Source: Nanobdellota archaeon
GTDB taxonomy: Archaea; Nanobdellota; Nanobdellia; Woesearchaeales; GW2011-AR4
Assembly: GCA_038046385.1 (NCBI GenBank)
Contig: JBBSWH010000005.1
Location: 64,339-128,338, forward strand
Direction: 5' to 3'
Length of the DNA stretch: 64,000 bases
Part shown: positions 1-64,000 of the stretch, in pieces
Position numbering within the stretch: the first letter of the stretch is position 1
Layout: the number at the start of each line of letters is the position of its first letter
The notes under the pieces: model-generated
What the model saw: the letters and a program-made list of their open reading frames with translations, nothing else
The model's database searches: none
What the model was told of the DNA's origin: nothing
Made by a program: the position numbers and the translations under genes

Positions 1-568
1 GGTATAAAACAGAATTTTCGTCTTTCAATTCCAATCCAAGTTTCATTGCGTATTCAGAAGGGCTCCAAATGTTTTTTTCCTTTACCAGCTTTTCTATGAA
101 CTTCATGTGAAAATCTTCAAAGTCGCAATAGTTTTTGTCAGGGACAAAAATATTTCCCAGCCTATTTATGCCGTTGTTTTTCACAACTTCATCATCAACA
201 TTGAAGCTTCCAAGGTAAAAATCGTTCATTGTCTTTATGAAATCCTCCTCTATTGCGCCTGTTGTTGTTATTATTGCAGCAATAAGCTTTTTTGCTGCAA
301 GCTGCGCTATGATTTCCCTTAATCCCGAAGAAACCATATTGGATGTGCATGCTAAGTACAGTTCTGCTTTGTCTTTTTTTATCTGCTTTAGAATATCAAC
401 AGCTTTTCCTATGTGGCTTGCCTGAAATCCGATTGAATTGTAGTTTTCAAGAAGTTCATTTACTTTTAGGTCTTTTTTTAGCTGGAAGCCTTTTATCTTT
501 TTAATTTCCTTTATGTTTATGGAATTCTCCTTTGCCTTCCTCTTGAAAGATATGTTCTTCATAGTCAT
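1..568 (-). CDS. dys: Deoxyhypusine synthase, N-terminal ~189 codons (3' end runs off the window)
   Basis: Own minus-strand translation from ATG at 568/562: MTMKNISFKRK..GFQASHIGKAVDILKQ..CTSNMVSSGLREIIAQL..TTTGAIEEDFIK..NRLGNIFVP, with no in-frame stop down to position 1. Missing from the ORF track because it is open at the window edge. Confidence 0.8.
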   Translation of the reverse strand, partial: MTMKNISFKRKAKENSINIKEIKKIKGFQLKKDLKVNELLENYNSIGFQASHIGKAVDILKQIKKDKAELYLACTSNMVSSGLREIIAQLAAKKLIAAIITTTGAIEEDFIKTMNDFYLGSFNVDDEVVKNNGINRLGNIFVPDKNYCDFEDFHMKFIEKLVKEKNIWSPSEYAMKLGLELKDENSVLY

Positions 569-606
569 CTGGTTTTCATATAATTATTTAAATGTTAGTA
601 TAGATA

Positions 607-1398
607 ATGCATAAAATGGCACTCTTCATTGACGCACACACACATTTAGACCACCATCTTCTAGTTAGCCAGCTGGATGAAGTAATAAGAAGGGCGAAGA
701 ATGCTGGAGTTCGCCATATTGTAACCAATGGGATAAATCCGGAAACAAACAGGAAATGCCTTGAAATATCTAAAAAATACGATATTGTAGAGTGCGGGAT
801 GGGGCTGTACCCAAGAAATGCTTTAAAGAAAGATATTGACAGCGGAGATTACCCGATAAAGCTGTGGGATTATAATGTTGATGAAGAGCTTGATTTCATA
901 AGGCAGAATAAAAACAGCATTGTTGCAATTAGCGAGGTTGGGTTGGATTTTGTTGACGGAGAAAGCAAGGAGCAGATGGAAGATTTTGAAAAAGTAATGA
1001 AGCTTGCTGAACAAATTGGAAAGCCGATTGTGGTGCATTCCAGAAAAGCAGAGCAGAAATGCATTGAGATGATTGAATCTTCTAAGCTAAAAAAAGTGGT
1101 GATGCACTGCTTCTGCGGCAAGAAATCGCTTGTGAAAAGAATAGCGGACAACGGATGGTATATCACGATTCCGACAAGCGTTGTCAGGGCGCAGCAATTT
1201 CAGGATATTGTAAAAAACGTGCCGATAACGCAGCTTTTCTGCGAAACTGATTCACCTTACTTAAGCCCTTACAAAGACAAAATGAACGAGCCTGCTTTCA
1301 TACTGGAAAGCTACAATAAGATAAGCGAGATAAAGAAGATGGATGCTTTGGAAGTTGCCAACAGCATCTATATGAACTGGCAGAAAGTGTTTAAATGA
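607..1398 (+). CDS. tatD: TatD-family metal-dependent hydrolase/DNase
   Basis: 263 aa; DAHTHLD, EVGLD, VVHSR, HCFCG and ETDSPYL motifs typical of TatD. Confidence 0.85.
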   Translation: MHKMALFIDAHTHLDHHLLVSQLDEVIRRAKNAGVRHIVTNGINPETNRKCLEISKKYDIVECGMGLYPRNALKKDIDSGDYPIKLWDYNVDEELDFIRQNKNSIVAISEVGLDFVDGESKEQMEDFEKVMKLAEQIGKPIVVHSRKAEQKCIEMIESSKLKKVVMHCFCGKKSLVKRIADNGWYITIPTSVVRAQQFQDIVKNVPITQLFCETDSPYLSPYKDKMNEPAFILESYNKISEIKKMDALEVANSIYMNWQKVFK

Positions 1399-1517
1399 GT
1401 TAGCAGCTTCAAAATTCTTGATTTGTTGGTTTAAGTATCGTTCATGCTCCGTAGGAGCCGTCCCTCTGAACTCAGTTTATAGTTTTCCAGAATGAATTTT
1501 GACCTTAGGCTGCTAAC
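1399..1517. other. Closed multi-hairpin element directly after the tatD stop
   Basis: 9-bp terminal inverted repeat GTTAGCAGC (1399-1407) / GCTGCTAAC (1509-1517). Inner GCTCC-GTA-GGAGC hairpin. The 20-nt block 1447-1466 is identical to the reverse complement of 14384-14403. Confidence 0.5.
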
Positions 1518-1565
1518 CATAGTAAAACCGCAAGATTTTTAAGCTACAACTATCCAGTCAGAACC

Positions 1566-1952
1566 ATGAAACTCGAGATAAACACCAAGGAAGACTCGCA
1601 CGATGAGATAAGGAAAGTCATAAAAATGCTCCAGCATATTGTTGGCGATTCTTCGGAAGTTTTTACTAACCAACCTATCGTATCTACCGCTGCTGAAACA
1701 TCTCAAAATGCGTTTGTCAACATGTTTGGAGATTCTTCAACTCCCGCTGCATCAGAATCTGTTTCTGCTGAAACACAACCTGTTCCAGAAATAACAGAAG
1801 CCAAATCATCAGACTCAACAGAGGACCTTTTTGCAGAGCTTTTCAGCCCTGAAGAAATCCAAAAGATGGATACGAAGCCTGAAGATGAGGATGATGAAGA
1901 AGAGGCTCAAGTTAAGAGCAAAGCCAAAAAACGTAATTTAGAATTCTATTGA
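1566..1952 (+). CDS. Hypothetical acidic protein with low-complexity C-terminus
   Basis: 128-aa ORF in a gene-sized gap; no recognisable motif. Confidence 0.4.
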   Translation: MKLEINTKEDSHDEIRKVIKMLQHIVGDSSEVFTNQPIVSTAAETSQNAFVNMFGDSSTPAASESVSAETQPVPEITEAKSSDSTEDLFAELFSPEEIQKMDTKPEDEDDEEEAQVKSKAKKRNLEFY

Positions 1953-2111
1953 AAATTTATAGAGAACTTTGAATAAATTATTTGGTTTATATATTAGATT
2001 TAAAGTTCTCTTAGAGAATTTTGACAAATTGATGGTTTTTCAAAATTCTCTATAGTTTAATAAATCAGTATAAATTTTCAATCCCGCAATTTGCTTAGCA
2101 AATCTGCGTTA

Positions 2112-2729
2112 TTAAATATCTATTATTTTTCCTTTCTTGCCGACATTTATGACTTTTGTATTTCCAATCATTTCCTCTATGCCTTCTGCCTCGTGCACGT
2201 GACTGCATAGCAGAATATCTGGCTTGAAAACATCAATTGCCTTTCTGACTCCATCGCTCCCAGGAAATATATTTGAGAATTTTTCCATCAATGAGCCAGA
2301 TGGATGAACATGAGTTACTAAAATTTTGGTCTTTGAGTCTTTTATTCTGTCATATCCTTTTTTTATCAATTCAAAAATTTCATCTTCACCTAGCTGGAAC
2401 AATCCGATGTTTGCGCCGCCGCAGCCGAATAAGCCAACGTCTTTGTGTTTTATGGAATATCCGTGCAGGTTTGTTGCTCCGTACAACTCTGCCAGAAAAT
2501 CGGCTGTTGCAACAGTCTCGTGATTGCCGGGAATGAGGATTACTTTCTTATTTTTATTGATGAACGGACCTATAATCCCTTCTGTAGATGATTCTTGGTA
2601 TGTCAAATCTCCGCACAATACGACAAGGTCAACATTATCTTTTTCTGCCTGGTCTGCAAGCTTCATTGCATGCCGTGTGTCGCCGTGAATGTCACCTGCA
2701 GCGAGTATCTTTAACTTTTTGATGTCCAT
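2112..2729 (-). CDS. Calcineurin-like metallophosphoesterase
   Basis: GDIHGD, CGDL, GNHE, THVHP and CSHVHE motifs. Confidence 0.8.
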   Translation of the reverse strand: MDIKKLKILAAGDIHGDTRHAMKLADQAEKDNVDLVVLCGDLTYQESSTEGIIGPFINKNKKVILIPGNHETVATADFLAELYGATNLHGYSIKHKDVGLFGCGGANIGLFQLGEDEIFELIKKGYDRIKDSKTKILVTHVHPSGSLMEKFSNIFPGSDGVRKAIDVFKPDILLCSHVHEAEGIEEMIGNTKVINVGKKGKIIDI

Positions 2730-2776
2730 AAGGTTAGAATGAGGATATTTGTTTAAAAGATTATTGGAAATTTTTA

Positions 2777-3343
2777 CTATCTATCCACTATCTTCGCCTT
2801 TCCTGTTAAATCTACTATCTTGCTTGGCTTTCCATTTTTTTCGCCTTCGTAAAGGGCAAAATCAACATTTCCTTTTATCTCATCATCAAGGTCTTCGACA
2901 GAAGTCATGTAATCTTCCCCAGTTTTGTTGACAGAAGTTGTAACGATAGGAACGTTTGCCTCTGCAACAATATCCTTTATCCAGTGCTTAGGAATTCTTA
3001 CTCCAAGCGTCTTTAATCCCGGATTGACTTGTTTTGCAACACAGTCTTTTTTTAGCTTAAAGATTAGAGTGTATGGTCCAGGAAGTTTTTTTAGCCAGGC
3101 TTCCGCTTCTTTTTCAACAACGCAGTTTTCTTTTATCCATTCAACAGATGGAGCGATTACAGAAAAAGGGTTTTGTGCGCGTGATTTTATGCTTCTTATT
3201 TCGGAAACAGCTTCTGCATCCTGCGCGTTGCACCCGATGCCATAAATTGTATCTGTCGGATAGATAAATATTTTTCCTTCTGTTATAGAATCAATGATTT
3301 CCTGCTTTTCAAGATTTACCTCATCAAAATTTATTACCCTCAT
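2777..3343 (-). CDS. tsaC: YrdC/Sua5-domain L-threonylcarbamoyladenylate synthase (short TsaC type)
   Basis: 188 aa; YPTDTIYGIGC, LIFKL, GVRIP and TSVNKTGE motifs. Confidence 0.8.
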   Translation of the reverse strand: MRVINFDEVNLEKQEIIDSITEGKIFIYPTDTIYGIGCNAQDAEAVSEIRSIKSRAQNPFSVIAPSVEWIKENCVVEKEAEAWLKKLPGPYTLIFKLKKDCVAKQVNPGLKTLGVRIPKHWIKDIVAEANVPIVTTSVNKTGEDYMTSVEDLDDEIKGNVDFALYEGEKNGKPSKIVDLTGKAKIVDR

Positions 3344-3385
3344 AAAAAAATGAAAAGAAAAAGAATATAAAAATGTTGCGTATGG

Positions 3386-3514
3386 CTATCTTAAATAGCC
3401 TCTCATGAACCCTTCTTCAATGCCGCTTATTTCGTCATCATCCATTGATTCCTCAAGGAAATTTGAAGAGTAAAAATCTTCTTGAAATTCATCATACATC
3501 ATCTCTTCTTCCAT
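3386..3514 (-). CDS. Small acidic protein, 42 aa (MEEEMMYDEFQ..EEGFMRGYLR)
   Basis: Own translation; too short for the ORF track. GAGGTGA Shine-Dalgarno about 5 nt upstream of the ATG. Confidence 0.35.
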   Translation of the reverse strand: MEEEMMYDEFQEDFYSSNFLEESMDDDEISGIEEGFMRGYLR

Positions 3515-3519
3515 CTAAA

Positions 3520-3651
3520 TCACCTCTTATGTTTTATTGGAACGCCGCTGAACTGCGCGTCAAAGCTTCTTAATTGCTTGTTTGTCTTTGCTGTTAATTC
3601 TTTCATCTGCTGAAGGAATAATCCTTCAATGAACTTATTGCTTGTTTCCAT
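3520..3651 (-). CDS. Small protein, 43 aa (METSNKFIEGLFLQQMKEL..)
   Basis: Own translation. GAGGTGA SD about 6 nt upstream. Its stop overlaps the SD of the next small ORF. Confidence 0.35.
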   Translation of the reverse strand: METSNKFIEGLFLQQMKELTAKTNKQLRSFDAQFSGVPIKHKR

Positions 3652-3727
3652 TTTTTGTCACCTCTGAGTTTTTACGAAGAGGTTTGTTGAGCTTTGCTCA
3701 ACTTCACCTTTTTTGTTTTTTATTGGG

Positions 3728-3895
3728 CGCCGCGGCTGGGATTCCACGCAAATCGAAGATTTGCTGGGGTGCTCGAAAATCTATGATTTTCGACATTCAC
3801 CCAGAAGGATTAATCCTTTCCAAGATTTGAACCCAGAAGCTCTTTCGAGCAGGAAGGTCTTAGTTTCCCGGAATACCGAGTTATCCTACCGCGGC
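3728..3895 (-). tRNA. Class-II (Ser-shaped) tRNA gene with ~84-nt T-loop insertion; anticodon reads AAG in the 7-nt loop model
   Basis: Minus strand: GCCGCGG-TA-GGA-T-AACTCGGTA-T-TCC-G-GGAAA-CTAAGAC-CTTCC-TGCTCGAAAGAGCTT-CTGGG-TTCAAA[~84 nt]T-CCCAG-CCGCGGC-G. Perfect 7-bp acceptor, long variable arm, G73. Alternative fold has a 5-bp stem GGGAA/TTCCT with a 9-nt loop. Confidence 0.55.
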
Positions 3896-3931
3896 ATAAA
3901 GTTTAAATATCAGTAAACTAATCTTCTCTAT

Positions 3932-3965
3932 GAAGGTCTTAGTTTTCTGGAATGCCGGGTTATCC
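3932..3965 (-). repeat. Partial duplicate of the D-arm to anticodon-arm part of the adjacent tRNA
   Basis: 3932-3965 matches 3853-3886 at 30 of 34 positions, including the ACTAAGACC loop. It lacks an acceptor stem. Confidence 0.6.
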
Positions 3966-4130
3966 GGTTTTCTTTTTTATCTCCAGCCACTGATAGCCAT
4001 ATCCTTCATGAAGTTCTTTGCCACGATTGGATCCGGCATTGATGAATTTCTTAGTGGATTTCCATGGCATTGATAGCACTCTTCAAACCATGGCTTGACT
4101 GATGCTCCGCATGTTACACATCTCATCATT
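3960..4130 (-). CDS. Small protein, 56 aa (MMRCVTCGASVKPWFEEV..)
   Basis: Own codon-by-codon translation. AGGTGAT SD 4-5 nt upstream. Its 3' end overlaps the tRNA-like duplicate. Confidence 0.3.
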
Positions 4131-4325
4131 TGTATCACCTTTGATATTAATTGGCAAGGAAAACCGCGTGTGGGGGCTGCGGTTTTTTCCCTGCCTAATG
4201 GATTTAAGAGTAGAATTGGTTTATATACCTCACACGCACAGATGTCCAGTGTCCAGTGGTTAGTTTCCTTATTGAAAATAATAGATAAGTGCAGATTTAT
4301 ATAGGAAAATAACTTACCATAGGAA

Positions 4326-4592
4326 ATGGGATGCGTTCATCTTATTGTCTCTGGAAAAGTGCAGGGTGTTTTCTTTCGCGAGAACACAAGAAGAAAAGCA
4401 ATAGAGATTGGATTGAAAGGATATGCCAAGAATTTAAATGATGGAAATGTTGAAGTTGTGGCAGAAGGAAGCGAGAAAAAAATAAATGAATTAATTGATT
4501 TTATTAAAAATAATCCCGGATATTCAAAAATTGAAAATGTTAAGGTTTCACACAAGGAATATAATAATTTTAAATTATTTGAGGTATATTAA
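4326..4592 (+). CDS. acyP: Acylphosphatase
   Basis: 88 aa; VSGKVQGVFFR and GYAKNLNDGNVEVVAEG motifs. Confidence 0.85.
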   Translation: MGCVHLIVSGKVQGVFFRENTRRKAIEIGLKGYAKNLNDGNVEVVAEGSEKKINELIDFIKNNPGYSKIENVKVSHKEYNNFKLFEVY

Positions 4593-5659
4593 AAATCCGT
4601 CAATTTCTTCTCTGTCTTGTATTTTATGATTGTCGTGTTGCCGTCAGATCCGCCTTCTGTCTTTTCAGTGGTTATGAACTTGCTCTTCTCCAGCTTCTCT
4701 ATTTTTCTTTGGAAGGATTTGTAAACCAGCTTGCCGTTGTTTTCCTGATACAGCTTGAACAAATCCCCTATTCTTTTTCCTGAGTTGTTTTTAATTGTAT
4801 CAAGAATAATATGCTCTTCATTTTCCAGAGATTCAGGATTTTTTATAGTAAACTCTTCTATCTTTTTCAGTGACTGCTGCGCGTGCTCAAGGATTATCTT
4901 TCTTGATGATTTTGATTCTGCAATGTGGGCTGCTTCCTTCATCAGATGGAGCCCTGTCCTTAAGTCCTGCATTTCAAATGTTTTTTTAGCAACCAATTCA
5001 AAAGAATCATCGTCCCACACTCCAGGGTGGAAAGCATACTGGACTCTCTGCTTCAGAATTCCTTTTGTTTCCTCCTGATTGTATGGCTTGTATTCTATAA
5101 TTTCCGGCATTAATCGTGATTTTATGCGTTCATCAAGGTTTATCAGCCATTCCTTGTAGTTTGTGATAAGAATAATTGTTTTCCTGTAAATCTCTTCAAG
5201 AATCATGTAAATAAAATCTGGCTCTTCCAGCTTGTCAACTTCATCAAGAATAAAAACAACGGATTTCTTGTTAAGTGACTGCTTAACAATGCTGAAAAGC
5301 TCCTCTGTTTTTTTGTTCTGTATGAACTTAAATTCCAGCTTCTCGCAGATATAATAAAGTATCTTGAAAGTCGTGTTTCTTTGCCAGCAGTTTACATAAA
5401 TCGGAACAATATCGTCTGTCTGGTCTTCCAGCTCAACAATTATCTGCTTGCATGATACTGTTTTTCCCACGCCAGGCTGGCCGTAAATGAAAACGTTCTT
5501 GCCGCTTTTTTCATTGAACAGCGGCTTGATGCATTCTGCTACGATTCTTTGCTCCCTTTCCCTGTAAGGTGTTATTTTCGGCTGATAGTCAAACTCCAAA
5601 GCTATGTCATTCTTGAAAAGAGTCTCGTTGCTTGCCAGAATGTCCTTAAACAATGCCAT
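4589..5659 (-). CDS. cdc6: Orc1/Cdc6 replication initiator
   Basis: Walker A GQPGVGKT, Walker B FILDEVD, C-terminal winged helix; typical archaeal length of 356 aa. Confidence 0.9.
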   Translation of the reverse strand: MALFKDILASNETLFKNDIALEFDYQPKITPYREREQRIVAECIKPLFNEKSGKNVFIYGQPGVGKTVSCKQIIVELEDQTDDIVPIYVNCWQRNTTFKILYYICEKLEFKFIQNKKTEELFSIVKQSLNKKSVVFILDEVDKLEEPDFIYMILEEIYRKTIILITNYKEWLINLDERIKSRLMPEIIEYKPYNQEETKGILKQRVQYAFHPGVWDDDSFELVAKKTFEMQDLRTGLHLMKEAAHIAESKSSRKIILEHAQQSLKKIEEFTIKNPESLENEEHIILDTIKNNSGKRIGDLFKLYQENNGKLVYKSFQRKIEKLEKSKFITTEKTEGGSDGNTTIIKYKTEKKLTDF

Positions 5660-5714
5660 ATAGGCTGAAACTTAAACTTGGTTTATAAATTTTTGTTAAA
5701 AGAAATAAAATAAA

Positions 5715-6026
5715 TTAATTCAGCCTTCTTCCGCACCTTGAGCAGAAATTGTCATGCGCTCTTGCAGAGTTGCTGCAGTAAGGGCACCTTTTCATGCTTT
5801 GATTATTTTGATGGGTTGGTTGCCTGTGCATGGTTTGAGGAGTTTGATGGTGCAACGGCTTTTCTTCCTTTTTTCCGGAAGAAAAAATCATTTTGATTAT
5901 CCCGATAAGAATGAACAGTATTCCGACATAAAAAAAGAATAAAAATTTATCATAGTTTATTTTCCATGACACAGAAGACAGGAGGAAGCCTGCAAGCATG
6001 TAGACAATCCAATGTATTTTTGCCAT
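5715..6026 (-). CDS. Membrane protein with C-terminal zinc ribbon
   Basis: Two predicted TM helices followed by CPYC..CSRCG. Confidence 0.5.
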   Translation of the reverse strand: MAKIHWIVYMLAGFLLSSVSWKINYDKFLFFFYVGILFILIGIIKMIFSSGKKEEKPLHHQTPQTMHRQPTHQNNQSMKRCPYCSNSARAHDNFCSRCGRRLN

Positions 6027-6034
6027 TTATTCCC

Positions 6035-7315
6035 TTATTTCTCTCTTTTTCCTATAACTTTCTTTCCAAGATATTTCTGCAGAACCTTTGGCACTTTTAT
6101 CGTGCCGTCTTTCTGCTGGTGATTTTCAATAATTGCTCGCAAAGCTCTGCTTGTTGCAATTGCGGTGCTGTTTAAAGTGTGGACATATTCTTTTTCGTTG
6201 TCTTTTCTGTATTTTACATTTAATCTTGTTGCCTGATATGCTGTGCAGTTTGAGCATGAAACAACTTCCCTGTACAAATTCTCGCGGGGGAACCATGCCT
6301 CAATGTCATATTTCTTTGCAGCAACAATTCCGATGTCACCTGTGCATACATTAACAACTCTGTAAGGGATTTCAAGTTTTTGGAATATCTCTTCTGCATT
6401 TGCAAGCAACTCTTCGTGGAATTTCCATGAATCTTCAGGCTTGCAAAAGATAAACTGCTCAATCTTGTTGAAGTGATGAACTCTGAAAATTCCTTTTGTG
6501 TCAATGCTGTGGCTTCCCAATTCTTTTCTGAAGCAAGGGCTGCAGCCGGCAAATTTCAAAGGCAGCTTTTCAGGATCGACAACTTCGTTCATCAGCATGG
6601 CTGCAATCGGATGCTCTGATGTTGCAATCAGCATCAAATCTTCCCCTTCAATCTTGTACATCATTGTCTCAAAATCTTTCAAATCTGTGACGCCTTCATA
6701 CGGCTTGCGCCGCATCATCAAAGGAGGCTGAATCATTGTGTAATCTTTTTCTGAAAGCAGGTCTATTGCAAAATTTGTCAGCGCAAGCTCAAGCCTTGCG
6801 ATGTCTCCAATAAGATAATAAAAACCATGGCCGGAAACTTCAGCAGCTTTTTCAAAATTCGCCAGTCCCAACTCCTGCAAAAGTTCTCCATGAGACTTCA
6901 GTTCAAAGTCAAACTTAGGCTTTTCTCCGTGAGTCTTGACAACTTTGTTGTCTTCTGAGTCTTTTCCAGTTGGAACGCTGTCATGCAGAATGTTTGGAAG
7001 GCGCATCATGTAATATTCTACTTTTGTTTTTAATTTTTCAAGCTGCTCATCGCTCTGCTTTACTTTTTCCGGAAGCTCTTTTGCTTCCTGCACTTTTTCC
7101 TTGAAGTCCTTGCCTTGTTTTCTAAGAACATTGATTTCTTCTGTTATCTCGTTTCTTCTCTGCCTTAGCTTCTGGTTTTCCTGCAGCAATTTTCTGTAGT
7201 CAACGTCTGATTTTAACAAATCATCCAGCCATGCAAGCTTTTCCTTGTCGTTTCTCTTTTGAAGATCTTTCCTTACAATTTCAGGATTTTCGCGTATGAA
7301 TCTTATGTCTAACAT
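6035..7315 (-). CDS. serS: Seryl-tRNA synthetase
   Basis: N-terminal coiled-coil arm and class II core (FRVHHFNKIEQF, TAIATSRAL). Confidence 0.95.
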   Translation of the reverse strand: MLDIRFIRENPEIVRKDLQKRNDKEKLAWLDDLLKSDVDYRKLLQENQKLRQRRNEITEEINVLRKQGKDFKEKVQEAKELPEKVKQSDEQLEKLKTKVEYYMMRLPNILHDSVPTGKDSEDNKVVKTHGEKPKFDFELKSHGELLQELGLANFEKAAEVSGHGFYYLIGDIARLELALTNFAIDLLSEKDYTMIQPPLMMRRKPYEGVTDLKDFETMMYKIEGEDLMLIATSEHPIAAMLMNEVVDPEKLPLKFAGCSPCFRKELGSHSIDTKGIFRVHHFNKIEQFIFCKPEDSWKFHEELLANAEEIFQKLEIPYRVVNVCTGDIGIVAAKKYDIEAWFPRENLYREVVSCSNCTAYQATRLNVKYRKDNEKEYVHTLNSTAIATSRALRAIIENHQQKDGTIKVPKVLQKYLGKKVIGKREK

Positions 7316-7356
7316 AGAACTAAATTAATTTAGAATGTATAAAAATGTTTCTTATA

Positions 7357-9132
7357 TTACTCAGCGGGATTTTCTTCCAATAAAGGACTATAAGCCTGTT
7401 CAAAGTACTGCCTAACCATTCTGTGGCTGTTAAACCATGGGGCATTATGCGCAGCAGCCGCTCTCATGACTCTCGCCCATGCTCTTTTATCATTTTTAAA
7501 AAGAGGGACTATTACGTGTTCCAGTTTTCCATATAAATCAGATGTGTCAATCTGTCTGTCTTCATCTCTTTTTTTTCTTCCGTCAGGCCCCAGTAATTCA
7601 ACAAAATCCTGTCTGCCCGGCAGCCTTCCTATAGCCCAGCCGGTTACTCCTTCTATTAACCCTTTAGGCAATGTATATCCAGATACAGGTTCCTGCGGCA
7701 CAGTCCAGCCGTCAAGTATAGAGAGTTGCGGAACAAGATTTATCGCAGCTTTCATTCCGCTGTTGCCGGACGCCTCTAAAAGCCTCTCCGGAGTGTTGAG
7801 CCAGACATCAGCACCCCTTACTAAATATTTTGCAACCTGCATATCGTAATCTTCCACAAACCAGATAGGAACTTTTCCTTTTAATTCCTTCATGTAATTG
7901 AATATTTGTTGTATAACCTCTTTTCCTGGATTGTCATTTGGATGGGCTTTGCCGGAAAATACAAACTGCACATCTGTTCCTAATTTAATTAATCTATCCA
8001 AGTCTTCAAAAATAAGGGTAGCTTGTTTGTATGTTGCAAATCTTCTTGCAAAGCCTATTGTTAATTTATTTGAATCGTAGTCTGCATTTCCCCTTATGCT
8101 CTGACTATTATTTAGAAAATGCCCTAGATTTTCTCTGGATAATCTGTGAGCATTCAAAACCTGATCTTCAGTTAACTCCAGTATTCTTTCAAGCCTTTCA
8201 GGATGCAGTCTCCATTCTCTGTTTGTCAAGCTATCATACAGTTTTTGAACCTGGGAAGAAGCCCATGTTGCAAGATGAACCCCGTTGTCTATGCTATACA
8301 ATTTGCCCATATTCGGAAAATCAGAAAACATATATCTTGATACTTCAGCATGCAATGGAGAAACTCCAAAAGCTTGTGAAGCAAGTGCCATAGCAAGTCT
8401 TGCCATGTTGAGATCGCTTGTTCCGGTCAATGAATTCATGTAATCTGAAGAAGGCATTCCTTCCCCCAATACTTGTTCAGCTAATTGCCTTGAGAATATG
8501 TCTAAACCTGCAGGTACTGGAGTGTGAGTTGTGAACACAAAATGCTTCCGTGCTTCTTCAATACTTCCATATTTTGCTATAAGCTCAAGCCCAGCTAAAG
8601 CGGCATGGCCTTCATTTGCATGATGCACTTTTATATCTTGATAGCCTAAGGCATCCAGTGCCCTTACACCGCCCCTGCCTAAAACTTGTTCTTGGGTTAA
8701 GCGCCAGTATAGGTGTTCTGATGGATACAAAACGTCGCAAATATCATTATCCCAATTACCTTCATTATTGCCGTTGGTATCAATGTCTATTAACGGAACA
8801 ACACTGCCTGTAACTCCCACGATCGGAAGTACCCATGCGCTCAATTTTACATCTCTTCCCTCAATTGGGACTGAAGTTATCTTTGGATGATAAGTCATCC
8901 TTCCGGTTGGGTCAAATCCCCCGTATTCCTCTGTCTGCCACCCGTCAGCTGATAATTTCTGATGAAAATTGCCCCTATTATAAAGAAGTCCAACACAGGC
9001 TACCGGATAACCCAAATCTGCAAATGATTTAGCACCATCACCTGCGAGAATGCCTAGCCCTCCTCCAAACGGAAGGCCTTCCTGTCCAAATTCTGCAGAA
9101 TAATATGCTACCCTAGCATCTTTTTGTAACAA
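7357..9132 (-). CDS. glgP: Alpha-glucan (glycogen/maltodextrin) phosphorylase, GT35 short type
   Basis: YYSAEFG..GGLGILAGD N-terminus and PLP-lysine context EASGNSGMKAA. Confidence 0.85.
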   Translation of the reverse strand: MLQKDARVAYYSAEFGQEGLPFGGGLGILAGDGAKSFADLGYPVACVGLLYNRGNFHQKLSADGWQTEEYGGFDPTGRMTYHPKITSVPIEGRDVKLSAWVLPIVGVTGSVVPLIDIDTNGNNEGNWDNDICDVLYPSEHLYWRLTQEQVLGRGGVRALDALGYQDIKVHHANEGHAALAGLELIAKYGSIEEARKHFVFTTHTPVPAGLDIFSRQLAEQVLGEGMPSSDYMNSLTGTSDLNMARLAMALASQAFGVSPLHAEVSRYMFSDFPNMGKLYSIDNGVHLATWASSQVQKLYDSLTNREWRLHPERLERILELTEDQVLNAHRLSRENLGHFLNNSQSIRGNADYDSNKLTIGFARRFATYKQATLIFEDLDRLIKLGTDVQFVFSGKAHPNDNPGKEVIQQIFNYMKELKGKVPIWFVEDYDMQVAKYLVRGADVWLNTPERLLEASGNSGMKAAINLVPQLSILDGWTVPQEPVSGYTLPKGLIEGVTGWAIGRLPGRQDFVELLGPDGRKKRDEDRQIDTSDLYGKLEHVIVPLFKNDKRAWARVMRAAAAHNAPWFNSHRMVRQYFEQAYSPLLEENPAE

Positions 9133-9334
9133 TTTAAATAAAAATTTTTAAAACATCTTAATAAATCTTTTGGTTACATAAGAAAAATGATTAATTTATA
9201 CTTTAAACCCTCAAACTAATTGTCTCTTGATTTTAAAATTGCTTGCTTTCTTCAACACAGCAAGGCAACTGAGACAAATGGGTGGGGTTTATGTTCCTTT
9301 AGAAGAAAGAGTAGCAGCAATAGCCGCCTAAACA

Positions 9335-9429
9335 ACCATCCTTATCTTGTTTTTATTGTTTAAAGCATCAACAAGCTTTCCGCCTATGTTATTGTTCTTC
9401 TTTATTTTTATTACACCGGTTTTTCCGGC
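9335..9429 (-). pseudogene. Orphan duplicate of the 3' end of the PIN-ATPase-KH gene
   Basis: 95 nt identical except one position (9355 t versus 10157 c) to 10137-10231. The upstream context does not continue the reading frame. Confidence 0.8.
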
Positions 9430-9532
9430 GACAGCAAATCTTCTTTGATTATCCGGTCATGCTTTCCTGTATTAATCCTGGAACCAATGAAGAGTATTCA
9501 GGATTGCTTATAGAAAGGTTTCTAGAATTGTG

Positions 9533-10105
9533 TTAGTTATATTCTGGAATTAATTTTCTATCTATATTTCTAACCTTCCCTATAATCCTTCCATTTTCAT
9601 ATAAACTCAAATTTCTAGATTGTATGGATTGGGTATCACTATCCCACCAAACTAAGCTATCATAATTAATGACGGATTCCTGTCCACTTGTATCTTTCAA
9701 AACCAAATAATTGTCTGTACCGACATTATCTATAAAACAGTCTGGCTTGATTCCTATATAACTCTTGATAACATTGAACTTCATTCCTGATGGAACTTTT
9801 TTGAGATGAATGGTGTTATCAACAAAGGCGAACTCAGAAAGGTTATAATAATATAAGGATCTATTAATTCTTTGCTCAGTTTTTGCTCCAGGAAGGGTTA
9901 TTAGTCCCTCAAAATAAAAAACAGGATCGTCAAAAGATAGTGTTCTTCCTTTCAAAAACTCTGGTAAAGAAATTGTTTTTTCTTTTATTTGGCAATGCCC
10001 GAAAAACGAAAACCATAAAAAAATCTTGCTAGAAATATAGATAATCCAAGATATTGAGATAATCACTATTAAAATAATTAATATCCATTTGATTATTTTA
10101 TTCAC
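9533..10105 (-). CDS. Hypothetical N-terminally membrane-anchored protein
   Basis: 190 aa with a hydrophobic N-terminus. Lies between the two 95-nt repeat copies. Confidence 0.5.
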   Translation of the reverse strand: MNKIIKWILIILIVIISISWIIYISSKIFLWFSFFGHCQIKEKTISLPEFLKGRTLSFDDPVFYFEGLITLPGAKTEQRINRSLYYYNLSEFAFVDNTIHLKKVPSGMKFNVIKSYIGIKPDCFIDNVGTDNYLVLKDTSGQESVINYDSLVWWDSDTQSIQSRNLSLYENGRIIGKVRNIDRKLIPEYN

Positions 10106-10129
10106 TAAATAAACACCTAATTAAATATT

Positions 10130-11971
10130 TCAGATTACCATCCTTATCTTGCTTTTATTGTTTAAAGCATCAACAAGCTTTCCGCCTATGTTATTGTTCT
10201 TCTTTATTTTTATTACACCGGTTTTTCCGGCTTTTGCGCTAAGAAGGAATTCTTCTCCAATATAAATATCCACATCGCGATTCTGCATATCCACTCCCAA
10301 TTCTATCATCAGCTGGTTCTTTTTGTATCTGATCTCAAAAGGAACTTCTGCCTGGTCTTTTGCAGCGCCCTTGACTTCATATTTTTCATCGATGCTTTTG
10401 ATGTCTATTCCAATGCCCAACTTTTCTTCAATCTTCGTGATGTTTGCGCCCTGCTTGCCTATGATTTTTGCAATATCAGATTCAGGGACATAAACCGTGC
10501 ATTTATTGTCGGATAAAACTTCCACTTCAACATTTCTTGAATAATTATGGAATTCCTGCAGGATTGTTGCTTCTGCAAGCTTATGTGTTCCGGTTTTGCT
10601 TGATCCTTTTTGAACCGGCACAACAACTGTCTGCTCGCCGTAGCTGTAAATTTCATATTCTAATTTATCTGTTTCAAAATCATTTATAACGACAACCGGC
10701 CTTGCAAGGTCTGCTTCTGTCATGCCCGACGGGACTTTTACTACCATCTTCAGTGAAAGCACCTTGAATACTGCTCCATTCTTTATGAAAACCACAGTAT
10801 CGATAATCTGCGGAATAACTCCCATCTCAATTCTTCCTAAAAATCGCTGGATTGCATCAACAGGGGATGTTCCGTGAACTACGCCGACCATCCCAACACC
10901 TGCAAGCCTCATGTCTGCAAAAAGCTGGAAGTCTTTTGTGTTTCTCATTTCATCAAATATTGTATAATCGGGCCTTGAAAGAAGAAGAACATCATGGATT
11001 TCCTGCGTGTCGCCATGGGAAATTGAGTATTGAGTTATTGTTTCCGGCAAAATCAAATCTCTTGGAGACTCGACTGTTTTCACTATCTTGTTTTGTAAAG
11101 CATAATATTCTGCAAGAGCCTGCGCAAAAGTTGTCTTGCCCATTCCTGGCGCGCCTGCAACAAGAACACCTTCTGCTTGACCTGCAACTCTAGTCATTAA
11201 CTTCTCGCTTAAATTGTAATCTTTTAGGTCGAGTTTTCTTACCGGCCTTACTGCAGTGATTTCCCATCCGTCGGAAAATGGAGGCCTTGTGATTACTATT
11301 CTAAAACTTCCGAGCTGAACAATTGTAGAACCTTGCCTTTCTATTTCTATGAAGCCGTCTTTTCTTAATTTTGATTCTTCAATTATCTCTCTTGAGATAT
11401 CTTGTATTTCTTCCTGTTTCAATGGAGCTTTTCTTAGCTGCTTGAATTCCCAATTGCCAGGAGTTCCTTTTTTTGCGTTTGGAGGCACATTCTCTCGCAA
11501 ATGCACGCTCATTGTTGTTTCATCAAAGAATTTTTCAAGCTTTAATTTTTTTAATCCTTTTTCTGATCTTTTGTAATACAATACTTTTATACCGCGTGCA
11601 AGCCCGACTTCGCTTTGGATTTTGTCAGATGTGACTAAAGTTGCATCTTCATCATATGCCAATTGCCGAATTAATGAATCAATTTCTCCGATTGAAGCGT
11701 TCCTTATTTCTGCTGCCTTTGGCCTCGTTCCCTTGAACAAAAGCTCGAAGTTTTTTTCTGATGAAAGCTGCTTGATTCTTTTTATTTCATCAAGCCCCAA
11801 AAATCCTATTGACTTACCCATATTAGCCTGATGTTCAAGCTCTGCAATTACGGCTTCATGAAGAATTATCTGGGTTGTTTTGATGCTTCCATTCTTTATC
11901 TTGTCAGACAACAAGCCCTCGATTATTACAGAAGTATCCGGAACAATCCTGTCTGCAACTGTCTCATCCAT
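10130..11971 (-). CDS. PIN domain + PilT-like ATPase + KH domain protein
   Basis: N-terminal PIN (PDTSVII), Walker A GAPGMGKT, C-terminal KH (IIGKQGANI). Confidence 0.8.
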   Translation of the reverse strand: MDETVADRIVPDTSVIIEGLLSDKIKNGSIKTTQIILHEAVIAELEHQANMGKSIGFLGLDEIKRIKQLSSEKNFELLFKGTRPKAAEIRNASIGEIDSLIRQLAYDEDATLVTSDKIQSEVGLARGIKVLYYKRSEKGLKKLKLEKFFDETTMSVHLRENVPPNAKKGTPGNWEFKQLRKAPLKQEEIQDISREIIEESKLRKDGFIEIERQGSTIVQLGSFRIVITRPPFSDGWEITAVRPVRKLDLKDYNLSEKLMTRVAGQAEGVLVAGAPGMGKTTFAQALAEYYALQNKIVKTVESPRDLILPETITQYSISHGDTQEIHDVLLLSRPDYTIFDEMRNTKDFQLFADMRLAGVGMVGVVHGTSPVDAIQRFLGRIEMGVIPQIIDTVVFIKNGAVFKVLSLKMVVKVPSGMTEADLARPVVVINDFETDKLEYEIYSYGEQTVVVPVQKGSSKTGTHKLAEATILQEFHNYSRNVEVEVLSDNKCTVYVPESDIAKIIGKQGANITKIEEKLGIGIDIKSIDEKYEVKGAAKDQAEVPFEIRYKKNQLMIELGVDMQNRDVDIYIGEEFLLSAKAGKTGVIKIKKNNNIGGKLVDALNNKSKIRMVI

Positions 11972-12129
11972 GCATTATATCCGACTATGCACATATATAA
12001 AACTTTGGATATTTAATTTATTTACTATATTGATAATAAAAGAATAATTGAATAATTTTAATTGTTTACATTATGGCAAATAAATATTTGCCAGATTAAA
12101 AATTTATCAATTTTTGATATAGAAAATAA

Positions 12130-14181
12130 CTAGTATGCTGTTCTTTTTCTAAACATAAACAACAAAAGAAGAACAAATACTGCAATCCCTATTGATATAG
12201 CCGGCAAAATCCACCTATCATCCGAATCAACATTCATGAACAAAAGGATTCTTTGAAGAATGCTCGCGTTCCACAAGCCAATTGATAATTCTTTTGTCGC
12301 TTCATATTTTTTGCCTGTGTCATCTGTGTACAGAATTTGAACATTAAAATCATTCTTTCCGTATTTCAATTCTTTTCCGATTGAATTCAAATTAAATTTG
12401 CGGTCATTCTCAAGCCTTGCAAGATCCCACTGCGTTTCTATTCCGTTTCTTGTTACTTTCAGCACAGCGCTTTTCGGCAATGAAGAGGATTTTCTTGCAG
12501 CAGTAAAAATTATTGTGAAGTTTTCATTGTATGAAACATTCTGCGGATACTGCAGGTTTTCTATTTCTATCTTAGGAATGTCTTTTATTGTAAAGTTGAC
12601 AAAGGATGACTTTGAGACGATGCTGCTTTTCAAAATGACAGGAATTTCTTTGTAGCCTGTCTTGCTTTTTTCTATGCCAAAAGAGAAATTTGCCGACTGG
12701 GAGATTCCAAGATCAAGGCTTTCGCATTTGTTTTCAAAGCAGACGCTTGCGCCGCTTAAGAAAACATTCCCGTTGTTTTTTGCACTGCACAGTATTTTTG
12801 CATTCTGATACTGGTAAAACTCATTTTTTGTGGCTGCGCATTCCAGTTCAACATTTGCAGAATATTTTTTTTCCTTTTCGTCTTCGAATAAATTTGCAAG
12901 CTGCTGCATCTCTTCAATATCAAAATAATCTTCTCTCACGCTGGCGACAAAACTTGATTCATCTGAAATGTTTTCAAGAGTCCTGACTGCAACCGGAAAA
13001 GTATAGGAATATTTTTTATCGAGAGCGCTGCTTACCTGCACTATCCAGAAAACCTTTCTTTTTTCGAACGGCAAAAGAAGGATGCTTTTTGCCCCATCTC
13101 CCATTATTTTGACTTCTTTTGGCTCATTTACGTAAACTTCGGTTGCATAGTAAAAACTGTTTGTATTTTCTATGTCTGCTTCTATGAGGTTGTAAGAGCC
13201 GAGTGCAACTGCTTTTTTGAGTATAGTTATGCTGACTTTTAATGGAATGGTATATGTGCCGGAATGGCTGACAAGGCTTGTTTTAATTTCCATGTCTTTC
13301 GCTTTTAAGTCTGCATTCTTTCCGAGCCACTGATAATATGTTGACGGATCATCAGAATCAACAGACTCTTTGAATTTCAGATGTGTTGGGTCTACCCATC
13401 CAAACTCGCCGTATGTGACATCAAAAGGAACCCACCCATAGCCAGGAAAATAAACCTCTGCCCAGCCGTGCGCCCCCCAGCTGTCTGCAAACAATTCTGA
13501 ATTTGTGTAGGCAATGCCGGATATGAATCTTGCAGGTATTCCAACAGACCTTGCCATTGCAATGAACAGAGAAGTCAACTCATCACAAACACCCTGCTTG
13601 TTTTCCAGCACCCAAGACGCTTTTTGGCTTATATCTGCTGTGAGCGTGCTTAGGTTATAGTTTATGTTGTTTTTTGTCCAGCCAGCCAGCTTGAAAACGG
13701 CGCTGTACAAATCGTCTTCGCCTTCAACAAGCTGCGATGCCAGCCTGATTATTTCAGGGTCGTCTGAGTCTATTGTCGGGCTCGGCTTTGTGTAAGGAAG
13801 GATATCATCAGGAAGCTTTTGTATTGGGAACGGTATTTTTTCTTTTATCTGGACTATGCTGTTTGTGGTCTTTACCTGCGCATTAAGATTAAAGCTTATT
13901 TTGTCTTCTGGGCTTTTCCATTGAAACTGCAAAACATCATTGTTTTGCTCTGCTTTTGGATTTGTTTCAAATTTAAGCAATTCCTGATTCTTGTATTCCT
14001 TTGGATAGAATGTCAGGTTTATGGTTGCGCTTTCAACATAACCACTAGGAGTTAATTTGACAATCTCTATCTGAGAAGCCATTTTGACATCTGCTGTCAC
14101 AGTCTGGCTGCTGTAGTACCACTGCGCATAGGCTGAAGGAATCAATAATAAAATCATCAAGAATACAAGCTCTTTTTTCAT
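12130..14181 (-). CDS. Large secreted/anchored transglutaminase-like protein
   Basis: Signal peptide, QGVCDELTSLF (Cys), HGWAEVY (His), PFDVT (Asp), C-terminal TM helix. Confidence 0.75.
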   Translation of the reverse strand: MKKELVFLMILLLIPSAYAQWYYSSQTVTADVKMASQIEIVKLTPSGYVESATINLTFYPKEYKNQELLKFETNPKAEQNNDVLQFQWKSPEDKISFNLNAQVKTTNSIVQIKEKIPFPIQKLPDDILPYTKPSPTIDSDDPEIIRLASQLVEGEDDLYSAVFKLAGWTKNNINYNLSTLTADISQKASWVLENKQGVCDELTSLFIAMARSVGIPARFISGIAYTNSELFADSWGAHGWAEVYFPGYGWVPFDVTYGEFGWVDPTHLKFKESVDSDDPSTYYQWLGKNADLKAKDMEIKTSLVSHSGTYTIPLKVSITILKKAVALGSYNLIEADIENTNSFYYATEVYVNEPKEVKIMGDGAKSILLLPFEKRKVFWIVQVSSALDKKYSYTFPVAVRTLENISDESSFVASVREDYFDIEEMQQLANLFEDEKEKKYSANVELECAATKNEFYQYQNAKILCSAKNNGNVFLSGASVCFENKCESLDLGISQSANFSFGIEKSKTGYKEIPVILKSSIVSKSSFVNFTIKDIPKIEIENLQYPQNVSYNENFTIIFTAARKSSSLPKSAVLKVTRNGIETQWDLARLENDRKFNLNSIGKELKYGKNDFNVQILYTDDTGKKYEATKELSIGLWNASILQRILLFMNVDSDDRWILPAISIGIAVFVLLLLFMFRKRTAY

Positions 14182-14242
14182 TTATTGGATTATGATATTT
14201 TTGTTTATAAGGTTTGCCATAAATTTAGATTATTTCAAACGC

Positions 14243-14458
14243 CACTATCGGCGGCTGTCGTCACTACGTGACTCGCTTGACACAACTTGAGCAAAGCTCA
14301 AGTGTGCAATTGGTAGTAACCAATTTGCACCCCGAATGGGGCGTCCCCCGTCAAGCCAGCGCCGACGTGGCGTGCGACGAGCCGAGGGACGGCTCCTACG
14401 GAGTGGCGAGTAGGATTTTTCACAGGGAAAAATCCGTAGCACCGCCACTGTCGGCGCA
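14243..14458 (-). ncRNA. GC-rich structured RNA candidate (possible SRP/7S RNA; strand uncertain)
   Basis: GC island in AT-rich DNA. Long helix GCTTGAC/GTCAAGC plus TCGTC/GACGA; stacked hairpins. Minus strand shows Alu-domain-like GTGGCGGTGC..CCTGTG..CTACTCG. No helix-8 GGAA/AGCA motif found. Confidence 0.35.
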
Positions 14459-14519
14459 AAGAGAACCTAACATTAATCCAAATAACATTTATAAATGGAC
14501 TAGATGTACTTACCAGTAT

Positions 14520-14656
14520 GCCGAGGTCGCATAGCCTGGTATTGCGGTGATTTCTGAAAAGAAACCGTATGATTGCTAGGCTTACGCTTTTTGGAGTAAG
14601 TGTTATAAAAATCCACTGTCCGAAAGGATCCGGGGGTTCAAATCCTCCCCTCGGCG
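14520..14656 (+). tRNA. tRNA-Ser(GCU) with two putative introns (29/30 and 37/38)
   Basis: GCCGAGG-TC-GCA..TGC-G-GTG[14550-14570]GATTGCTA[14579-14610]A-TCCAC-TGTCCGAAAGGATCC-GGGGG-TTCAAAT-CCTCC-CCTCGGC-G. Spliced arm is GTGGA-TTGCTAA-TCCAC. Length check: 84+21+32=137 nt. Confidence 0.7.
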
Positions 14657-14670
14657 TTTATTTTAATAAA

Positions 14671-15072
14671 ATGGGAGTAGCAACAGAGCTGGAAAAGGGC
14701 AAGTATTTTCTTCACAACAACGAGCCTATGAGGGTTACAAGAAAAGAGGTTGTTGCTGTCGGAACGCATTCACACACCAAGCTCAAGATTTTCTATCAGG
14801 GAGTTGAAGGCAGGGGAGAAAAAACAATCATACTGGGGCATACTGATAAAGTAGATATTTTGGACATAACAAGAAAACAGGGACAAGTGATATCAAAAAA
14901 CAACGACAAGGTGCAGATAATGGATCTTGTTTCGTATGAAGTGATGGAAGCAAAAGCAATTCCTGAAATAATGGATGATTTCAAAGAGGGATTGATTGTG
15001 ACTTTTATAAATTTCAACGGAGACTGCAGGATTGTGGATATAAGGGGAAGCCAGAAAGAAGAACATTCATGA
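14671..15072 (+). CDS. aIF5A-like translation factor (divergent hypusine loop)
   Basis: 133 aa from the internal ATG, because the track ORF start overlaps the tRNA. By-eye alignment to archaeal aIF5A runs along its full length; the loop reads AVGTHSHTKLK versus the usual SPGKHGSAKAR. Confidence 0.7.
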   Translation: MGVATELEKGKYFLHNNEPMRVTRKEVVAVGTHSHTKLKIFYQGVEGRGEKTIILGHTDKVDILDITRKQGQVISKNNDKVQIMDLVSYEVMEAKAIPEIMDDFKEGLIVTFINFNGDCRIVDIRGSQKEEHS

Positions 15073-15560
15073 AAAAAACTAATTCTAAATATATTGTTGT
15101 GAAAAAGTCAAAAATCCACAACAACGGGATTTTTGCAAAGAAAGATGTGCCAAAAGGAATTAAAGTACTGCAATATGTTGGAGAAAAAATAGACAAGACA
15201 GAAGGGGCAAAAAGAGAGGTACTGCAGGATAAGCTTGCAGCAAAAAACAAAAAATACGGAGTTGTTTATGTCTTTGAACTCGATAAGAAATGGGACATTG
15301 ACGGGAGCTTTGAGTACAACACTGCAAAATACATAAACCATTCGTGCAATCCAAACTGCAGGATAAGCATAAAAAACGGGGAGATATGGATAGTGTCAAA
15401 GAGAAGGATAAAAAAAGGGGAAGAGATAACTTATAATTATGGCTATGACTTCGAAGGAGGAGACCATCATGAATGCAAGTGCGGATGCGGCAATTGCGTC
15501 GGGTACATACTTGATGAGGATCACTGGCCAAAGCTGAAAAGGGCTATTAAGGGGCAATAG
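15069..15560 (+). CDS. SET-domain protein lysine methyltransferase
   Basis: NHSCNPNC, ELTYNY-like EITYNYGYD, post-SET CKCGCGNC. ATGA overlap with the upstream stop. Confidence 0.85.
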   Translation: MKKTNSKYIVVKKSKIHNNGIFAKKDVPKGIKVLQYVGEKIDKTEGAKREVLQDKLAAKNKKYGVVYVFELDKKWDIDGSFEYNTAKYINHSCNPNCRISIKNGEIWIVSKRRIKKGEEITYNYGYDFEGGDHHECKCGCGNCVGYILDEDHWPKLKRAIKGQ

Positions 15561-15561
15561 A

Positions 15562-16290
15562 ATGTCAAAAAAAATATCGCTAAAGCAGTATCTTATGAAG
15601 ACTGGGAAGTTTGCAACAGTTTCCGATGCAGTTGAGTCAATACAGAAAGGCAAAGTCACATTAAACGGCAAAGCTGTTGTAATCCCTAATTATTTCTTTA
15701 ATCCGGAAAAAACTCTCGTGAAGTGCGGCGATGAGAAAATAAAAAAGGTTTCAAAGCTTTATTTTCTGATGAACAAGCCGGCAGGGTTAATCTGCCAGAA
15801 ATCAGAGGACGAAAAAACAATTTATGATATTTTAAAATCAAAAGTTGATGAAAAGCACGTTAATTCATTGTTTGCAGTCGGAAGACTGGACAAAGACACT
15901 GAAGGATTATTGATAATAACAAACGATGGAAAGCTGGCTGATACTATAATGCATCCTGCGCACGAGATAACAAAAAAATATTTTGCCGTTCTTGAAAAGA
16001 ATATTGACAAGAAAGACGCAATTGCGCTTGAAAAGGGAATAATAATTGAATTGGAAGATGAGCCGTACAAGACAAAGCCTGCAAAAATAAGAATTGTGAA
16101 AGAAAAAGAAATTTATGTTTCCATAACAGAAGGGAAAAAAAGACAAGTTAAGAGGATGTTTGAATCAATAGGAAACAGAGTAGTGCATCTGAAAAGGGTT
16201 TCAATCGGGGGAGTGTCGCTTGGAAAGATTGAAACAGGAGAAATAATGCAGGTTTCAAGGGAAGAATTAGTGCAGATGCTTGAATTATAA
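15562..16290 (+). CDS. RsuA/RluB-family pseudouridine synthase with S4 domain
   Basis: AVGRLDKDTEGLLIITNDG catalytic-Asp motif, KKYFAV, GKKRQVKRM. Confidence 0.85.
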   Translation: MSKKISLKQYLMKTGKFATVSDAVESIQKGKVTLNGKAVVIPNYFFNPEKTLVKCGDEKIKKVSKLYFLMNKPAGLICQKSEDEKTIYDILKSKVDEKHVNSLFAVGRLDKDTEGLLIITNDGKLADTIMHPAHEITKKYFAVLEKNIDKKDAIALEKGIIIELEDEPYKTKPAKIRIVKEKEIYVSITEGKKRQVKRMFESIGNRVVHLKRVSIGGVSLGKIETGEIMQVSREELVQMLEL

Positions 16291-17265
16291 TCAAGATTTT
16301 TCTAATTCCAATGGAAACCAATTTACGCTATGCTCATATAAGATAAAAATGTCATGATCCACAATAGATTCAGAAAATTTTTCTTTGATATTATTCAATA
16401 TGGATCTTAAATCCTTCATTGTCTCAACAGCAAATTCCAGAGCCAGATCATATCTTCCCAATGTCACTGTCGCGAATGTTGCCCTATCATCCTGTGAAGC
16501 ATAGCTTATCATGCTTTCGAGCATGGAATGGTTTTTCAGGCTGAAATTAATCTGGAAATGCTGCAGCCCGAGCTTCTCAAAATCTATCTCCAGCACATGC
16601 GTTCCAATTATTTTTTCATTTCTTAATTTACGAATGCGATATTTGACCACATTTGTTTCTGTTTTAGTTATCTTTGCTAAGTCTATGAGGCTTATACGCG
16701 CATTTTTAGCCAATTCCTTTATTATTGCATAGTCGATTTCGTCAAGATTTGTTTCTTTCAGCTCCACTGGGTATTTTGTATGCAGCAATTTGCCGTTTTC
16801 ATAAAAAAACCTAAAGTTAAACCTGTGGACAGCAGGCATCGTCAGAATTTCCTGCTCTAGAATATAGTCCCCAAATTTTTCCCTGAATGGGACCAAAAAT
16901 TTATATAAATCCCTCATGTCCTTTGCGAGAATAAGGAATGTGATGTTGTATCTTCCCTCAGTGCTTGCAAAATATGCTATTGATTTGCAATTCTGGATGA
17001 AGGAAATAATTTCGCCGTCAATTTTTGGATTTGTCTTGTGGAACTTGTAAAACAGCTTATAGTAGAACCTATTAAGGTGTGATATGTTCATTGTTGTTAT
17101 GAAATTTTTTATATATCCTTCTTCCATGAGCCTGTTTACGCGAAACCTTGCTGTTTCTTTGGCTATGCGCAGTTTTTTGGCCAGTTCTTTGTAGGGCTGC
17201 CTGCTGTTTATGTCAAGCTCGTATAATATTTTCCTATCCAACAGGTCTAATGAATATTTCTTCAT
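16291..17265 (-). CDS. Tandem Lrp/AsnC-type transcriptional regulator
   Basis: Two HTH_AsnC units (LDRKILYELDINSRQPYKELAKKL; IDYAIIKELAKNARISLIDLAK), each followed by a ligand-domain-like region. Confidence 0.75.
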   Translation of the reverse strand: MKKYSLDLLDRKILYELDINSRQPYKELAKKLRIAKETARFRVNRLMEEGYIKNFITTMNISHLNRFYYKLFYKFHKTNPKIDGEIISFIQNCKSIAYFASTEGRYNITFLILAKDMRDLYKFLVPFREKFGDYILEQEILTMPAVHRFNFRFFYENGKLLHTKYPVELKETNLDEIDYAIIKELAKNARISLIDLAKITKTETNVVKYRIRKLRNEKIIGTHVLEIDFEKLGLQHFQINFSLKNHSMLESMISYASQDDRATFATVTLGRYDLALEFAVETMKDLRSILNNIKEKFSESIVDHDIFILYEHSVNWFPLELEKS

Positions 17266-17362
17266 ATTATTGGTTAAAATGAAATTTTGTTTATAAATTT
17301 TTTCATTTTAATTGTTTTTTGGATAAGAATATTGATATATCTATCAATATATTTACTACTAT

Positions 17363-18220
17363 ATGATGACAGATAGTATAGGAAAAAATGTCAACCTCAT
17401 AGGATGGATGGACAATTTTTATAGTACTGCTCCCTGTGAAGTCAGACTGGAAGGGCTTGAGAGCAGGATAATAAAAGCGTCAAATCCAAGCGGGCTGCTT
17501 GATTTGTTTAACCCTAATGCAGAAAGGATTGCGACACTGGGAGAAATAGCCACTGCAAGAGTAATTGCACTTGATTATTTATTTGAAATGGTTCCTAATT
17601 TAAGCGATATGTTTGCAATAAGTCATATCTGCAAACTCGATAGTGTGATTGACATTGACCAAGCAATGCTTGGAAGAATCCTGAAAGCATTTGTAAGATA
17701 TCCTGAAATATTCGGAATATGGCAGGAAAGATTGACTGCATCAACGCATATGGTAAGGGGGATTGATGACAATCAAGATAAAATTTTCTTTGCCGATGGA
17801 AATAAATTTGATAGAACTATTGACTACAAAAAAGCATTGGAAGGAGAATTATCAGATGGTGGAATACGCTATGGCGATGAAACTCTAAGTAATATGGCTG
17901 ATAAGTCTTACTCCTCTTTATCACTTGCGTCTTATTTGGATGCAAAAGGCGGAAAATTCAATGGCTCAGAATTATTTAATCATCCAATATTCAAGGCAGC
18001 TTTGAATGATGATGCGCTTAGAAGCCAGTATGTATTGGCACTGCAGTTGCTTGATTTTGTAAGCATTCATGATGCAGGAAGATATGCACTTTGGCGTCCT
18101 GGTGGAATGAAACCAGGATTTGGGAGGCAGATATCTCTTGGATATAAAGGCGAGACATTCTATCCGCCGAATAATGACACAGTAGGACATGCTGCACTAG
18201 TATTACCAATAAAATCCTGA
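17363..18220 (+). CDS. Hypothetical protein
   Basis: 285-aa ORF, divergent from the Lrp gene; no motif recognised. Confidence 0.5.
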   Translation: MMTDSIGKNVNLIGWMDNFYSTAPCEVRLEGLESRIIKASNPSGLLDLFNPNAERIATLGEIATARVIALDYLFEMVPNLSDMFAISHICKLDSVIDIDQAMLGRILKAFVRYPEIFGIWQERLTASTHMVRGIDDNQDKIFFADGNKFDRTIDYKKALEGELSDGGIRYGDETLSNMADKSYSSLSLASYLDAKGGKFNGSELFNHPIFKAALNDDALRSQYVLALQLLDFVSIHDAGRYALWRPGGMKPGFGRQISLGYKGETFYPPNNDTVGHAALVLPIKS

Positions 18221-18332
18221 ATTTAATTTTTATTCAGCAACCTTTATATGAAGAAAATCAAAGATTTTCTAATATAAAAGTTCGAACTGAGTTCGATACT
18301 TTTATAAAACGACTTCTTATACTAAATGCTAT

Positions 18333-18507
18333 AGCGGGGTAGGGCAGCCAGGAGTGCCCGATGAGGTTGCTTATGAATAAGAAGCAGCCGCGGAAGGCTC
18401 ATAAGCACATCGAAATGCCTTAGACACCCATACCAGCCTCTAAAGCTGGGGTTAAAGGTCGGAAGTTCAAAAACCATTAATTTGGTCTGGAAGTCTTCCC
18501 CCCGCTA
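18333..18507 (+). tRNA. Initiator tRNA-Met(CAU) interrupted by four putative introns
   Basis: AGCGGGG..CCCCGCT-A (A1:U72). Removing 18364-18395, 18404-18425, 18432-18455 and 18472-18493 gives ATGGG-CTCATAA-CCCAT, variable AGGTC and T arm GGAAG-TTCAAAT-CTTCC. Length check: 75+32+22+24+22=175 nt. Confidence 0.65.
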
Positions 18508-18552
18508 CTTTTCTTCACAAAGCTTTTATAACAATATCGTTCTACAGCTTTT

Positions 18553-19227
18553 ATGATAATCTGCGGTATTGATGAAGCTGGTCGCGGTCCATTAATCGGC
18601 CCTATGGTGATGGCCGGCGTTCTGATAGATGAAAAAGACGAGGCTAAATTCAAGGCTATCGGTGTAAAAGATTCTAAACTGCTAACCCCTTTCCAAAGAA
18701 AAGACCTATTTGACAAAATAAAATCCATTTCTAAAAAATACAAGATAATAATTGTGCAGCCTGATGAAATAGATGATGCTGTTTTTGGAAAAGGTGGATT
18801 AAACCTAAACTGGCTTGAAGCAAACACTTCTGTAAAAATACTAAATGAACTAAATCCTGAAAAGGCAATAGTTGATGCTCCGAGCCCGAACATAAAAAAA
18901 TACACAGAATACATAAGAGAAAAGCTTGACAACAAAAAGGTGAAGCTTGTTTTGGAACATAAGGCGGATGTTAATTATCCTGTTGTCGGCGCAGCTTCGA
19001 TTCTTGCAAAAGTCACAAGGGACAATGAAATCGAGAAAATAAAAAAGCAGATTGGAATTGACTTTGGAAGCGGGTACATGTCTGATCCAAAAACGTCTGA
19101 GTTCTTGAAAAAACACCACAATAAATTTCCCGAGATTTTCAGGAAGAGCTGGGCGCCCTATCAGAAGATTGCAGACAAAAAGATGCAGAAAAATTTATCT
19201 GATTTCTCCAAATTCATTAAAGAGTAA
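18553..19227 (+). CDS. rnhB: Ribonuclease HII
   Basis: GIDEAGRGPLIGPMV, DSKLL and ASILAKVTRD motifs. Confidence 0.9.
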   Translation: MIICGIDEAGRGPLIGPMVMAGVLIDEKDEAKFKAIGVKDSKLLTPFQRKDLFDKIKSISKKYKIIIVQPDEIDDAVFGKGGLNLNWLEANTSVKILNELNPEKAIVDAPSPNIKKYTEYIREKLDNKKVKLVLEHKADVNYPVVGAASILAKVTRDNEIEKIKKQIGIDFGSGYMSDPKTSEFLKKHHNKFPEIFRKSWAPYQKIADKKMQKNLSDFSKFIKE

Positions 19228-19263
19228 GAAAGATTTAAATAATATTAAAAATAGAATTTTTTA

Positions 19264-19815
19264 ATGCACGACATAGTAAAAAGGGATATCCTAAGCGTAC
19301 TCACCAGATTATCTGAGATAATAAAGATAAAAAATGATACTGATTTTCTTGAATTAAAAGAGTTGAGCAACCACGTCATACACAATGCGAGCGTTTTCCA
19401 GGATGAGGATTCTGTTTCTGTAGCAGTTTTGATATATGCGCTGTCAAAGATAATAGAGAGGCAGCAGAACTTTGACTATGCGAGGGTCTTTGGCATGGTG
19501 GAGTCCTGCATTGCTAATTTATTAAACGGCAATGACGAAGGATTCAGGAAGTCAATAAAAGAGATATTCAGCTTCATAAGAACTGTTGATAACAAGCTCA
19601 GGATGTACATCAACGAAGTCATCAACCAGGCGCAGATAAAGAAAGGCTGTAAATTGTGCGAGCACGGAATATCTGTCGCGAGAGCTGCTGAAGTGCTTGG
19701 AATATCGCAATGGGAATTGATGCATTACCTTGGAAAGACTATGATTATGGACCAGATCAGCGAGCCTGTTAATGTATCCCAAAGGTTAAAATTTGCAAGA
19801 GGGCTGTTTTCATGA
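19264..19815 (+). CDS. Helical protein with C-terminal UPF0175-like HTH
   Basis: C-terminal ISVARAAEVLGISQWELMHYLGK. ATGA overlap with the next gene. Confidence 0.5.
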   Translation: MHDIVKRDILSVLTRLSEIIKIKNDTDFLELKELSNHVIHNASVFQDEDSVSVAVLIYALSKIIERQQNFDYARVFGMVESCIANLLNGNDEGFRKSIKEIFSFIRTVDNKLRMYINEVINQAQIKKGCKLCEHGISVARAAEVLGISQWELMHYLGKTMIMDQISEPVNVSQRLKFARGLFS

Positions 19816-20501
19816 AATCAATAATTTTTGATGCCGGCCCGATAATAAGCCTTGCAACAAACAACCTGTTGTGGATACTGGACCCACTAAAGAAAAAATT
19901 CAATGGAAAATTCTACATAACAGACGCTGTAAAAAGAGAGCTTGTTGACAAGCCGTTTGAAACAAAAAAATTCAAGTTTGAAGCTATACAGGTTGAGAAG
20001 CTTATAGAAGAAGGCGTTATTGATGTCATAGACAGCGGAATGGTAAGGCAGCAAACTCCGCTTTTGCTCGACAAGGCAAATCAAACTTTCAAGGCATACA
20101 AAAATTATATGAAAATAGTGCATTATGCTGAAATGTCTGTTATTGCTGCAGCCATTGAGATAAAGGCAGACGCCATTGTGATAGACGAGAAAACAACAAG
20201 ATTTCTTATAGAAGACCCTGAAAACCTAGTAGAGATATTTAAAAAAAACCTGCACACAAGGATAGACGTAAACGAAAGTAATTTAAAAGAATTCAGAGCA
20301 TCTGCAAAAGGGGTAAAAACCATAAGATCTGTGGAGCTTGTGGCAATTGCATTTGAGCACTCGATACTTGACACTTATATGACAAAGCTGCCAAATGCCA
20401 GAGCGCAATTGCTGGAAAGTGTCTTGTGGGGTGTAAAGCTCAACGGGTGCGCTGTTTCAAAAGACGAGATTAGCCAGATAATGAAGCTGGAGTTAAAATG
20501 A
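19812..20501 (+). CDS. PIN-like (COG2405/DUF3368-like) protein, extended
   Basis: N-terminal IIFDAGPIISLA, later AEMSVIAAA and IVIDEKTTR acidic positions. ATGA overlap with the next gene. Confidence 0.55.
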   Translation: MKSIIFDAGPIISLATNNLLWILDPLKKKFNGKFYITDAVKRELVDKPFETKKFKFEAIQVEKLIEEGVIDVIDSGMVRQQTPLLLDKANQTFKAYKNYMKIVHYAEMSVIAAAIEIKADAIVIDEKTTRFLIEDPENLVEIFKKNLHTRIDVNESNLKEFRASAKGVKTIRSVELVAIAFEHSILDTYMTKLPNARAQLLESVLWGVKLNGCAVSKDEISQIMKLELK

Positions 20502-21589
20502 TAAAAAAAGAGGAAGATTTTCAGATTGATTTTGTAGTGCCGCAGGTGCCTGCATCTACTGCTATTCCTAATTTCTGCGTTGCGATGCTGAAGAACGGCA
20601 GCACTGTAAAAGTCGAAGGGACCGTTGAAGAATTGATTCCTACAATAAATGACTCTGATTTCTGCTGGGTTAACATACAAGTTAGCAATCTGAAAGAAGG
20701 CAGCAAGAAAGTATGCTCTTTGCTTGGATTCAAAACATCAACAATTGATGAGCTGATGTCCCAAAGGTTTTCCGGATATGACGACAATGTCACAGAGCTT
20801 GGATTGCTGCTGCCGGCAGTGAAGGTGACTGAGCTTGAAGTTGAGATAAACCAGCTGATTATCCTGATAAAAAATAACATGATAATCACTATCCACGGCG
20901 AGCACGTAACAAGACTTTTAAAATTCGCAAGATATGCTGTAACTTTCTTCAAAAAAGTTCCAAAAAACCTTGAAGCTACTGACAAGATATCGCTTGTCCT
21001 GATAAGAATACTTGACGAGAACAATGAAAGAAATTTTGACGGGATAAGGTCTATACAGGAGCAGGGAGAGCTGATAAGCAAATACCTTATTGAAACAACC
21101 GGCTTCAGGAAGGAGCTTGGAAGCGATATATACAAGATGAAGCATGCCTTGATTTCATATCTTGAGGCATTGTGGGCATCGCTTGATGTCATACACTATC
21201 TTAGATACGGAGATGCAGAACTTATAACTGATGATTCTGTGATATTGCAAAAAGTCGGCATGCTTAGCACAGACTTGACAAGGCAGATTTCCATCAGTGA
21301 GCAGATGTCAACGGTGCTTGCATCCGGCCTTGAAGTGATGCAAAGCATTTACAACAACCAGCTGACTATGCTCAACAACAGATTTTCCATGCTTGCAGTA
21401 TGGATGGCATTGGTCGGAACTGCATTCTTAGTTCCAAATACCATAGCAACTGTTTTTGGAACGCCGATTGCAGAGCATCTGGACTGGCACACCCAATTAT
21501 GGATTATAATTACTTCAACTCTGGCGGCAGTGCTTATTGTATACTGGCTTATGAAAAGAAAGGGAATATTCCCAAAAATGGAGCAATAA
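20498..21589 (+). CDS. CorA-like membrane protein with non-canonical pore motif
   Basis: 363 aa with a soluble N-domain and two C-terminal TM helices. FLVPNTIATVFGTPIAE occupies the place of the ..YGMNF.. signature. Confidence 0.65.
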   Translation: MIKKEEDFQIDFVVPQVPASTAIPNFCVAMLKNGSTVKVEGTVEELIPTINDSDFCWVNIQVSNLKEGSKKVCSLLGFKTSTIDELMSQRFSGYDDNVTELGLLLPAVKVTELEVEINQLIILIKNNMIITIHGEHVTRLLKFARYAVTFFKKVPKNLEATDKISLVLIRILDENNERNFDGIRSIQEQGELISKYLIETTGFRKELGSDIYKMKHALISYLEALWASLDVIHYLRYGDAELITDDSVILQKVGMLSTDLTRQISISEQMSTVLASGLEVMQSIYNNQLTMLNNRFSMLAVWMALVGTAFLVPNTIATVFGTPIAEHLDWHTQLWIIITSTLAAVLIVYWLMKRKGIFPKMEQ

Positions 21590-21782
21590 TAATATAAATC
21601 AGCAGGATAACTCAAATAAAATGGAACAAAATAATGAGAATGGAATGTCAGAATTGAAGATTGCTGTAACCTGCTTTATTGCCATTGTAATAATAATAAT
21701 TGGGCTTGCATTAATCATCAAATAGGGATTTCTTCAGCATGGTTCAGTTAATTATATAAATAACAATAATCAAAGCTAGCAC

Positions 21783-22451
21783 ATGGATGTCTTTGACTGC
21801 ATAAGAACAAGAAGATCTATAAGGAGATACAAAGAGAAGGATGTCCCTTGGGATAATATTGTGGAAGTTCTCCAAGCCGGCAAATACGCGCCTTTTGCAG
21901 GAAATATTCTTCCTTGTAAATTTGTTGTCGTGAAGAATGAGGCAAAAAGAAGGAGCATTGCTGAAGCGTGCTTGCAGCAGCACTGGATGCAGGACGCCTC
22001 TGTGCATATTGTAGTTGCTGCAGAGCCGGAAAAGATTGAAAGGTTTTACGGCACACGCGGAACACGGCTGTACATGGTGCAGGGAATTGCAGCTGCGATT
22101 GAGAATATGCTGCTTACTGCGCATTCGCTTGGCCTTGGATCCTGCTGGGTCGGCGCCTTTGATGAGGATGAAATTAGAAGATTGTGTAATTTACCCGAGC
22201 ATGTTGATGTTCATGCTATTGTCACAATAGGCTATGCGGATGAAACGCCTCAAATGCCGCCAAAGTACAGAATTGAGCATACGATGTTCTTTGAGAGATG
22301 GTGGGGCAGGCAGGAATCTCCCAAAGGCGGGCTTGGTGAATGGAGCCCGGTGTTCAAGAAGGCTGCTACAGAAACTTCTAAAATTACTAAGAAGCACTCT
22401 AAGGGAATTGTCCACAGGATAAAAGAGAAGTTCAAGAAGAAGAAAGAATAA
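21783..22451 (+). CDS. Nitroreductase-family flavoprotein
   Basis: RTRRSIRRY N-terminus, GLGSCWVG, plus a Lys-rich tail. Confidence 0.85.
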   Translation: MDVFDCIRTRRSIRRYKEKDVPWDNIVEVLQAGKYAPFAGNILPCKFVVVKNEAKRRSIAEACLQQHWMQDASVHIVVAAEPEKIERFYGTRGTRLYMVQGIAAAIENMLLTAHSLGLGSCWVGAFDEDEIRRLCNLPEHVDVHAIVTIGYADETPQMPPKYRIEHTMFFERWWGRQESPKGGLGEWSPVFKKAATETSKITKKHSKGIVHRIKEKFKKKKE

Positions 22452-22572
22452 AGTTTTTTGATTATTTTCTTTAATATTAATTTTTAATTATATTTTATTG
22501 AATTTTATTTTTTAATGTTGTTCGTTATTGATTTTTTGTTAATGTGTTTCGTTTATTGAGTCGTTTTTATTT

Positions 22573-22617
22573 TTCCGTCCCTTCGGGACAAAAGTTACGC
22601 TCGCTGCATTGCTCGCC
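22573..22617 (+). repeat. Two-hairpin intergenic repeat, copy R1 (degenerate second hairpin)
   Basis: TTCCGT + GTCCC-TTC-GGGAC + ACA..GCTCGCTGCATTGCTCGCC, then an AT-rich TATTAATTGTAAAAA flank. Confidence 0.6.
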
Positions 22618-22669
22618 TATTAATTGTAAAAATGTAGAATTATTTCTATGCTCTAAATAAAAAAATTGG

Positions 22670-22777
22670 GGCTCGTTGCCGAGCCACCGCTTGCCTTCGT
22701 CATTAAAACGTTGGGGGTGGTTTTCTTAACGAAGGCAAAGAAACAATCTCACCACAAAGACTTGTGGGTGAATGTGA
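22670..22777. other. GC-rich nested hairpins abutting the ftsZ stop
   Basis: GGCTCG-TTGC-CGAGCC (22670-22685); TTGCCTTCGT (22691-22700) pairs with ACGAAGGCAA (22729-22738); CACAA-AGAC-TTGTG within CTCACC/GGTGA..GAG. Confidence 0.4.
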
Positions 22778-22781
22778 GTTT

Positions 22782-23846
22782 TTACCTTACCAGTTCTATT
22801 CCTAATTCTTCGCTTACAGCTACAGCCGCCTTTGAAGGCCTTGCATGATCAACCTTGCCAAGAACCCAGGGGCTCTTGACTCCGGTGATTATTGTCATGA
22901 CACTGATCTTGCCTTTCATGTCTTCTGAAACTCTTGCACCCCAGATGACATTTGCTTCTTCGTCAAGAGACTCTGTGACAAGCTCTCCGACTCTGTTGAT
23001 ATCATCAAGTGTCATATCAGGCCCGCCGGTTACGTGAATCAATGCGCCGGTTGCGCCAGTGTAGTCAACTTCAAGCAGTGGATTGGCTAAAGCGCCTCTT
23101 ACAGCTTCTTCCACTCTGCTGTTAGTATCGGACATTCCGACTCCGATTACTGCAACCCCGCCGTTTTGCATTATTGCCTTTACATCAGCATAATCCAGAT
23201 TGACAAGTGAAGGAACCGATATAGTTTCCACTATTCCTTTGATCATTGTTGAAACAAGCTCGTTTGCAACAGCAAATGCCTGCTGTATTGGCAGATTTCC
23301 TGCAATCTGAACAAGCCTGTTGTTGTCAATAACTATTACTGTGTCAGTTACCTGCCTTAGTTTCTGCAATCCGTATTCTGCTTTGTCAATTCTTGCGCGC
23401 TCTATCTTGAACGGCATTGTGACAGCTCCAATTACGATTGCGCCTGATTCTTTTGCAAGCTGTGCAGCAATAGGTGCAGCTCCTGTTCCTGTTCCGCCGC
23501 CCATGCCTGCGCAAACAAAGACCATATCAGCTCCTTTTAAGCTGTCTTTCATTTCTTTCAAGGATTCCTTTGCAGCTTCAGCTCCCTTTTCAGGATAGCC
23601 ACCGCAGCCTAATCCCCTTGTAACACTTTTCCCAATGAGGAATTTTTTATCAGCGTCAATTATGTTCAAATGCTGCTTGTCTGTGTTGCAAGCAATTATT
23701 TCTGCTCCCTGTATTCCTTTTTTATAGAGCCATCCCACAATATTGTTGCCAGAGCCGCCAACACCAATAACTTTGATGTTTGCCTGTCCTACTTCAAATG
23801 TCTGTGCTGCCACAGGTTGCGTTATCTCTCCAAATCTGATGTCCAT
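22782..23846 (-). CDS. ftsZ: Cell division GTPase FtsZ
   Basis: GVGGSGNN and GMGGGTGTGAAP tubulin signature. Confidence 0.95.
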   Translation of the reverse strand: MDIRFGEITQPVAAQTFEVGQANIKVIGVGGSGNNIVGWLYKKGIQGAEIIACNTDKQHLNIIDADKKFLIGKSVTRGLGCGGYPEKGAEAAKESLKEMKDSLKGADMVFVCAGMGGGTGTGAAPIAAQLAKESGAIVIGAVTMPFKIERARIDKAEYGLQKLRQVTDTVIVIDNNRLVQIAGNLPIQQAFAVANELVSTMIKGIVETISVPSLVNLDYADVKAIMQNGGVAVIGVGMSDTNSRVEEAVRGALANPLLEVDYTGATGALIHVTGGPDMTLDDINRVGELVTESLDEEANVIWGARVSEDMKGKISVMTIITGVKSPWVLGKVDHARPSKAAVAVSEELGIELVR

Positions 23847-24038
23847 TTTAATCTCCCCCTTTGTCCCTAGCCATTGCGGTTGTATATATCACAACATAAA
23901 CATCGGATTACCGAAATGCTTATATTGCCCCTCCACTAAACTCCATTTAGAATTAGCTTATGCCAATAAGCTGGTTTAAAACCGTTTTATAGTTTTTAAC
24001 GTACAAGAAAACTAGATAGTACAAAACAAGTCCGATTT

Positions 24039-24094
24039 GAGCTGCTTTTCGCCAAAAAAGCTGCTTTAGTTGAGTTTTTCGCCAAAAAAACTCA
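24039..24094. promoter_or_regulatory. Two tandem hairpins with identical TTTTCGCCAAAAAA cores in the ftsZ divergent spacer
   Basis: GAGCTGCTTTTCGCCAAAAAAGCTGCT (24039-24065) and TGAGTTTTTCGCCAAAAAAACTCA (24071-24094). Confidence 0.35.
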
Positions 24095-24224
24095 TAATTA
24101 ATCTTTTCTTATTTTATTAACAATGTCATGATTGATTTATAAAGATTTCTTGGGTTAAATATGTATATTGGTTCATATACTTTAATAAGAAAATACTTTA
24201 ATTGAAGGTTTATTACTCCTTCTT

Positions 24225-24680
24225 ATGGGGTTGGCAGACGTGGTTCAGGCAGAAGAAGCTATAGGTAGAATGATAACATTGATTACAGGTGTAGCTCACA
24301 AACCGGTTTTTGTAGGAGTTTACGGAAGTGCCAATCATGGCAAAACTCATTTTTCAAGAAGAGTTCAAAAAGAAAGATGGGATAGTGCCAATAGTGTAGT
24401 TAGGGTGTTGAATGGACCAGAAGAATTTGGGCACTATAGCATTGTGGATACTTACCTCATTAATATTACATTGACTGATCCTGCAAACAGACACGGAAAG
24501 TCTTCTCCAGAGAGGGATCTTAGAAAGATTGTAAAGAGAGACTATGATTTGAGCATTGCTGTGGTAAATCCAAGTTTGCATAATATTGATGTTGAAGCTT
24601 GCAGAGGATTGTATGACTTGGTTGTATTAAATCCAAATTCAAAAGTTAAAATGCCAATTAAAGTTCCTGTAAATTTATAA
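24225..24680 (+). CDS. Small P-loop protein, function unknown
   Basis: Walker-A-like GSANHGKT; 151 aa. Confidence 0.4.
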   Translation: MGLADVVQAEEAIGRMITLITGVAHKPVFVGVYGSANHGKTHFSRRVQKERWDSANSVVRVLNGPEEFGHYSIVDTYLINITLTDPANRHGKSSPERDLRKIVKRDYDLSIAVVNPSLHNIDVEACRGLYDLVVLNPNSKVKMPIKVPVNL

Positions 24681-24702
24681 ATTAAGTTATAATACTACAT
24701 CT

Positions 24703-25455
24703 ATGGCGCTTTATTTCATAGGAATTGGACTTAACAACGAAAAAGACATCACTCTTAATGGCCTTGAAGCTGTTAAGAAATGCGATGTTGTTTATCTGGA
24801 GAACTATACTTCTGTTTTGAATGTTAAAAAGGAGAAGCTTGAAGAGTTGTATGGAAAGAAAATAGTGTTGGCAAGAAGGACGCTTGTTGAAGCTGACAAT
24901 AATGAGATAATTAAGAATGCTGCATCAAGGAATGTTGCTTTTTTGGTTGCAGGAGATTCTCTTTCTGCAACAACGCATATTGATTTATGGATGAGGGCGA
25001 AGAAAGAAAACGTGAAGTGTTTTATTATTCACAATGCTTCAATACTGACTGCAATCGGCGTTACCGGTTTGCAGCTGTATAAGTTTGGGAAAACAACTTC
25101 AATTCCTTTGGCTAATGAGAATGTTGAAACGCCTTATGATGTTTTGAAAGGAAACTTAAGCCTTGGATTGCATACTTTGTTTTTGCTTGATCTTAATCCG
25201 GAAGAAAATCAGTTTATGGGTGTTGGAGATGCACTTCGGTATCTGCTCAAGATTGAATTAAAACGGAATGAAAAGCTGATTTCTGAAAAAACAATCTGTG
25301 TTGGATGCGCAAGGGTAGGAAGCGAGACGCAATCGATAAAAGCCGGAATGGTGAAAGATGTGCTGAAGCATAATTTCGGAAAATCCGTGCAGTGTTTGAT
25401 AATACCGGGAAAGATGCACTTCATGGAAGAAGAAGCGCTGCAGATGTGGAAATGA
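24703..25455 (+). CDS. dph5: Diphthine synthase
   Basis: MALYFIGIGL N-terminus, VAFLVAGD, tetrapyrrole-methylase fold; typical 250 aa. Confidence 0.9.
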   Translation: MALYFIGIGLNNEKDITLNGLEAVKKCDVVYLENYTSVLNVKKEKLEELYGKKIVLARRTLVEADNNEIIKNAASRNVAFLVAGDSLSATTHIDLWMRAKKENVKCFIIHNASILTAIGVTGLQLYKFGKTTSIPLANENVETPYDVLKGNLSLGLHTLFLLDLNPEENQFMGVGDALRYLLKIELKRNEKLISEKTICVGCARVGSETQSIKAGMVKDVLKHNFGKSVQCLIIPGKMHFMEEEALQMWK

Positions 25456-25642
25456 CCACTGGACATCCCTGCCTAAGATATTTAAACTAATTCTTCGTCT
25501 TAAACTGAAAAAGAGAACACGCAAAACTGCCAAATTAAGCCTTTTGATTACATCAAAATCCTTTTACGCAGTTTCGCTTAACATTCTCTTTTTCCTGAAT
25601 TCCAAAGTTCCAAAAGGTTAGAAACTTTGGAGGTTGATTAAA

Positions 25643-26353
25643 ATGATACAGAAAACGAAAGAAGAGTATTTGAAAGAACATAAGAATTGGGGCAGTATTA
25701 AACTTATCAATTTTCCCGAAAAGAATGAAAGATTGGCAGAGCTTGTCGGCATAATTCTTGGTGATGGTAACCTACATGTTTATACAAAAGGTAGTAATGT
25801 GGGAACTTATTCTTTAAGAATAGCTGGAAATTACATAAAAGATCATGAATATCTTACAAATTATGTGGCTAGTTTGTGCAAAGACTTGTTTATGGTTAAG
25901 CCTAGGACATACAAACAGCCAAATGTAAATTGCATTTATCTTATAATTGATGGTAGGCTAATTATAGATTTTTTAATTGAGATTGGATTAAAAAGCGGCA
26001 ACAAAATAAAAAGTCAAGTTACAATACCCGATTGGATTATGGAAAATAATGAATATCTTAAATCATGCATAAGGGGATTGATAGATACCGATGGCTGCGT
26101 TTATGAAATGCTGCCTCATTGGCCAGGCTTGTTCCAGATTAATTTTGAGAACAGAAACATAACTTTGTTGAGAGATACAAGAGAGGCTTTGATAAAGCTA
26201 GGCTATCACCCTTCTAAAATTTGTGGCAATAGAACGCAATTCGGAACTAAAATTTATATCTCTCGAAAGGAAGAAATCAAAAGATTTTATAAAGAGATTG
26301 GGTCTAGCAACGATAGGAATATAAAACAATTCACTAAAGTGTTTAACTCATAG
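25643..26353 (+). CDS. Free-standing LAGLIDADG homing-endonuclease-like protein
   Basis: Two LAGLIDADG motifs (LAELVGIILGDGNL; IRGLIDTDGCV). GGAGG SD 9 nt before the ATG at 25643. The stop overlaps tRNA-Gln by 2 nt. Confidence 0.8.
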   Translation: MIQKTKEEYLKEHKNWGSIKLINFPEKNERLAELVGIILGDGNLHVYTKGSNVGTYSLRIAGNYIKDHEYLTNYVASLCKDLFMVKPRTYKQPNVNCIYLIIDGRLIIDFLIEIGLKSGNKIKSQVTIPDWIMENNEYLKSCIRGLIDTDGCVYEMLPHWPGLFQINFENRNITLLRDTREALIKLGYHPSKICGNRTQFGTKIYISRKEEIKRFYKEIGSSNDRNIKQFTKVFNS

Positions 26354-26442
26354 CCCCGTAGTCTAGCGGTCACTTGAATAAAGCTGCAGAAGGATTCGGC
26401 CCTTTGGAGGCTGAGGCGGCAGTTCGAATCTGCCCGGGGCTA
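26352..26442 (+). tRNA. tRNA-Gln(UUG) with 18-nt D-loop insertion
   Basis: AGCCCCG-TA-GTCT-AGCGGTCA[26373-26390]AGGAT-T-CGGCC-CTTTGGA-GGCTG-AGGC-GGCAG-TTCGAAT-CTGCC-CGGGGCT-A. A1:U72 as in archaeal tRNA-Gln. Confidence 0.75.
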
Positions 26443-26506
26443 TATTTTAATTTTCTCTTGATTATGGGCAATACTTAGATATACCTTACCAATATTTCTC
26501 TAAACT

Positions 26507-26878
26507 ATGTCCGTTATAATCAAGAAATCAAAAATACAGGGGAAAGGTGTATTTGCTGGTTCTAACTTTAGAAAAGGAGATGTTGTGATGAAATGGGATG
26601 CTTCCATGATGTTAAGCAAAAAGGAAGCCAAAAAAGTACCTATTCGATATAGGAAATATCTTGTGCTTTACAAAGGGAAGTTTATAGTATCGCAGTCTCC
26701 TGAAAAATATCTTAATCATTCCTGTAATCCGAATACAAAGGAAGGAAATCTCTGCGATATTGCGATTAGAAGCATAAAAAGGGGAGAAGAACTTACAACA
26801 GACTATTCGATTGATGCTAAAGATTACCTTAAAATGAAGTGCAACTGCAAAAGTGAGAAGTGCAAGAAGATAGTGTGA
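26507..26878 (+). CDS. SET-domain methyltransferase (second copy, short)
   Basis: NHSCNPNT, ELTTDY, post-SET-like CNCKSEKC. Confidence 0.8.
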   Translation: MSVIIKKSKIQGKGVFAGSNFRKGDVVMKWDASMMLSKKEAKKVPIRYRKYLVLYKGKFIVSQSPEKYLNHSCNPNTKEGNLCDIAIRSIKRGEELTTDYSIDAKDYLKMKCNCKSEKCKKIV

Positions 26879-27051
26879 AATTTACAAATAGTGTAAATAT
26901 AAAAGAAGCTAAACGGTAACATTTACAAAGACTGGTTAATTATCCATTTACATGAAAAAGAAAAAAATGTTTCAAAGAATAATGGAAAAGATTGACAAAA
27001 ACCTGAAAGACAAGGCTAAAAAGAAAAGCTGCTGCAGCTGCAAGATGAAAG

Positions 27052-27966
27052 ATGCTGGAAAGAATAAGTGAAGTGTTCAATAGCGGCTTTTTTAGCTATT
27101 TTGTATATGAATCCCTCAAGATATTAATACTGCTGTTCTTAGTAATTTTTATCATAGGTTTTTTAAGGTCGTACATATCTGCAAAAAAGCTCAATTCCTG
27201 GCTTAAGGGAAAGAGCAAGATTGTTGCGCATTTTGTTGCGTCTATGTTCGGGGCAATAACCCCTTTCTGTTCATGCTCGTCAATCCCTATCTTTATGGGA
27301 TTCCTTGAAGCAAGGATGCCGCTTGGGATTGCATTTTCCTTCTTAGTTACTTCTCCTTTGGTAAATGAGTATCTCGTTGTCCTTATGCTGGCCCTTTTTG
27401 GAGTTAAAATAACCGTAATATATGTCCTTATCGGCATTCTTCTGGGAGTTGTTGCCGGAATTATACTCGGATGGATGAAACTTGAAAAATACCTTGTTAA
27501 AGATATTGCAGACAGGGCTCAAAAAATTGTTAAATTCAGAAATTTCAGGGAAAGGGTTGGCTTTGGATTTGGCGAGGCAAAAGATATAACAAAAAAGATT
27601 TTCCTGTGGGTTATTGTTGGAGTTTTCTTTGGAGCACTCATCCATAATGCAGTTCCTGAAGATTTTATCAGAACGGCAATAAGCAAGGCAGGAATTTTTG
27701 GGGTCCCTATTGCAACATTGCTTGGAGTTCCGATTTACGGCAGCAGCGCTGCAATGCTCCCGATTACATCTGGATTATACAATAAAGGAGTTCCTTTGGG
27801 GACTGCATTTGCCTTTATGATGGCAGTTTCTGCGCTTAGCTTTCCTGAAGCAGTCATACTGAGAAGAAGCATGAAACTGAAGCTAATAGCAATATTTTTC
27901 GGGATTGTTGCACTCGGAATTATTTTTGTCGGATATGCATTAAATTTTGTTCAGTGGATGGTATAG
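27052..27966 (+). CDS. COG0701-type permease
   Basis: Multi-TM protein with the characteristic TPFCSCSSIP motif. Confidence 0.7.
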   Translation: MLERISEVFNSGFFSYFVYESLKILILLFLVIFIIGFLRSYISAKKLNSWLKGKSKIVAHFVASMFGAITPFCSCSSIPIFMGFLEARMPLGIAFSFLVTSPLVNEYLVVLMLALFGVKITVIYVLIGILLGVVAGIILGWMKLEKYLVKDIADRAQKIVKFRNFRERVGFGFGEAKDITKKIFLWVIVGVFFGALIHNAVPEDFIRTAISKAGIFGVPIATLLGVPIYGSSAAMLPITSGLYNKGVPLGTAFAFMMAVSALSFPEAVILRRSMKLKLIAIFFGIVALGIIFVGYALNFVQWMV

Positions 27967-27993
27967 AAAAGCTTTTATTCTGCCTTAAACACC

Positions 27994-28764
27994 ATGCTAT
28001 TGGGGTGCATTGAAATGGTATGGACATATATTTTATTGGGCATTGCTGCAGTTATAGTATTAAGTTCTATAAAGATAATCGACCAGTTTGAAAAGGGAGT
28101 TGTTCTTACTTTGGGAAAGTTCAGCGGAATGAGAGGGCCGGGATTTAATCTTGTTGTTCCGATAATACAAAGAATCGTTATTGTTGACTTGAGAATAAGG
28201 ACGATTGACATTGAAAAGCAGCAGGTTATGACAAAAGATAACGTGCCTGTTAATGTTAACGGAGTTGTGTTCTTTAAAGTTGCAAAGGTTGATGATGCTG
28301 TCCTGAAGATACAGGATTATGAATATTCTTTGTCGCAGTATGCGCAGACTGCACTTAGAGATGTTGTCGGCGGAATGAGCCTGGATATGGTTTTGACTGA
28401 AAGGCAAAAGATAGGTGAAGAGATAAGCAAGATTGTTGACAAAGAAACTGACCAGTGGGGTTTGGACATTCAAACCATAAAATTGCAGGATGTTGAAGTT
28501 CCTGATGACTTGAAAAGAATTATGTCAAGGCAGGCTGCTGCTGAAAGAGAAAAGAGAGCTGTAATTATCAAATCAGAAGGTGACAGGGATGCTGCAAAGA
28601 ATCTTGCTCAGGCTGCAACAACAATGGGAAGAGCAAAAGGCGCGATGCAATTACGAACGCTGCAGACGCTTGACGGGCTTGGACCGACTGCTTCCAACAC
28701 TGTTGTGATGGCACTTCCGGTTGAAGTGATGGAAATGTTTCAGAAGCTGGCGAAGAAGAAGTGA
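27994..28764 (+). CDS. SPFH/band-7 (stomatin/prohibitin) protein
   Basis: N-terminal TM helix, SPFH core, and RQAAAEREKRA coiled region. Confidence 0.9.
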   Translation: MLLGCIEMVWTYILLGIAAVIVLSSIKIIDQFEKGVVLTLGKFSGMRGPGFNLVVPIIQRIVIVDLRIRTIDIEKQQVMTKDNVPVNVNGVVFFKVAKVDDAVLKIQDYEYSLSQYAQTALRDVVGGMSLDMVLTERQKIGEEISKIVDKETDQWGLDIQTIKLQDVEVPDDLKRIMSRQAAAEREKRAVIIKSEGDRDAAKNLAQAATTMGRAKGAMQLRTLQTLDGLGPTASNTVVMALPVEVMEMFQKLAKKK

Positions 28765-28983
28765 GTGAAATATAAAATAATGGGAAAAGAAATTAAACTT
28801 AACGACAATCAGGTTTGGACAGGGGTAGTTGGAGGAGTTATCGCTGGTATGATTTTAATAATTTCAGACTCCTTTGGAGAAATGTTTTCAGGAGGAATAA
28901 AAATTATTATAAAATTAGGATTAGCAATAGTAATAACAATGGTTTTAATGGTGTTGTACCTTAAACCAAAAAATAAAAATTAG
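28765..28983 (+). CDS. Small membrane protein downstream of the SPFH gene
   Basis: Two hydrophobic helices. Start uncertain; an ATG at 28780 is possible. Confidence 0.4.
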   Translation: MKYKIMGKEIKLNDNQVWTGVVGGVIAGMILIISDSFGEMFSGGIKIIIKLGLAIVITMVLMVLYLKPKNKN

Positions 28984-29130
28984 AATATACAGAATTCACT
29001 CAACAACAACCTTTTTAAACCCTATAATTATCCCATATAGTATAACAAAGATAGCTCGGTGAAAGCTTGGCTATACTGGGTAGAAAGTGATTTCTCCCTA
29101 ATATTAACTAAAACAACACGAGGTTGAACT

Positions 29131-29586
29131 ATGGCAAGAATGTATTCAAGGAAGCACGGAAAGTCAGGGTCAAAGAAGCCTGCAAAGAAGGTAAATCCGT
29201 CATGGACAAGATACAAGGGAAAGGAAGTTGAGCTTCTTATCGGAAAGCTTTACAAGGAAGGAAAGCCAGCATCACAGATTGGACTATTATTAAGAGATAC
29301 TTACGGAATACCAAGCGTAAGAACACTGTGCGGCAAGTCAATTCACGCAATTCTTGAGGAAAAGAAAATGGTTGCTGAAATTCCTGAAGATTTACAGGCT
29401 ATGTTCAAGAAATACGCGCTTGTGAAGAAGCACATTGTCACAAACAAGAAAGACCAGACTGCTGCTAGAGGATTAAACATAACAGCCTCAAAAATAAACA
29501 AGCTTGTAAAATATTACAAGAGAAAAGGCAGAATGGCAGAGACGTGGAAGTTCGACGCTGACAGAATGGGATTCTTCGCGGAATAA
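29131..29586 (+). CDS. rps15: Ribosomal protein uS15 (S15/S13e)
   Basis: MARMYSRKHGKSGSKKP N-terminus; archaeal length. Confidence 0.9.
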   Translation: MARMYSRKHGKSGSKKPAKKVNPSWTRYKGKEVELLIGKLYKEGKPASQIGLLLRDTYGIPSVRTLCGKSIHAILEEKKMVAEIPEDLQAMFKKYALVKKHIVTNKKDQTAARGLNITASKINKLVKYYKRKGRMAETWKFDADRMGFFAE

Positions 29587-29611
29587 ATTCCGCTTTTTTT
29601 TATTTTTTACC

Positions 29612-30088
29612 ATGTCAAGATCAAAGGCAAGTGAACATGGAAAATATTTAAGATTGGCTTACTTTAGAAGCATAGACGGCGCTGTGACCCATTCAGGCAT
29701 GGTAAATGATGGCAATTTTGAAGGCTTGCCGCAAGAATTCTTTGCCCAGTTGTCTGAAAAAGGATTTGGATTCAGAAGCCTTGACGGCCAGCTTTATTCT
29801 GGGTTGGGCACACAAAGAATGTTTGATGAAGTTGCGTCTGTCCCTTCTGCTTCAATAGGCGGCCTTGAAGTCAGGACAATAAATGGGTTTAACATATTCC
29901 ATAGCCAAAAAAATGATGCGACTTTGATTGTGATAACCAAAGATGGAGTGAATTATGTGCTGCTAAATGCAGATTTCGGGCACGGGCCAGAGACTTGCGC
30001 AGTCATGGCAGACAAGCCTACTTATTCACAACCACTTTTGCTTCATCAGGTTTTGAAAAGAGTATATAACTCAAAAACTAAGAGTTAG
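29612..30088 (+). CDS. Hypothetical protein
   Basis: 158-aa ORF; no motif recognised. Confidence 0.45.
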   Translation: MSRSKASEHGKYLRLAYFRSIDGAVTHSGMVNDGNFEGLPQEFFAQLSEKGFGFRSLDGQLYSGLGTQRMFDEVASVPSASIGGLEVRTINGFNIFHSQKNDATLIVITKDGVNYVLLNADFGHGPETCAVMADKPTYSQPLLLHQVLKRVYNSKTKS

Positions 30089-30746
30089 CCATTTCCTTTA
30101 TTTTTCCGTATTCTTTCAAACTTGATAACGTCAAATCTGCTGTTTTTTGAAGCTCCTGCAAAGTGCAGCTTCCGGTTGCGACTCCAACAGCAAATGCGCC
30201 TGATTTTTTTGCAGCTTCGATGTCATATGCAGTATCTCCAATGACAATAATTTTTCCGAAATCGTATTTCATTGATTTTGCCCGTTCTATTGCTCTTTGG
30301 ACTATCTGAGCCCTTGTGCTTAATCCGTCGTCAAAGCTCGAAACGTCAAAATATTTTGACAATCCGGATTTTTCGAGTATGAGCCTTGCAATTCCTTCCA
30401 TGTTGCCGGAAACAACGCCTGCAAAATGGCCTGCTGAGCGGATTGCTTCAAGAAAATCAAGAACGCCTTCAAGCGGCTCCACAGGGTGCTGGCCAAGCAC
30501 TTTTGCAAAGTTAGAAGGATGAAGCTGCATCAGCCTCTGTGCAACTGCGTTGTCATAATTAATGCTTAATTCCCTGAAAATCTGCCTGTGCATGCTTGAG
30601 TCAGGCATGCCGAATGTCTTTGTTATCATATAGTCTGGCACGTTTATTTTCATAACGTCGTAATAATCGTACTTGTATGAAGCAAGATGCAGCTTGTTTA
30701 TGTTCACAAGCGTTCCGTCAATGTCGAATAAGTAAAGGGTTTTCAT
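30078..30746 (-). CDS. HAD-superfamily phosphatase
   Basis: LFDIDGTLV (DxDxT), SGN, GDTAYD. 1-nt gap to ispH. Confidence 0.8.
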   Translation of the reverse strand: MKTLYLFDIDGTLVNINKLHLASYKYDYYDVMKINVPDYMITKTFGMPDSSMHRQIFRELSINYDNAVAQRLMQLHPSNFAKVLGQHPVEPLEGVLDFLEAIRSAGHFAGVVSGNMEGIARLILEKSGLSKYFDVSSFDDGLSTRAQIVQRAIERAKSMKYDFGKIIVIGDTAYDIEAAKKSGAFAVGVATGSCTLQELQKTADLTLSSLKEYGKIKEMANS

Positions 30747-30747
30747 T

Positions 30748-31677
30748 TTAAGAATTTGTTATTTCTTTTATTCTTTCAACAACTTCATCAATAAGATAAT
30801 CCGGTGTTGATGCGCCTGCTGTGACTCCGATTTTTTCTTTTCTGGCAAACCATCCTTTCTGCAATTGGCCTTGAGACTGGATGAAATAAGACTGGACGCC
30901 GAACTCTTTGCATTTTGTATGGAGTTCTTTTGAATTTGAAGAATTCAAGCCGCCGATTACAATTACAACGTCGCTTTCCTTGGCAAGGTCTTCTGTATCT
31001 GATTGCCTTTGTTTTGTGGGATTGCATATTGTGTCAACCCATGCGTATTTTGCATTTGTTTCCTTCATGCTCAAAGGGATATTCTCAAACTTTCCGCTTT
31101 TCATCTTTGAGTTTGTTTCATCAATCAGCTTCTTGTAGCCGTAGACCGACATTGTTGTCTGCGATATTATAGCATACTTGCCGTATTCTGCCTTATTGAT
31201 GAAATCAACAATCCTGTCAGAGTCTTCTGCATGCTCCACAATGAATGTGTCTTTGCCTTTTAGATGATAAGATGTGCCGATTGATTCCGGATGGTCGTGC
31301 TTTCCAAAGATTATGACTTCGTAGCCTGCATTCTTCAATTTTATTGCAACATTATGCACCAAAGTGACTAGAGGGCAGGTTGCATCGTTCAGGTTATTGC
31401 TTTTAGTAATTGATTTCTGCTCAAGAATCTGGTAAGTTGTTCCTGGTTCGCCATGAGCTCTAAGAACAGTGACTGCGTTTTGGGGGATTTCGCTTATGCT
31501 GTCAACAAAAACAATTCCCTTGCCTTCAAGGTCGTTGATAACCCTTTCATTGTGCACAAGCTGGCCAAGAACATATGTTTTTTCTGTATTTTTTCCTGCA
31601 ACTTCCTCTGCAATCTCTATTGCTTTCTTCACTCCAAAACAGAAGCCTGCGTGCTTTGCTACTTTTATGGTTGGCAT
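30748..31677 (-). CDS. ispH: 4-hydroxy-3-methylbut-2-enyl diphosphate reductase
   Basis: HAGFCFGV, LVHN, TICNPT motifs. Confidence 0.9.
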   Translation of the reverse strand: MPTIKVAKHAGFCFGVKKAIEIAEEVAGKNTEKTYVLGQLVHNERVINDLEGKGIVFVDSISEIPQNAVTVLRAHGEPGTTYQILEQKSITKSNNLNDATCPLVTLVHNVAIKLKNAGYEVIIFGKHDHPESIGTSYHLKGKDTFIVEHAEDSDRIVDFINKAEYGKYAIISQTTMSVYGYKKLIDETNSKMKSGKFENIPLSMKETNAKYAWVDTICNPTKQRQSDTEDLAKESDVVIVIGGLNSSNSKELHTKCKEFGVQSYFIQSQGQLQKGWFARKEKIGVTAGASTPDYLIDEVVERIKEITNS

Positions 31678-31807
31678 TTTTTATTTAGGGTTTAATTTTA
31701 AATTATTTTATTATATTTTTATTATTTTGATATTTTTTAGTTTATTGAATTTTTTTATTTATTGATATTCGTTAATGTGTTATTAATTTGTTTTATTAAA
31801 AATTTAT

Positions 31808-31859
31808 TTCCGTCCTTCGGACAAACTCTTGTGCTCGCTGGCACCATAACCAGCTCGCC
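31808..31859 (+). repeat. Two-hairpin intergenic repeat, copy R2
   Basis: TTCCGT + GTCC-TTC-GGAC + ACA..GCTC-GCTGG-CACCATAA-CCAGC-TCGC. The 26 nt at 31833-31858 are identical to 36249-36274. Confidence 0.75.
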
Positions 31860-31895
31860 AAATATTATAATATGCACCCACCCCTGAATGCTTAA

Positions 31896-32744
31896 CTATA
31901 CTGTTTTTGTCAAGAAGACAAATGGATAATCGTACTGCATCTTGAAAAATGCTTCCCTTGCCTCGTAAATGCTGTTGAAAATTGCAAAAACTGTCGGGCC
32001 TGAGCCGGAAACGCATGCGTTTAATGCATCGTTTCTCATCAAATTTGATTTTATGTCGTTTAGCGCCTTGTATTTTTTTGTTACAATAGTGTCAAAATCA
32101 TTATGGAGGTTTTTTGCGATTGCCTTTATGTCCTTCCTTTCCATTGCCTTAATAAGCTCATTTATATCTGCGTTAGTTTTTATTTTAGGCTTCTCCTTGT
32201 CAAATGCAGCATAAGCCCATTTTGTAGAAACACGGAATCCTGGATTTATGAGAACGATGTTGATGCTGAAAGCCTTTTTTATTCTTTTTATCTTGTCGCC
32301 AATGCCCTCAACCAATGCAGCCTGGTCTTCAATAAAAAATGGAACATCTGAGCCAATATGAGATGCTATGTCTATGAGCTGTTTTTCCTTCAGTTTAAGG
32401 CTCCACATTTTATTAAGATGCATCAGGGCAGTTGCTGCGTTGCTTGACCCTCCGCCAAGGCCGGCTTCAAGCGGTATGTTTTTCTCGAGAAATATCTTGA
32501 CACCGTGTTTTACCTTGTATTTTTTCTTTAAAATTATAGCTGCCTTGTAAGCAAGGTTTTCTTCGCTTGCCAGCTCCGGGCTGGTGCTTTCTATTATAAC
32601 TCTGTCTTCGTTTATCGGCTCAAAATGGATTGTATCGCTCAATTCGATGCGCTGCATTACAGACTGTATGTTATGGTATCCAGAGCCAAGCCTTTTGCCT
32701 ATCTTGAGGAAAAGGTTGATTTTTGCATAGGAATTGATTGCCAT
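31896..32744 (-). CDS. ispE: 4-diphosphocytidyl-2-C-methyl-D-erythritol kinase
   Basis: AKINLFL, GLGGGSSNAA GHMP motif. Confidence 0.9.
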   Translation of the reverse strand: MAINSYAKINLFLKIGKRLGSGYHNIQSVMQRIELSDTIHFEPINEDRVIIESTSPELASEENLAYKAAIILKKKYKVKHGVKIFLEKNIPLEAGLGGGSSNAATALMHLNKMWSLKLKEKQLIDIASHIGSDVPFFIEDQAALVEGIGDKIKRIKKAFSINIVLINPGFRVSTKWAYAAFDKEKPKIKTNADINELIKAMERKDIKAIAKNLHNDFDTIVTKKYKALNDIKSNLMRNDALNACVSGSGPTVFAIFNSIYEAREAFFKMQYDYPFVFLTKTV

Positions 32745-32809
32745 ATAGGTCTGGATGCCTTTTTCCTATATTAATATTTGCTAATTTAAAGTGCCATAAT
32801 AAGCAATTT

Positions 32810-33955
32810 TTAGCTCAAGCTGACTGTAACAAAGCACTGCATGCCCTTGCCAAGTCCAAAAGAGCTTAATCTTTCCCCTGAAGTATAAGAAATCCCTATT
32901 TTGCCTTCATTTAAGCCTAAGATTTTTGACAATGATGATTTTATCTTTTCTGTATGCGGCTCAAGCTTTGGTTTTCCTGCCTCTATCATTATGCTTATAT
33001 TGTTTATTGACAGATTCTTCTGCTTCATTTTTTCCAGAATGGCTTCAAGATATTTTTTGCTGTCGGTTATTCCTTTTTTGAACATGCTGTCTGCATAATA
33101 ACCAAGTCCCCTTTCTCCAATTGCAGAGCTTATTGCATTAAAGAGTGCATGCAGGATGATATCTCCATCTGAATTTGCCTCGAATCCGGGTTCGTTTATT
33201 TTATATCCGCCAAGAACCAGTTTTTTGTTTTTATTACTTGTGAAATGATGGCTGTCCTGGCCAAATCCAATTCTGAAATCTGACATTATTTTTTTTGCCA
33301 TGGCAAAATCATTCGGAGTAGTAATCTTGAAATTTTCATAGGAACATTCAACGATTTTTACTTTTTTGTTGAGAGCTTCAACAAGCGATACGTCGTCTGT
33401 TGCAATTATTTTTTTGTTTCTTGCGTTCTTGTATGCTTCTGTAAATAACCCATATTGGATACACTGCGGAGTCTGCATCTGCCAGACATCTTTTCTGCTG
33501 ATTGTCTCTGATGCAAAATTGCCTTTTGTTCTTTTGATTGTGTCCTTTAATCTGAATGCTGCTGCAGACGCTCCGTGTTTTTTTGCAGCTGCAATGCAAT
33601 TTTTTATCTCTTCATCTTTTACAAGGGGATTGCTGCCGTTATGCACGAGAATTATATCTCTGCTTTTGGCTTTTTTTATCGACATTAATCCGTTATAGAC
33701 TGAATCCTGGCGCTCTTTTCCGCCTTCAACTATATTTTTTATTTTGCCGAGAGTATGCTGTTTTTTTATTTCATTTATTTTTTTGAAATTGATTTTTTGA
33801 GAAACTACGGCTATTTCATCTATTGCGCTGCAGCTCTGGAATTTTTCCAGTGTATGCGCAAGTATCGGCTTATTGTTTATCTCGAGAAAAACTTTATTTG
33901 TGTTGCTGTTCATTCGCTTTCCTTTTCCTGCTGCGACGATTATTGCGAAGTTCAT
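32810..33955 (-). CDS. ispDF: Bifunctional IspD cytidylyltransferase / IspF cyclodiphosphate synthase
   Basis: N-domain IIVAAGKGKRM. C-domain GFGQDSHHF..NSDGDIILHAL. Confidence 0.9.
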   Translation of the reverse strand: MNFAIIVAAGKGKRMNSNTNKVFLEINNKPILAHTLEKFQSCSAIDEIAVVSQKINFKKINEIKKQHTLGKIKNIVEGGKERQDSVYNGLMSIKKAKSRDIILVHNGSNPLVKDEEIKNCIAAAKKHGASAAAFRLKDTIKRTKGNFASETISRKDVWQMQTPQCIQYGLFTEAYKNARNKKIIATDDVSLVEALNKKVKIVECSYENFKITTPNDFAMAKKIMSDFRIGFGQDSHHFTSNKNKKLVLGGYKINEPGFEANSDGDIILHALFNAISSAIGERGLGYYADSMFKKGITDSKKYLEAILEKMKQKNLSINNISIMIEAGKPKLEPHTEKIKSSLSKILGLNEGKIGISYTSGERLSSFGLGKGMQCFVTVSLS

Positions 33956-33963
33956 TTTAGAGA

Positions 33964-35124
33964 TTAATTTTTTATTTGTATTTCTTCTTCAATTGTTTTT
34001 TTTGTTTCTTCCTTTGTTTTTCTGTCCGTTTCCAGTATATCCTTCAGGCTTGGATTTTTTATAGTATTGTGACTGTCCATTGCTTTTTTTATCAGCCTTG
34101 CAATGTCCAAAAACTTTATTTTGTTATCAAGAAATGCATGAACTGCTATTTCATTTGCGGCGTTCATCACGCAAGGCAAAGTTCCTCCGATGTTTCCTGC
34201 TTCGTATGCATATTTTAAGCACGGAAATCTTTCCAAATCTGGCTCCCAGAATTCCAAATTTTTTATCTCTTCCAAATTCAATGATTTCTGCATGCTTGAA
34301 AATCTTTTTGGATATGACAATGCATACTGTATCGGGGTTTTCATGTCCGGCATTCCCAATTGCGCAATTACGGACTTGTCATGAAACTCTACAAGGGAAT
34401 GTATTATGCTCTGCGGATGAATTACAACTTTTATTTTATCGTATTCTATATTGTAAAGCCAGTGCGCTTCAATAACTTCAAATCCCTTATTCATCCACGT
34501 CGCACTATCAATTGTGATTTTTGCGCCCATGCTCCAAGTAGGGTGCTTTAATGCATCTTTTGCATTCACATTTTCCAACTGCTCTTTTGTATGTTTTTTG
34601 AAAGGGCCTCCGGAACATGTGATTGTTATTTTCTCAACTTCATTTATTCTTTCTCCATTTAAGCACTGGAAGATTGCAGAATGTTCAGAATCAATCGGCA
34701 TCAAATTAATTTGATTTTTTTTTGCTTCCCCCATTATTATCGAGCCTGCTGCCACCAACGTTTCTTTGTTTGCCAGTGCAATATTCTTCTTTGCCCTTAT
34801 TGCGTTGTACGTCGGCTCAACTCCAATCGATCCTACAAGAGAGTTTATGACTGTGTCTGCTTCCTGCATTGTGGCTATCTTGTTCAATCCCTCAATCCCC
34901 GAATAAACTTGGCACGGAGAGAAGTTAAGCAAATCATCAACCTTGCTTTTGTCCATTATCGCAACTGCTTTTGGCTTAAACTCTTTTATCTGTTTCAGAA
35001 GAAGCTCATGGTTTTTGTTTGATGATAATCCAACAATTTTGAATTCATTCGGGAATTGCCTTACAATATCCAGAGTTTGAGTGCCGATGCTTCCGGTTGA
35101 TCCTAAAATAGAAATGTGTTTCAT
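33964..35124 (-). CDS. dxr: 1-deoxy-D-xylulose 5-phosphate reductoisomerase
   Basis: ILGSTGSIGTQTLD, LANKE, DSEHSAIFQC. Confidence 0.9.
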   Translation of the reverse strand: MKHISILGSTGSIGTQTLDIVRQFPNEFKIVGLSSNKNHELLLKQIKEFKPKAVAIMDKSKVDDLLNFSPCQVYSGIEGLNKIATMQEADTVINSLVGSIGVEPTYNAIRAKKNIALANKETLVAAGSIIMGEAKKNQINLMPIDSEHSAIFQCLNGERINEVEKITITCSGGPFKKHTKEQLENVNAKDALKHPTWSMGAKITIDSATWMNKGFEVIEAHWLYNIEYDKIKVVIHPQSIIHSLVEFHDKSVIAQLGMPDMKTPIQYALSYPKRFSSMQKSLNLEEIKNLEFWEPDLERFPCLKYAYEAGNIGGTLPCVMNAANEIAVHAFLDNKIKFLDIARLIKKAMDSHNTIKNPSLKDILETDRKTKEETKKTIEEEIQIKN

Positions 35125-36191
35125 CTTTCCTGTGCAATCTCTTTAATCTCCTTCAGAAGAACTTCCATGATTTCGCTGTCGTTTATCCTTCTGACTATTT
35201 TTCCATGCTTGTACAGCAGGTGATTTCCCGGTGCGCCAACAATTCCAAGGTCTGCTTTTTTGCTTTCTCCCGGGCCGTTTACAGCGCAGCCCATTATCGC
35301 AATATGAACCGGCTTTTTCATCTTTTCTGTTGCGCCTTCAAGCTGTTCAACAAGCTTTATGACATCAACTTCTGTTCTTGCGCACGTCGGGCAGGATGTG
35401 ATTTGAACGCCGTCGTTTCTTAATCCCAATGATCTTAAAATGTATTTTGCTGTTTTTATTTCTTCTTTTGGATCTTCAGACAATGAAACACGTATTGTGT
35501 CGCCGATGCCTTCTGAAAGCAGCATTCCCATTCCCATTGCAGATTTTATTGCGCCAGGCAATTTTGATCCTGCTTCTGTAACACCAAGATGCAAAGGATA
35601 ATCTGTTTTTGCTGCAAACATCCTGTATGCCTGCACCATCCTTGGAACATCTGAAGCTTTCAATGAAACAATTGTATTGTAAAAATCCAAATCCTCAAGA
35701 ATTTTTATGTGGCGCATTGCGCTTTCTACCATCGCTTCTGCCTTGTAACCATATTTTTCAAACAAATCGCGCTCAAGAGATCCAAGGTTAACTCCGATTC
35801 TTATCGGAACTCCATAATCTTTGCATGCCTTAACAACCTGCTGCACCTTGTCAGTGTTTCCGATGTTTCCTGGATTTATGCGTACTTTGTCAACGTACTT
35901 TACTGCTTCCAATGCAATCCTGTAGTCAAAATGAATATCGACAACAAGAGGGATGCTGATGTTTTCCCTTATTTCCTTCAGAGCTTTTGCAGCTTCCATT
36001 GTCGGAGCAGAAACTCTTACTATGTCGCAGCCGATCTCTTCCAATCCGTGAATCTGTTCAATTGTTGCCTTTGCATCAACAGTATCTGTTGTGGTCATTG
36101 ACTGGATTGGTATCGGTGCATCTCCACCGATGAACAGTTTTCCGACTTTTACTTTGCGGGATTTCCTTCTGATGATGGTGTCTTGAATCAT
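35121..36191 (-). CDS. ispG: HMBPP synthase (GcpE)
   Basis: PIQSMTTTDT, RINPGN, CPTCART, MGCAVNGPGE. Confidence 0.9.
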   Translation of the reverse strand: MIQDTIIRRKSRKVKVGKLFIGGDAPIPIQSMTTTDTVDAKATIEQIHGLEEIGCDIVRVSAPTMEAAKALKEIRENISIPLVVDIHFDYRIALEAVKYVDKVRINPGNIGNTDKVQQVVKACKDYGVPIRIGVNLGSLERDLFEKYGYKAEAMVESAMRHIKILEDLDFYNTIVSLKASDVPRMVQAYRMFAAKTDYPLHLGVTEAGSKLPGAIKSAMGMGMLLSEGIGDTIRVSLSEDPKEEIKTAKYILRSLGLRNDGVQITSCPTCARTEVDVIKLVEQLEGATEKMKKPVHIAIMGCAVNGPGESKKADLGIVGAPGNHLLYKHGKIVRRINDSEIMEVLLKEIKEIAQER

Positions 36192-36223
36192 TTTATTTGT
36201 AGTTTATTTATTTTAAAATTTAA

Positions 36224-36274
36224 TTCCGTGCTTCGCACAGACTTTACAGCTCGCTGGCACCATAACCAGCTCGC
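36224..36274 (+). repeat. Two-hairpin intergenic repeat, copy R3
   Basis: TTCCGT + GTGC-TTC-GCAC + ACA..GCTC-GCTGG-CACCATAA-CCAGC-TCGC, followed by AAATTAATTATAAA. Confidence 0.75.
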
Positions 36275-36298
36275 AAATTAATTATAAAGATTATAAAA

Positions 36299-38281
36299 CT
36301 ATTTTGCTAAAAACTCCGAGATTGATTTTTTTATTCCGTCTTTATCTATTCCTATAAGTTTTTTCTGAATATCCGGTCTTCCGTGCTCGATGAATTCATC
36401 AGGGATTCCAACCATCTTCAGCTCTGATTTTATTCCGTTTTTCTCCAATAGTTCAAGAACTGCGCTTCCAAATCCTCCTGTTACGGTTGATTCCTCAAGT
36501 GTTATTATTTTCTTGAATTTTTTAGCGTATGCTATAATTGTTTTTTCATCGAGAGGCTTTACAAATCTTGCATTTATTATTGAAGCATTGCAGCCAAGCT
36601 CTTCTGATGCCCTCATCGCGTCATAAAGTATCTGGCCTACTCCAATTATCAGTATGTCTTTTCCCTTTTTCATTATTTCAGCTTTTCCAATCTCAAACTT
36701 TTTCATTTCCTGGTCGATTGCAACTCCGACTCCGTTTCCCCTAGGATATCTTATTGCACTCGGTCCATTTATGAGTGTGGCTGTGTAGAGCATGTGCTGC
36801 AGCTCATTCTCGTCTTTTGGAACCATTATTGTCATGTTAGGTATTATTCTCAAGAATGCTGTGTCAAATGGTCCGTTGTGCGTCGGGCCATCATCTCCAA
36901 CCAATCCTGCGCGATCCATTGCAAAAATAACAGGCAATTTTTGAAGTGCAACATCGTGGATTATCATGTCATATGCTCTCTGCAAAAATGTAGAATAGAT
37001 TGCGCACACCGGCTTCATTCCGCTTATTGCGAGGCCTGCTGCAAATGTGACTGCGTGCTGCTCCGCGATTCCAACATCAATTGTCCTTTCCGGGAAAAAT
37101 TTCTCAAATTTATTTAATCCTGTGCCTGATTTCATCGCGGCCGTTATTGCAACGATTTTTTCGTCGTTTGCGGCAACTTTTATCATTGCATTTGCAAAAG
37201 CGTCTGTGTAAGTTATGATATTGCTTTTTGCCGGATGTTTTTTTCCTGATTCGATGTCGAACGGGCTCATGCCGTGGCACTTATCGATGTCCTCGTTTGC
37301 AAATTTGAATCCTTTTCCTTTTTCTGTTTTTACGTGCAGTAGCACCGGCCCTTCCAGATTTTTTATGTTTTGCAAAGCAGGTATAAGTTCGTTAAGGTTG
37401 TGGCCGTCAATAGGCCCGTAGTACTGAAACCCTAAACTTTCAAAGAATGATCCTTCGCTTGTGATTGTTCTTAATCGCTCCTGCACCTTGAAAACCCTTC
37501 CAAGCTCCTCTTCACCCATGCCCGGAATTCTTTCAAGAAGATTTCTTGTTCCCTTCCTTAGCTTGAAGTAGCTTTTATTGAGCACAATCCTGTTAAGATA
37601 GTTTGAAATTGCCCCTACGTTCGGAGAAATACTCATGCGATTGTCATTCAATATTACAAGCATACTTGTTTTCAGGTATCCTGTATTGTTTAAGCCTTCA
37701 AAAGCAAGCCCTGCTGTAAGAGCGCCGTCGCCAATGATTGCAACAACCTTGTGATTTTCTTTTTTGTAATCGCGCGCTTTTGCCATTCCCAAAGCTGCAG
37801 AAATTGAAGTTGAAGCGTGGCCTGCGCCAAAGGAGTCATATTCTGATTCAAAAATATTGCAAAACCCGCATACCCCCTTATACTGCCTTAACGTATGGAA
37901 CTTGTCTTTTCTTCCTGTCACAAGCTTGTGAGTATAGCTCTGATGGCCCGTATCAATCACTATCTTATCCTTTGGGGTATTGAAAACATAATGAACAGCA
38001 AGTGTTAATTCTACTGTTCCTAATGGACCGCCCAAGTGACCGCCGGTTTGAGAGACTGTGTCTATGATTTTGTCCCTGATGTTTTGTGCAAGAATTGGAA
38101 GTTCTTCTACCTTTAATTTCTTAAGGTCTTTTGGAGAGTTTACCTTGTTGAGGAGGTTTATTTTAATCTTTGAGGATTGATTAGGGATTACCTGCAATTG
38201 CTCAGCAATAAGATTACTCTGAGACTTCTTAGATGAAAGCAATTTGTTTAAAGGCTTTTTTTTACTCATCACACACCCCAA
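36299..38281 (-). CDS. dxs: 1-deoxy-D-xylulose-5-phosphate synthase
   Basis: GGHLGGPLG, DTGHQSYTHK, IGDGALT and transketolase-like C-domains. Start may be the ATG at 38269. Confidence 0.9.
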   Translation of the reverse strand: MGCVMSKKKPLNKLLSSKKSQSNLIAEQLQVIPNQSSKIKINLLNKVNSPKDLKKLKVEELPILAQNIRDKIIDTVSQTGGHLGGPLGTVELTLAVHYVFNTPKDKIVIDTGHQSYTHKLVTGRKDKFHTLRQYKGVCGFCNIFESEYDSFGAGHASTSISAALGMAKARDYKKENHKVVAIIGDGALTAGLAFEGLNNTGYLKTSMLVILNDNRMSISPNVGAISNYLNRIVLNKSYFKLRKGTRNLLERIPGMGEEELGRVFKVQERLRTITSEGSFFESLGFQYYGPIDGHNLNELIPALQNIKNLEGPVLLHVKTEKGKGFKFANEDIDKCHGMSPFDIESGKKHPAKSNIITYTDAFANAMIKVAANDEKIVAITAAMKSGTGLNKFEKFFPERTIDVGIAEQHAVTFAAGLAISGMKPVCAIYSTFLQRAYDMIIHDVALQKLPVIFAMDRAGLVGDDGPTHNGPFDTAFLRIIPNMTIMVPKDENELQHMLYTATLINGPSAIRYPRGNGVGVAIDQEMKKFEIGKAEIMKKGKDILIIGVGQILYDAMRASEELGCNASIINARFVKPLDEKTIIAYAKKFKKIITLEESTVTGGFGSAVLELLEKNGIKSELKMVGIPDEFIEHGRPDIQKKLIGIDKDGIKKSISEFLAK

Positions 38282-38351
38282 GACATGAAGTTTAATTATG
38301 ATTTATAAAGGTTATGGAAGATGAAAATTTGCTGGGATTTGGCTTCGTTTC

Positions 38352-38466
38352 GGTTAGCATCGGCTCAGGCTATCTGTATTCTTAAATTAGTTGGCATCCC
38401 CGTAAGGGACTTCCCCCTGCCAACTTATCTACATTAGTAAAATGCCTTCGCATATTGATGCTAACC
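38352..38466. other. Closed multi-hairpin element in the dxs / L1 divergent spacer
   Basis: 10-bp closing stem GGTTAGCATC (38352-38361) / GATGCTAACC (38457-38466). Inner GTTGGCA..TGCCAAC stem enclosing TCCC-CGTAA-GGGA. Confidence 0.5.
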
Positions 38467-38563
38467 TTCAAATTAATGCATAAAATGAACCATAACCTTT
38501 TTAAATGGCCCAAATATCCTAAAGCTTACCCGTTAACTTAACTGTTTCGACAGGAGGGAAAAG

Positions 38564-39244
38564 ATGGAAAAAGAACAAATTCAATCAGCATTAACAAAAG
38601 CCAAAGACATTTCTGGCAAGAGGAATTTCAAGCAGACATACGACTTAATCATAAATCTAAAGGGCTTGGACTTAAAGAAGCCAGAGCACCAAGTTGATTT
38701 ATTCATAGCATTGCCCCATCAAAGAGGCAAGAAAGTAAGCATATGCGCGCTTGTTGGCCCTGAAATGGAGCAGTCTGCAAAGGCAGCATTTGACATGGCA
38801 ATTTCTTCAGATAATTTCGTCAAATACAGCGACAAGAAAGAAATCAAAAAACTTGCAAACTCCTATGACTTTTTCGTTGCTCAGGCAAATATAATGGGAA
38901 AGATAGCAACAGCTTTCGGACGTGTTTTTGGTCCAAGAGGAAAAATGCCGAATCCAAAATCAGGGGGAGTATTTCCGCCAAATGCTAATTTGAAGCCATT
39001 GCAAGAAAAATTGCAAATGACAATAAGAGTTTCTGCAAAGACATCTCCATTGATCCAGTGCCCAATAGGGATGGAAGATATGAAGATGGAACATTTAACA
39101 GATAATGCAATGACAATCTATAATGCAATACTTCACGCACTTCCAAACGAGAAGCACAACATAAAAGACGCTTACATCAAGCTTACAATGGGCAAGCCGG
39201 TAAAGCTTGGAGAAAAACTAGAGGCTGTAAAGGAGCACAAGTAA
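38564..39244 (+). CDS. rpl1: Ribosomal protein uL1
   Basis: AGGAGG SD; typical L1 sequence (NFKQTYDLIINLKG, MPNPKSG). Confidence 0.95.
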   Translation: MEKEQIQSALTKAKDISGKRNFKQTYDLIINLKGLDLKKPEHQVDLFIALPHQRGKKVSICALVGPEMEQSAKAAFDMAISSDNFVKYSDKKEIKKLANSYDFFVAQANIMGKIATAFGRVFGPRGKMPNPKSGGVFPPNANLKPLQEKLQMTIRVSAKTSPLIQCPIGMEDMKMEHLTDNAMTIYNAILHALPNEKHNIKDAYIKLTMGKPVKLGEKLEAVKEHK

Positions 39245-39245
39245 A

Positions 39246-40103
39246 ATGGAACAGGCTCACGTTGCGGAATACAAGAAAGAGATTGTAACCAGCCTAGTCA
39301 AACTCATAAACCAGTACCCTATAGTCGGAATTGTAAATATGGAAAACTTGCCAGCGCCACAGCTGCAGGCAATGAGGGCCCAATTAAGAGGCAACTTCCA
39401 CCTTACAATGACCAAGAGAAGGCTGATAAAACTTGCATTTGAACAGGCAAAATCGACAAAAAAGGGAATCGAGCAGCTTGAAAACCATCTTGGCGGAATG
39501 CCGGCTTTGATATTTACAAAAGAAAATCCATTCAAATTAAGCAGAACCTTGCAAAGAAGCAAGTCACCTGCGCCTGCAAAAGCAGGGCAGACTGCTCCAA
39601 GGGATATCGTAGTCCAGAAGGGATCAACTTCATTCGCACCTGGCCCAATCATAGGAGAGCTTGCAATGGCAGGCATTAAATCAGGAGTTGAAGGCGGAAA
39701 AGTTGCAATCAAAGAAGATTCCATAGTGGCAAGAGCTGGCGAGAAAATCAAGCCAAAGGTTGCAGAAATATTAACGAGACTTGGTGTACAGCCAATGGAA
39801 GTCGGCCTTGATCTTGTTGCTGTTTACGAAAACGGCATAATTTACGGAAGAGATATACTGTCGGTTGATGAGAAAGAGTACAAGCTGAGATTAAACAACG
39901 CAGCAAGATGGTCATTCAACCTTGCAGTATTCGCAGCATATCCTACAAAGTTAACAATCCCAGTTTTAATAGGAAAGGCAAGCAACGAAGCCAAAGCGGT
40001 TGGAGTTGAGGCCAAGATATTGGAAAAGGGAATAATAGAAACGCTTGTTGGAAAAGCTGACGCGCAAATGAAGAGCGTCAAGTCAACGGCAAACTTAGAG
40101 TAA
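39246..40103 (+). CDS. rplP0: Ribosomal stalk protein uL10 (P0)
   Basis: Position after L1, 285 aa, P0-like N-domain. Confidence 0.9.
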   Translation: MEQAHVAEYKKEIVTSLVKLINQYPIVGIVNMENLPAPQLQAMRAQLRGNFHLTMTKRRLIKLAFEQAKSTKKGIEQLENHLGGMPALIFTKENPFKLSRTLQRSKSPAPAKAGQTAPRDIVVQKGSTSFAPGPIIGELAMAGIKSGVEGGKVAIKEDSIVARAGEKIKPKVAEILTRLGVQPMEVGLDLVAVYENGIIYGRDILSVDEKEYKLRLNNAARWSFNLAVFAAYPTKLTIPVLIGKASNEAKAVGVEAKILEKGIIETLVGKADAQMKSVKSTANLE

Positions 40104-40126
40104 TCATAACTATTAAAATAATTTAA

Positions 40127-40222
40127 TTCCGTCGCCCACGAAAATCATTGATTTTCGGGGCCCAGAAAATTTATAATTTTCTTGGGCTTCGCGACAAAAA
40201 TTAGGCGGCCCACATTGGCCGC
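40127..40222 (+). repeat. Two-hairpin intergenic repeat, copy R4, with two extra hairpins nested in hairpin 1
   Basis: TTCCGT + GTCGC[CCACGAAAATCATTGATTTTCGGGG + CCCAGAAAATTTATAATTTTCTTGGG]CTTC-GCGAC + ACA..GCGGCC-CACATT-GGCCGC + AAATATATAAA. Confidence 0.7.
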
Positions 40223-40258
40223 AAATATATAAATTAAGTTAACTAGGAGGTAAACAAA

Positions 40259-40570
40259 ATGGAATACGTGTATGCAGCAATGTTGCTTCACAAAGCAGGG
40301 CAGAAAGTTGAAGAAGCTTCTGTAAAGAAAGTGCTAGAGGCAGCCCACGTCAAAGTTGACGAGGCAAGAGCTAAGGCATTAGTAGCAGCTTTGGAAGGAG
40401 TCAACATAGAAGAAGCTATAGAAAAAGCAGCAGTTGCACAGGTTGCAGCAGCACCAGCAGCATCCGGAGAGCACAAGCACGAAGGAAAGGCTGACCACAA
40501 CAAAAAAGCAGCAGAAGAGAAGAAATCAGAAGAATCTGCAGCAGCTGGTCTTGGCGCTTTGTTCGGATAA
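40259..40570 (+). CDS. rpl12: Ribosomal stalk protein P1 (L12)
   Basis: [12 protein letters not shown]-terminus, Ala-rich hinge, acidic GLGALFG tail; AGGAGGT SD. Confidence 0.9.
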
Positions 40571-40599
40571 GCTTATGCTGACAAAGGGAAAGCAAGTTC

Positions 40600-41490
40600 A
40601 TGACATCACAGCAAAAAGAGCTAGTTGCAGAACTGCAAAAGTTTAGGGAAGAAGTATCCTCGCTTAGAGGTACTCTCGATTCCTTAAATAATGAAAAAGA
40701 ATCTTTCTTTCATAAAAAAGATGAAGCTTCAAAAAGAATAAAGGAGCTTATCGGCAAGATAAAAGACGTCAAGGACAAAAGAGACTCTTTCACAAAGGAA
40801 GTAAAAGACCTTAAAGTGAAAAGAGACGAATTAAACAAGCTAATTTCTGAAAAATCAACTGTTTTAAATAAGATAAAGAAAGAAAAGGATTCAATTCTTG
40901 GTTCGCTTGACATGAAGGAGTCTCCTTCAAGGATAAAACAGCAGATGGAAAAACTGGAATTCACGATTGAAACAGAGGCTATTTCTTTTACTAAGGAAAG
41001 AGAGATAATGAAAAAGATAAAGGGGCTTAGAAAAGAATATGATAACTGCAGCGTTCTTGATTCTTTCAGCAAAAAAATAAGGGAAGTCGCATCTGAATTA
41101 AGCGAACTGAAAAAAGAATCAAACATCATTCACAGGAATGTGCAGGAAAAGGCAAAGATGAGCCAGACAATGCACGAGGAAATTCTGAAACTTTCTCCAG
41201 AAATTGACAAGCTGAGATCAGAAGAAAAAGAAGCTTTTGAGAAATTCTCTGAGCTTAAGAAGCAGTTTCACGATGCCAATGACGGCCTGAAAGGAAAACT
41301 CAAGCCGATGAATGAGATAAGGGGCGAGCTTGACAAGATAAAAGGCGAAAGAATCGATAAAAGAAGGCATGATGAAGAATCTCTTTTGAAAAGCATGGAA
41401 GACAAAATCAATGAGAAAATCAAAAAAAGGCAGAAATTAACAACAGAAGATTTGATTGCTTTCCAGGGAATTAAAAGAAAAGAAGATTAA
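40600..41490 (+). CDS. Archaeal coiled-coil protein (COG1340-like)
   Basis: 296 aa, Lys/Glu-rich heptad sequence throughout. Confidence 0.5.
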   Translation: MTSQQKELVAELQKFREEVSSLRGTLDSLNNEKESFFHKKDEASKRIKELIGKIKDVKDKRDSFTKEVKDLKVKRDELNKLISEKSTVLNKIKKEKDSILGSLDMKESPSRIKQQMEKLEFTIETEAISFTKEREIMKKIKGLRKEYDNCSVLDSFSKKIREVASELSELKKESNIIHRNVQEKAKMSQTMHEEILKLSPEIDKLRSEEKEAFEKFSELKKQFHDANDGLKGKLKPMNEIRGELDKIKGERIDKRRHDEESLLKSMEDKINEKIKKRQKLTTEDLIAFQGIKRKED

Positions 41491-41514
41491 TCCCGAAAAG
41501 CGGAGATTTCCGAT

Positions 41515-42468
41515 ATGAAAAAAATTCTTGTGACAGGCGCAGCAGGCCAAATCGGGTCAGAATTGGTGCCGAAGTTAAGAGAGCTGTATGGGAATGAAAA
41601 TGTTATTGCATCAGACCTTGGCACGAAGTCCAATGAAGAGCTGAAAAACGGCATTTTCATCAATGTTGATGTCACAAATTTTAATGAGATTGACGGCGCA
41701 ATAAAAAAACATAATATTGGAAAAATATTCCATCTTTCTTCTATATTATCTTCGCTGGGAGAGCAAAAGCCCCAGTTGGCTTACAGTGTTAATTTTGACG
41801 GCTTATACAATATACTTGAAGCATCAAGATTAAATAATATTGAGAAATTGATTGTTCCAAGCTCTATAGCCGCTTTCGGGCCTGAAACCCCTCGAATAGA
41901 TACACCTGATGATACTATCCAGAAGCCAACAACCATATACGGAATTTCAAAAGTTTTTGGAGAATTGATGGGCAATTATTATTTTAGAAAGTTTGGGCTT
42001 GATGTAAGAGGAGTTCGTTTTCCCGGAATAATAAGCTGGAAAACAGAGCCGACAGCAGGAACAACTGATTACGCTGTTGCCATTTTCTATGAAGCAATAA
42101 GTAAAAATCCATACCCTTGCTATCTTGGACCAAATACGAGGCTTCCGATGATGTACATGCCAGACGCAATAAAAGCATTGGTTGATTTGGAAAAGGCTAA
42201 TGTAAAAATGCTGAAAAATCAAGCGGTATTCAATGTTGCTGCAATGAGCTTTACTCCGGAAGATATTGCAAAAGAGATAAGAAAAAGGATTCCTAACTTT
42301 AAGCTTACTTATGAAATTGACCCAAGAAGGCAGGCAATTGCAGACTCGTGGCCGGAATCGCTGGATGATTCTGAAGCAAGAAAGCAATGGAATTGGAAAC
42401 CGGACTGGAATATCGGCGCAATGACAGATGACATGCTTTCCAATTTAAAGAGGAAACTTAAACAATAA
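41515..42468 (+). CDS. tdh: L-threonine 3-dehydrogenase, GalE/epimerase-like SDR type
   Basis: VTGAAGQIGSEL Rossmann motif, YGISK catalytic motif, adjacent to kbl. Confidence 0.75.
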   Translation: MKKILVTGAAGQIGSELVPKLRELYGNENVIASDLGTKSNEELKNGIFINVDVTNFNEIDGAIKKHNIGKIFHLSSILSSLGEQKPQLAYSVNFDGLYNILEASRLNNIEKLIVPSSIAAFGPETPRIDTPDDTIQKPTTIYGISKVFGELMGNYYFRKFGLDVRGVRFPGIISWKTEPTAGTTDYAVAIFYEAISKNPYPCYLGPNTRLPMMYMPDAIKALVDLEKANVKMLKNQAVFNVAAMSFTPEDIAKEIRKRIPNFKLTYEIDPRRQAIADSWPESLDDSEARKQWNWKPDWNIGAMTDDMLSNLKRKLKQ

Positions 42469-42572
42469 AATTTAAATTATCCATTGTTTATGTGATAAAA
42501 ATATAAATAAGTTAAATTTTAAGTGTCAAAAATCACAGAATTATAATTAAAAAATATTAGGTAATTTTTGAA

Positions 42573-43754
42573 ATGAAACCGGATGAAATATTCAGGGAAG
42601 AAGTTGAAAGGCTGAAAAGCGAGAGCATAAACTGGGCGCCGAAAACGCTGCAGAGCGCCTCTTCCAACAGGAGCGTTTACGACAATAAAGAGGTCATCCT
42701 TCTTTGTTCTAATAATTATCTTGGATTAGCAAATCATCCTAAATTGATACAGGCTTCAATTGACGCGACGAAGAAGTATGGCGCAGGCTCAGGGGCTGTG
42801 CGCCCGATATCAGGCACAATGGAACTGCACCTTGAGCTTGAAAGAAAAATTGCAAAATTCAAAAAAACAGAAGCCGCGCTTTTTTACCAGTCAGGCTTTG
42901 CCGTAAATGCCGGCCTGATACCGGCAATACTGCAGGACGGGTGGCTTGTTGTCAGCGATGAACTTAATCACGGAAGCATAATTGACGGAATAAGGCTGTC
43001 GAAAGCAGAGAAAGCAGTTTATGCTCATTGCAACATGGAAGACTTGAGAAAAGTCATGAAAGATTATTCAAAGAAAAGTTATAAAGCGATTATGATAATA
43101 ACAGACGGTGTTTTTTCGATGGACGGGGATATTGCGCCGCTTGATGAAATTTATGAGATTGCGCAGGAATATAATGCAATGACTTATGTTGACGATGCCC
43201 ATGGAGACGGAGTTCTTGGAGAAAATGGAAGGGGAGCAGCATTCTATTTTGGGCTGCACGGAAAAATTGATGTTGAAATCGGCACATTTTCAAAAGCATT
43301 TGGAACAGTCGGAGGGTACATAAGCGGGAGCAAGAATTTAAGGGAGTATGCCCTGAACAAGTCAAGGACTTGGCTGCTTTCGGGTTCGCATCCTCCGGGA
43401 GTTGTTGCGTCGTGCATTGCTGCAATTGATGTTCTTGAAGAGAATCCTGATTTAGTGAAGACTTTGTGGAAGAACAGGGAATTTTTTATAAAAGGCCTTA
43501 AAGACCTTGGATTTGACACCGGGTTATCGCAGACTCCGATTGTCCCTGTGATGCTTAAGGATTCCGGGCTTGCTAGAAAATTTTCGCAAAGGCTGTTTGA
43601 CGAGAATGTTTATGCATTGCCGATTGTTTTTCCTATGGTTGCAAAAGACAAAGCAAGAATAAGAAATCAGGTTTCTGCTGCACATACTCTTGAGGATTTG
43701 AAAGAAGCATTGAATGCTTATGAGAAGATTGGAAAGGAATTAAAGGTTATTTAG
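42573..43754 (+). CDS. kbl: 2-amino-3-ketobutyrate CoA ligase (glycine C-acetyltransferase)
   Basis: SNNYLGL, DDAHG, TFSKAFG PLP-lysine context. Confidence 0.85.
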   Translation: MKPDEIFREEVERLKSESINWAPKTLQSASSNRSVYDNKEVILLCSNNYLGLANHPKLIQASIDATKKYGAGSGAVRPISGTMELHLELERKIAKFKKTEAALFYQSGFAVNAGLIPAILQDGWLVVSDELNHGSIIDGIRLSKAEKAVYAHCNMEDLRKVMKDYSKKSYKAIMIITDGVFSMDGDIAPLDEIYEIAQEYNAMTYVDDAHGDGVLGENGRGAAFYFGLHGKIDVEIGTFSKAFGTVGGYISGSKNLREYALNKSRTWLLSGSHPPGVVASCIAAIDVLEENPDLVKTLWKNREFFIKGLKDLGFDTGLSQTPIVPVMLKDSGLARKFSQRLFDENVYALPIVFPMVAKDKARIRNQVSAAHTLEDLKEALNAYEKIGKELKVI

Positions 43755-43773
43755 AAAAAAATAAATTCTTAAT

Positions 43774-44013
43774 TTACTGCTTGGTAAATTCACAATATTT
43801 GCAGTGGCCGCAATACAGCCTGTTTGCGTGCTTTGCCATGAACACTCCAGGTCCGCATTTTGGGCATGACTTGTTTTTTCTCTCGAGCTTGTCGCCTGCC
43901 TTGGTGTAAAGGTTCCAGACTCCTTTTTTTGATCCTGCTTTGCCGCCGGATTTGCCTGCCGCCTTTGCTGCCGGTTTTGGTGGTGCTGCCATTTTATTTA
44001 GCCTCTGCTGCAA
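43774..44013 (-). CDS. rps27ae: Ribosomal protein eS31 (S27ae)
   Basis: CPKCG..CGHC zinc ribbon with a Lys-rich N-terminus. Confidence 0.9.
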   Translation of the reverse strand: MQQRLNKMAAPPKPAAKAAGKSGGKAGSKKGVWNLYTKAGDKLERKNKSCPKCGPGVFMAKHANRLYCGHCKYCEFTKQ

Positions 44014-44287
44014 CTTTCTTGACCTTTATTTTAGGCTCGATAAGCTGCCTTTTTGCCTCGTCAGCATAAACATAAGCAACAACATCCGCTGTCTTGCTTC
44101 CGAAATGATTGTTAACTGTCCTTATTGCAACAAGCTTCTCATCTGATTTTAAATGGGATGCAAGCGCTTTTATTATGTCTGCGTATGGTGGTGTTGAATT
44201 ATCAAATTCCAATGATGCTGTGACCATTGTCCTTGAAAGCAATGGCTCGTGGTTTTTGTTTGTTACTTTAAGATCCATCATATTCAC
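43994..44287 (-). CDS. rps24e: Ribosomal protein eS24
   Basis: NEPLLSR-like NHEPLLSRT motif; 97 aa. Confidence 0.9.
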   Translation of the reverse strand: MNMMDLKVTNKNHEPLLSRTMVTASLEFDNSTPPYADIIKALASHLKSDEKLVAIRTVNNHFGSKTADVVAYVYADEAKRQLIEPKIKVKKVAAEAK

Positions 44288-44469
44288 CTTACCTTTATGG
44301 CATACTCGCCTTTTGATTTCATGCCTATTTTTTCAGCAACGAGAGATTTGACTGGGTCAATTATGTAAAGCCTCCCCTGCCAGTTTGTAGAGAACTGGTT
44401 GGACTTGCATATAGGGCATTCGTTTCCATCAACGAACATCTTGCACTTCTTGCATACTTTTTTTTTCAT
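44284..44469 (-). CDS. spt4: Transcription elongation factor Spt4 (RpoE'')
   Basis: CKKC..CPIC zinc ribbon, 61 aa, downstream of rpoE'. Confidence 0.85.
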   Translation of the reverse strand: MKKKVCKKCKMFVDGNECPICKSNQFSTNWQGRLYIIDPVKSLVAEKIGMKSKGEYAIKVR

Positions 44470-44490
44470 TTTATTTTCTCTTGATTGTGA

Positions 44491-45078
44491 TTACTTTTTT
44501 TCTTTCTTTTCTTTTGTCTCTTTTTCAGCCTGTGCTGCTGGCTTGTCGCCGTCTTCCTTTACCCAGTCGACTCTTCCAAGACCCTGCTGCCTCATCGTCA
44601 ATCCTAATTTTGGATTTAATACGTCTTTGAACGAAATTGCTATGATTCGCGCTCTGCAAACATCGCCAACTTTCAAGCTTCTTTTTGACTCTTTTCCGCC
44701 AAGGCTCTTGTCCTTGCTGAACGAAACGAAATCATCCATTGTCTGGCTGATGTGAATCATGCCGTCAATTGGGCCTATGTTGATGAATGCGCCGAACTCT
44801 GCTATGTCTTTTATCTTTCCGGACACTATTTCCTGCATTTCCGGCTTAAATGTCAAAAGCTCGAATGAAACTTCGTAATATGATGCTCCGTCTCCTGCAA
44901 TTATGATTCCTTCTCCTATCTCCTTTGCACCGACAACGTCAACAACAATTCCCAAATCTTTTGAGATAAATCCCGTGTACTTTGTCTTTATTCTGGTAAT
45001 CACAGCCTCTTCCAATGGGAGGTTGAATAGTGCAGGAGGTACTCTTATGTGGTCCTTGATTTCTGTCTTGTAGAACAT
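44491..45078 (-). CDS. rpoE: RNA polymerase subunit E' (Rpo7)
   Basis: MFYKTEIKDHIRVPP N-terminus followed by an S1 domain. Confidence 0.9.
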   Translation of the reverse strand: MFYKTEIKDHIRVPPALFNLPLEEAVITRIKTKYTGFISKDLGIVVDVVGAKEIGEGIIIAGDGASYYEVSFELLTFKPEMQEIVSGKIKDIAEFGAFINIGPIDGMIHISQTMDDFVSFSKDKSLGGKESKRSLKVGDVCRARIIAISFKDVLNPKLGLTMRQQGLGRVDWVKEDGDKPAAQAEKETKEKKEKK

Positions 45079-45134
45079 TTTAACACCGAAAACGGCGATT
45101 TCAACTAATCGCTATGGTACTTAGGAAATATGCG

Positions 45135-45533
45135 TCATTTATAAAGCTTTCTTTCAAATATCTGGAGGTATTTTTTCTGCCTTAGGACTATTACGGCAAT
45201 GTATCTTTCAAGCAGCTTTTTCTTAAGATCGAGGTCAGTTGTTGCAACAATATCGTCATCTTTACGGTTTTGGATTATTATATTGTCAACGTAATCCCCT
45301 TCTGCCTTTAAAATTTCGATGTCTTTTGACTTAACTATCTTTAATGCAAACTGAGCTGCTTTCTTGTCTTTTCCTTTTTGCTCTTTTATTATTGCATTAA
45401 GTTCATCTATTGACTGCTCAAAGATGAAAATCTTGTATTGAAAATTGCATATTCTGTGTATTTCGGAGAATATGTCTACCTTAAACTGCAGGGGCACCAT
45501 AAGAAAGTTTGTATCAAGGATTATTCTTCGCAT
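45135..45533 (-). CDS. PIN-domain protein of the rpoE neighbourhood (COG1412/Fcf1-like)
   Basis: ILDTNFLM N-terminus, later TTDLDL; conserved position upstream of rpoE'. Confidence 0.7.
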   Translation of the reverse strand: MRRIILDTNFLMVPLQFKVDIFSEIHRICNFQYKIFIFEQSIDELNAIIKEQKGKDKKAAQFALKIVKSKDIEILKAEGDYVDNIIIQNRKDDDIVATTDLDLKKKLLERYIAVIVLRQKKYLQIFERKLYK

Positions 45534-45740
45534 AGGGATTAGTTAAGCGCAGTGTTATAAAAATTTATGCGATTTTTGCATTGGTTTTGCCATCGTTCGC
45601 ATGCAATGTTTTAGTTAATGCAAAAATTCCCATTGCAATTTCCTTTTTGCTTGCACACTTTATAGAAAATGCTCACATTTTGATGGCAAAACTCCAATTT
45701 CCACCATACTTTTTTAAACAAAAATGCTTGCTTATGCTAT

Positions 45741-46856
45741 ATGAAAGGAATTGCAATAGTTTCAAAAGGGCTTGAAAGCACGGCTTCAAAAGAGATAAAA
45801 GAGATTATTAATGCAAAATACTCTGAAAAGGAAGGAGCTGTGCTGTTTGACATAAAAAAAACATCAGATTTGTGCTTGTTGTGCTATAGGTCGCAGTCTG
45901 TTGACAGAATTTTATATCATCTTGGAGATTTTGAATTCAAGAATTTTAAAGCTGAGTTTGAAAAATTTCTGCTTGATATTAAGCTTGAAAAATGGATGTC
46001 GTCGTGCAAAAACTTCAGGGTGGAGTGCATCCGGATAGGAGCGCATGATTTTGCAAGCCCTGATGTTGAGATGATTGCATCCAAGCATATTGCAAAAAAA
46101 TACAAGATGCAGGCTGATTTTAAGGACAATGAAATAATATTTTTTGCTTACATAATCAACAGCCATTGCTATTTTGGGGTTGATTTTGCTGGTTTTGAGA
46201 TGAACAAAAGAGCGTATAAAATCTATATGCATCCTGGCTCTTTGAGGGGACCGATAGCTTATGCATTATTGCAGGAAGCCGGATTTGACAAAAAAAAAGA
46301 TATGCTGGATCCTTTTTCAAGAGATGGTGTTGTGTGCATTGAAGCTGCGTTGAATGCAAGCAATTTTCCGGTAAACTACTACAAAAAAGAGAAGTTTGCT
46401 TTTCTAAAGCTCAAATTGGATGTTGATTTTGAAAAATTATTCAAAATAGAAGATAAGAAAATAAAAGAACAGAAAGGAAAAATTTACAGTTTTGATTTCA
46501 TGTTTAAATTTATTGACTTTTCAAGGAAGAATGCCAATATAGCCGGAGTTGACAAGTACATGAACTTCAGCAGAACCGAGCTTGAGTGGCTGGACATTAA
46601 ATTCAAAAAAGGAAAGGTTGATTGCATAGCGACATGCTTGCCATCGTCAAAAAGCGCAAACCTTGAGAAAATGTATAAGGAATTCTTTTACCAAAGCGAA
46701 TATATTCTTGCAAAAGAAGGGAAGATTGCAGCTATTACAAAAAATGTTGAATTGGCTAAGAAATATGCTTCTGCGAATAAATTTACTGTTTTGAAGGAGA
46801 TGGTTGTTTATAGCGGGGAGCAGCCTTTGCCGTTGATTGTTTTTGGGAAAGAGTGA
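45741..46856 (+). CDS. THUMP-like RNA methyltransferase homologue with degenerate SAM motifs
   Basis: N-terminal THUMP-like layout. MLDPFSRDG replaces the usual LDPxCGSG; no NPPY-type motif seen. Confidence 0.45.
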   Translation: MKGIAIVSKGLESTASKEIKEIINAKYSEKEGAVLFDIKKTSDLCLLCYRSQSVDRILYHLGDFEFKNFKAEFEKFLLDIKLEKWMSSCKNFRVECIRIGAHDFASPDVEMIASKHIAKKYKMQADFKDNEIIFFAYIINSHCYFGVDFAGFEMNKRAYKIYMHPGSLRGPIAYALLQEAGFDKKKDMLDPFSRDGVVCIEAALNASNFPVNYYKKEKFAFLKLKLDVDFEKLFKIEDKKIKEQKGKIYSFDFMFKFIDFSRKNANIAGVDKYMNFSRTELEWLDIKFKKGKVDCIATCLPSSKSANLEKMYKEFFYQSEYILAKEGKIAAITKNVELAKKYASANKFTVLKEMVVYSGEQPLPLIVFGKE

Positions 46857-46928
46857 TTTTCTGTTATAAATCTCTTAAAAAGAGAGATATTTTCAATAAA
46901 TTTATATAGGCTCTTTCCCTACTTTACC

Positions 46929-47279
46929 TTGCAGGGTTAGTACTTAGCTTCGGCGCATGAAAAGGCTCGAAAGGGCTTATTCTGCTGAGGAAAGTCCGCC
47001 CACCATAAAAGGCCACTCGCACAAGCGAGTTTTGGAGACAGAAGGCAACCACTCAGAAACGAGACCGCTGCATCTAAGGGTGAAGCTCGCGAAGGCTCCT
47101 GTGAAGGAGCTGAGAACAGCTGACGTTTATGCAGAATGGATGAAACGGTGAGTCCTGGCCGGTGCAAGTCCGCGAACAAGCAATTGTTCCAGTACGCTTA
47201 GTTTAATGCTAAGACAGGCTATCGCATTATCAATAATGCACAAGGGCCTGACAAAAGGCGGCTTATTCTGGCCCTGCAA
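46929..47279 (+). ncRNA. rnpB: RNase P RNA
   Basis: CR-I GAGGAAAGTCCGCCC (46987-47001), CR-V ACAAAAGGCGGCTTA (47251-47265), P1 pairing TTGCAGGG/CCCTGCAA at the ends. Confidence 0.85.
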
Positions 47280-47292
47280 ATTTTAATTAACA

Positions 47293-47469
47293 ATGGCGCA
47301 AGACAAAATTTCAATGCCTTCCGGAATGGGGGGATTAGTAAGGTATTTTGACGAATACAAAAGCAAGATAAAATTCAAGCCCGGGCATATTGTAGTGTTT
47401 TGCGTGGTTGTCATAATAATAATGATGTTTCTTTACACTTTCGGCAACAAGCTGCTAGGGATAAGGTGA
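47293..47469 (+). CDS. Preprotein translocase Sec61-beta subunit
   Basis: Own translation, 58 aa: MAQDKISMPSGMGGLVRYFDEY.. plus a C-terminal TM helix. Confidence 0.8.
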   Translation: MAQDKISMPSGMGGLVRYFDEYKSKIKFKPGHIVVFCVVVIIIMMFLYTFGNKLLGIR

Positions 47470-47473
47470 AATT

Positions 47474-47815
47474 ATGTTTCCCGGCATGAATCCAAGGGAC
47501 GTGCAGAAAGCCATGAAGCGCATGGGCATAAAGCAGGAAGAGATAGAAGCGCAGATGGTGATAATAAAGACTGCAAACGGAGACTTGGTGATAAGGGATC
47601 CTCATGTGACAAAGATGAACATGATGGGACAGGAATCATTGCAGATAACAGGCAACATTGAAGAAGTTGAGAATGATTCAACTCCTGAAATAAGCGACGA
47701 TGATGTTGCAACTGTGATGGAGCAGGCGAACTGCACAAGAGAAGAGGCAGAAGAATCCTTGCAGGAAAACAAAGGTAATATTGCAGAGGCAATTTTAAAA
47801 TTACAATCAAAATAA
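47474..47815 (+). CDS. nac: Nascent polypeptide-associated complex protein (NAC + UBA)
   Basis: NPRDVQKAMKRMGI N-terminus and C-terminal UBA (EEAEESLQENKGNIAEAI). Confidence 0.9.
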   Translation: MFPGMNPRDVQKAMKRMGIKQEEIEAQMVIIKTANGDLVIRDPHVTKMNMMGQESLQITGNIEEVENDSTPEISDDDVATVMEQANCTREEAEESLQENKGNIAEAILKLQSK

Positions 47816-47821
47816 ATTCTG

Positions 47822-48364
47822 GTGGGGTATGAAAGCATCCTCACTATCGTTCGGGGCCTTCATTTTGAAGGCGAAGTATGGAGAAAATTCAAAATGAAGG
47901 AATCATTCGATTTGGCAGTGCAGGAGTTAAAGAGAGTAGACCATCTGTTCTGGGTAAGCCTGAAGTACACAAGAACTGTTGACGTCATAAAGCACGTGAT
48001 TGACCGCATAATAAACTGCATGAGCTACGGGTTTGAATCTATATTAAAATATGCACAGGAAAAAAAACTTGTGAGCAGCATTCCTGAAAATGCAGGATTA
48101 AGATGCGATTTGCTGAAGAGCACGTTTCCTGAAAATGCGCAGCTTATGAATTATATCAATATCTACACAAAACTAAGAAAGTTAAGCAAAGCAGAATACA
48201 CGAGAAGGGAAGAATTCAGAAGGCACGTTACAATGATTGCAACAATTGACAAGGGAGAAGTTGTCGAGGTATGCATAGACACGCTTAGGGAAGATTATGA
48301 AATGCTTAAAATATTCTTGACGTTTGTCAAGCGCATGATAAATGAGGAGAAAGAAGAGCAGTAA
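47822..48364 (+). CDS. Hypothetical protein (likely start at 47894)
   Basis: ORF only; helical composition. Confidence 0.4.
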   Translation: MGYESILTIVRGLHFEGEVWRKFKMKESFDLAVQELKRVDHLFWVSLKYTRTVDVIKHVIDRIINCMSYGFESILKYAQEKKLVSSIPENAGLRCDLLKSTFPENAQLMNYINIYTKLRKLSKAEYTRREEFRRHVTMIATIDKGEVVEVCIDTLREDYEMLKIFLTFVKRMINEEKEEQ

Positions 48365-48893
48365 ATTTCTATTCAAAATGCAAAATCTTGCAAAAAGGCT
48401 TGAAAACAAGGGATGGAATAAAAAAGAGATAAATAAAGCGCTCGGCATAATAAAAAACGCAAAAGAGAATAAATCAGACCATACAATATTTCTTGAAAAA
48501 AGAGTTTACTGGATACTTCTTGTCATAATTGTAACGGCAAATTTTGCGATTTCAATTGCTTTACTTCCACTTCTTATTGTTCTTCGTGATTATTTACTTT
48601 ATTCTATCATAATTATAATGGGATTGATATTCGGACTTGTGTTTGAATTGGTGATAAGAAGCATCGAGCATCTGCAGCGCCGCCATCATGTGTTTCTCGC
48701 TTTCCTAATACCTTCTGCTGCTTTGATAAGCGGGTTTATAATTTCAAAAATATCAAACGATGTTGTTGCTAAATTAGGATTATCGAATTATCACATTCCT
48801 TTTTTGATTGCTTTTATTTACGCAGCTGCCTTTGTAGCGCCTTATATTTTGTATAGGTTTGTGCTGAAGATAGAGTATTATTCTAAAGAATGA
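48342..48893 (+). CDS. Hypothetical membrane protein
   Basis: Four hydrophobic segments. Confidence 0.45.
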   Translation: MRRKKSSKFLFKMQNLAKRLENKGWNKKEINKALGIIKNAKENKSDHTIFLEKRVYWILLVIIVTANFAISIALLPLLIVLRDYLLYSIIIIMGLIFGLVFELVIRSIEHLQRRHHVFLAFLIPSAALISGFIISKISNDVVAKLGLSNYHIPFLIAFIYAAAFVAPYILYRFVLKIEYYSKE

Positions 48894-48933
48894 TGCAAAC
48901 CTTTAAAACCCATATTTTATTCTATGTTATTAT

Positions 48934-49005
48934 GGCTGCGGTAGTTTAGTGGCAGAATACGAGACTGTGGATCTTGTGGCGCGAGTTCGATTCTCGCCCG
49001 CGGCC
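48934..49005 (+). tRNA. tRNA-His(GUG), intron-less, genomically encoded G-1
   Basis: G-GCTGCGG..CGAGA-CTGTGGA-TCTTG..GCGAG-TTCGATT-CTCGC-CCGCGGC-C (C73). Confidence 0.9.
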
Positions 49006-49022
49006 CTCTTTTTAAAATAACA

Positions 49023-49149
49023 CAGACTTGCCACTCGGCACAATCCCCGACTTAAATATAGCTGAGCAAAGCTCAGCGTATGCTCGTAAATCTTTGATTT
49101 ACGACAAGTCGGGGTTTTGATTGTGCCTCGTAATTAATAGGCAAGTCTG
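49023..49149. other. 127-nt closed multi-stem element downstream of tRNA-His
   Basis: Stems CAGACTTGCC/GGCAAGTCTG (10 bp), GGCACAAT/ATTGTGCC, CCCCGACTT/AAGTCGGGG. Terminal hairpins GCTGAGC-AAA-GCTCAGC and TCGTAAATC-TTT-GATTTACGA. Confidence 0.5.
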
Positions 49150-49153
49150 CGAG

Positions 49154-49203
49154 ATTGTAAATTCATGCTAAAGCATGGAGTTTTAAACCCATGAATTTAC
49201 AAT
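49154..49203. other. Hairpin with a 14-bp perfect stem
   Basis: ATTGTAAATTCATG (49154-49167) pairs with CATGAATTTACAAT (49190-49203). Confidence 0.5.
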
Positions 49204-49240
49204 AATAATTATTAAATAGGGATTATTATTACCAAACAAT

Positions 49241-49609
49241 ATGGCTATTCCTACAGCAGAAGAACAACCGCAGCGATGGAGAACTGGAGGACTTACACGC
49301 ATAATGCACATATACGCTGGACCATCATCAGGCCTTCCTTCAGATTCTTACAAACCTTCTTGAGGGCATATCAGCCAAGCAGTTGATACACCTTCTGGAG
49401 CCTTGGAACTTACTATTGAAGGAGAGGGTATAACCGAAAGACAGACAATTCTTGTTCCTTCAGATAGCCGCGACGCCTTTCTTAGGGGATTTAGAACAGG
49501 AGATGTCAAGGCGTTAAAAGGCAAGGATATTTCAGCAAGCACCCTAGATGGAACACTTTATGAGGTTGTAGTTCGAGTACCAGAGCCAATGACTGGTCAC
49601 ATGAGTTAA
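49241..49609 (+). pseudogene. 122-codon frame interrupted by one in-frame TGA (49361-49363)
   Basis: ATG at 49241. Codon-by-codon check puts TGA at codon 41, and the same frame continues into track ORF 49403-49609. Confidence 0.3.
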
Positions 49610-49679
49610 GCTTAATTCTTCCCTTCTTTTTAGTACATTTTGAATAAAGTATAAAAGCAACCTTACCAGAGCAATTTCT

Positions 49680-50072
49680 ATGAAACAACTACAGGTATCA
49701 GACGACGAATGGAAAAAGAAGCTCACAAAGGAGCAATACGAAGTTCTAAGGAATAAGTCAACAGAAACCCCATTCACAGGCAAATTATTGCATAATAAAG
49801 ACGGCGGTGTCTATACATGCGCAGGATGCGGAAATGAGCTATTTGCATCAAATGCAAAATTCGATTCTGGCACCGGTTGGCCAAGCTTTGACGAGCCGAA
49901 AAACAAGGAAAACATCGAACTAAAAACAGATGTTTCGCACGGAATGTCAAGGACTGAAGTTTTGTGCAAGAAATGCAAAGGCCATTTAGGGCATGTTTTC
50001 AACGATGGGCCGACAAAAACAGGCCAGAGATTCTGCATGAACTCATGCGCGCTTGAATTCAAGAAAAAGTAA
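49680..50072 (+). CDS. msrB: Peptide-methionine (R)-S-oxide reductase
   Basis: CAGCG, GTGWPSF, CKKCKGHLGHVF, RFCMNS (Cys form). Confidence 0.9.
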   Translation: MKQLQVSDDEWKKKLTKEQYEVLRNKSTETPFTGKLLHNKDGGVYTCAGCGNELFASNAKFDSGTGWPSFDEPKNKENIELKTDVSHGMSRTEVLCKKCKGHLGHVFNDGPTKTGQRFCMNSCALEFKKK

Positions 50073-50107
50073 AAGTGTTTATAATCTAGAAGTTATTTCT
50101 GCTGTAT

Positions 50108-51184
50108 ATGAGAGACCCTATATGCCAGTACTTTGGAACTTGCGCAGGATGCGATACGCAGCACATTGAATACTCTGTTCAATTGCAGAATAAAGTAAAG
50201 AACATAGCTGCAATGCTGAAGATTTCTCCTGAAAGCGTAAAAGTGTTTCAGGACAAGGAGTTTGAATACAGAAACAGAATGGATTTTCTTTTCAGCCAAT
50301 ACTGCATTGGATTAAGGAGCAAAACCAACAAGGTCATTGGAATTGAAATGTGCCCTATTTCCAGCAGCACTGTGAATAAACTGCTTGATGAAATTCGAAT
50401 ATTTTTTTTGGACATAAACATATCAAGAGCAATAAAATATGCTGTTGTTCGCGCTTCCAAGACTTCAAGCATTGGATTTATCATTAATGAGGATTCAAAG
50501 CAAAGGGATGAGGCTTTTGAGCTCATAACACAATTTTGCCTGAGAACTTCTGCTGACAATGTTGTTGTCGGATATGTTCCTCATCTTTCAGAAGACAGCA
50601 CTTCTTTAAAGTTTAAAATTGTGAAGGGAAAAGAGATACTTGAAGAGGAGTTTTTAGGCAAAAAGTTCTTTTACCATTCACAGGCTTTTTTCCAGAACAA
50701 TTCCAAAATGGCGGAGAAGATGATTGGCTATGTTAAAGAAATTTTACATGGTAAAAAGGGACATTTGGTTGATTTGTATGGTGGCGTTGGAAACTTCGGG
50801 CTTTGCATGGATTTTGAAAAAATCACGATAATTGAATCCCATCCGCTTTCTGTTGAATGCGCCAAGAAGAACATTCTTGTTAATAATATTAAAAATGCAG
50901 AGGCTATTGCTCTTGATGCCAAGAAAATTGACAGAATTAAAATTTCTCGTCCTTTACATGTGATTAATGATCCTCCTCGTACAGGGATGGATTTGCTTGC
51001 AATCAAAAAATTAACGAATTTGAAGCCGGACACAATAATTTATGTTTCCTGCAATCCACTTAAATTCAAGAAAGAGTTTCCTAAGTTTGCGAAAGAAGGG
51101 TATTCAATCAAATCAGTTGCTATGTTTGACCTGTTCCCGCAGACTAACCATATAGAGATGGTTGTTGAGATGGAAAGAAGTTAA
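50108..51184 (+). CDS. TrmA/RumA-family RNA (uracil-5)-methyltransferase
   Basis: N-terminal Fe-S Cys cluster CQYFGTCAGC, DLYGGVGNF, DPPRTG, YVSCNP. Confidence 0.85.
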   Translation: MRDPICQYFGTCAGCDTQHIEYSVQLQNKVKNIAAMLKISPESVKVFQDKEFEYRNRMDFLFSQYCIGLRSKTNKVIGIEMCPISSSTVNKLLDEIRIFFLDINISRAIKYAVVRASKTSSIGFIINEDSKQRDEAFELITQFCLRTSADNVVVGYVPHLSEDSTSLKFKIVKGKEILEEEFLGKKFFYHSQAFFQNNSKMAEKMIGYVKEILHGKKGHLVDLYGGVGNFGLCMDFEKITIIESHPLSVECAKKNILVNNIKNAEAIALDAKKIDRIKISRPLHVINDPPRTGMDLLAIKKLTNLKPDTIIYVSCNPLKFKKEFPKFAKEGYSIKSVAMFDLFPQTNHIEMVVEMERS

Positions 51185-51432
51185 CGATGAGGGCAACCTG
51201 GCCAACAGCAAGGCCGGCGTTTACCTTTGATAAGCTCTTCAGATGCTCGCTTGATATGTTGTTTTCTTGTTTCAGGTTTTTTGACTGAAGTAATCCAGCA
51301 TATCCACTCATTGCGGGCTAATGGAGTAATATCCTCCCACGCTGCTTTCATCTTTGGAGAAGATTTAAGGGTTTTTTGTAAATCAGCTGGCACTTTGTGC
51401 AGTGCGCCTGTGGATATTGTTTTTTTCACCAT
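51181..51432 (-). CDS. YdeI/OmpD-associated family small protein
   Basis: ITPLARNEWICW..KKPETR..GKRRPCCWPGCPHR C-terminus. Confidence 0.6.
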   Translation of the reverse strand: MVKKTISTGALHKVPADLQKTLKSSPKMKAAWEDITPLARNEWICWITSVKKPETRKQHIKRASEELIKGKRRPCCWPGCPHR

Positions 51433-51464
51433 AAATTCAGTTTAGCATTTTTTCTATTTAAATT

Positions 51465-51737
51465 TTATTGGTTTTGCTTGCAGTATTTTTCATAGAAATC
51501 CAGTATCTCGTCTGTTTTTCTCGGGTTTAGTGAATAATGGATTTCTCCGGTTTTCTTTGCAGGCAATATCCACTCGTCTTTTTCCAACTCTTTTATTGCC
51601 TGTTTTGTCAGCTTATCTCCCCTTAAATGATTTGGAAGGCCGTTCAATATGTTTTCAGTATGAGAGCCGCCCCATTTTCTCCATTGAACTAGCTTTCTTA
51701 TTATTCGCGCCTTGATTTCAATAACAGTTAAGCCCAT
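51465..51737 (-). CDS. Hypothetical small protein (shorter start chosen)
   Basis: The MGLTVIEIK.. start avoids the AT-rich promoter-like extension of the 122-aa track ORF. Confidence 0.4.
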   Translation of the reverse strand: MGLTVIEIKARIIRKLVQWRKWGGSHTENILNGLPNHLRGDKLTKQAIKELEKDEWILPAKKTGEIHYSLNPRKTDEILDFYEKYCKQNQ

Positions 51738-51870
51738 TTTGTAATGGATATGCTGATTTGATATATAAATATTACCATTTATGAGACAATATTGTCTCAA
51801 AACAGAAACATTTAAATATTTGTGCCTATACACATACGTATGAACATGTGTTTATACGTAGTTAATTAAA

Positions 51871-52200
51871 ATGGAAACAAAATCATTATTCGTGGAATTT
51901 ATGGGAGAATCTCCTACAATCAAAGTATTAGATTACTTGCTAACAGAAAGAGAACTGGATTTTTCTATAACTGACATGGCTAATAACTCAAAAATAGGTA
52001 GAGCTACATTATACAGAATTTGGAATAGTTTAATTGAAAATGAAATAATAAAACCTACAAGAACCATAGGAAAAGCCAAACTTTTCAAATTAAACGTGAA
52101 CAATCCTAAAATAAAAAAATTGATTGAGATAGATGACATGCTGATATTAGAAGAACTAAGAAAGAAAGCAAGGAAAGTTAAGGTTAAAGTTAGTGTTTGA
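51871..52200 (+). CDS. Winged-helix transcriptional regulator
   Basis: FSITDMANNSKIGRATLYRIW HTH. Confidence 0.6.
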   Translation: METKSLFVEFMGESPTIKVLDYLLTERELDFSITDMANNSKIGRATLYRIWNSLIENEIIKPTRTIGKAKLFKLNVNNPKIKKLIEIDDMLILEELRKKARKVKVKVSV

Positions 52201-52272
52201 GTTATTCTAGCAGACTAATCATATAGGGATTGTTGTTGAGGTGGGAAGAGGTCAATTAAGAAAAGTTAGATA

Positions 52273-52644
52273 TTATTTTTTGATTTTCTTATCTATTAAC
52301 TCCGAAACTTCTCCCTTTAAAAATTTGTTTAAAGAATCGTGTTGCTCTTTTGTTATAATTTTTACTCTTTGATTTACAAGTTTATTGATAATCTCTTTTT
52401 TTTGTTTAATAGATTGTAATGTCAATAATTCCATATCAAGCTTGTAATTGTTATACATTTGACCCATGCCGTACACGATTAATGGAAAACCTACTGCATA
52501 TGCTAAATCTAAATTTAATGGTTTATCAGGAGGATTAATATTTGTATAATAAAATGCAAACACAAATAATCCTATCCCAATAAGAGTGATAAAAAAGTCA
52601 TACCTAACAAGCTTCGGTAATCCTAAATCCATTTTATAACCCAA
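52273..52644 (-). CDS. Hypothetical membrane protein
   Basis: Two TM helices followed by a charged tail. Confidence 0.4.
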   Translation of the reverse strand: MGYKMDLGLPKLVRYDFFITLIGIGLFVFAFYYTNINPPDKPLNLDLAYAVGFPLIVYGMGQMYNNYKLDMELLTLQSIKQKKEIINKLVNQRVKIITKEQHDSLNKFLKGEVSELIDKKIKK

Positions 52645-52819
52645 TCTTTTTCAAAATTGTATAGCCTAAACTTCGCCAAAAACTAAAAACTATTGCGATT
52701 ACTATCAATAGAATACCAAAATTAGTATTGTTTTTAAGAACTAAGTATATTCCTATACCTGCTGATAAAACAATAACTAAATCAATAATAGATCTTTTGA
52801 GTCCCATGTTATGTACCAT
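52634..52819 (-). CDS. Hypothetical small membrane protein
   Basis: Two TM helices; overlaps the downstream ORF by 11 nt. Confidence 0.35.
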   Translation of the reverse strand: MVHNMGLKRSIIDLVIVLSAGIGIYLVLKNNTNFGILLIVIAIVFSFWRSLGYTILKKIGL

Positions 52820-52893
52820 TTTTATTAATTATATTTAAACTTATTCCGTAACCTTTATAAACCGTCCTCGTATCCCTGTATCTTAAGAATAGC

Positions 52894-52965
52894 CCGAGTA
52901 AGGCGTTATGCCTAGCGTTTTAGGGTTAGCGAATGAAAATTCGTTAATTTACGCTAAATTCTCGG
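52894..52965 (+). promoter_or_regulatory. Nested three-stem leader 12 nt upstream of the S13-S4-S11-rpoD operon
   Basis: CCGAG/CTCGG (52894-98 / 52961-65), TAGCGT/ACGCTA (52913-18 / 52951-56), TTAGCGAAT-GAAA-ATTCGTTAA (52926-52947). Confidence 0.4.
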
Positions 52966-52976
52966 TTTTACACAAA

Positions 52977-53462
52977 ATGACAGAAGCACCAAAACAGGAA
53001 TTGAGGTATTTCGTAAGAATTTCGAACACAGACCTAAATGGAAATAAGTCTGTTTACCATGGCCTTACGGGAATAAAAGGCATAAGCTGCATGTTCTCAA
53101 ACGCAATCTGCGCTGCATCAGGCATACCTAAAACACAGAAGATAGGATACTTGACAGACGATGATGCTGCAAAGATTGATGAAGTTCTAAAAGACCCTTC
53201 AAAATTCAAGATTCCTTCATGGCTTTACAACAGGAAGAAAGACCCTGAAGGCAACACGGACAAGCATTTGACAGGCTCCAATTTAACGTTCATACAGGAC
53301 AATGACATAAAGATGATGAAGAAAATAAAATCTTACAAGGGAGTAAGGCACATACTTGGCCAGCCTGTAAGAGGACAAAGAACAAAATCAAACTTCAGAA
53401 AGAACAAAGGAAAAGTAATGGGCGTAAAGAGAAAAACAGATGTCAAGGCAGGCAAGAAGTAA
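52977..53462 (+). CDS. rps13: Ribosomal protein uS13
   Basis: The internal ATG gives MTEAPKQELRYFVRISNTDLNG.. The track ORF start lies inside the structured leader. Confidence 0.9.
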   Translation: MTEAPKQELRYFVRISNTDLNGNKSVYHGLTGIKGISCMFSNAICAASGIPKTQKIGYLTDDDAAKIDEVLKDPSKFKIPSWLYNRKKDPEGNTDKHLTGSNLTFIQDNDIKMMKKIKSYKGVRHILGQPVRGQRTKSNFRKNKGKVMGVKRKTDVKAGKK

Positions 53463-53987
53463 ATGGGCGACCCAAAAAGACAGAGAAAGAAATTCTCAAA
53501 GCCAAGCCATCCGTGGCAGAAAGACAGGATTGATGCAGAAAAGATTCTATTAAAGCACTACGGATTAAGAAGAAAGTACGAGATATGGAAAGCAAACTCA
53601 ATGCTTCAGAATTTCTTGAACAGGGCAAAGACAATCATCGGAAAAAGAACAGCACAGTCACAGGTTGAAAAAAAACAATTGCTTGACAGGCTTCACGTGC
53701 TTGGATTATTGCAGAAAGATTCCAAGATAGAAGATGTTTTGAATTTGACATTGAAGAACTTCATGGAAAGGAGATTACAAACCCTTGTATTCAGAAAACA
53801 ATTAGCAAACAGCGTAATGCAGGCACGCCAGTTCATAACTCACGAGCACATAATTGTAGGAAAAAGAAAAGTAACATCACCATCATATCTTGTATCGACA
53901 AGTGAAGAAACTCAGATAAAGATTGTAAAGCCAATAAATGTAGCTCCGGTAAAGGAAGCAAAGCCGAGCACAGAGGCTAAAGAATAA
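53463..53987 (+). CDS. rps4: Ribosomal protein uS4
   Basis: [19 protein letters not shown]-terminus and an S4 domain. Confidence 0.9.
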
Positions 53988-53989
53988 AA

Positions 53990-54388
53990 ATGGACCAAAG
54001 ACCGCAGAGATGGGGAATAGCGCACATTTACGCATCATACAACAACACAATTATCCACATAACCGACATAACAGGAACAGAAACGCTTGCAGTCGGCTCG
54101 GGTGGAATGGTTGTAAAGAGCGACAGAATGGAAGGTTCACCGACAGCAGCAATGATTGCAGCAAAAAAGGCTGCTGAGACTGCAATGGACAAAGGAATAA
54201 CAGGAATTCACGTTAAGATTAAAGCGCCAGGAGGGCATAATGGACCAACATCACCGGGACCAGGAGCACAGGCGGCTATAAGATCATTATCAAGAATGGG
54301 ATTAAGAATCGGAATCATAGAAGAAGTAACACCTTTGCCGCACGACGGATGCAGAAAGAAGGGCGGAAGAAGGGGAAGGAGAGTTTAA
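53990..54388 (+). CDS. rps11: Ribosomal protein uS11
   Basis: [18 protein letters not shown], with a basic C-terminus. Confidence 0.95.
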
Positions 54389-54391
54389 ACC

Positions 54392-55186
54392 ATGGAAATA
54401 CGCGTACTTGAAAACAACAAGGATCAGGGAAAATTGTCTTTTTTGCTTAAAGACTCTAATCCAATTTATGTAAACACATTAAGAAGACTGGTAATTGATG
54501 AAGTTCCTACGATGGCAGTTGAAGAAGTTGATTTTTCAAAGAACAGCTCAATATTGTATGATGAGATGATTGCGCACAGGCTTGGACTAACTCCATTGAA
54601 GACTGACTTAAAATCATATAATCTTCCTGATAAATGCAAATGTGAAGGCAAGGGCTGCAACAGATGCCAATTAAAATTGGTTTTAAAATCCGCAAAAATC
54701 GGAACAGTTTACGCATCAGAATTAAAAAGCAAGGATCCTGCTGTAAAGCCGGTTTTTGCAGAAATGCCGATAGTAAAACTAATCAAAGGTCAGAGCTTGG
54801 AGCTTGAGGCAACAGCTGTGCTTGGAAGGGGAAAACAGCACGCAAAATGGAGCCCGGGGCATGTTTATTACAAATACAAGCCGATTGTTGAAATAACGGG
54901 AGATGTAAAAAACCCAGAAGCAATAATTGAAGTTGATCACAATAACATTTTTGAGATAAAAGACAGGAAACTTGTAATCAACAAAGACCGCGTTTTGGAA
55001 TGCGACTTGTCATTGGATTTTTCAGAGATTGACAAGAACGTAAAAGTGTCAGCAAGCGAGACAGAATTCATTTTCACTGTTGAATCATTCGGGCAGCTAA
55101 GCTGCAAAGAAATGATGAACAAGGCAGTAGATATACTTGACGAAATGCTTGATGAGTTTGTCGAGGAGCTAAATAAGGCAAAGTGA
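54392..55186 (+). CDS. rpoD: RNA polymerase subunit D (Rpo3)
   Basis: VNTLRRL, MAHRLGL-like IAHRLGLTP, Cys cluster CKCEGKGCNRC. Confidence 0.9.
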   Translation: MEIRVLENNKDQGKLSFLLKDSNPIYVNTLRRLVIDEVPTMAVEEVDFSKNSSILYDEMIAHRLGLTPLKTDLKSYNLPDKCKCEGKGCNRCQLKLVLKSAKIGTVYASELKSKDPAVKPVFAEMPIVKLIKGQSLELEATAVLGRGKQHAKWSPGHVYYKYKPIVEITGDVKNPEAIIEVDHNNIFEIKDRKLVINKDRVLECDLSLDFSEIDKNVKVSASETEFIFTVESFGQLSCKEMMNKAVDILDEMLDEFVEELNKAK

Positions 55187-55208
55187 TAGACAGGTTCAAC
55201 TCCGTTTC

Positions 55209-55244
55209 GCGGGTAGCGCAAAAACATGGTTTTTGCTGACCCGC
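55209..55244 (+). other. Strong two-tier hairpin between rpoD and tRNA-Leu
   Basis: GCGGGT/ACCCGC outer stem with a GCAAAAAC-ATG-GTTTTTGC inner stem. Confidence 0.4.
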
Positions 55245-55260
55245 ATTCGCTTACGCTCAT

Positions 55261-55346
55261 GCGGGGGTGGCAGAGCCTGGTCTAATGCGCTAGCTTGAGG
55301 GGCTAGTCCCTAAGTGGGTGCGCGTGTTCGAATCACGTCCCCCGCA
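55261..55346 (+). tRNA. tRNA-Leu(GAG), intron-less
   Basis: GCGGGGG..CTAGC-TTGAGGG-GCTAG, long variable arm, GCGTG-TTCGAAT-CACGT-CCCCCGC-A (A73). Confidence 0.9.
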
Positions 55347-55376
55347 TTTAAAATCAAAATATAAAAAACAAAAAAA

Positions 55377-55742
55377 ATGGCAAGAGTAACAGGACCAACA
55401 AACAGCGTTTTGGTTGGGATCATTGAGGAGCTGAAGAAGAGAAGCAGCGATCAGAAAGTCAATCTTTGGAGAAGGATTGCTCTTGATTTGGAAAAGCCTA
55501 CAAGACAAAGAAGGGTTGTTAACTTATCAAGCCTGAGCAGATTCACCAAAGAGAACGAGATAATTGTAGTTCCAGGAAAAGTTCTTGGAGCAGGAAGCCT
55601 AAACCACAAAATCACAATTTCAGCATTTTCTTTTTCAGACGGCGCAAAAGAGAAAATAGAAAAAACAGGCGCAAAGGTTGTTTCACTGCTTGATTTGAGC
55701 AAGGACAATCCATCCGGAAAAGGAATCAGGATAATAGGATAA
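55377..55742 (+). CDS. rpl18e: Ribosomal protein eL18 (L18e)
   Basis: MARVTGPTN.. plus VVPGKVLG; conserved operon position. Confidence 0.9.
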   Translation: MARVTGPTNSVLVGIIEELKKRSSDQKVNLWRRIALDLEKPTRQRRVVNLSSLSRFTKENEIIVVPGKVLGAGSLNHKITISAFSFSDGAKEKIEKTGAKVVSLLDLSKDNPSGKGIRIIG

Positions 55743-55793
55743 AAAATATGAAAATAAATAATTTTCAATTGTCAAATTTCGGAGAAATTTAAC

Positions 55794-56210
55794 ATGATAA
55801 TCGACGCAAAAGATGCAATACTTGGAAGATTGAGCACATACGTGGCAAAGCAGGCTTTATTGGGAAATAAAATTGACTTAATAAACTGCGAAGAAGCCCT
55901 TGTAACAGGAAAAAGACTGAGCATCCTTGCCCATTACGTAGTAAGGATTGACAGAAAAGCCCCTTTGAAAGGACCATTCCTTTACAGAAGGCCAGACATG
56001 TTTGTCAGAAGAACAATAAGAGGCATGCTTCCATGGAAAAGATCAAGGGGAAGGGAAGTTTACAAAAATATAAAATGCCACGTCGGAACTCCAGAAAGCT
56101 TAAAGAGCGAGAAGGCAATTGTTGTGGAATCTGCAAATATCGCAAAAGTTCATTCAACTGATTATATCAAAGTAAAAGAAATATGCAGGGCAATCGGCGG
56201 TAAACAATAA
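55794..56210 (+). CDS. rpl13: Ribosomal protein uL13
   Basis: IIDAKDAILGRL N-terminus. Confidence 0.9.
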   Translation: MIIDAKDAILGRLSTYVAKQALLGNKIDLINCEEALVTGKRLSILAHYVVRIDRKAPLKGPFLYRRPDMFVRRTIRGMLPWKRSRGREVYKNIKCHVGTPESLKSEKAIVVESANIAKVHSTDYIKVKEICRAIGGKQ

Positions 56211-56611
56211 TGAAATCAATAAACGTATCAGGAAAAAGAAAGATGTCAGTTGCAAGGGCAAATGCACGCCAAGGCACCGGAATTGTCAGAATCAACAAAG
56301 TTCCGATTGAAATTATTGAGCCAAGCATATTAAGATTAAAGTTCATGGAGCCAATCATAATCGCCGGGGATGCTGCAAAGAAGATAGACATCGACGTTCT
56401 GGTAAGGGGCGGCGGAGTAAACAGCCAGGCAGAGGCTTCAAGAATCACTATTGCAAAAGCTCTTGTAGATTTTACAAAAAGCGACAAGCTGAGGGAAACA
56501 TTCCTCGCATACGACAGGAACATGCTGGTTGCAGATGTAAGAAGGAAGGAGTCATCAAAGCCAAACAGGCACGGCCACGCAAGGGCAAAAGTCCAAAAAT
56601 CGTACCGTTAA
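56210..56611 (+). CDS. rps9: Ribosomal protein uS9
   Basis: GGGVNSQAEA and a C-terminal ..KVQKSYR. Confidence 0.9.
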   Translation: MKSINVSGKRKMSVARANARQGTGIVRINKVPIEIIEPSILRLKFMEPIIIAGDAAKKIDIDVLVRGGGVNSQAEASRITIAKALVDFTKSDKLRETFLAYDRNMLVADVRRKESSKPNRHGHARAKVQKSYR

Positions 56612-56791
56612 AGTAATAACATAATTCTTTTTAGTTTTCTTTTAGCTTTGTAAAGTAAAATTCTTACAGATTTTTTGATTAACTCATTCTTTTAATCACA
56701 TTAAGCAATGTTTCAACTTCCAAATTATGATTTTTCACTTCATAAAAAATCATTTACGCAGTCTCAACCTAGAATAGCCCAGTGATTAAAA

Positions 56792-57742
56792 ATGAACTCG
56801 CTTAGAAATCAAAAAATTTGTTTGAAAGAATTATCAAAAAAATCGCTGATTTCAATGTATTCCGAAAGAGGGTTATCAACATCAGCAATTGCAAGAGTTT
56901 ACAATTGCAATCCAGAAACTGTGCGTAGAATTATGATTAAACATAAAATTGCTAGGAGAAGGCTACATGAAAGAAAATATAAAATTAAAAAAGAGGAGTT
57001 AGAAATATTATATCTTAAAGAAAAAAAGTCAACAATTGAAATTGCTAAAAAATATAATTGCTCCCAATGGGTTATTTGGTCTTTACTCAAGAAGTATAGG
57101 ATTAATGCACGAGGTGCTAATGAATATCATTCGTGGAAATCTCCTTCAAATCAAATTAAGCCAGTTTTAGATGAGTCTCCTACATTAGCCTATGCTGTTG
57201 GAGTGATTTTAGGAGATGGTTGGACTTACAAAAGAGGGCATTTTTATACTATAGGCTTAGAAGTGTCAGATAAAAAATTTTGTGAGAGCTTCCATGTGGC
57301 TTTAAAGAAGCTAAACCTAAACCCCTCTATGTTTCATAGCAGAGGCTACTGGAGAACTGTATGCTCTTCAAAATTGTTTTATCTATGGCTTGAATCTTTA
57401 GATATAAATCATATAAATAAAATATCCAAAAAATATCCTGAGGATTTCCTAAGGGGATTTTATGAGAGTGAAGGTCATCTTTCTGTTTACAAAAGCAAGG
57501 AGTATTATTTCACAAGAACAAGCATAATTATCTGCAACACTAAAAAAGAATGGATGTACTTAATCAAAAGCCTATTAGAAAGTCTGGATTTTCATCCTAA
57601 AATCTATAATATAGCTAGCCAAAAACCCAAATGGAAACCTTTATGGAGGCTGGTTTTAGCAAGAAACTTAGAAGCTAAAAGATTTATTAGCTTGGTAAAA
57701 CCTTGTATTAAAATTGGAGAAAAAAGACGTCGAAACCTTTAA
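56792..57742 (+). CDS. LAGLIDADG homing-endonuclease-like protein with N-terminal HTH repeats
   Basis: Two HTH units (LSTSAIARVYNC.., KSTIEIAKKYNC..) followed by LAYAVGVILGDGW and FLRGFYESEGHL. Confidence 0.75.
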   Translation: MNSLRNQKICLKELSKKSLISMYSERGLSTSAIARVYNCNPETVRRIMIKHKIARRRLHERKYKIKKEELEILYLKEKKSTIEIAKKYNCSQWVIWSLLKKYRINARGANEYHSWKSPSNQIKPVLDESPTLAYAVGVILGDGWTYKRGHFYTIGLEVSDKKFCESFHVALKKLNLNPSMFHSRGYWRTVCSSKLFYLWLESLDINHINKISKKYPEDFLRGFYESEGHLSVYKSKEYYFTRTSIIICNTKKEWMYLIKSLLESLDFHPKIYNIASQKPKWKPLWRLVLARNLEAKRFISLVKPCIKIGEKRRRNL

Positions 57743-57768
57743 AAAGGGTCTGAACTTTCTTTGAACCT

Positions 57769-57966
57769 ATGATTATACCTATTCGCTGTTGGTCTTGTGG
57801 CCGTCCTATCGCGCATCTTTGGGAATCATATGTAGATAGGGTTTCAAAAGGCGAAGAGCGCAAGAAAGTGATGGACGAGCTTGGATTGCAGAGATACTGC
57901 TGCAGAGCCGTGTTCTTGGGACATGTTGATTTAATCGATATTGCAACCCAGTTCAAGAAATTTTGA
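57769..57966 (+). CDS. rpoN: RNA polymerase subunit N (Rpo10)
   Basis: MIIPIRCWSCGRPI..YCCR zinc motif; 65 aa. Confidence 0.9.
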   Translation: MIIPIRCWSCGRPIAHLWESYVDRVSKGEERKKVMDELGLQRYCCRAVFLGHVDLIDIATQFKKF

Positions 57967-57995
57967 GTTGTTTTAATTTTTCTAAAAATTTAATT

Positions 57996-58038
57996 TCCGT
58001 GGCTTCGCCACAACAGATACGCGCCCCGCATTGGGCGC
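57996..58038 (+). repeat. Two-hairpin intergenic repeat, copy R5
   Basis: TTCCGT + GTGGC-TTC-GCCAC + ACA..GCGCCC-CGCATT-GGGCGC + AAATTTATTATAAAA. Confidence 0.7.
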
Positions 58039-58057
58039 AAATTTATTATAAAATTTA

Positions 58058-58651
58058 ATGACGGAAAAGCTAATGAAATTTATCATTGAGCATCTGGAGC
58101 CTGAACTTTATGACTGGTGTTTGATTGAGTACGAGCACATTTCTGAGATTGTAGGAAAGGAAAATCTTTTTTTTACCAATATTTCTGATAAAAAAGATGC
58201 CGATAGACTTAAAAAATTCGGGGCTGTTTATGAAAAAAATATTTCCCAGTTAAATTTTGAAAAGATATGCGTGCTTTCGCAGTATGCTGAAAAGACTGTT
58301 TCTGCTTCTGACAAAAAAGACTTTGAATATTTTGTTTTTGGTGGAATCCTTGGAGACAATCCTGCAAAGAAAAGGACAGACACAATAATCAAAGATTTAA
58401 AAAATTCTGGGAAAATGTTTGAAGAAAGAAACCTTGGAAAATCACAGATGCCTACTGATGTTGCGGTTTATGCAACGAAGCAGATGCTTAACGGGAAAAA
58501 ACTTTCTGATTTCAAGTTTGTGGACAAGCTGGAAATAGAGATAGATGAAGACGAAAGCGTGGAGCTTGATTTCAGGTATATTGTAGACGGCAATAAGCCG
58601 ATTATTTCAGAAAAGCTTGTTGAGTATATAAGAAACAATAAGGGATTCTGA
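58058..58651 (+). CDS. Conserved hypothetical protein (possibly DUF431-like SPOUT RNA methyltransferase)
   Basis: The FIIEHLEPELYDWCLIEYEHI N-terminus recalls that family. Weak, from memory only. Confidence 0.35.
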   Translation: MTEKLMKFIIEHLEPELYDWCLIEYEHISEIVGKENLFFTNISDKKDADRLKKFGAVYEKNISQLNFEKICVLSQYAEKTVSASDKKDFEYFVFGGILGDNPAKKRTDTIIKDLKNSGKMFEERNLGKSQMPTDVAVYATKQMLNGKKLSDFKFVDKLEIEIDEDESVELDFRYIVDGNKPIISEKLVEYIRNNKGF

Positions 58652-58692
58652 GCGATAAATTTAAATACTTGTTGTACTTGTTTTACCTTATG

Positions 58693-58923
58693 GCAAAAAT
58701 ACAAGTAACGATAAAAAACATAGATGAAGACGCATTCAGTGAATTAAAAGCTGAAGCTGCAAGGAAAAAGCTTCCAGTAGGCATTGCATTATCATTAGCC
58801 ATAGAAGGATGGCTGGCGCATGCAAGGAAGCCATTGCTGCCGCTGACAGAATGGAAATCCGTAAAAGGCGGATCCAAAACAAGGCTTTTGAGCAGTGAAT
58901 TAGATAAAGCGCTTTATGGGTGA
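58693..58923 (+). CDS. VapB-like antitoxin
   Basis: 76 aa from MAKIQVTIKNIDEDAF.. Overlaps the PIN gene by 4 nt. Confidence 0.5.
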   Translation, partial: AKIQVTIKNIDEDAFSELKAEAARKKLPVGIALSLAIEGWLAHARKPLLPLTEWKSVKGGSKTRLLSSELDKALYG

Positions 58924-59327
58924 TTTTGATGGCTATTTTTCTTGATGCCAGCTACATTCTGGCCCTTTACAATGAGGATGATGTGCACCACAAAAGAGCA
59001 GTGGCTTTGTCAGAAGTGATAAATTCAAATGAATATGGACAGGCCATTATTTCAGATTATATTTTTGATGAAGCTGTTTCTGTTGCGCTTAGAAAAATAG
59101 GAAAACAGGAAGCGCAGTTGCTGGGAAAACAGATTATTGACAGCCTGTTTATAGTTCATGCAGACAAGCACCTTTTTGACACGGCTTTGAAAATTTTTAA
59201 TTCTTCGAAAGATCCCTTCAGCTTCACAGACTGCATGAGCCAGGCAATAATGGACCTTGCGCAGATTAGGTTTATAGCCACATTTGACAAGCTGTTTGAA
59301 AAATTGAATGTTGAAGTTATAAATTAA
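58920..59327 (+). CDS. vapC: VapC PIN-domain toxin
   Basis: FLDASYILAL, ..DYIFDEAV.., FTDC acidic quartet pattern. Confidence 0.8.
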   Translation: MILMAIFLDASYILALYNEDDVHHKRAVALSEVINSNEYGQAIISDYIFDEAVSVALRKIGKQEAQLLGKQIIDSLFIVHADKHLFDTALKIFNSSKDPFSFTDCMSQAIMDLAQIRFIATFDKLFEKLNVEVIN

Positions 59328-59331
59328 CTTT

Positions 59332-60198
59332 TTAAGCTTCTTTTCTTGAAAGAAAGTAAACTCCGACAAACATCAAAAGCATGCCTGCAAACTGAATTAT
59401 AGTTATTGTTTCTCTGAAAAATATGTAGCCAAGAATTGCAGCAAAAAACGGTGCAGATAATTCAAGAGCGCCTGCCTGAGCTGCCTTTATTCTTTTGATG
59501 CTTTCGTAGTACATTATGATGCCTATTCCGACAACAATGCCTGCAATGACCTGATATATGTTTGCAATGAATAATTTTGAAGTGGCAATTACATAAGCGC
59601 AAAGCACCAAAGAAGCAATTGTATACCTGTAAAACACTACAACGCCCGCATCAAGCTCATGCAAATATTTTCTTGCGAGTATTGCTGTGGCAGCCCATGC
59701 AACTGTTGAGGCAATAACAAGCAAGTCTGTTGATGTCCCTATATTAAATGAAATAAGGTTCTGGAAGGTTTTTGTCGTGACCATCATTCCTGCAATTATC
59801 ATTAATGCCATGCCTGCATAGTCTATTTTATTGAGCTTGTCTATTTTGAGCACAAAATAGCCGAATAATACTATGAAAACCGGCTGCATGTGGGCAAGCA
59901 CTACAACATTCACAATCGATGTTTTTGTGAGCGCGTACAAGAATATCAATTCTCCAAAAACAGTCGCAACAAGAGCAAGTATCGCAAGGACTGAAAATTG
60001 CTTTTTGTTTAATTTAAAATTGCCTGTTCCGGTCAAGAATATATAAACCAGCGCGGTCAAGGCGATGAAAATTGCCCGTATTGCAGTTGTGTGCAGGTAA
60101 TCTGAATTTGTGTATGAGAATTTTATGAGGCTTGGTTCTAAAGACCACATTACTGCTGCTATAAGGATTGCAATGACTCCTATCGCTTTCTGGTTCAT
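59332..60198 (-). CDS. EamA/DMT-family transporter
   Basis: Ten hydrophobic helices arranged as two EamA halves. Confidence 0.8.
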   Translation of the reverse strand: MNQKAIGVIAILIAAVMWSLEPSLIKFSYTNSDYLHTTAIRAIFIALTALVYIFLTGTGNFKLNKKQFSVLAILALVATVFGELIFLYALTKTSIVNVVVLAHMQPVFIVLFGYFVLKIDKLNKIDYAGMALMIIAGMMVTTKTFQNLISFNIGTSTDLLVIASTVAWAATAILARKYLHELDAGVVVFYRYTIASLVLCAYVIATSKLFIANIYQVIAGIVVGIGIIMYYESIKRIKAAQAGALELSAPFFAAILGYIFFRETITIIQFAGMLLMFVGVYFLSRKEA

Positions 60199-60277
60199 TT
60201 TTTGAAATTGGATTGAAGTTGCTTAAATATCTTTAGAATGCACAATATTTAAAAATCAAGATTGAAAACTATAAGAT

Positions 60278-62977
60278 ATGGCTGATTTAAGGGATATTGC
60301 CAAAAAATGGCAGCAGAAATGGGAAGAAAAACGGGTTTTTAGGGCAAATGAAAATCAAAATAAGAAGAAGTCCTACATTTTAGAAATGCTGCCCTATCCT
60401 TCCAACCGCCTCCACATGGGGCATTTGCGAAATTATTCTATTGGGGATGTAATTGCCAGGTATAAAAGAATGCAGGGCTTCAATGTCATTTATGTCATGG
60501 GCTACGATGCTTTTGGTATGCCTGCAGAAAACGCAGCTATCCAACATAATATACTGCCTGATAAATGGACTTTAACAAATATTGACACAATAAGAAATCA
60601 GCAGAAGGAGATGGGATTTTCTTATGACTGGGAACGCGAAGTGGTGACGTGCAAAGAAGAATATTACAAATGGAATCAGTGGATATTTTTGAAATTCTAT
60701 GAAAAGGGATTGGCGTACAAGAAAAAGGCGGCTGTCAACTGGTGCTCATCCTGCAATACAGTATTGGCTAATGAACAGGTTGAAGACGGCAAGTGCTGGA
60801 GATGCAAGAGCGAGGTAACTGAAAAATTCCTTGAGCAGTGGTTCTTCAGAATAACTGATTATGCAGAAGAATTATTGCAGGATATTGAAAAATTATCGCA
60901 TTGGCCGGAAAGAGTAAAAACAATGCAAAAAAACTGGATTGGAAAGAGCTATGGGGTGCTTGTTAATTTCAAGATTAAGGAAAACGATGATTTATTGCAG
61001 ACATTCACCACAAGGCCGGATACAATTTTCGGAGTTACTGCTGTTGTGCTTTCTGTCGAGCATCCAATGGTTATTGATCTTATAAAGGGAACAAAATATG
61101 AAAAATCTGTGAATGATTTTGTCATAGAGACAAAAAAGAAAAGCAGGATTGAAAGAACATCTGCAACTTCAGAAAAAAATGGATTGTTTATCGGAAAGCA
61201 TGCAGTAAACCCTGTTGACGACTCTGAAATTCCAATTTACATTGCAGACTATGTCCTGATGGAATACGGAAGCGGGGCTGTGATGGTTGTTCCTGCTCAT
61301 GACCAACGCGATTTTATTTTTGCTAAAAAATACGGTCTTGAAGTAAAAGCAGTTATAACACCAAAAGGAAACAATATTGATGCAGGAAAAATGGACATGG
61401 CGTATATTGAAGACGGAATCCTTGTTAATTCTTCTCAATTTGATGGTCTTGGCAACAATGACGCTGTTGAAAAAATATCAGAGTGGATGGAATCAAAATC
61501 ATTCGGGAAAAGAACAACGCAGTACAAATTAAGGGACTGGCTCGTTTCCCGTCAGAGGTACTGGGGAACTCCAATTCCGTTTGTTTATTGCGCAAAGTGC
61601 GGAACTATTCCGGTTGCGTATGAAGATCTTCCGGTAAAACTCCCTTCTGCAGACAGTTGCAGCTTCACAGGAAAAGGAAATCCGCTTGAAACATGCGATG
61701 AATTTGTCAATGTAAAATGCCCAAAATGCCATGGCAATGCAAAGCGCGATACAGACACAATGGATACTTTTGTTGATAGCTCGTGGTATTTCTTAAGATA
61801 CTGCTCGCCGAAAAATAACAATGCGCCTTTTGACAAAAAAAGCGCAGAGTACTGGATGCCAGTCGACCAGTACATTGGAGGAATTGAGCATGCAATACTT
61901 CATCTGCTTTACGCAAGGTTCTTTACAAAAGCTTTGCGTGATTTGGGGCTTGTTGCAATAGATGAGCCTTTCTCCAGGTTATTAACTCAGGGAATGGTAA
62001 TAAAAGACGGGGCAAAGATGTCAAAATCAATCGGTAATGTTGTTGACCCTGGAGAGATTTACAACAAGTACGGGCCCGATACTGCAAGGCTTTTCATATT
62101 GTTTGCAGCGCTTCCTGAAAAAGAACTGGATTGGAGCGATAAAGGCGTTAATGGGGCGTTCAGATTTTTAAACAGGGTGGACAAGTTTGTCGATGATAAT
62201 CTTTATTCTATTTCGCTGAAGAATTATGATATTGATAAATTAAATGATAAAGATAAATATGTAATTAGCAAAATGCACCTTACGATAAAAAACGTGACAA
62301 ATCATATTGAGAAGTTTGAATTTTCGCTTGCAATCGGAAAAATAATGGAATATTTTGATATTTTGCAAAAATATAAAGAAAAAAATTCCGGTGTTCTTGG
62401 TGAAGCTGTAAAAAATCTCTCTTTCATGATGCTGCCTTTTACGCCTCATTTAAGCGAAGAGATATGGCACAGGATAAAGGGAAATGGTTTTGCATCGGTT
62501 CATGAATGGCCTTCCTTTAATGAAGAGATGATTGACAAAAAGGCGGAGGCGATTGCAGAATTTATTTCTGCTACCAGAAAAGACATTGTTGAAGTGCTTA
62601 GGCTGACAAAGACAGAGAATCCTAATGGGATAAAGCTGTTTGTTGCCGAGAAATGGAAATATGATTTTATTCAGATTCTTAAGCAGGAAATGATAAAAAC
62701 AAGAAATGTTGGAGAAATACTAAAAAAAATAATGTCAACTGACCTGAAAATTTACGGGCAGGAGATAACAAAGATTGTTCCGCGTCTTGTTAATGACGAG
62801 ACTAGAATTCCGCATACCGTGATAGGGCAGGAAGCGGAGTTTCATGCATTGAATGATGCTTCAAATGGGCTTTTAGAAGAATTTGGATGTAATATTGAAG
62901 TTATTGTAGCTGAAATGTCGAAAGATGCAAAGGCGAAGCAGTCTTTGCCGGGAAAAGCCGCAATATTAATTATGTAA
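60278..62977 (+). CDS. leuS: Leucyl-tRNA synthetase, bacterial-type sequence
   Basis: [56 protein letters not shown]. Near-colinear with my recall of the E. coli LeuRS N-terminal 200 aa. Confidence 0.95.
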
Positions 62978-62985
62978 ATATAATC

Positions 62986-63462
62986 TTATTTTCTTTTTTC
63001 GAGGTCTTCGTATTCTTTAACGAGTTTTTCAGAATCAAAAGAAAGGCTTCTGAAGAAATTCTTGAATCTTTCAATTCCTTTTGGCTTGGTTATTTTTATC
63101 CTGTTGATTCTTTCAAGCCATGCTTCTTCCCTTACTTCCACAAAATGAGATGCCATCAGCGACAGCCCGTACAATACAATTGACACTCCAGTAAAAATGT
63201 AGAATATTGTGAATATTTTTCCTATGTCTGTTTTTGGAACAAATTCTCCGTAGCCGACGGTTGTTATTGTGTATGTTGAAAAGTAAACTGCATCAAGATA
63301 TCTCCATCCCTCGATATTATGGTAGAAAATTCCTCCGATTGCCAGCAGAATAATTATAAGGGTAAACACATAAAAAATTCTTCTGTGATACCTTATGTGC
63401 TCATGCTCTTCCATCTGGATGAGCTTTTCTTTGGACAGGCTTATTTGGCTTTTTTGCGGCAT
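62986..63462 (-). CDS. Small 2-TM potassium channel
   Basis: TTVGYGE selectivity filter between two TM helices. Confidence 0.8.
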   Translation of the reverse strand: MPQKSQISLSKEKLIQMEEHEHIRYHRRIFYVFTLIIILLAIGGIFYHNIEGWRYLDAVYFSTYTITTVGYGEFVPKTDIGKIFTIFYIFTGVSIVLYGLSLMASHFVEVREEAWLERINRIKITKPKGIERFKNFFRSLSFDSEKLVKEYEDLEKRK

Positions 63463-63568
63463 ATTATTAGAGATGTTTTAATTTCTATATAAAGATTACC
63501 AGACAACCTTTTTACATAGTAAAAAGCTTGACCAAAAAATGAGGTTTCACCCGATTCTTATGATTGAG

Positions 63569-63928
63569 TTATATTTTCCTGATTCTTATCTTATCCTCAG
63601 ATATAACAATAAAATTGCCTAATAGCTTATCGCTATAATTTTTGATTATAATTTCCAAAGCGTTTATTTTAGCGCTTGATGACTGGTTTCCCAGCCTAAG
63701 CAATATCAAGCCAGATGACTTTAATTTTTCTTTAAAAACCAAATTGCCAAAATCCTTGTCATTAGTCAGCAATACTCTTTTTTCGTCGGCTGCAATTTTT
63801 AGAATTTTAATATCCTCCAATGAAGGATAATCTTCAGCAATAGAAGATGTGCTGTAGCCTTTTCTTCTGAGATAATTGACTACAGGAAAATCTACATTTT
63901 CATCTACAATAAATCTTATTTTAGCCAT
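63569..63928 (-). CDS. DUF5615/Mut7-C-like PIN-related protein (toxin-like)
   Basis: FIVDENVDFPVVNYLRRKGY..LLTNDKDF. The frame stays open upstream to the window end, so the start is uncertain. Confidence 0.5.
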   Translation of the reverse strand: MAKIRFIVDENVDFPVVNYLRRKGYSTSSIAEDYPSLEDIKILKIAADEKRVLLTNDKDFGNLVFKEKLKSSGLILLRLGNQSSSAKINALEIIIKNYSDKLLGNFIVISEDKIRIRKI

Positions 63929-64000
63929 ATTAAGCGGTTTTTCTACTGAGTAAGCGGAAAAATCTCTGTATTCTCCATAAGCGCTTCTGCATACAATATA

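Follow-up and report, generated by a model that had tools for sequence, protein, structure and literature searches.

Does a serine-shaped tRNA gene with a leucine anticodon signal a change of the genetic code in the archaeon that carries it? We addressed this question at a minus-strand gene (positions 3728-3895) in a 64,000-nt stretch of a Nanobdellota contig, hereafter called the window. When metagenome-assembled genomes of DPANN archaea are annotated, a tRNA of Ser shape with a Leu anticodon should not be read as a change of code, and CUU and CUC proved to be ordinary Leu codons here. The explanation that we consider likely is that the gene belongs to an accessory family of Ser-type tRNAs with an unfixed anticodon, that its intron was disrupted by a hairpin repeat in the window, and that a copy of its 5′ half lying upstream is its partner. 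The features of the locus are collected in Table 1.

Table 1 Features of the tRNA locus and its surroundings, in window coordinates.
Feature	Position	Strand	Description	Basis
Exon 1	3826..3895	-	tRNA nt 1-59: acceptor 5′ strand, D arm, anticodon arm, 15-nt variable arm, T stem 5′ strand, TTCAAA	Window sequence; ARAGORN on spliced form; identical exon in run X11 strain variant
Anticodon	3859..3861	-	AAG (A34 A35 G36) in loop C32-U33-AAG-A37-C38, flanked by A31.C39 mismatch	
Intervening sequence	3742..3825	-	84 nt at tRNA position 59/60	BHB scans
Double-hairpin insertion	3744..3795	-	52 nt, TCGAAAATC-ATA-GATTTTCGA + GCAAATC-TTC-GATTTGC	Missing from all homologues and X11 allele
Exon 2	3728..3741	-	tRNA nt 60-73: T, T stem 3′ strand CCCAG, acceptor 3′ strand CCGCGGC	
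Discriminator	3728	-	G73	Window sequence
Spacer	3896..3930	.	35 nt, tRNA to 5′-half copy	Comparison of loci
BRE/TATA-like box	3898-3909	+	AAAG-TTTAAATA	Nearly invariant spacer part; consensus-level
5′-half copy	3931..3965	-	Partial tRNA copy (D arm and anticodon arm, without acceptor strand)	Direct repeat, 88% identical
Candidate antisense RNA	about 3932-3978	+	~47 nt, from 5′-half copy	Predicted
Terminator-like hairpin	3954..3978	+	GCCGGG-TTA-TCCGGT, then TTTCTTTTTT	Predicted
Zn-ribbon small ORF	3977..4138	-	CxxC..CxxC, 50-53 aa, immediately upstream	Locus comparison
Probable cluster promoter	4153..4260	-	GTATATAAAC (4219-4228), conserved upstream motif ACCACTGGACACTGGACAT, long leader hairpin (4153-4195)	
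Two conserved small ORFs	3386..3651	-	Downstream of tRNA: 43 aa (3520-3651), acidic 42 aa (3386-3514)	
Sua5/YrdC	2777-3343	-	After the two downstream small ORFs	
SerRS gene	6035-7315		2 kb upstream of tRNA	

Read from 3895 to 3728 on the minus strand, the gene begins with GCCGCGG-TA-GGAT/AACTCGGTA/TTCC-G-GGAAA-CTAAGAC-CTTCC-TGCTCGAAAGAGCTT and ends with CTGGG-TTCAAA(84 nt)T-CCCAG-CCGCGGC-G. No tRNA was matched at 3728-3895 by ARAGORN or Rfam in the unspliced genomic sequence. Removal of the 84 nt from the T loop yielded an 84-nt cloverleaf with the anticodon AAG, G73, a 3-bp D stem containing U13.U22 and a Ser-type 15-nt variable arm, and ARAGORN called the in-silico spliced 84-mer a full tRNA with AAG exactly where the initial annotation had placed it. 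The fold is a 7/5 cloverleaf in which the usual tertiary nucleotides are in place (U8, A14, G18G19, R15:Y48 as A15:U48, T-loop TTCRAAT), and both U33 and A37 are present in the anticodon loop. Pair 31.39 is an A.C mismatch and is unpaired in every homologue, making the anticodon loop effectively 9 nt long, a form first offered only as an alternative. At gathering and E-value thresholds, Rfam searches of the window and of four homologous loci did not see the tRNA, because the T-loop intron hides it, and matched no other family. In these 64 kb, standard finders overlooked the AAG gene and at least three other intron-bearing tRNAs.

The body is Ser-like, as had been proposed. The tRNA-Ser(GCU) at 14520-14656, which carries two introns (29/30 and 37/38) and is 84 nt long when spliced, is identical to the spliced AAG tRNA at 60/84 positions, compared with 45/84 for tRNA-Leu(GAG), and shares with it the D-loop/D-arm and variable-arm layout and the first four acceptor pairs. 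The normal tRNA-Leu(GAG) with A73 reported near 55261 was confirmed at 55260-55347; G73, a D loop without 20a/20b and a different variable-arm layout set the AAG gene apart from it. The long Ser-layout variable arm, the 3-bp D stem and G73 are those of a canonical archaeal tRNA-Ser, but the anticodon is not, being AAG in the window and GAC, GAU or CAG in orthologues instead of NGA or GCU. The cloverleaf obtained on removal of the T-loop insert, together with homologues showing covariation, bears out the view that the tRNA is real: 3728-3895 on the minus strand is a genuine intron-containing class-II tRNA gene of the Ser type.

Homologues of the gene were found at nine further loci. Among eight aligned mature sequences, five pairs had changed on both sides and none on one side only, and the observed covariation score was reached by 0 of 500 shuffles; the gene is therefore not a chance structure. 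Its anticodon is GAC in most relatives and AAG in the window and two others, with GAU and CAG in addition. The calls were Val(gac) for L010, L032, L041 and L042, Ile(gat) for L057 and Leu(aag) for L011, while the CAG variant comes from position-wise differences reported for runs X11/X12; only N-A-N anticodons (Val/Leu/Ile) occur in the family. Many loci are damaged: L012 has a 2-nt insertion in the acceptor, L014-L017 miss the 5′ acceptor strand, L019 retains only 5′ fragments in a tandem array of at least three units, and L042 carries a 36-nt insertion at 65/66. The gene was not found at loci L013, L018, L021-L031 and L047, and at L021 the neighbouring proteins are 83-96% identical to those of the window. 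The family is a small accessory tRNA group, found at one chromosomal locus in a groundwater subgroup of Woesearchaeota/Nanoarchaeota (DPANN), and the gene itself is a dispensable, fast-changing Ser-shaped tRNA whose anticodon is not fixed and in which compensatory changes preserve the cloverleaf. It is often truncated, broken or missing. The fallback of the initial annotation, a decaying copy or else a regulatory tRNA, comes close to the evidence.

The ancestral intron at 59/60 is a canonical bulge-helix-bulge (BHB) of 32-33 nt. In the X11 allele it is 33 nt long and forms a perfect hBHBh′ motif (H = TTCA/TGAA, with AAT in each bulge); the canonical form with two 3-nt bulges (h = 5, H = 4, h′ = 10-11) is found in this allele and in L010, L034 and L042; an intron of the same type lies at 59/60 of the initiator tRNA at 18333. 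The structured T-loop insert of ~84 nt described for the window does measure 84 nt, at 59/60, but it consists of the remains of this BHB intron (3796-3825 plus 3742-3743) and of a 52-nt hairpin repeat, whose insertion separated the central helix strand TGAA from the 3′ bulge AAT. A 56-nt near-identical copy of 3742-3797 occurs in another context in runs X1, X2, X5 and X6, and related hairpins are present elsewhere in the window; the insertion is an allele-specific copy of an element repeated in the same population.

Only the 5′ half of the BHB survives in the window allele (TTCA[AA/T] plus a 7-bp h′), the 3-nt 3′ bulge now being a 55-nt loop with two hairpins. With its 3′ splice bulge destroyed by the 52-nt repeat, the allele probably fails to mature into a working tRNA. 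Relaxed specificity is ascribed to DPANN splicing endonucleases (PMC5829648), and they might still process the disrupted site. The window allele has intact exons that do not differ from the exons of the short-intron allele, so that its putative inactivation would be recent. Two other foldings were tried and discarded. The first, a strict BHB (pre-tRNA positions 31/97) in which D arm and insert form a 9-bp helix, is fortuitous, since it needs the allele-specific insertion and occurs in no homologue, and the 52-nt insertion is not a nested second intron, since no BHB restores the outer motif.

Were the tRNA expressed, spliced, serylated and used, CUU and CUC could be read wholly or substantially as Ser, through a reassignment of the CUG-clade type or a programmed ambiguity, and the initial annotation had suggested such Ser insertion in the style of these yeasts. 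The combination of Ser-type identity elements with a Leu-box anticodon points that way, as do a SerRS that does not read the anticodon, which is established knowledge (PMC5389517, PMC6827378), and the SerRS gene 2 kb upstream, although this adjacency is not conserved. The codons themselves speak against it. In an alignment of LeuRS with 132 homologues, the columns of 19 CTT codons average 0.44 Leu, 0.64 LIVMF and 0.03 Ser; TTA and TTG codons behave like CTT, and the columns of Ser codons contain 0.01-0.06 Leu and 0.23-0.36 Ser. No Leu codon is used more often in LeuRS than CTT (22/65), and in a close relative from which the gene is missing, Leu stands opposite 20 of the 21 CTT/CTC codons of the window that were compared. 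The check that had been proposed, of CTT/CTC against Leu positions in orthologues, thus went against the Ser reading: these codons fall on Leu just as the other Leu codons do, and never on conserved Ser, in a test that is blind to rare (<5-10%) Ser misincorporation. A reassigned codon would no longer align with its original amino acid, its cognate decoder would be lost and the novel tRNA would be conserved in the clade. CTT/CTC do still align with Leu, tRNA-Leu(GAG) is present, the gene is absent or altered in close relatives, orthologues differ in their anticodon, and the canonical 3′ splice motif is lost in this allele. CUU and CUC are ordinary Leu codons in this genome, and their reading as Ser is extremely improbable.

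The surroundings of the gene vary among relatives. The Zn-ribbon ORF is found in some tRNA-less loci and is missing from some tRNA-bearing ones; the 43-aa ORF has 104 homologues in Nanoarchaeota-type metagenome contigs, and searches of the three small ORFs against Pfam and NCBIfam gave no family at a significant score. A Sua5 synteny search in GTDB genomes returned seven loci, with the tRNA adjoining Sua5 in 0/7, and placed the lineage in Woesearchaeota/Nanoarchaeota. The stretch at 4153..4260 is the sole properly placed candidate promoter upstream of the tRNA on its own strand and is the probable promoter of the whole cluster. The tRNA probably has no properly spaced promoter of its own and would be made only by read-through from this cluster promoter. 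A role as a dedicated decoder for the neighbouring small ORFs was considered and rejected, as their codon content ignores the anticodon and the small ORFs of the GAC clade contain neither GTC nor GTT.

A second element accompanies the tRNA: the 5′-half copy, 35 nt upstream of the gene. The 5′-half pattern matches the window twice, with 0.14 matches expected. Conservation is 0.88 in the copy compared with 0.58 in the adjacent spacer, and across seven loci from three anticodon clades (AAG, GAC, GAU) the copy core (nt 29-42) is identical to the tRNA of its own genome at 13-14 of 14 positions, against 4-10 of 14 for the tRNAs of other clades. The D-arm part differs from the own tRNA at 3-6 of 19 positions. 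Copy and tRNA decay or vanish together. In the spacer, which measures 35-36 nt in all loci, the 15 tRNA-proximal nt are nearly invariant and the distal 20 nt diverge.

The BRE/TATA-like box in the invariant part lies at -15..-7 from the tRNA +1, compared with ~-31..-24 for the TATA boxes of tRNA-Ser and initiator tRNA. On the plus strand this consensus-level box is at the right distance from a predicted start (~3932) at the first base of the copy, and a T-run (3969-3978 in the window), with or without a hairpin, lies beyond the copy. The G.U pairs of the window hairpin would be A.C mismatches on the tRNA-sense strand, and stem-breaking G>A changes in the copy are G.U-compatible on the plus strand only. 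The duplex predicted between tRNA and antisense RNA is 34 bp long, and predicted duplexes are strongest within a clade. These predictions suggest that the conserved copy is transcribed in antisense into a small anti-tRNA RNA. Searched for in RNA runs, the window and L010 sequences were matched in none. Because the cloverleaf and the upstream copy are both conserved, the family is more than junk. Other candidate roles of the copy were set aside. Trans- or alternative splicing to a shared 3′ half, as in a split tRNA, fails as the copy has no acceptor strand and same-sense arms form no BHB; a mobile-element attachment site is contradicted by the lack of a second copy in the 64-kb window and by the mere 35-nt spacer between copy and gene; and the differences between copy and gene are not adenine-specific, as a diversity-generating retroelement would have them.

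An intact gene would be charged with Ser by the anticodon-blind SerRS, and the serylated tRNA would then serve as a low-level mistranslator or as a non-translational Ser-tRNA, with the upstream copy as a partner element, most simply an antisense RNA. Gene and copy might go further and form a toxin-antitoxin-like or self-regulated module, which we regard as possible, though not probable: a Ser-charged tRNA with a Val, Leu or Ile anticodon would be harmful, and the plus-strand ~47-nt RNA from the copy would neutralise it by pairing with nt 8-43 of the tRNA or its precursor, the anticodon arms being matched because tRNA and copy co-evolve. The plus-strand box with a start predicted at the first base of the copy, the T-run behind it, a spacer of fixed length and diverging sequence, the conservation of the copy far above that of the spacer, a core that matches within clades and not across them beside a differing D arm, duplexes that are best within a clade, the strand-specific tolerance of stem breaks and the joint loss of both parts all argue for such a module, and bacterial allo-tRNAs are often found near toxin-antitoxin systems (PMC5389517). 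However, promoter and terminator are consensus-level predictions, adjacent units in L019 bear different arms, the likeness of the arms could also come from short-tract gene conversion or unequal crossing-over, and the locus is inherited vertically at one site, whereas typical toxin-antitoxin modules are mobile. We offer tentatively the idea of a serine-accepting tRNA, with an anticodon that moves between hydrophobic (N-A-N) boxes, and of an antisense RNA of ~47 nt that co-evolves with it and pairs with its anticodon and D arms; in DPANN archaea the two would serve as a toxin/antitoxin built on a tRNA or as a mistranslation switch that limits itself. A two-part tRNA/antisense module of this kind may not have been described before.

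The locus might instead be a neutral relic: a tRNA-Ser paralogue that underwent partial duplication, or into which a mobile element integrated together with a 5′ half of its own, and that has since drifted and decayed, both parts being without function. Copy and gene would then stay alike through gene conversion or unequal crossing-over within a 79-nt tandem array. Frequent truncation, indels and loss, the L019 array of at least three units and the repeat insertions in the window and L042 fit such a history, for which Caldiarchaeum provides a precedent in a tRNA 5′ fragment placed upstream of an intact gene by mobile-element integration (PMC3293823). Yet every stem change is compensatory, the BHB intron is maintained with h′ covariation, conservation of the copy and the TATA-like box far exceeds that of the intervening 20 nt, and gene conversion should homogenise the D arm too. 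No recombinase or identifiable element lies in the 35 nt between the copies, and when two patterns were searched in viral contigs, one was without a match and the single match of the other was a chance hit in DNA with no tRNA. A relic is accordingly unlikely. Less credible still is that the gene is either a class-II-shaped isoacceptor charged through its anticodon (with Leu, or Val/Ile in relatives) or a tRNA-like processing signal, of irrelevant anticodon, at which RNase P and RNase Z would cut a polycistronic RNA between its Zn-ribbon and small-ORF parts. ValRS and IleRS do rely on the anticodon, the gene sits in an operon-like cluster without its own promoter, and RNase P RNA is present in the window. 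Against this, the gene has G73 instead of A73 and the LeuRS of this genome (60278-62977) is of the bacterial type, which requires A73; a tRNA-Leu(GAG) exists that would make it redundant, and a cognate decoder would not be expected to switch between three amino-acid boxes. The cluster also works without the element in many relatives, and the adjacent small ORFs do not follow the anticodon in their codon content. Both variants are very unlikely, and an accessory Ser-type tRNA family with a partner copy remains our preferred reading.

This family would extend the tRNAs with a long variable arm and a "wrong" anticodon (bacterial allo-tRNAs, nematode nev-tRNAs) to archaea. A single locus offers a clear evolutionary series in which the anticodon belongs to Val, Leu or Ile, stem changes are compensatory and decay has recurred, and is therefore a natural system for how cells tolerate or exploit anticodon-blind serylation. 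Should the upstream copy indeed encode an anti-tRNA RNA, it would represent a new mode of tRNA control.

Like tRNA-Ser(CAG) of the CUG-clade yeasts, the gene is a Ser-type tRNA carrying a Leu-box anticodon. In those yeasts, however, the tRNA is conserved in the clade, the cognate CUG Leu decoder is absent and CUG lies off conserved Leu positions, and 0/3 of these hold here. By analogy, the family is rather an archaeal analogue of the allo- and nev-tRNAs. It shares with the allo-tRNAs (Mukai et al., Nucleic Acids Res 2017; PMC5389517) a long variable arm, a G73/U73 discriminator implying Ser identity and diverse non-Ser anticodons; there too, many copies are degenerate or inactive, and toxin-antitoxin or mobile links are suspected, not genome-wide recoding. 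Allo-tRNAs are bacterial and have an 8/4 or 9/3 acceptor/T-stem architecture, whereas this family is archaeal, keeps the canonical 7/5 (7-bp acceptor stem, 5-bp T stem) with a BHB intron at 59/60, uses N-A-N anticodons only and occupies one conserved chromosomal locus with a matched upstream 5′-half copy. Nev-/nov-tRNAs likewise join a class-II body to class-I-type anticodons (Gly and Ile there, Val and Ile here), with potential misacylation and no detectable proteome-wide recoding, but they are eukaryotic, Leu-charged in vitro and multi-copy, while the present gene has Ser identity elements and is single-copy in a DPANN archaeon (PMC4300185).

The T-loop intron at 59/60, with its helix-bulge-helix-bulge-helix geometry, resembles the non-canonical BHB introns and disrupted tRNA genes of archaea (PMC4033280, PMC4090602, PMC5829648), and several introns per gene occur elsewhere in this genome; DPANN-type endonucleases accept non-canonical intron positions. 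With its 3′ bulge turned into a 55-nt loop by an inserted hairpin repeat, the window allele differs from these as a disrupted intron and not a described intron class. The closest parallel to the arrangement of copy and gene is the tRNA-Thr of Caldiarchaeum subterraneum, where a 5′ fragment lies upstream of an intact intron-bearing gene and the locus is heterogeneous in natural populations (PMC3293823). There, a 1.8-kb recombinase-encoding element separates the two; here, only a 35-nt spacer, whose length is conserved, lies between them. The fragment too has been conserved, with an anticodon arm that follows the arm of the gene.

The minus-strand gene reads, from 3895 to 3728, GCCGCGG TA GGAT-AACTCGGTA-TTCC G GGAAA-CTAAGAC-CTTCC TGCTCGAAAGAGCTT CTGGG TTCAAA[84 nt]T CCCAG CCGCGGC G. 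No tRNA was found when the unspliced region was scanned with ARAGORN and Rfam; once the 84-nt insert was taken out, ARAGORN called an 84-nt tRNA whose AAG anticodon occupies the position proposed in the initial annotation. The Ser-shaped body described there was also recovered: the discriminator is G73, the D stem has 3 bp and includes U13.U22, the variable arm measures 15 nt, and U33 and A37 flank the anticodon. The usual tertiary-contact nucleotides are present (U8, A14, G18G19, A15:U48), and an A.C mismatch occupies pair 31.39. The parallel drawn with tRNA-Ser(GCU) holds as well, the spliced comparator being likewise 84 nt long and identical at 60/84 positions, versus 45/84 for the tRNA-Leu(GAG) at 55261. 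The observation of a Ser-type tRNA with AAG is confirmed, and window 3728-3895 holds a class-II tRNA gene of Ser type, interrupted at 59/60 by an intron of the helix-bulge-helix-bulge-helix (BHB) type. Three other intron-bearing tRNA genes in the window likewise escaped ARAGORN and, at gathering score, Rfam (see the table).

The nature of the insert was clarified by a strain variant in run X11, whose exons are identical to those of the window and which has 21 nt in place of window 3744-3815. Its 33-nt intron forms a perfect BHB motif, with the T stem (5 bp) as outer helix, a central TTCA/TGAA, two AAT bulges, and an 11-bp inner helix. Since the cut in such motifs falls after the second bulge nucleotide, the exons of this allele are joined as TTCAAAT, which places the intron at 59/60. 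The same motif occurs in three equivalent loci (L010, L034, and L042), and the initiator-like tRNA of the window genome shares a 59/60-type BHB motif. In the window allele, two perfect hairpins that make up 52 nt (3744-3795) separate the TGAA strand of the central helix from the AAT of the 3′ bulge; the BHB keeps its 5′ half, the 3′ bulge is turned into a 55-nt loop, and a BHB scan of this allele found no alternative motif restoring the T loop. The same metagenomes contain, at similar depth, a near-identical 56-nt copy of the insert piece in another context, and related hairpins lie at window 18252, 40139, and 49085. The short X11 intron and these repeat copies indicate that the insert combines a 59/60 intron of ordinary type with a small hairpin element that occurs repeatedly. 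The window allele would be spliced poorly or not at all and is probably not matured correctly.

Hairpin modules of the forms CGAAAATC-NNN-GATTTTCG and GYTGAGCAAAGCTCARC recur in the window, several near tRNA genes, and resemble small palindromic repeats. Immediately 3′ of tRNA-His there is a large nested multi-hairpin element. A second copy of window 3680-3714, and likewise one of 3742-3797, is present at another place in the same population.

Equivalent loci of many relatives were gathered by a metagenome pattern scan and by look-ups via homologues of the downstream 43-aa ORF, and anticodons were called with ARAGORN on in-silico spliced forms. Intact-looking genes carry AAG (L011), GAC (L010, L032/L034, and L041), or GAU (L057), and position-wise differences in runs X11/X12 imply an additional variant with CAG. 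Other copies are damaged: in L012 the 3′ acceptor strand is longer by 2 nt, L014-L017 are without the 5′ acceptor strand, and L019 has 5′ halves in a tandem array with the 3′ half missing. In L042, where GAC is called after removal of both insertions, a 36-nt hairpin (GCATGCGAG-CGA-CTCGCATGC, about 1085-1120) sits at tRNA position 65/66, where the T stem meets the acceptor 3′ strand; no BHB was recognisable in this independent insertion into a GAC-type homologue. The gene is absent at L013, L018, L021-L025, L026-L031, and L047. In L021 the neighbouring proteins are 83-96% identical to those of the window, and the 43-aa ORF directly follows the Zn-ribbon ORF.

Among eight mature sequences, five base pairs (one in the acceptor, three in the anticodon stem, one in the variable arm) have both partners changed, and no pair shows a change in one partner only; the covariation score of the family was reached by no shuffled alignment. 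Identity across the family amounts to 96-98% in the variable and T arms, the anticodon arm is variable, and pair 31.39 is unformed in every aligned member. The compensatory changes, differing anticodons, and losses together mark the family as a tRNA shape under selection, dispensable and often lost, with an anticodon that is unfixed but always N-A-N. Many metagenome contigs (L014, L016, L017, L019, and L046) end at or within the tRNA/5′-half repeat, which suggests assembly breaks from the repeat or strain heterogeneity at the locus.

As is well established, SerRS is blind to the anticodon, and the initial annotation had proposed that the tRNA, if expressed, could insert Ser at CUU/CUC. LeuRS was aligned with 132 of the 150 best representatives of a full HMMER search, a test blind to rare Ser misincorporation. 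Column means were 0.44 Leu, 0.64 LIVMF, and 0.03 Ser at its 19 CTT codons, and 0.69, 0.89, and 0.02 at its 4 CTC codons; TTA/TTG columns gave 0.51-0.53 Leu, and Ser codons 0.01-0.06 Leu and 0.23-0.36 Ser. In this alignment, Ser-conserved columns contained no CTY codon, and CTT is the most frequent Leu codon of the gene (22/65). Against the tRNA-less L021, 20 of 21 window CTT/CTC codons lie opposite Leu, and a normal tRNA-Leu(GAG) in the window reads these codons. CUY is read as Leu in the window genome, its codons aligning with Leu like other Leu codons, and the recoding interpretation is rejected. A CUG-clade-type reassignment failed every test; the fallback of a decaying or regulatory tRNA was broadly right.

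The copy upstream of the tRNA is a 34-nt repeat, 88% identical to it. In six loci its identity is 0.80 overall (0.88 inside the GAC clade), that of the 15 nt adjoining the tRNA is 0.93, and that of the 20 nt between them only 0.55, the total spacer always measuring 35-36 nt. The conserved 15-nt box lies at -15..-7 from the tRNA +1, which by archaeal promoter geometry is too close to the start for a promoter; in tRNA-Ser and in the initiator tRNA the TATA box lies at about -31..-24. On the plus strand the 15-nt box reads AAAG-TTTAAATA; transcription starting some 26 nt further on would begin at the first base of the copy (~3932), and a hairpin and/or T-run follows the copy. The copy core (nt 29-42) matches the tRNA of its own genome at 13-14/14 positions in seven loci of three anticodon clades, versus 4-10/14 across clades, and its D-arm part differs from its own tRNA at 3-6/19 positions. 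G>A changes in the copy are stem-breaking on the tRNA-sense strand and form G.U pairs on the plus strand. Judged on sequence, the copy does not appear to be a decaying fragment, and its simplest functional reading would be a ~47-nt candidate antisense RNA complementary to tRNA nt 8-43. Gene conversion over short tracts or unequal crossing-over within an array of 79-nt repeats, such as L019 has, is the non-functional alternative. As a co-varying, putatively antisense element, the copy may be novel.

The window has a G+C content of 38% and encodes an archaeal RNase P RNA; its closest relatives among GTDB genomes are labelled Woesearchaeota/Nanoarchaeota, and groundwater metagenomes contain the same sequence. 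The tRNA sits within a same-strand cluster, and SerRS lies 2 kb upstream, an adjacency that relatives do not keep. In the leader region a TATA-like box and a long hairpin (GCAGGAAAA...CACCCCC...TTTCCTGC) accompany a conserved motif (ACCACTGGACACTGGACAT); all three are also found in L010, L011, L012, L015, L018, L021, L026, L041, and L047. The ACCACTGGACACTGGACAT/leader-hairpin region is kept in all relatives, with or without the tRNA, and could represent a leader with regulatory function or else a small RNA. Three conserved small proteins at the locus are without family assignment: the Zn-ribbon product, a second of 40-43 aa with an invariant QLRSFDAQ, and an acidic one of ~42 aa ending in EEGFMxGYL. 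The 43-aa ORF family has 104 homologues in Nanoarchaeota-type contigs. The bacterial-type LeuRS and SerRS and the MEP-pathway genes of this DPANN archaeon were likely acquired from bacteria.

Features of the tRNA locus and other elements in the window
Feature	Position	Strand	Remarks
Promoter-like box and long leader hairpin	about 4153-4260	-	first in cluster
Zn-ribbon small ORF	3977-4138	-	~50 aa; second in cluster
Partial copy of tRNA 5′ half	3931-3965	-	after Zn-ribbon ORF
Spacer	between copy and tRNA		35 nt
Insertion	3658-3703	-	46 nt, between tRNA and 43-aa ORF; not in close relative L021; flanked by duplicated AGGTGA, Shine-Dalgarno-like
Two small ORFs	3520-3651 and 3386-3514	-	after tRNA
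Sua5/YrdC and metallophosphoesterase			last in cluster
SerRS	6035-7315		bacterial-type
tRNA-Ser(GCU)	14520-14656	+	two introns, 29/30 and 37/38
Initiator-like tRNA (AGCGGGG..., CAU)	18333-18507	+	several introns, one at 59/60
tRNA(UUG)	26352-26442	+	D-loop intron ~20 nt
IspDF, Dxr, Dxs	32810-38281		run of MEP-pathway genes
LeuRS	60278-62977		bacterial-type; PF13603 editing domain
Hairpin modules	3774-3792, 18252-18270, 40139-40157, 49085-49103
Hairpin modules, further sites	3685-3701 and 49061-49077; 49010-49150

Transcription of the tRNA would depend wholly on read-through from the putative cluster promoter. As SerRS does not read the anticodon (PMC5389517, PMC6827378), an intact gene would yield a serylated tRNA; this would be a low-level decoder of Val/Leu/Ile codons or have a non-ribosomal role, with the upstream copy as its putative partner.

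Bacterial allo-tRNAs (PMC5389517) and nematode nev-tRNAs (PMC4300185) combine Ser/Leu-type bodies with foreign anticodons, are inactive in many cases, and cause no recoding, traits in which the present family resembles them. A literature search found no such tRNA family described in archaea. In having a fragment beside the gene, the locus is reminiscent of tRNA-Thr in Caldiarchaeum (PMC3293823), except that here no mobile element separates the two. With a 7/5 rather than an 8/4 or 9/3 architecture and an archaeal host, the family is not a member of the allo-tRNA group; it is a novel archaeal form of an already known kind.

Follow-up and report, generated by a model that had tools for sequence, protein, structure and literature searches.

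The window analysed here is a stretch of 64,000 nt, and on its forward strand, at positions 18333-18507, lies a 175-nt gene for the initiator tRNA, tRNA-iMet(CAU). The gene consists of five exons with a total length of 75 nt and four introns with a total length of 100 nt, which interrupt the tRNA at positions 29/30, 37/38, 43/44 and 59/60 in the standard numbering (Table 1). Its layout is AGCGGGG-TA-GGGC-AGCCAGGAGT-GCCC-G-ATG, followed by 144 nt ending in ...TCTTCC-CCCCGCT-A, and CCA is not encoded at the 3' end. Removal of the four introns gives a 75-nt product that folds into a perfect cloverleaf (-33.3 kcal/mol) and that ARAGORN calls tRNA-Met(cat). Archaeal initiator tRNAs are marked by an A1:U72 pair at the end of the acceptor stem and by a run of three G:C pairs, G29-G31:C39-C41. 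Both marks are present in the product, in its acceptor stem AGCGGGG...CCCCGCT-A and its anticodon stem ATGGG/CCCAT. An earlier note on this DNA had proposed that four excisions restore an initiator cloverleaf. The fold, the ARAGORN call on the product and the initiator marks bear this out, and the coordinates, lengths, sequences and sum (75+100=175) given there were all correct on re-reading. The boundaries of introns 1 and 4 are unique, and introns 2 and 3 can each be slid by +1 nt with the product unchanged. The unspliced gene is invisible to ARAGORN and to Rfam, the latter in both gathering and E-value modes, when these are run on the window.

The gene is preceded by a TATA-box-like element and followed directly by a T-rich stretch. 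An upstream block, CTTTATAAAACGA(C/G)TTCTTATACTAAA..CTAT, is conserved before the orthologue at loci L004/L027, and the orthologous locus L028 has a comparable upstream element, CTTTATAAA. T runs are also found 3' of the gene in the orthologues. The neighbouring gene is rnhB, which encodes RNase HII, and the relatives of this RNase HII are Woesearchaeota. Assemblies from Hainich groundwater contain identical copies of the locus.

The window was scanned for T arms that are intact and have acceptor strands to match, which revealed two further interrupted tRNA genes, those for tRNA-Ser(GCT) and tRNA-Gln(TTG). Decoding by deletion of one segment followed by ARAGORN proved too permissive, and constrained enumeration was used instead. 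Three of the five tRNA genes in the 64 kb, those for tRNA-iMet(CAU), tRNA-Ser(GCT) and tRNA-Gln(TTG), are interrupted, with seven introns in total, and all three are missed by ARAGORN and Rfam. The presence of three interrupted tRNA genes implies that the organism must have a splicing endonuclease accepting non-canonical sites. A tblastn search with an approximate M. jannaschii EndA sequence, a weak test of absence, found no EndA-like ORF in the window or the fetched loci. The tRNA-Ser(GCT) gene is preceded by a TATA-like box and followed by a T run. An ORF listed at 14569 starts inside this tRNA gene, and the aIF5A-like gene probably truly starts near 14672. The GC-rich structured stretch at 14238-14472 had no credible Rfam match in a search of 14180-14700 (best ar7, 16.4 bits against a gathering threshold of 60, E 0.57). 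A divergent or interrupted SRP RNA is one possibility, and some other non-coding RNA is another.

Table 1. RNA genes and associated elements in the window, numbered from its first nucleotide.
Feature	Position	Strand	Description
GC-rich structured stretch	14238-14472	+	MFE -105.6 kcal/mol, z = -6.06 against shuffles; TATA-like box upstream
tRNA-Ser(GCT)	14520-14656	+	137 nt; spliced 84-nt product called tRNA-Ser(gct)
tRNA-Ser(GCT), intron at 29/30	14550-14570	+	central helix GCGG/CCGT, 4 bp
tRNA-Ser(GCT), intron at 37/38	14579-14610	+	
TATA-box-like element	18300-18309	+	TTTTATAAAA; -33 to -24 relative to tRNA position 1; putative promoter
tRNA-iMet(CAU), exon 1	18333-18363	+	tRNA positions 1-29: AGCGGGG, D arm GGGC-AGCCAGGAGT-GCCC, G26, A27-G29
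tRNA-iMet(CAU), intron 1 (29/30)	18364-18395	+	32 nt: A + 8-bp hairpin GGTTGCTT/AAGCAGCC + GCGG + AA
tRNA-iMet(CAU), exon 2	18396-18403	+	positions 30-37, GGCTCATA: G30, G31, anticodon loop with CAT; invariant across all orthologues
tRNA-iMet(CAU), intron 2 (canonical 37/38; 38/39 gives the same product)	18404-18425	+	22 nt
tRNA-iMet(CAU), exon 3	18426-18431	+	positions 38-43, ACCCAT; 6-nt micro-exon, 3' strand of anticodon stem
tRNA-iMet(CAU), intron 3 (43/44; 44/45 gives the same product)	18432-18455	+	24 nt: A + hairpin CCAGC/GCTGG + GGTT + AA
tRNA-iMet(CAU), exon 4	18456-18471	+	positions 44-59: variable loop AGGTC, T-stem 5' strand GGAAG, T loop TTCAAA
tRNA-iMet(CAU), intron 4 (59/60)	18472-18493	+	22 nt: A + hairpin ACCA/TGGT + C + TGGA + AG
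tRNA-iMet(CAU), exon 5	18494-18507	+	positions 60-73: T60, T-stem 3' strand CTTCC, acceptor 3' strand CCCCGCT, discriminator A73
T-rich stretch	18508-18515	+	CTTTTCTT; directly 3' of the gene; likely archaeal terminator
tRNA-Gln(TTG)	26352-26442	+	91 nt; spliced 73-nt product called tRNA-Gln(ttg)
tRNA-Gln(TTG), D-loop intron	26372-26389	+	18 nt; central helix GCGG/CTGC, 4 bp; inner helix 3 bp
Archaeal RNase P RNA	46963-47275	+	Rfam 121 bits
tRNA-His(GTG)	48935-49006	+	intronless
tRNA-Leu(GAG)	55260-55347	+	intronless; ARAGORN match; not listed by Rfam at E<=1

Splice motifs and predicted order of splicing

Bulge-helix-bulge (BHB) motifs were drawn in the standard geometry, with exon nucleotides -6 to -3 paired with intron nucleotides n-5 to n-2. 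In this geometry, each 3-nt bulge is cut between its second and third nucleotides. A BHB or relaxed half-motif (hBH) at each junction, suggested as a check in the earlier note, could be drawn for all four introns; that of intron 2 is thermodynamically weak and the least secure. The motif of intron 1 is relaxed, with an inner helix (h) of 8 bp, an outer helix (h') of 2 bp and the bulges TG|A and AA|G. Its central helix (H) pairs C24-C25-G26 with CGG and has three of four pairs, against four of four in the orthologue L016. Because the 3' strand of the D stem is borrowed for this helix, intron 1 needs a fold other than the cloverleaf. The same applies to intron 3, which borrows A38-C41. Its motif is a relaxed hBH with an h of 5 bp and an H of ACCC/GGTT (3/4 pairs), without an outer helix. 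In L028, intron 3 has a different hairpin and a perfect H (GGGT) in the canonical register, with the same ..TAA tail.

Intron 4 has a near-complete hBHBh' motif, in which H is TTCA/TGGA (4 bp), h is 4 bp, h' is the 5-bp T stem and the bulges are AA|A and AG|T. This BHB is present in the MFE structures of both the primary transcript and the intermediate that retains intron 4 only. Unrelated introns at 59/60 in L013 and L016 have TGAA as the 3' strand of the central helix. The earlier note had placed a relaxed BHB site in the T loop, in which a second copy of GGAAG pairs with CTTCC. We found a different pairing, in which TGGA (18488-18491) pairs with T54-A57 (TTCA, 18466-18469), AG and T60 form the 3' bulge, and the genuine T stem serves as the outer helix.

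At intron 2, H (CTCA/TTAG, 3/4 pairs) contains a C.U mismatch at its centre, the bulges are TA|A and AC|A, and h is GCA/TGC (3 bp). The 5-bp anticodon stem serves as the outer helix and is present only after intron 1 has been removed. In the intermediate from which intron 1 has been removed, the BHB conformer has -29.6 kcal/mol against an MFE of -37.6 kcal/mol, a gap of 8 kcal/mol. The orthologues carry introns of 12-26 nt at 37/38, several of them with a perfect TGAG. The first two anticodon bases have been described as lying within the central helix of the BHB (PMC4090602).

A generic BHB filter was rejected as evidence because such sites are as common in shuffled sequence; applied loosely to all site pairs, it returned 79 candidates in the gene and 64 +/- 14 in shuffles. 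A high-scoring alternative BHB at gene positions 133/160 was also rejected. It uses the duplicated GGAAG and deletes the T loop, and its product is not a tRNA.

It is improbable that the gene is real and spliced with an intron count or boundaries other than those proposed. The 3' cut of intron 3 could lie one nucleotide earlier, so that the tRNA would have 76 nt and its variable loop 6 nt, or introns 2 and 3 could lie at 38/39 and 44/45. The +1 slide of these two introns would allow the latter, and the MFE structure of the intermediate with intron 3 only uses the register ACCC/GGGU, in which the 3' bulge is moved by one nucleotide. However, all orthologues with fewer introns or none give a 75-nt product whose variable loop is the 5-nt AGGTC, the perfect central helix of L028 intron 3 lies in the canonical register, and the BHB scores worse at 38/39 and 44/45 in a hand analysis with the same geometry. 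We infer the cleavage positions at introns 2 and 3 to within +/-1 nt.

With the proposed boundaries, maturation may proceed as follows. Transcription from the putative TATA-box promoter would give a precursor made up of a leader, a trailer and about 175 nt between them. A splicing endonuclease would cut in the 3-nt bulges flanking the 4-bp helix at each junction, an RtcB-type ligase would join the exons, and RNase P, tRNase Z and a CCA-adding enzyme would finish the ends; the enzymes named here are those expected for such a pathway. The motifs of introns 1, 3 and 4 occupy separate parts of the precursor and can coexist, whereas the motif of intron 2 overlaps those of introns 1 and 3. This overlap, together with the use of the anticodon stem as an outer helix, points to ordered splicing. 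Intron 2 would become a proper substrate only after removal of intron 1 and probably also of intron 3, so that introns 1, 3 and 4 would be removed first and the canonical intron 2 last.

In the MFE structure of the primary transcript, UGCCUUA (18416-18422) in the 3' part of intron 2 forms 7 bp with UAGGGCA (18340-18346), which includes the 5' strand of the D stem. The 3' strand of the D stem is held by the tail of intron 1 in the same fold. The pairing of intron 2 with the D stem could be a chance match or an alternative fold of the precursor.

Intron number and selection among orthologues

Orthologues were gathered by walking out from RNase HII homologues, and further ones by scanning species-representative genomes and metagenomes with the 31-nt exon 1. 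The 31-mer recurs unchanged in 14 species-representative MAGs and two metagenome contigs. The orthologues, all of which have the initiator marks, form a graded series. Six are 75-nt genes without introns (L015, L019, L021, L022, L024 and L025). A single intron is found at 37/38 in four (L017, L018, L020 and L026), at 59/60 in L013 and at 13/14 in L033/L034. Introns at both 29/30 and 37/38 are present in L008=L014 and L012=L023, and L028 has a third at 43/44. All four sites, 29/30, 37/38, 43/44 and 59/60, are occupied in the window and in L004/L005/L027. L016 has four interruptions, of which the third is ill-defined.

The spliced product of the window gene is identical to the intronless L021 gene at 74 of 75 positions. 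In orthologues with zero to three introns, the introns are missing seamlessly at the predicted junctions 29/30, 37/38, 43/44 and 59/60. Intron 1 is missing from 11 orthologues. Intron 3 is missing, with a seamless ACCCAT|AGGTC junction, from L008, L012 and all genes with one intron or none, and intron 4 is missing from L008, L012 and L028. The ACCCAT micro-exon is kept in L028 and L016, although the introns flanking it there are unrelated to those of the window. It is this comparison of orthologues, and not BHB scoring, that excludes chance.

Intron number also follows the relatedness of the neighbouring RNase HII. Loci whose RNase HII is 100% or 91% identical to that of the window have four introns, those at 78% and 71% have two, and those at 48-58% have none or one. 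An intron count that climbs with relatedness to the window fits a stepwise accumulation. In the lineage of the window, the introns at 29/30 and 37/38 would have been gained first, that at 43/44 next and that at 59/60 last.

Some of the loci had further features. The initiator tRNA gene of L033/L034 (2592-2697, plus strand of that locus) is 106 nt long, and its only intron, of 31 nt, lies at 13/14 in the D arm and has the central helix TAGG/CCTA and an inner helix of 7 bp; RNase HII identity in this lineage is 67%. In L029-L032, where RNase HII is 67-68% identical, there is no initiator tRNA beside rnhB. The L016 gene lies on the minus strand of its locus in an NC_groundwater Woesearchaeota MAG and is 167 nt long. 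Its third insert, in the variable region, has no convincing BHB and is flanked by an AAAGTC direct repeat, and was counted only as an interruption. The MAGs of L013, L021, L022, L023 and L026 have a Woesearchaeota-type initiator tRNA and syntenic genes and were deposited as 'uncultured Methanosarcinales archaeon'. This label is probably a taxonomic error.

The window and the L004 lineage were compared for signs of selection. In the flanking genes, third-codon identity is 68% for rnhB and 62% for a pseudouridine synthase gene, and about 32-38% of synonymous sites have diverged. The tRNA-iMet gene outside the intron-1 hairpin is identical at 147 of 149 positions, and its exons at 75 of 75. Both differences lie in the intron-3 hairpin, where they form one compensatory pair, C:G changed to T:A in L004. 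At the third-position rate of rnhB, the probability of two or fewer differences is about 5e-22. Such conservation points to strong purifying selection on the gene.

The helices of the introns give related evidence. Among six distinct sequences of intron 1, both bases vary in five of six inner-helix pairs, and 97% of cells are paired. The covariation score was reached by none of 500 shuffles and slid controls were far lower, in an alignment extracted with the structure already in mind. Introns 2 and 4, loops included, are 100% identical between the window and L004 (P about 1.6e-4 for 23 loop nucleotides). Since they are identical in the only close relative, they hold no covariation information. 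Their conservation beyond the needs of a BHB could reflect a function or a recent gene exchange. The intron-1 hairpin (18364-18395) is entirely unlike its counterpart in L004 (2147-2179). Two types of this hairpin were found. The window, L008 and L016 share the type AGG(C/T)T..., and L004 and L012 share the type ATTCC.... The two types are distributed out of step with RNase HII relatedness, and this mismatch suggests that recombination took place or that the intron was replaced.

These data bear on the possibility that the window gene is a decaying pseudogene, an insertion-riddled copy of tRNA-iMet whose work is done by a second, intact copy elsewhere. The comparison covers the window and the loci of its relatives, the BHB of intron 2 is weak, and the gene goes unrecognised by ARAGORN and Rfam, all of which would agree with decay. 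However, the exons are unchanged from L004 despite the synonymous divergence of the genes nearby, and the intron helices have undergone compensatory substitution. Selection and compensatory changes together make a pseudogene very unlikely. Moreover, the insertions lie only where a BHB can be drawn and have the conserved tails GCGGAA, GG(G/T)TAA and TG(G/A)A plus 2 nt, and the promoter and terminator motifs are retained. The 31-mer is present as a single copy in each of the 14 representative assemblies, a set that lies outside the window's own species and includes interrupted genes. In the eight representative MAGs with an interrupted gene, the interrupted version is the only copy of the 31-mer found.

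A group I or group II ribozyme core spans hundreds of nucleotides and is recognisable by covariance models. Apart from the unusual length of the gene, nothing speaks for an assembly error or chimerism, self-splicing group I/II introns or mobile-element fragments, and their likelihood is close to nil: the same 175 nt occur in three independent assemblies, which excludes an assembly artefact, and the L004 type occurs in four more; the inserts, at 22-32 nt, are far too short for a ribozyme core, and Rfam gave no match at E<=10 over 18200-18650; and an 11-mer search for intron copies elsewhere in the 64-kb window returned a single chance match, with no sign of transposition.

Our data indicate that the gene is very probably a functional tRNA-Met(CAU) initiator gene of a Woesearchaeota-like DPANN archaeon from Hainich groundwater, with four EndA/BHB-type introns that are predicted to be spliced. 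The earlier note had likewise read it as a functional initiator gene with EndA-type introns, and junction polymorphism, intron-helix covariation and purifying selection support that reading. We regard as doubtful the further idea that the four introns are selectively maintained stages in the maturation of the cell's only initiator tRNA and not neutral passengers. It derives from the identity of introns 2 and 4 and from the dependence of the canonical intron on removal of the non-canonical ones before it can be presented. If it were true, the introns or the excised, possibly circular, RNAs would have a function, and candidate roles would be gating the supply of initiator tRNA or shielding the gene from elements for which tRNA genes are targets or sites of integration.

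Known multi-intron tRNA genes and significance

Reviews and the tRNAscan-SE 2.0 paper give at most three introns per archaeal tRNA gene, and the earlier note had accordingly stated that up to three were known and that four would be exceptional. The first statement matches the reviews. However, four introns are recorded for some Asgard tRNAs, and three for an initiator tRNA, in Supplementary Data 4 of Valentin-Alvarado et al. 2024 (PMC11291895). The four-intron genes are those for Arg-TCT and Ile2-CAT and, by one of two methods, those for Leu-GAG, Trp-CCA and Lys-TTT (PMC11291895). Four introns are therefore rare and equal the record, but are not unprecedented. The Asgard genes (Freyarchaeia and Atabeyarchaeia; PMC11291895) are similar to the window gene in having several short non-canonical introns in one archaeal tRNA gene. 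They differ in that they belong to another superphylum, that those with four introns are elongator tRNA genes that appear in the supplementary table only, and that a stepwise-gain series of orthologues is not described in that paper.

In Thermoproteales (Sugahara et al. 2007/2008; summarised in PMC4033280 and PMC8450103), BHB, hBH and HBh' motifs likewise occur at non-canonical sites besides 37/38, some motifs can form only once another intron has been removed, and introns have accumulated rapidly within a lineage. Unlike the window gene, these genes have a reported maximum of three introns and come from thermophilic Crenarchaeota with an (alpha-beta)2 EndA. Transposition of introns between tRNA genes has been inferred there, whereas no intron-intron similarity was found in the window. 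Closer to the present organism, disrupted tRNA genes have been reported in DPANN lineages including Woesearchaeota, together with an alpha4-type EndA that has an L3 insert, in a study whose DPANN set included a Woesearchaeota genome (PMC5829648). The DPANN work as a whole (ARMAN/Micrarchaeota with an epsilon2 EndA and the lineages with an L3-loop alpha4 enzyme; PMC3239211, PMC5829648) concerns the same superphylum and describes a raised load of non-canonical and multiple introns. Standard predictors give incomplete tRNA sets for these genomes, which hints at undetected disrupted genes. No report of a specific four-intron gene or of an interrupted initiator tRNA was found in this DPANN literature. 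Ectopic and multiple tRNA introns are also known from the red alga Cyanidioschyzon merolae (PMC3728597), but these belong to the nuclear genome of a eukaryote, whose Sen complex is heterotetrameric, and are unrelated by descent. The window gene is thus an extreme case of a known phenomenon and not a new mechanism.

In the literature searched, we found no report of a four-intron tRNA in DPANN or of a four-intron initiator tRNA, and the gene would be the first of either kind to be described. The initiator tRNA is essential and normally encoded by a single-copy gene. Every initiator tRNA molecule in this organism would need eight cleavages and four ligations, which predicts a broad-specificity splicing endonuclease in a mesophilic archaeon with a small genome. 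Because three of the window's five tRNA genes escape ARAGORN and Rfam, the tRNA complements of DPANN MAGs are likely to be underestimated, and inferences of completeness and auxotrophy drawn from them may be affected in the same way. The series from zero to four introns, with additional sites at 13/14 and possibly at 45/46 in sister lineages, would record intron gain in one gene. Such a series among closely related genomes may be useful for testing how BHB introns originate and spread.

Follow-up and report, generated by a model that had tools for sequence, protein, structure and literature searches.

Three overlapping genes of a groundwater Nanobdellota archaeon, here called P1, P2 and P3, probably constitute a clade-specific operon that joins two functionally independent, conserved and uncharacterised modules: an HTH–PIN pair (P1–P2) and a CorA-fold membrane protein that lacks the GMN motif (P3). 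The window, by which we mean the whole stretch of 64,000 nucleotides that was analysed (contig JBBSWH010000005.1, positions 64,339 to 128,338), holds one copy of each gene, and base composition at the locus is unremarkable. The trio itself is probably no more than an ordinary case of operon compaction, as in other small genomes of DPANN type; more useful leads come from the GMN-less CorA subfamily and from the fused HTH–PIN family. Features of the locus are collected in Table 1.

Table 1. Features of the P1–P2–P3 locus, in nucleotide positions of the window
Feature	Positions	Strand	Remarks
rnhB (RNase HII gene)	18553..19227	+	Pfam RNase_HII E 8.8e-46; upstream context, outside the operon
TATA-like box TTTAAATA	19234..19241	+	In the 36 nt between rnhB and P1, 23-30 nt upstream of the P1 start codon
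P1	19264..19815	+	ORF of 183 aa
P1 UPF0175-like HTH segment	19639..19743	+	aa ~126-160, highly conserved
P1 stop / P2 start overlap, ATGA	19812..19815	+	Read from the sequence
P2	19812..20501	+	ORF of 229 aa
P2 PIN-fold core	19812..20213	+	aa 1-134
P2 stop / P3 start overlap, ATGA	20498..20501	+	Read from the sequence
P3	20498..21589	+	363 aa, CorA-superfamily membrane protein
P3 TM1	21383..21457	+	aa 296-320, bears the subfamily signature
P3 Gly321-Thr322-Pro323 codons	21458..21466	+	At the canonical GMN selectivity-motif position
P3 TM2	21497..21553	+	aa 334-352, aligned to MjCorA TM2; a basic KRK tail comes next

The initial annotation had described three genes that overlap by ATGA at both junctions; the coordinates were confirmed, on the plus strand, and all the peptides quoted with them were found in the translations (AAEVLGISQWELMHYLGK in P1, IIFDAGPIISLA in P2 and FGTPIAE in P3). 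The arrangement recurs in relatives: of 96 P1–P2 junctions from related loci, 62 show the 4-nt overlap, and the P2 stop and P3 start share an ATGA in 41 of the 45 loci in which P2 is followed by P3. The gene caller used for the junction counts is crude and often extends P3 or P2 to upstream ATGs, giving apparent overlaps of -76 and -106; direct inspection of the junctions found the ATGA start to be present. The overlaps at the two junctions are not due to chance, and the translational coupling proposed for the trio is supported. Because the ATGA between P2 and P3 is kept in these loci despite varying flanking residues, co-expression of the two genes seems to be selected in the window's clade. 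Such selection would equally follow from a true functional partnership, and to that extent it seems to count against independence of the two modules.

The locus may be regarded as a single transcription unit, driven by a TATA-type promoter of its own, that occurs in one Woesearchaeota-type clade. A sigma-70 promoter and terminator scan returned counts no higher than the shuffle means, that model not being applicable to an archaeon, and it was replaced by an analysis of TATA-box position across P1 loci. A match to TTTAWATA with at most one mismatch begins at -33 to -29 in 72 of 87 P1 loci, family-wide, and the box in the window is predicted to be the promoter of a leaderless or near-leaderless transcript. 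No RNA runs carrying the trio locus were found; the locus was seen only in groundwater DNA metagenomes. Within such a unit the ATGA couplings would secure co-expression in a compact genome, which is no proof that the three proteins work as one system. Downstream of P3, a 34-aa transmembrane ORF (21621-21725) is conserved in the nearest relative (L141) only, and is therefore not a member of a conserved unit.

The case for two modules comes from their distribution. Neither P1 nor P2 lies within ~6 kb of P3 in any of the 40 testable loci outside the window's clade, adjacency having been scored within that distance; in other lineages the pair and P3 may yet occur together at unlinked sites. A P3-type gene without the pair was also found at two loci of the window's own clade, and no neighbour conserved across phyla was found beside the distant P3 loci. 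Conversely, P3 is absent downstream of P1–P2 in 38 of 55 testable metagenome loci, which were scanned with a fused alignment of five sequences as the query. The syntenic block around the trio occurs in three variants, namely rnhB–P1–P2–P3–herA-like, rnhB–P3–herA-like and rnhB–P1–P2–herA-like. For example, L028 reads rnhB–P3–DUF87–Metallophos, with the pair missing, and L106 and L144 read rnhB–P1–P2–DUF87–Metallophos, with P3 missing. The neighbours of the trio are housekeeping genes; among close-clade loci, rnhB precedes P1 in 23 of 32. Measured by the refuting condition that the initial annotation had set, the proposal that the trio forms a three-component module is contradicted by the occurrence of its CorA-like gene without the pair in every testable distant locus, and equally by the occurrence of the pair without the CorA-like gene. 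The two modules are adjacent in one lineage only, and a dedicated three-part defence system is therefore not supported.

It is nevertheless conceivable, if rather unlikely, that the trio is a real three-component system in the window's clade, in which the pair and the GMN-less CorA-like channel act together: the pair might gate the channel as a membrane effector, or the cytoplasmic domain of the channel might control a nuclease tethered to the membrane. The conserved ATGA coupling at both junctions (~41-45 loci) and the single promoter upstream of P1 would fit such a system, as would the correlated divergence of the three genes (r of 0.61-0.76 between distance matrices). A precedent exists in type III CRISPR signalling, in which CorA-family proteins serve as membrane effectors activated by SAM-AMP (PMC10600005). 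P1 and P2 also match models of the PADLOC candidate system PDC-S70, weakly in each case (1e-3 for P1; 5e-8 over ~30 residues for P2); these candidate models alone were matched in PADLOC-DB 2.0, which gave no confident match of the trio to a described system. Against this, either module stands alone in most sampled lineages, even inside the same syntenic block, and the P3 cytoplasmic domain is equally conserved in phyla without a nearby pair and in the window's clade. Simple co-inheritance would by itself give rise to correlated divergence.

Nor is there a defence-island context. The initial annotation had raised a stress or defence module with a CorA membrane effector, a suggestion to which the housekeeping neighbourhood gives no support. 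The 64-kb window contains no CRISPR-like array, and defence models gave no relevant match to the flanking genes, among which the sole cas-type match reflected the generic wHTH similarity of an Lrp/AsnC regulator. Near P3, neither the window nor the 80 related loci retrieved with P3 showed a CRISPR array or any gene for cas10, NrN, DEDD or SAM lyase. The PADLOC model of CRISPR-type CorA matched P3 in the TM region alone (E 0.014, 12.3 bits), and a defence or CRISPR role was rejected on the grounds of this weak match, the missing array and the flanking genes. The type III effectors do resemble P3 in being divergent CorA proteins with an adjoining, sometimes fused, soluble nuclease; unlike them, P3 has ~360 aa, an N-domain of canonical size and no cas context. 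A more specific version, in which a GMN-less CorA-fold pentamer of this Woesearchaeal clade has taken up the HTH–PIN complex at its cytoplasmic funnel to give a membrane-coupled nuclease/channel device, strikes us as improbable. If it were true, an ion flux or ligand sensed by the CorA-like protein would control a nuclease, or the reverse, and the device would parallel the CRISPR CorA–NrN pairing without depending on cas.

Under the preferred reading of two independent modules, P1 and P2 form the first; the two are coupled in translation here, and a covalent fusion joins them in other lineages. P1 is predicted to consist of an N-terminal six-helix bundle (aa 1-122; AF2 pLDDT ~90 for aa 1-120) and an HTH part modelled with lower confidence (pLDDT 45-60). 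A fold search of the P1 model against the PDB produced no match, designed helical bundles alone appearing at E>0.2, and the P1 profile against PDB sequences gave noise only. Homologues of P1 number 628, and the best 120 of these share 67-93% identity. The description of P1 as UPF0175-like holds in part: its HTH segment resembles UPF0175, but the match to the Pfam family (PF03683) falls short of the cut-off (E 0.007; 16.4 bits against 27.9). Among orthologues, E<0.01 for UPF0175 was reached by 8 of 43, and among fused relatives by 2 of 19. The local resemblance over aa 134-161 is weak and below threshold, but real.

That P2 is PIN-like, as had been claimed, is upheld by a predicted PIN fold together with conserved acidic residues, the marks of the superfamily. 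The AF2 model has a mean pLDDT of 85.8, and its top Foldseek matches in the PDB are all PIN or VapC proteins (1w8i, 8wmm_G, 5x3t_B and 4chg_A; probability 1.0, E ~5e-3). In the core, Asp7, Glu107 and Asp125-Glu126 are invariant, the first, second and third of these positions (Asp7, Glu107, Asp125) even in fused relatives at 31-44% identity; no fourth acidic active-site residue was identified in P2. The remainder of the protein, aa 135-229, is a conserved helical extension ending in the motif LLESVLWGVKLNGCAVS. The P2 profile against PDB sequences returned nothing even at E 10. Precomputed annotation assigns DUF3368 (PF11848) to each of the 120 homologues, and the contig tables carry it too; a direct hmmscan of P2 and 42 orthologues against current Pfam did not recover it, and the evidence for a link of P2 to DUF3368 is inconsistent.

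Clustered at 50% identity, the P1–P2 family numbers 573 clusters, of which 253 reach E<=1e-30, nearly all full length. In ~24 of the best 150 representative clusters the two proteins are fused in frame, giving chains of 400-430 aa with a linker of varying length, and single fused ORFs were seen in the DNA of at least four metagenome loci (L089, L091, L094 and L095). Over the same loci, mean pairwise identity is 73% for P1, 73% for P2 and 77% for P3, as against 72% for RNase HII; all three proteins diverge about as slowly as RNase HII.

These observations bear on whether P1–P2 is a classical type II addiction module of the UPF0175/COG2405 kind, inserted between rnhB and the CorA-like gene with P3 as a bystander, a possibility that we consider very unlikely. 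Its appeal lies in the antitoxin-first bicistronic arrangement, in which the HTH gene precedes the PIN gene with a 4-nt overlap, in the weak UPF0175 match combined with a PIN fold, and in published reports (PMC5499597, PMC2701414) that UPF0175 occurs exclusively beside PINs of COG2405, themselves predicted toxins. The absence of the pair at exactly the same position in L028 is compatible with insertion or loss. However, in-frame fusions of P1 and P2 are frequent, and both proteins are much larger than those of the classical pair, with extra domains that are strongly conserved. The pair does not have the mobile, patchy and fast-evolving distribution of toxin–antitoxin systems: its divergence equals that of RNase HII, the window holds a single copy, and the contexts are stable, chromosomal and housekeeping in character. 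Relatives of P2 were not found in plasmid or phage collections, which hold few DPANN elements, and P2 has no PHROG; a mobile-element origin was tried and set aside on this basis. In the direct hmmscan, P1 stays below the Pfam threshold for UPF0175 and P2 below that for DUF3368. Taken as a typical toxin–antitoxin pair, therefore, P1–P2 finds no support in its fusion in many lineages, its RNase HII-like divergence and the absence of P2 relatives from the plasmid and phage collections.

The locus resembles UPF0175 (COG2886)–COG2405/DUF3368 pairs in that the gene of an HTH protein comes first and overlaps that of a PIN-fold protein by 4 nt, and in that P2 keeps the first three PIN acidic positions. 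It differs from them in its additional helical parts, a bundle of 120 aa in P1 and a domain of 95 aa in P2, and the two proteins are often fused, slow-evolving and chromosomal, in housekeeping context and below Pfam thresholds in the direct hmmscan. In structure, VapBC proteins (such as 5x3t, 4chg and 3zvk) match the P2 model best, at target-normalised TM-scores of 0.56-0.68; P2 nevertheless differs from them in sharing only 10-16% identity and in having a partner of HTH type rather than AbrB, RHH or Phd. We propose that P1 and P2 would form a permanent HTH–PIN nuclease complex with a conserved job in nucleic-acid processing. This putative complex probably derives from antitoxin–toxin stock of the UPF0175/COG2405 type, and would no longer behave as a mobile addiction module. 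An enlarged pair with the look of a toxin–antitoxin system thus behaves as a core gene, with slow divergence, stable synteny and frequent fusion, and is a candidate for a TA-type architecture with a constitutive cellular function in DPANN archaea.

P3, the second module in the two-module reading, belongs to an archaea-wide CorA-fold subfamily that has lost the GxN filter. The earlier description of a CorA architecture without GMN was correct: P3 matches the whole Pfam CorA model (PF01544; E 5.7e-24; 85.4 bits, where the cut-off is 27; positions 2-292 of the 292 in the model) and aligns with M. jannaschii CorA (4cy4/4ev6) over residues 30-356 (E 1e-6). Its two hydrophobic segments follow a long stalk helix and align with TM1 and TM2 of MjCorA. 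In the HMMER alignment VFGTPIAE of P3 falls onto IYGMNFSY of MjCorA, and GTP thus stands at the GMN position. At this position neither GMN nor any GxN occurs, whether in 121 close sequences (P3 of the window and 120 relatives) or among the 80 relatives that the genome scan supplied; the position is variable, reading GTP, GTQ, GTA, SIG, GIP, SNP or GNP.

Conservation lies elsewhere in the subfamily. TM1 bears the signature G-T-A-x-L-V-P-N-T-[IL]-A-T, and Trp302, Gly307, Pro313, Asn314, Thr315, Ala317 and Thr318 are invariant in the 121 orthologues and conserved across phyla. Two segments of the stalk, DENNERNF and LASGLEV[LM]Q, are also very conserved; conservation is lowest in TM2 and in the loop, where mean column identity is 0.49 and 0.45 respectively. 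P3 shares with CorA and other 2-TM-GxN channels (MjCorA 4cy4/4ev6, T. maritima CorA) the soluble N-domain, the stalk, two C-terminal TMs, the TM1 Pro and the basic tail that follows TM2. Unlike CorA, ZntB, Mrs2 and Alr1, it is without GMN/GxN and has VPNT[IL]AT in TM1, and the periplasmic loop of its subfamily is short and unconserved.

Public records name such proteins "magnesium transporter CorA", and P3 could accordingly be an ordinary Mg2+/Co2+ channel with a drifted loop. The full-length Pfam match, MjCorA as the closest solved structure, the database names and the retained basic tail speak for that reading, which we hold to be highly doubtful: the family-defining GxN is missing in all ~200 subfamily members examined, conservation has shifted to the stalk helix and an Asn/Thr-rich TM1, and P3 scores 55.5 bits on the NCBIfam corA equivalog (TIGR00383) against a cut-off of 200.75 bits. 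We favour instead a protein that, with the Asn/Thr-rich TM1 (VPNT[IL]AT) and the stalk helix conserved in place of the filter, would be a pentameric channel or transporter of a selectivity unlike that of canonical Mg2+ CorA, and the subfamily is predicted to be an uncharacterised channel type. Relatives of P3 were found in 434 GTDB archaeal species genomes from many phyla, taking in Woesearchaeota, Altiarchaeota, Iainarchaeota, Micrarchaeota, Thermoplasmatota, Methanobacteriota, Methanoperedens and Methanomassiliicoccales. Several hundred archaeal species thus carry a GMN-less CorA-fold protein under the name of a magnesium transporter, a label that is probably a systematic misannotation.

The P1–P2–P3 locus probably encodes an HTH–PIN complex with a cellular function, and, as simply the third cistron in its clade, a CorA-like pentamer with a selectivity unlike that of Mg2+ CorA. 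Three overlapping genes on the + strand specify the HTH protein (P1), the PIN-fold protein (P2) and the CorA-like membrane protein (P3), with ATGA at both the P1/P2 and P2/P3 junctions, exactly as the initial annotation described; each occurs in single copy in the window. An archaeal RNase P RNA identifies the window as archaeal. Its closest protein relatives carry the labels Woesearchaeota or Nanoarchaeota, groundwater metagenomes are the only source of near-identical DNA, and the G+C content of ~38% has no anomaly at the P1–P2–P3 locus. Genes nearby encode a SET-domain protein, a pseudouridine synthase, an Lrp/AsnC regulator, RNase HII (rnhB), a nitroreductase, FtsZ and a TP_methylase-family protein, which we take to be a diphthine-synthase-like enzyme. 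In 72 of 87 P1 loci across the whole P1–P2 family, a TTTAWATA box starts 29-33 nt upstream of the start codon of P1, and this strongly conserved position suggests that P1 heads its own, probably leaderless, transcript.

Coordinates of P1–P2–P3 and of other features in the window
Feature	Position	Strand	Description
SET-domain gene	15069-15560	+	E 3.6e-23; a few genes upstream of the trio
285-aa ORF	17363-18220	+	between Lrp/AsnC regulator and rnhB; no Pfam or PADLOC match
TTTAWATA box	19234-19241	+	in 36-nt spacer between rnhB and P1
P1	19264-19815	+	ORF, 183 aa
P2	19812-20501	+	ORF, 229 aa
P3	20498-21589	+	ORF, 363 aa
34-aa ORF	21621-21725	+	just 3' of P3; single hydrophobic helix (MEQNNENGMSELKIAVTCFIAIVIIIIGLALIIK); conserved only in the nearest relative, locus L141
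RNase P RNA	46963-47275		archaeal

The three genes form an operon within one clade. In 32 GTDB species genomes with P3 at least 64% identical, P1–P2 lies immediately upstream of P3 in 28, is absent in two and could not be scored in two, and the ATGA junction is kept in 41 of 45 loci where P2 is followed by P3. Beyond this clade, the P1–P2 and P3 modules are separate. A genome scan recovered 434 P3-subfamily genes, and the 48 most similar outside the clade (45-54% identical) reside in Altiarchaeota, Iainarchaeota, Micrarchaeota, Thermoplasmatota, Methanobacteriota, Hydrothermarchaeota, Methanoperedens and Methanomassiliicoccales. Neither P1 nor P2 was found within ~6 kb, the range over which adjacency was scored, at any of the 40 testable loci among these, and no neighbor of P3 conserved across phyla was found at the distant loci. 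Conversely, P1–P2 fusion proteins served as queries to retrieve 80 metagenome loci. Of these, P3 is directly downstream in 17; another 38 extend 1.2 kb or more downstream and show no P3 there; and 24 were unscorable. The same syntenic block also occurs with either module missing: the usual order in the clade is rnhB–P1–P2–P3–DUF87(HerA-like)–Metallophos, one related locus (L028) has rnhB–P3–DUF87–Metallophos, and two others (L106 and L144) have rnhB–P1–P2–DUF87–Metallophos. The initial annotation proposed a three-component stress or defense module with the CorA-like protein as membrane effector; because relatives carry P3 without the pair and the pair without P3, we regard such a true three-part system as unlikely. 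What is new about the trio is its arrangement; the parts are of known kinds, and a new system is unsupported. Contigs titled “uncultured Methanosarcinales archaeon” (L006, L008, L014, L017-L020, L027, L029, L034-L036) have a block of the Woesearchaeota type that is 64-80% identical to the window, and this label looks wrong.

In-frame P1–P2 fusions of 400-430 aa, with linkers of differing length, account for ~24 of the 150 top-ranking representatives (P0363, P0369, P0378 and P0388 among them), and at loci L089, L091, L094 and L095 the pair is a single fused ORF at the DNA level. These fusions are Rosetta-stone evidence that P1 and P2 act as one unit. In an exhaustive P2 profile search, 573 clusters (50% identity) were matched; E was 1e-30 or lower for 253, and these are nearly all full length. 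Recurrent neighbors in the 80 metagenome loci are a HerA-like ATPase (23/80), RNase HII (16/80), an ArvA/OapA-like GTPase (12/80), OapB (10/80) and OapC (8/80); MoxR/DUF58 also recurs. The GTPase, OapB (PF09846) and OapC (PF09845) adjoin P1–P2 in ~12 of the 80, upstream of P1 (L092, L093, L119, L120, L126, L137, L139, L162, L164) or downstream of the pair (L090); the three make up the ArvABC/OapABC set, which work in Haloferax connects with replication origins and vesicle formation (PMC10927574). Many loci, some of them with differing upstream contexts, have a HerA-like DUF87 ATPase gene directly after P1–P2 or P3 (L104, L106, L120-L122, L126, L144, L148, L150, L160, L161 and most clade loci); a 405-aa Metallophos (Mre11-like) gene often comes next. 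This adjacency may reflect synteny alone or a genuine PIN nuclease–ATPase link. The window is without the DUF87 and Metallophos genes, and nitroreductase and FtsZ come after P3.

The AlphaFold2 model of P2 is confident (mean pLDDT 85.8), and the PDB entries that match it best are without exception PIN/VapC proteins (probability 1.0, E ~5e-3, TM-score 0.5-0.7 to target). Asp7, Glu107 and Asp125-Glu126 are invariant, even among relatives of 31-44% identity, and such conservation of the acidic triad suggests a catalytically competent enzyme. An additional helical domain spans residues 135-229 and contains a conserved LLxxxLWGxKLxGC motif. PF11848 (DUF3368) appears on every P2 homolog in the precomputed annotation, whereas hmmscan with the current Pfam library gave no match for P2 or 42 orthologs, which looks like a model-version discrepancy. 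In P1, residues 1-122 are confidently predicted to form a six-helix bundle, for which no PDB fold match was found, and a strongly conserved segment (~126-160) resembles the UPF0175 HTH at a sub-threshold score (16.4 vs 27.9 bits). Both proteins weakly match PDC-S70, a candidate defense system in PADLOC.

UPF0175/COG2886 proteins are reported only next to COG2405 PIN proteins, with which they are predicted to form toxin–antitoxin pairs (PMC5499597, PMC2701414). P1–P2 is like these pairs in architecture but carries two extra conserved domains and, in direct searches, misses the Pfam thresholds. A classical toxin–antitoxin insertion is unlikely. Gene order and the 4-nt overlap in 62 of 96 junctions are toxin–antitoxin-like, whereas the in-frame fusions, the housekeeping-rate divergence and most other evidence are not, and the pair does not behave as a mobile toxin–antitoxin locus. 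Averaged over pairs among 40 loci that have the complete trio, identity is 73% for P1, 73% for P2 and 77% for P3, next to 72% for RNase HII in these loci, and the distance matrices correlate at r 0.61-0.76; P1, P2 and P3 are co-inherited and evolve at a housekeeping rate. Searches found no CRISPR-like arrays, no defense matches among flanking genes and no P2 relatives in plasmid or phage collections. In the HTH–PIN complex that we favor, one leaderless mRNA would yield P1 and P2 in fixed ratio, and the two would assemble into a stable nuclease complex, as one polypeptide in some lineages. Possible ligands of the HTH are the nucleic-acid substrate and the promoter of the operon itself. The pair would serve a conserved cellular function rather than addiction or abortive infection, with P3 in the window's clade simply the third cistron.

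The match of P3 to Pfam CorA covers the entire model (E 5.7e-24). Among solved structures M. jannaschii CorA is the nearest, and VFGTPIAE of P3 aligns onto its IYGMNFSY; the CorA architecture without GMN noted earlier is thereby borne out. GMN/GxN is absent at the filter position from 121 close sequences (window P3 plus 120 relatives) and from 80 further relatives in many phyla. Residues there vary (GTP, GTQ, SIG, GIP, SNP and others), and the TM1 segment just before them, G-T-A-x-L-V-P-N-T-[IL]-A-T, is essentially invariant. Across 81 sequences, mean column identity is highest in the stalk helix and TM1 (0.75-0.76) and lowest in the loop and TM2 (0.45-0.49). P3 shares the CorA fold with 2-TM-GxN Mg2+ channels but lacks their defining GxN, and therefore should not be filed with them; it scores 55.5 bits on the NCBIfam corA equivalog vs a cut-off of 200.75 bits. 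That P3 is an ordinary Mg2+ CorA, a question partly independent of the other readings, is unlikely with GxN missing. P3 would assemble as a CorA-like pentamer with the outer filter replaced and an inner Asn/Thr ring in TM1 conserved, so that its selectivity should differ from that of Mg2+ CorA. Unlike SAM-AMP-activated CRISPR CorA effectors (PMC10600005), P3 has none of their defining context around it. Nothing specific was found in the literature on the GMN-less CorA subfamily or the fused HTH–PIN family, and both appear uncharacterized. An 89-kb contig labeled Candidatus Kuenenia stuttgartiensis, a bacterium (L069, DYIT01000005.1), bears a P3-subfamily gene 46% identical to that of the window, reflecting either a mis-binned archaeal contig or horizontal transfer. 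A Methanomassiliicoccales chromosome (L079, OY968769.1) has two P3-subfamily genes in tandem at ~5989-8180, which indicates paralogous expansion in some lineages.
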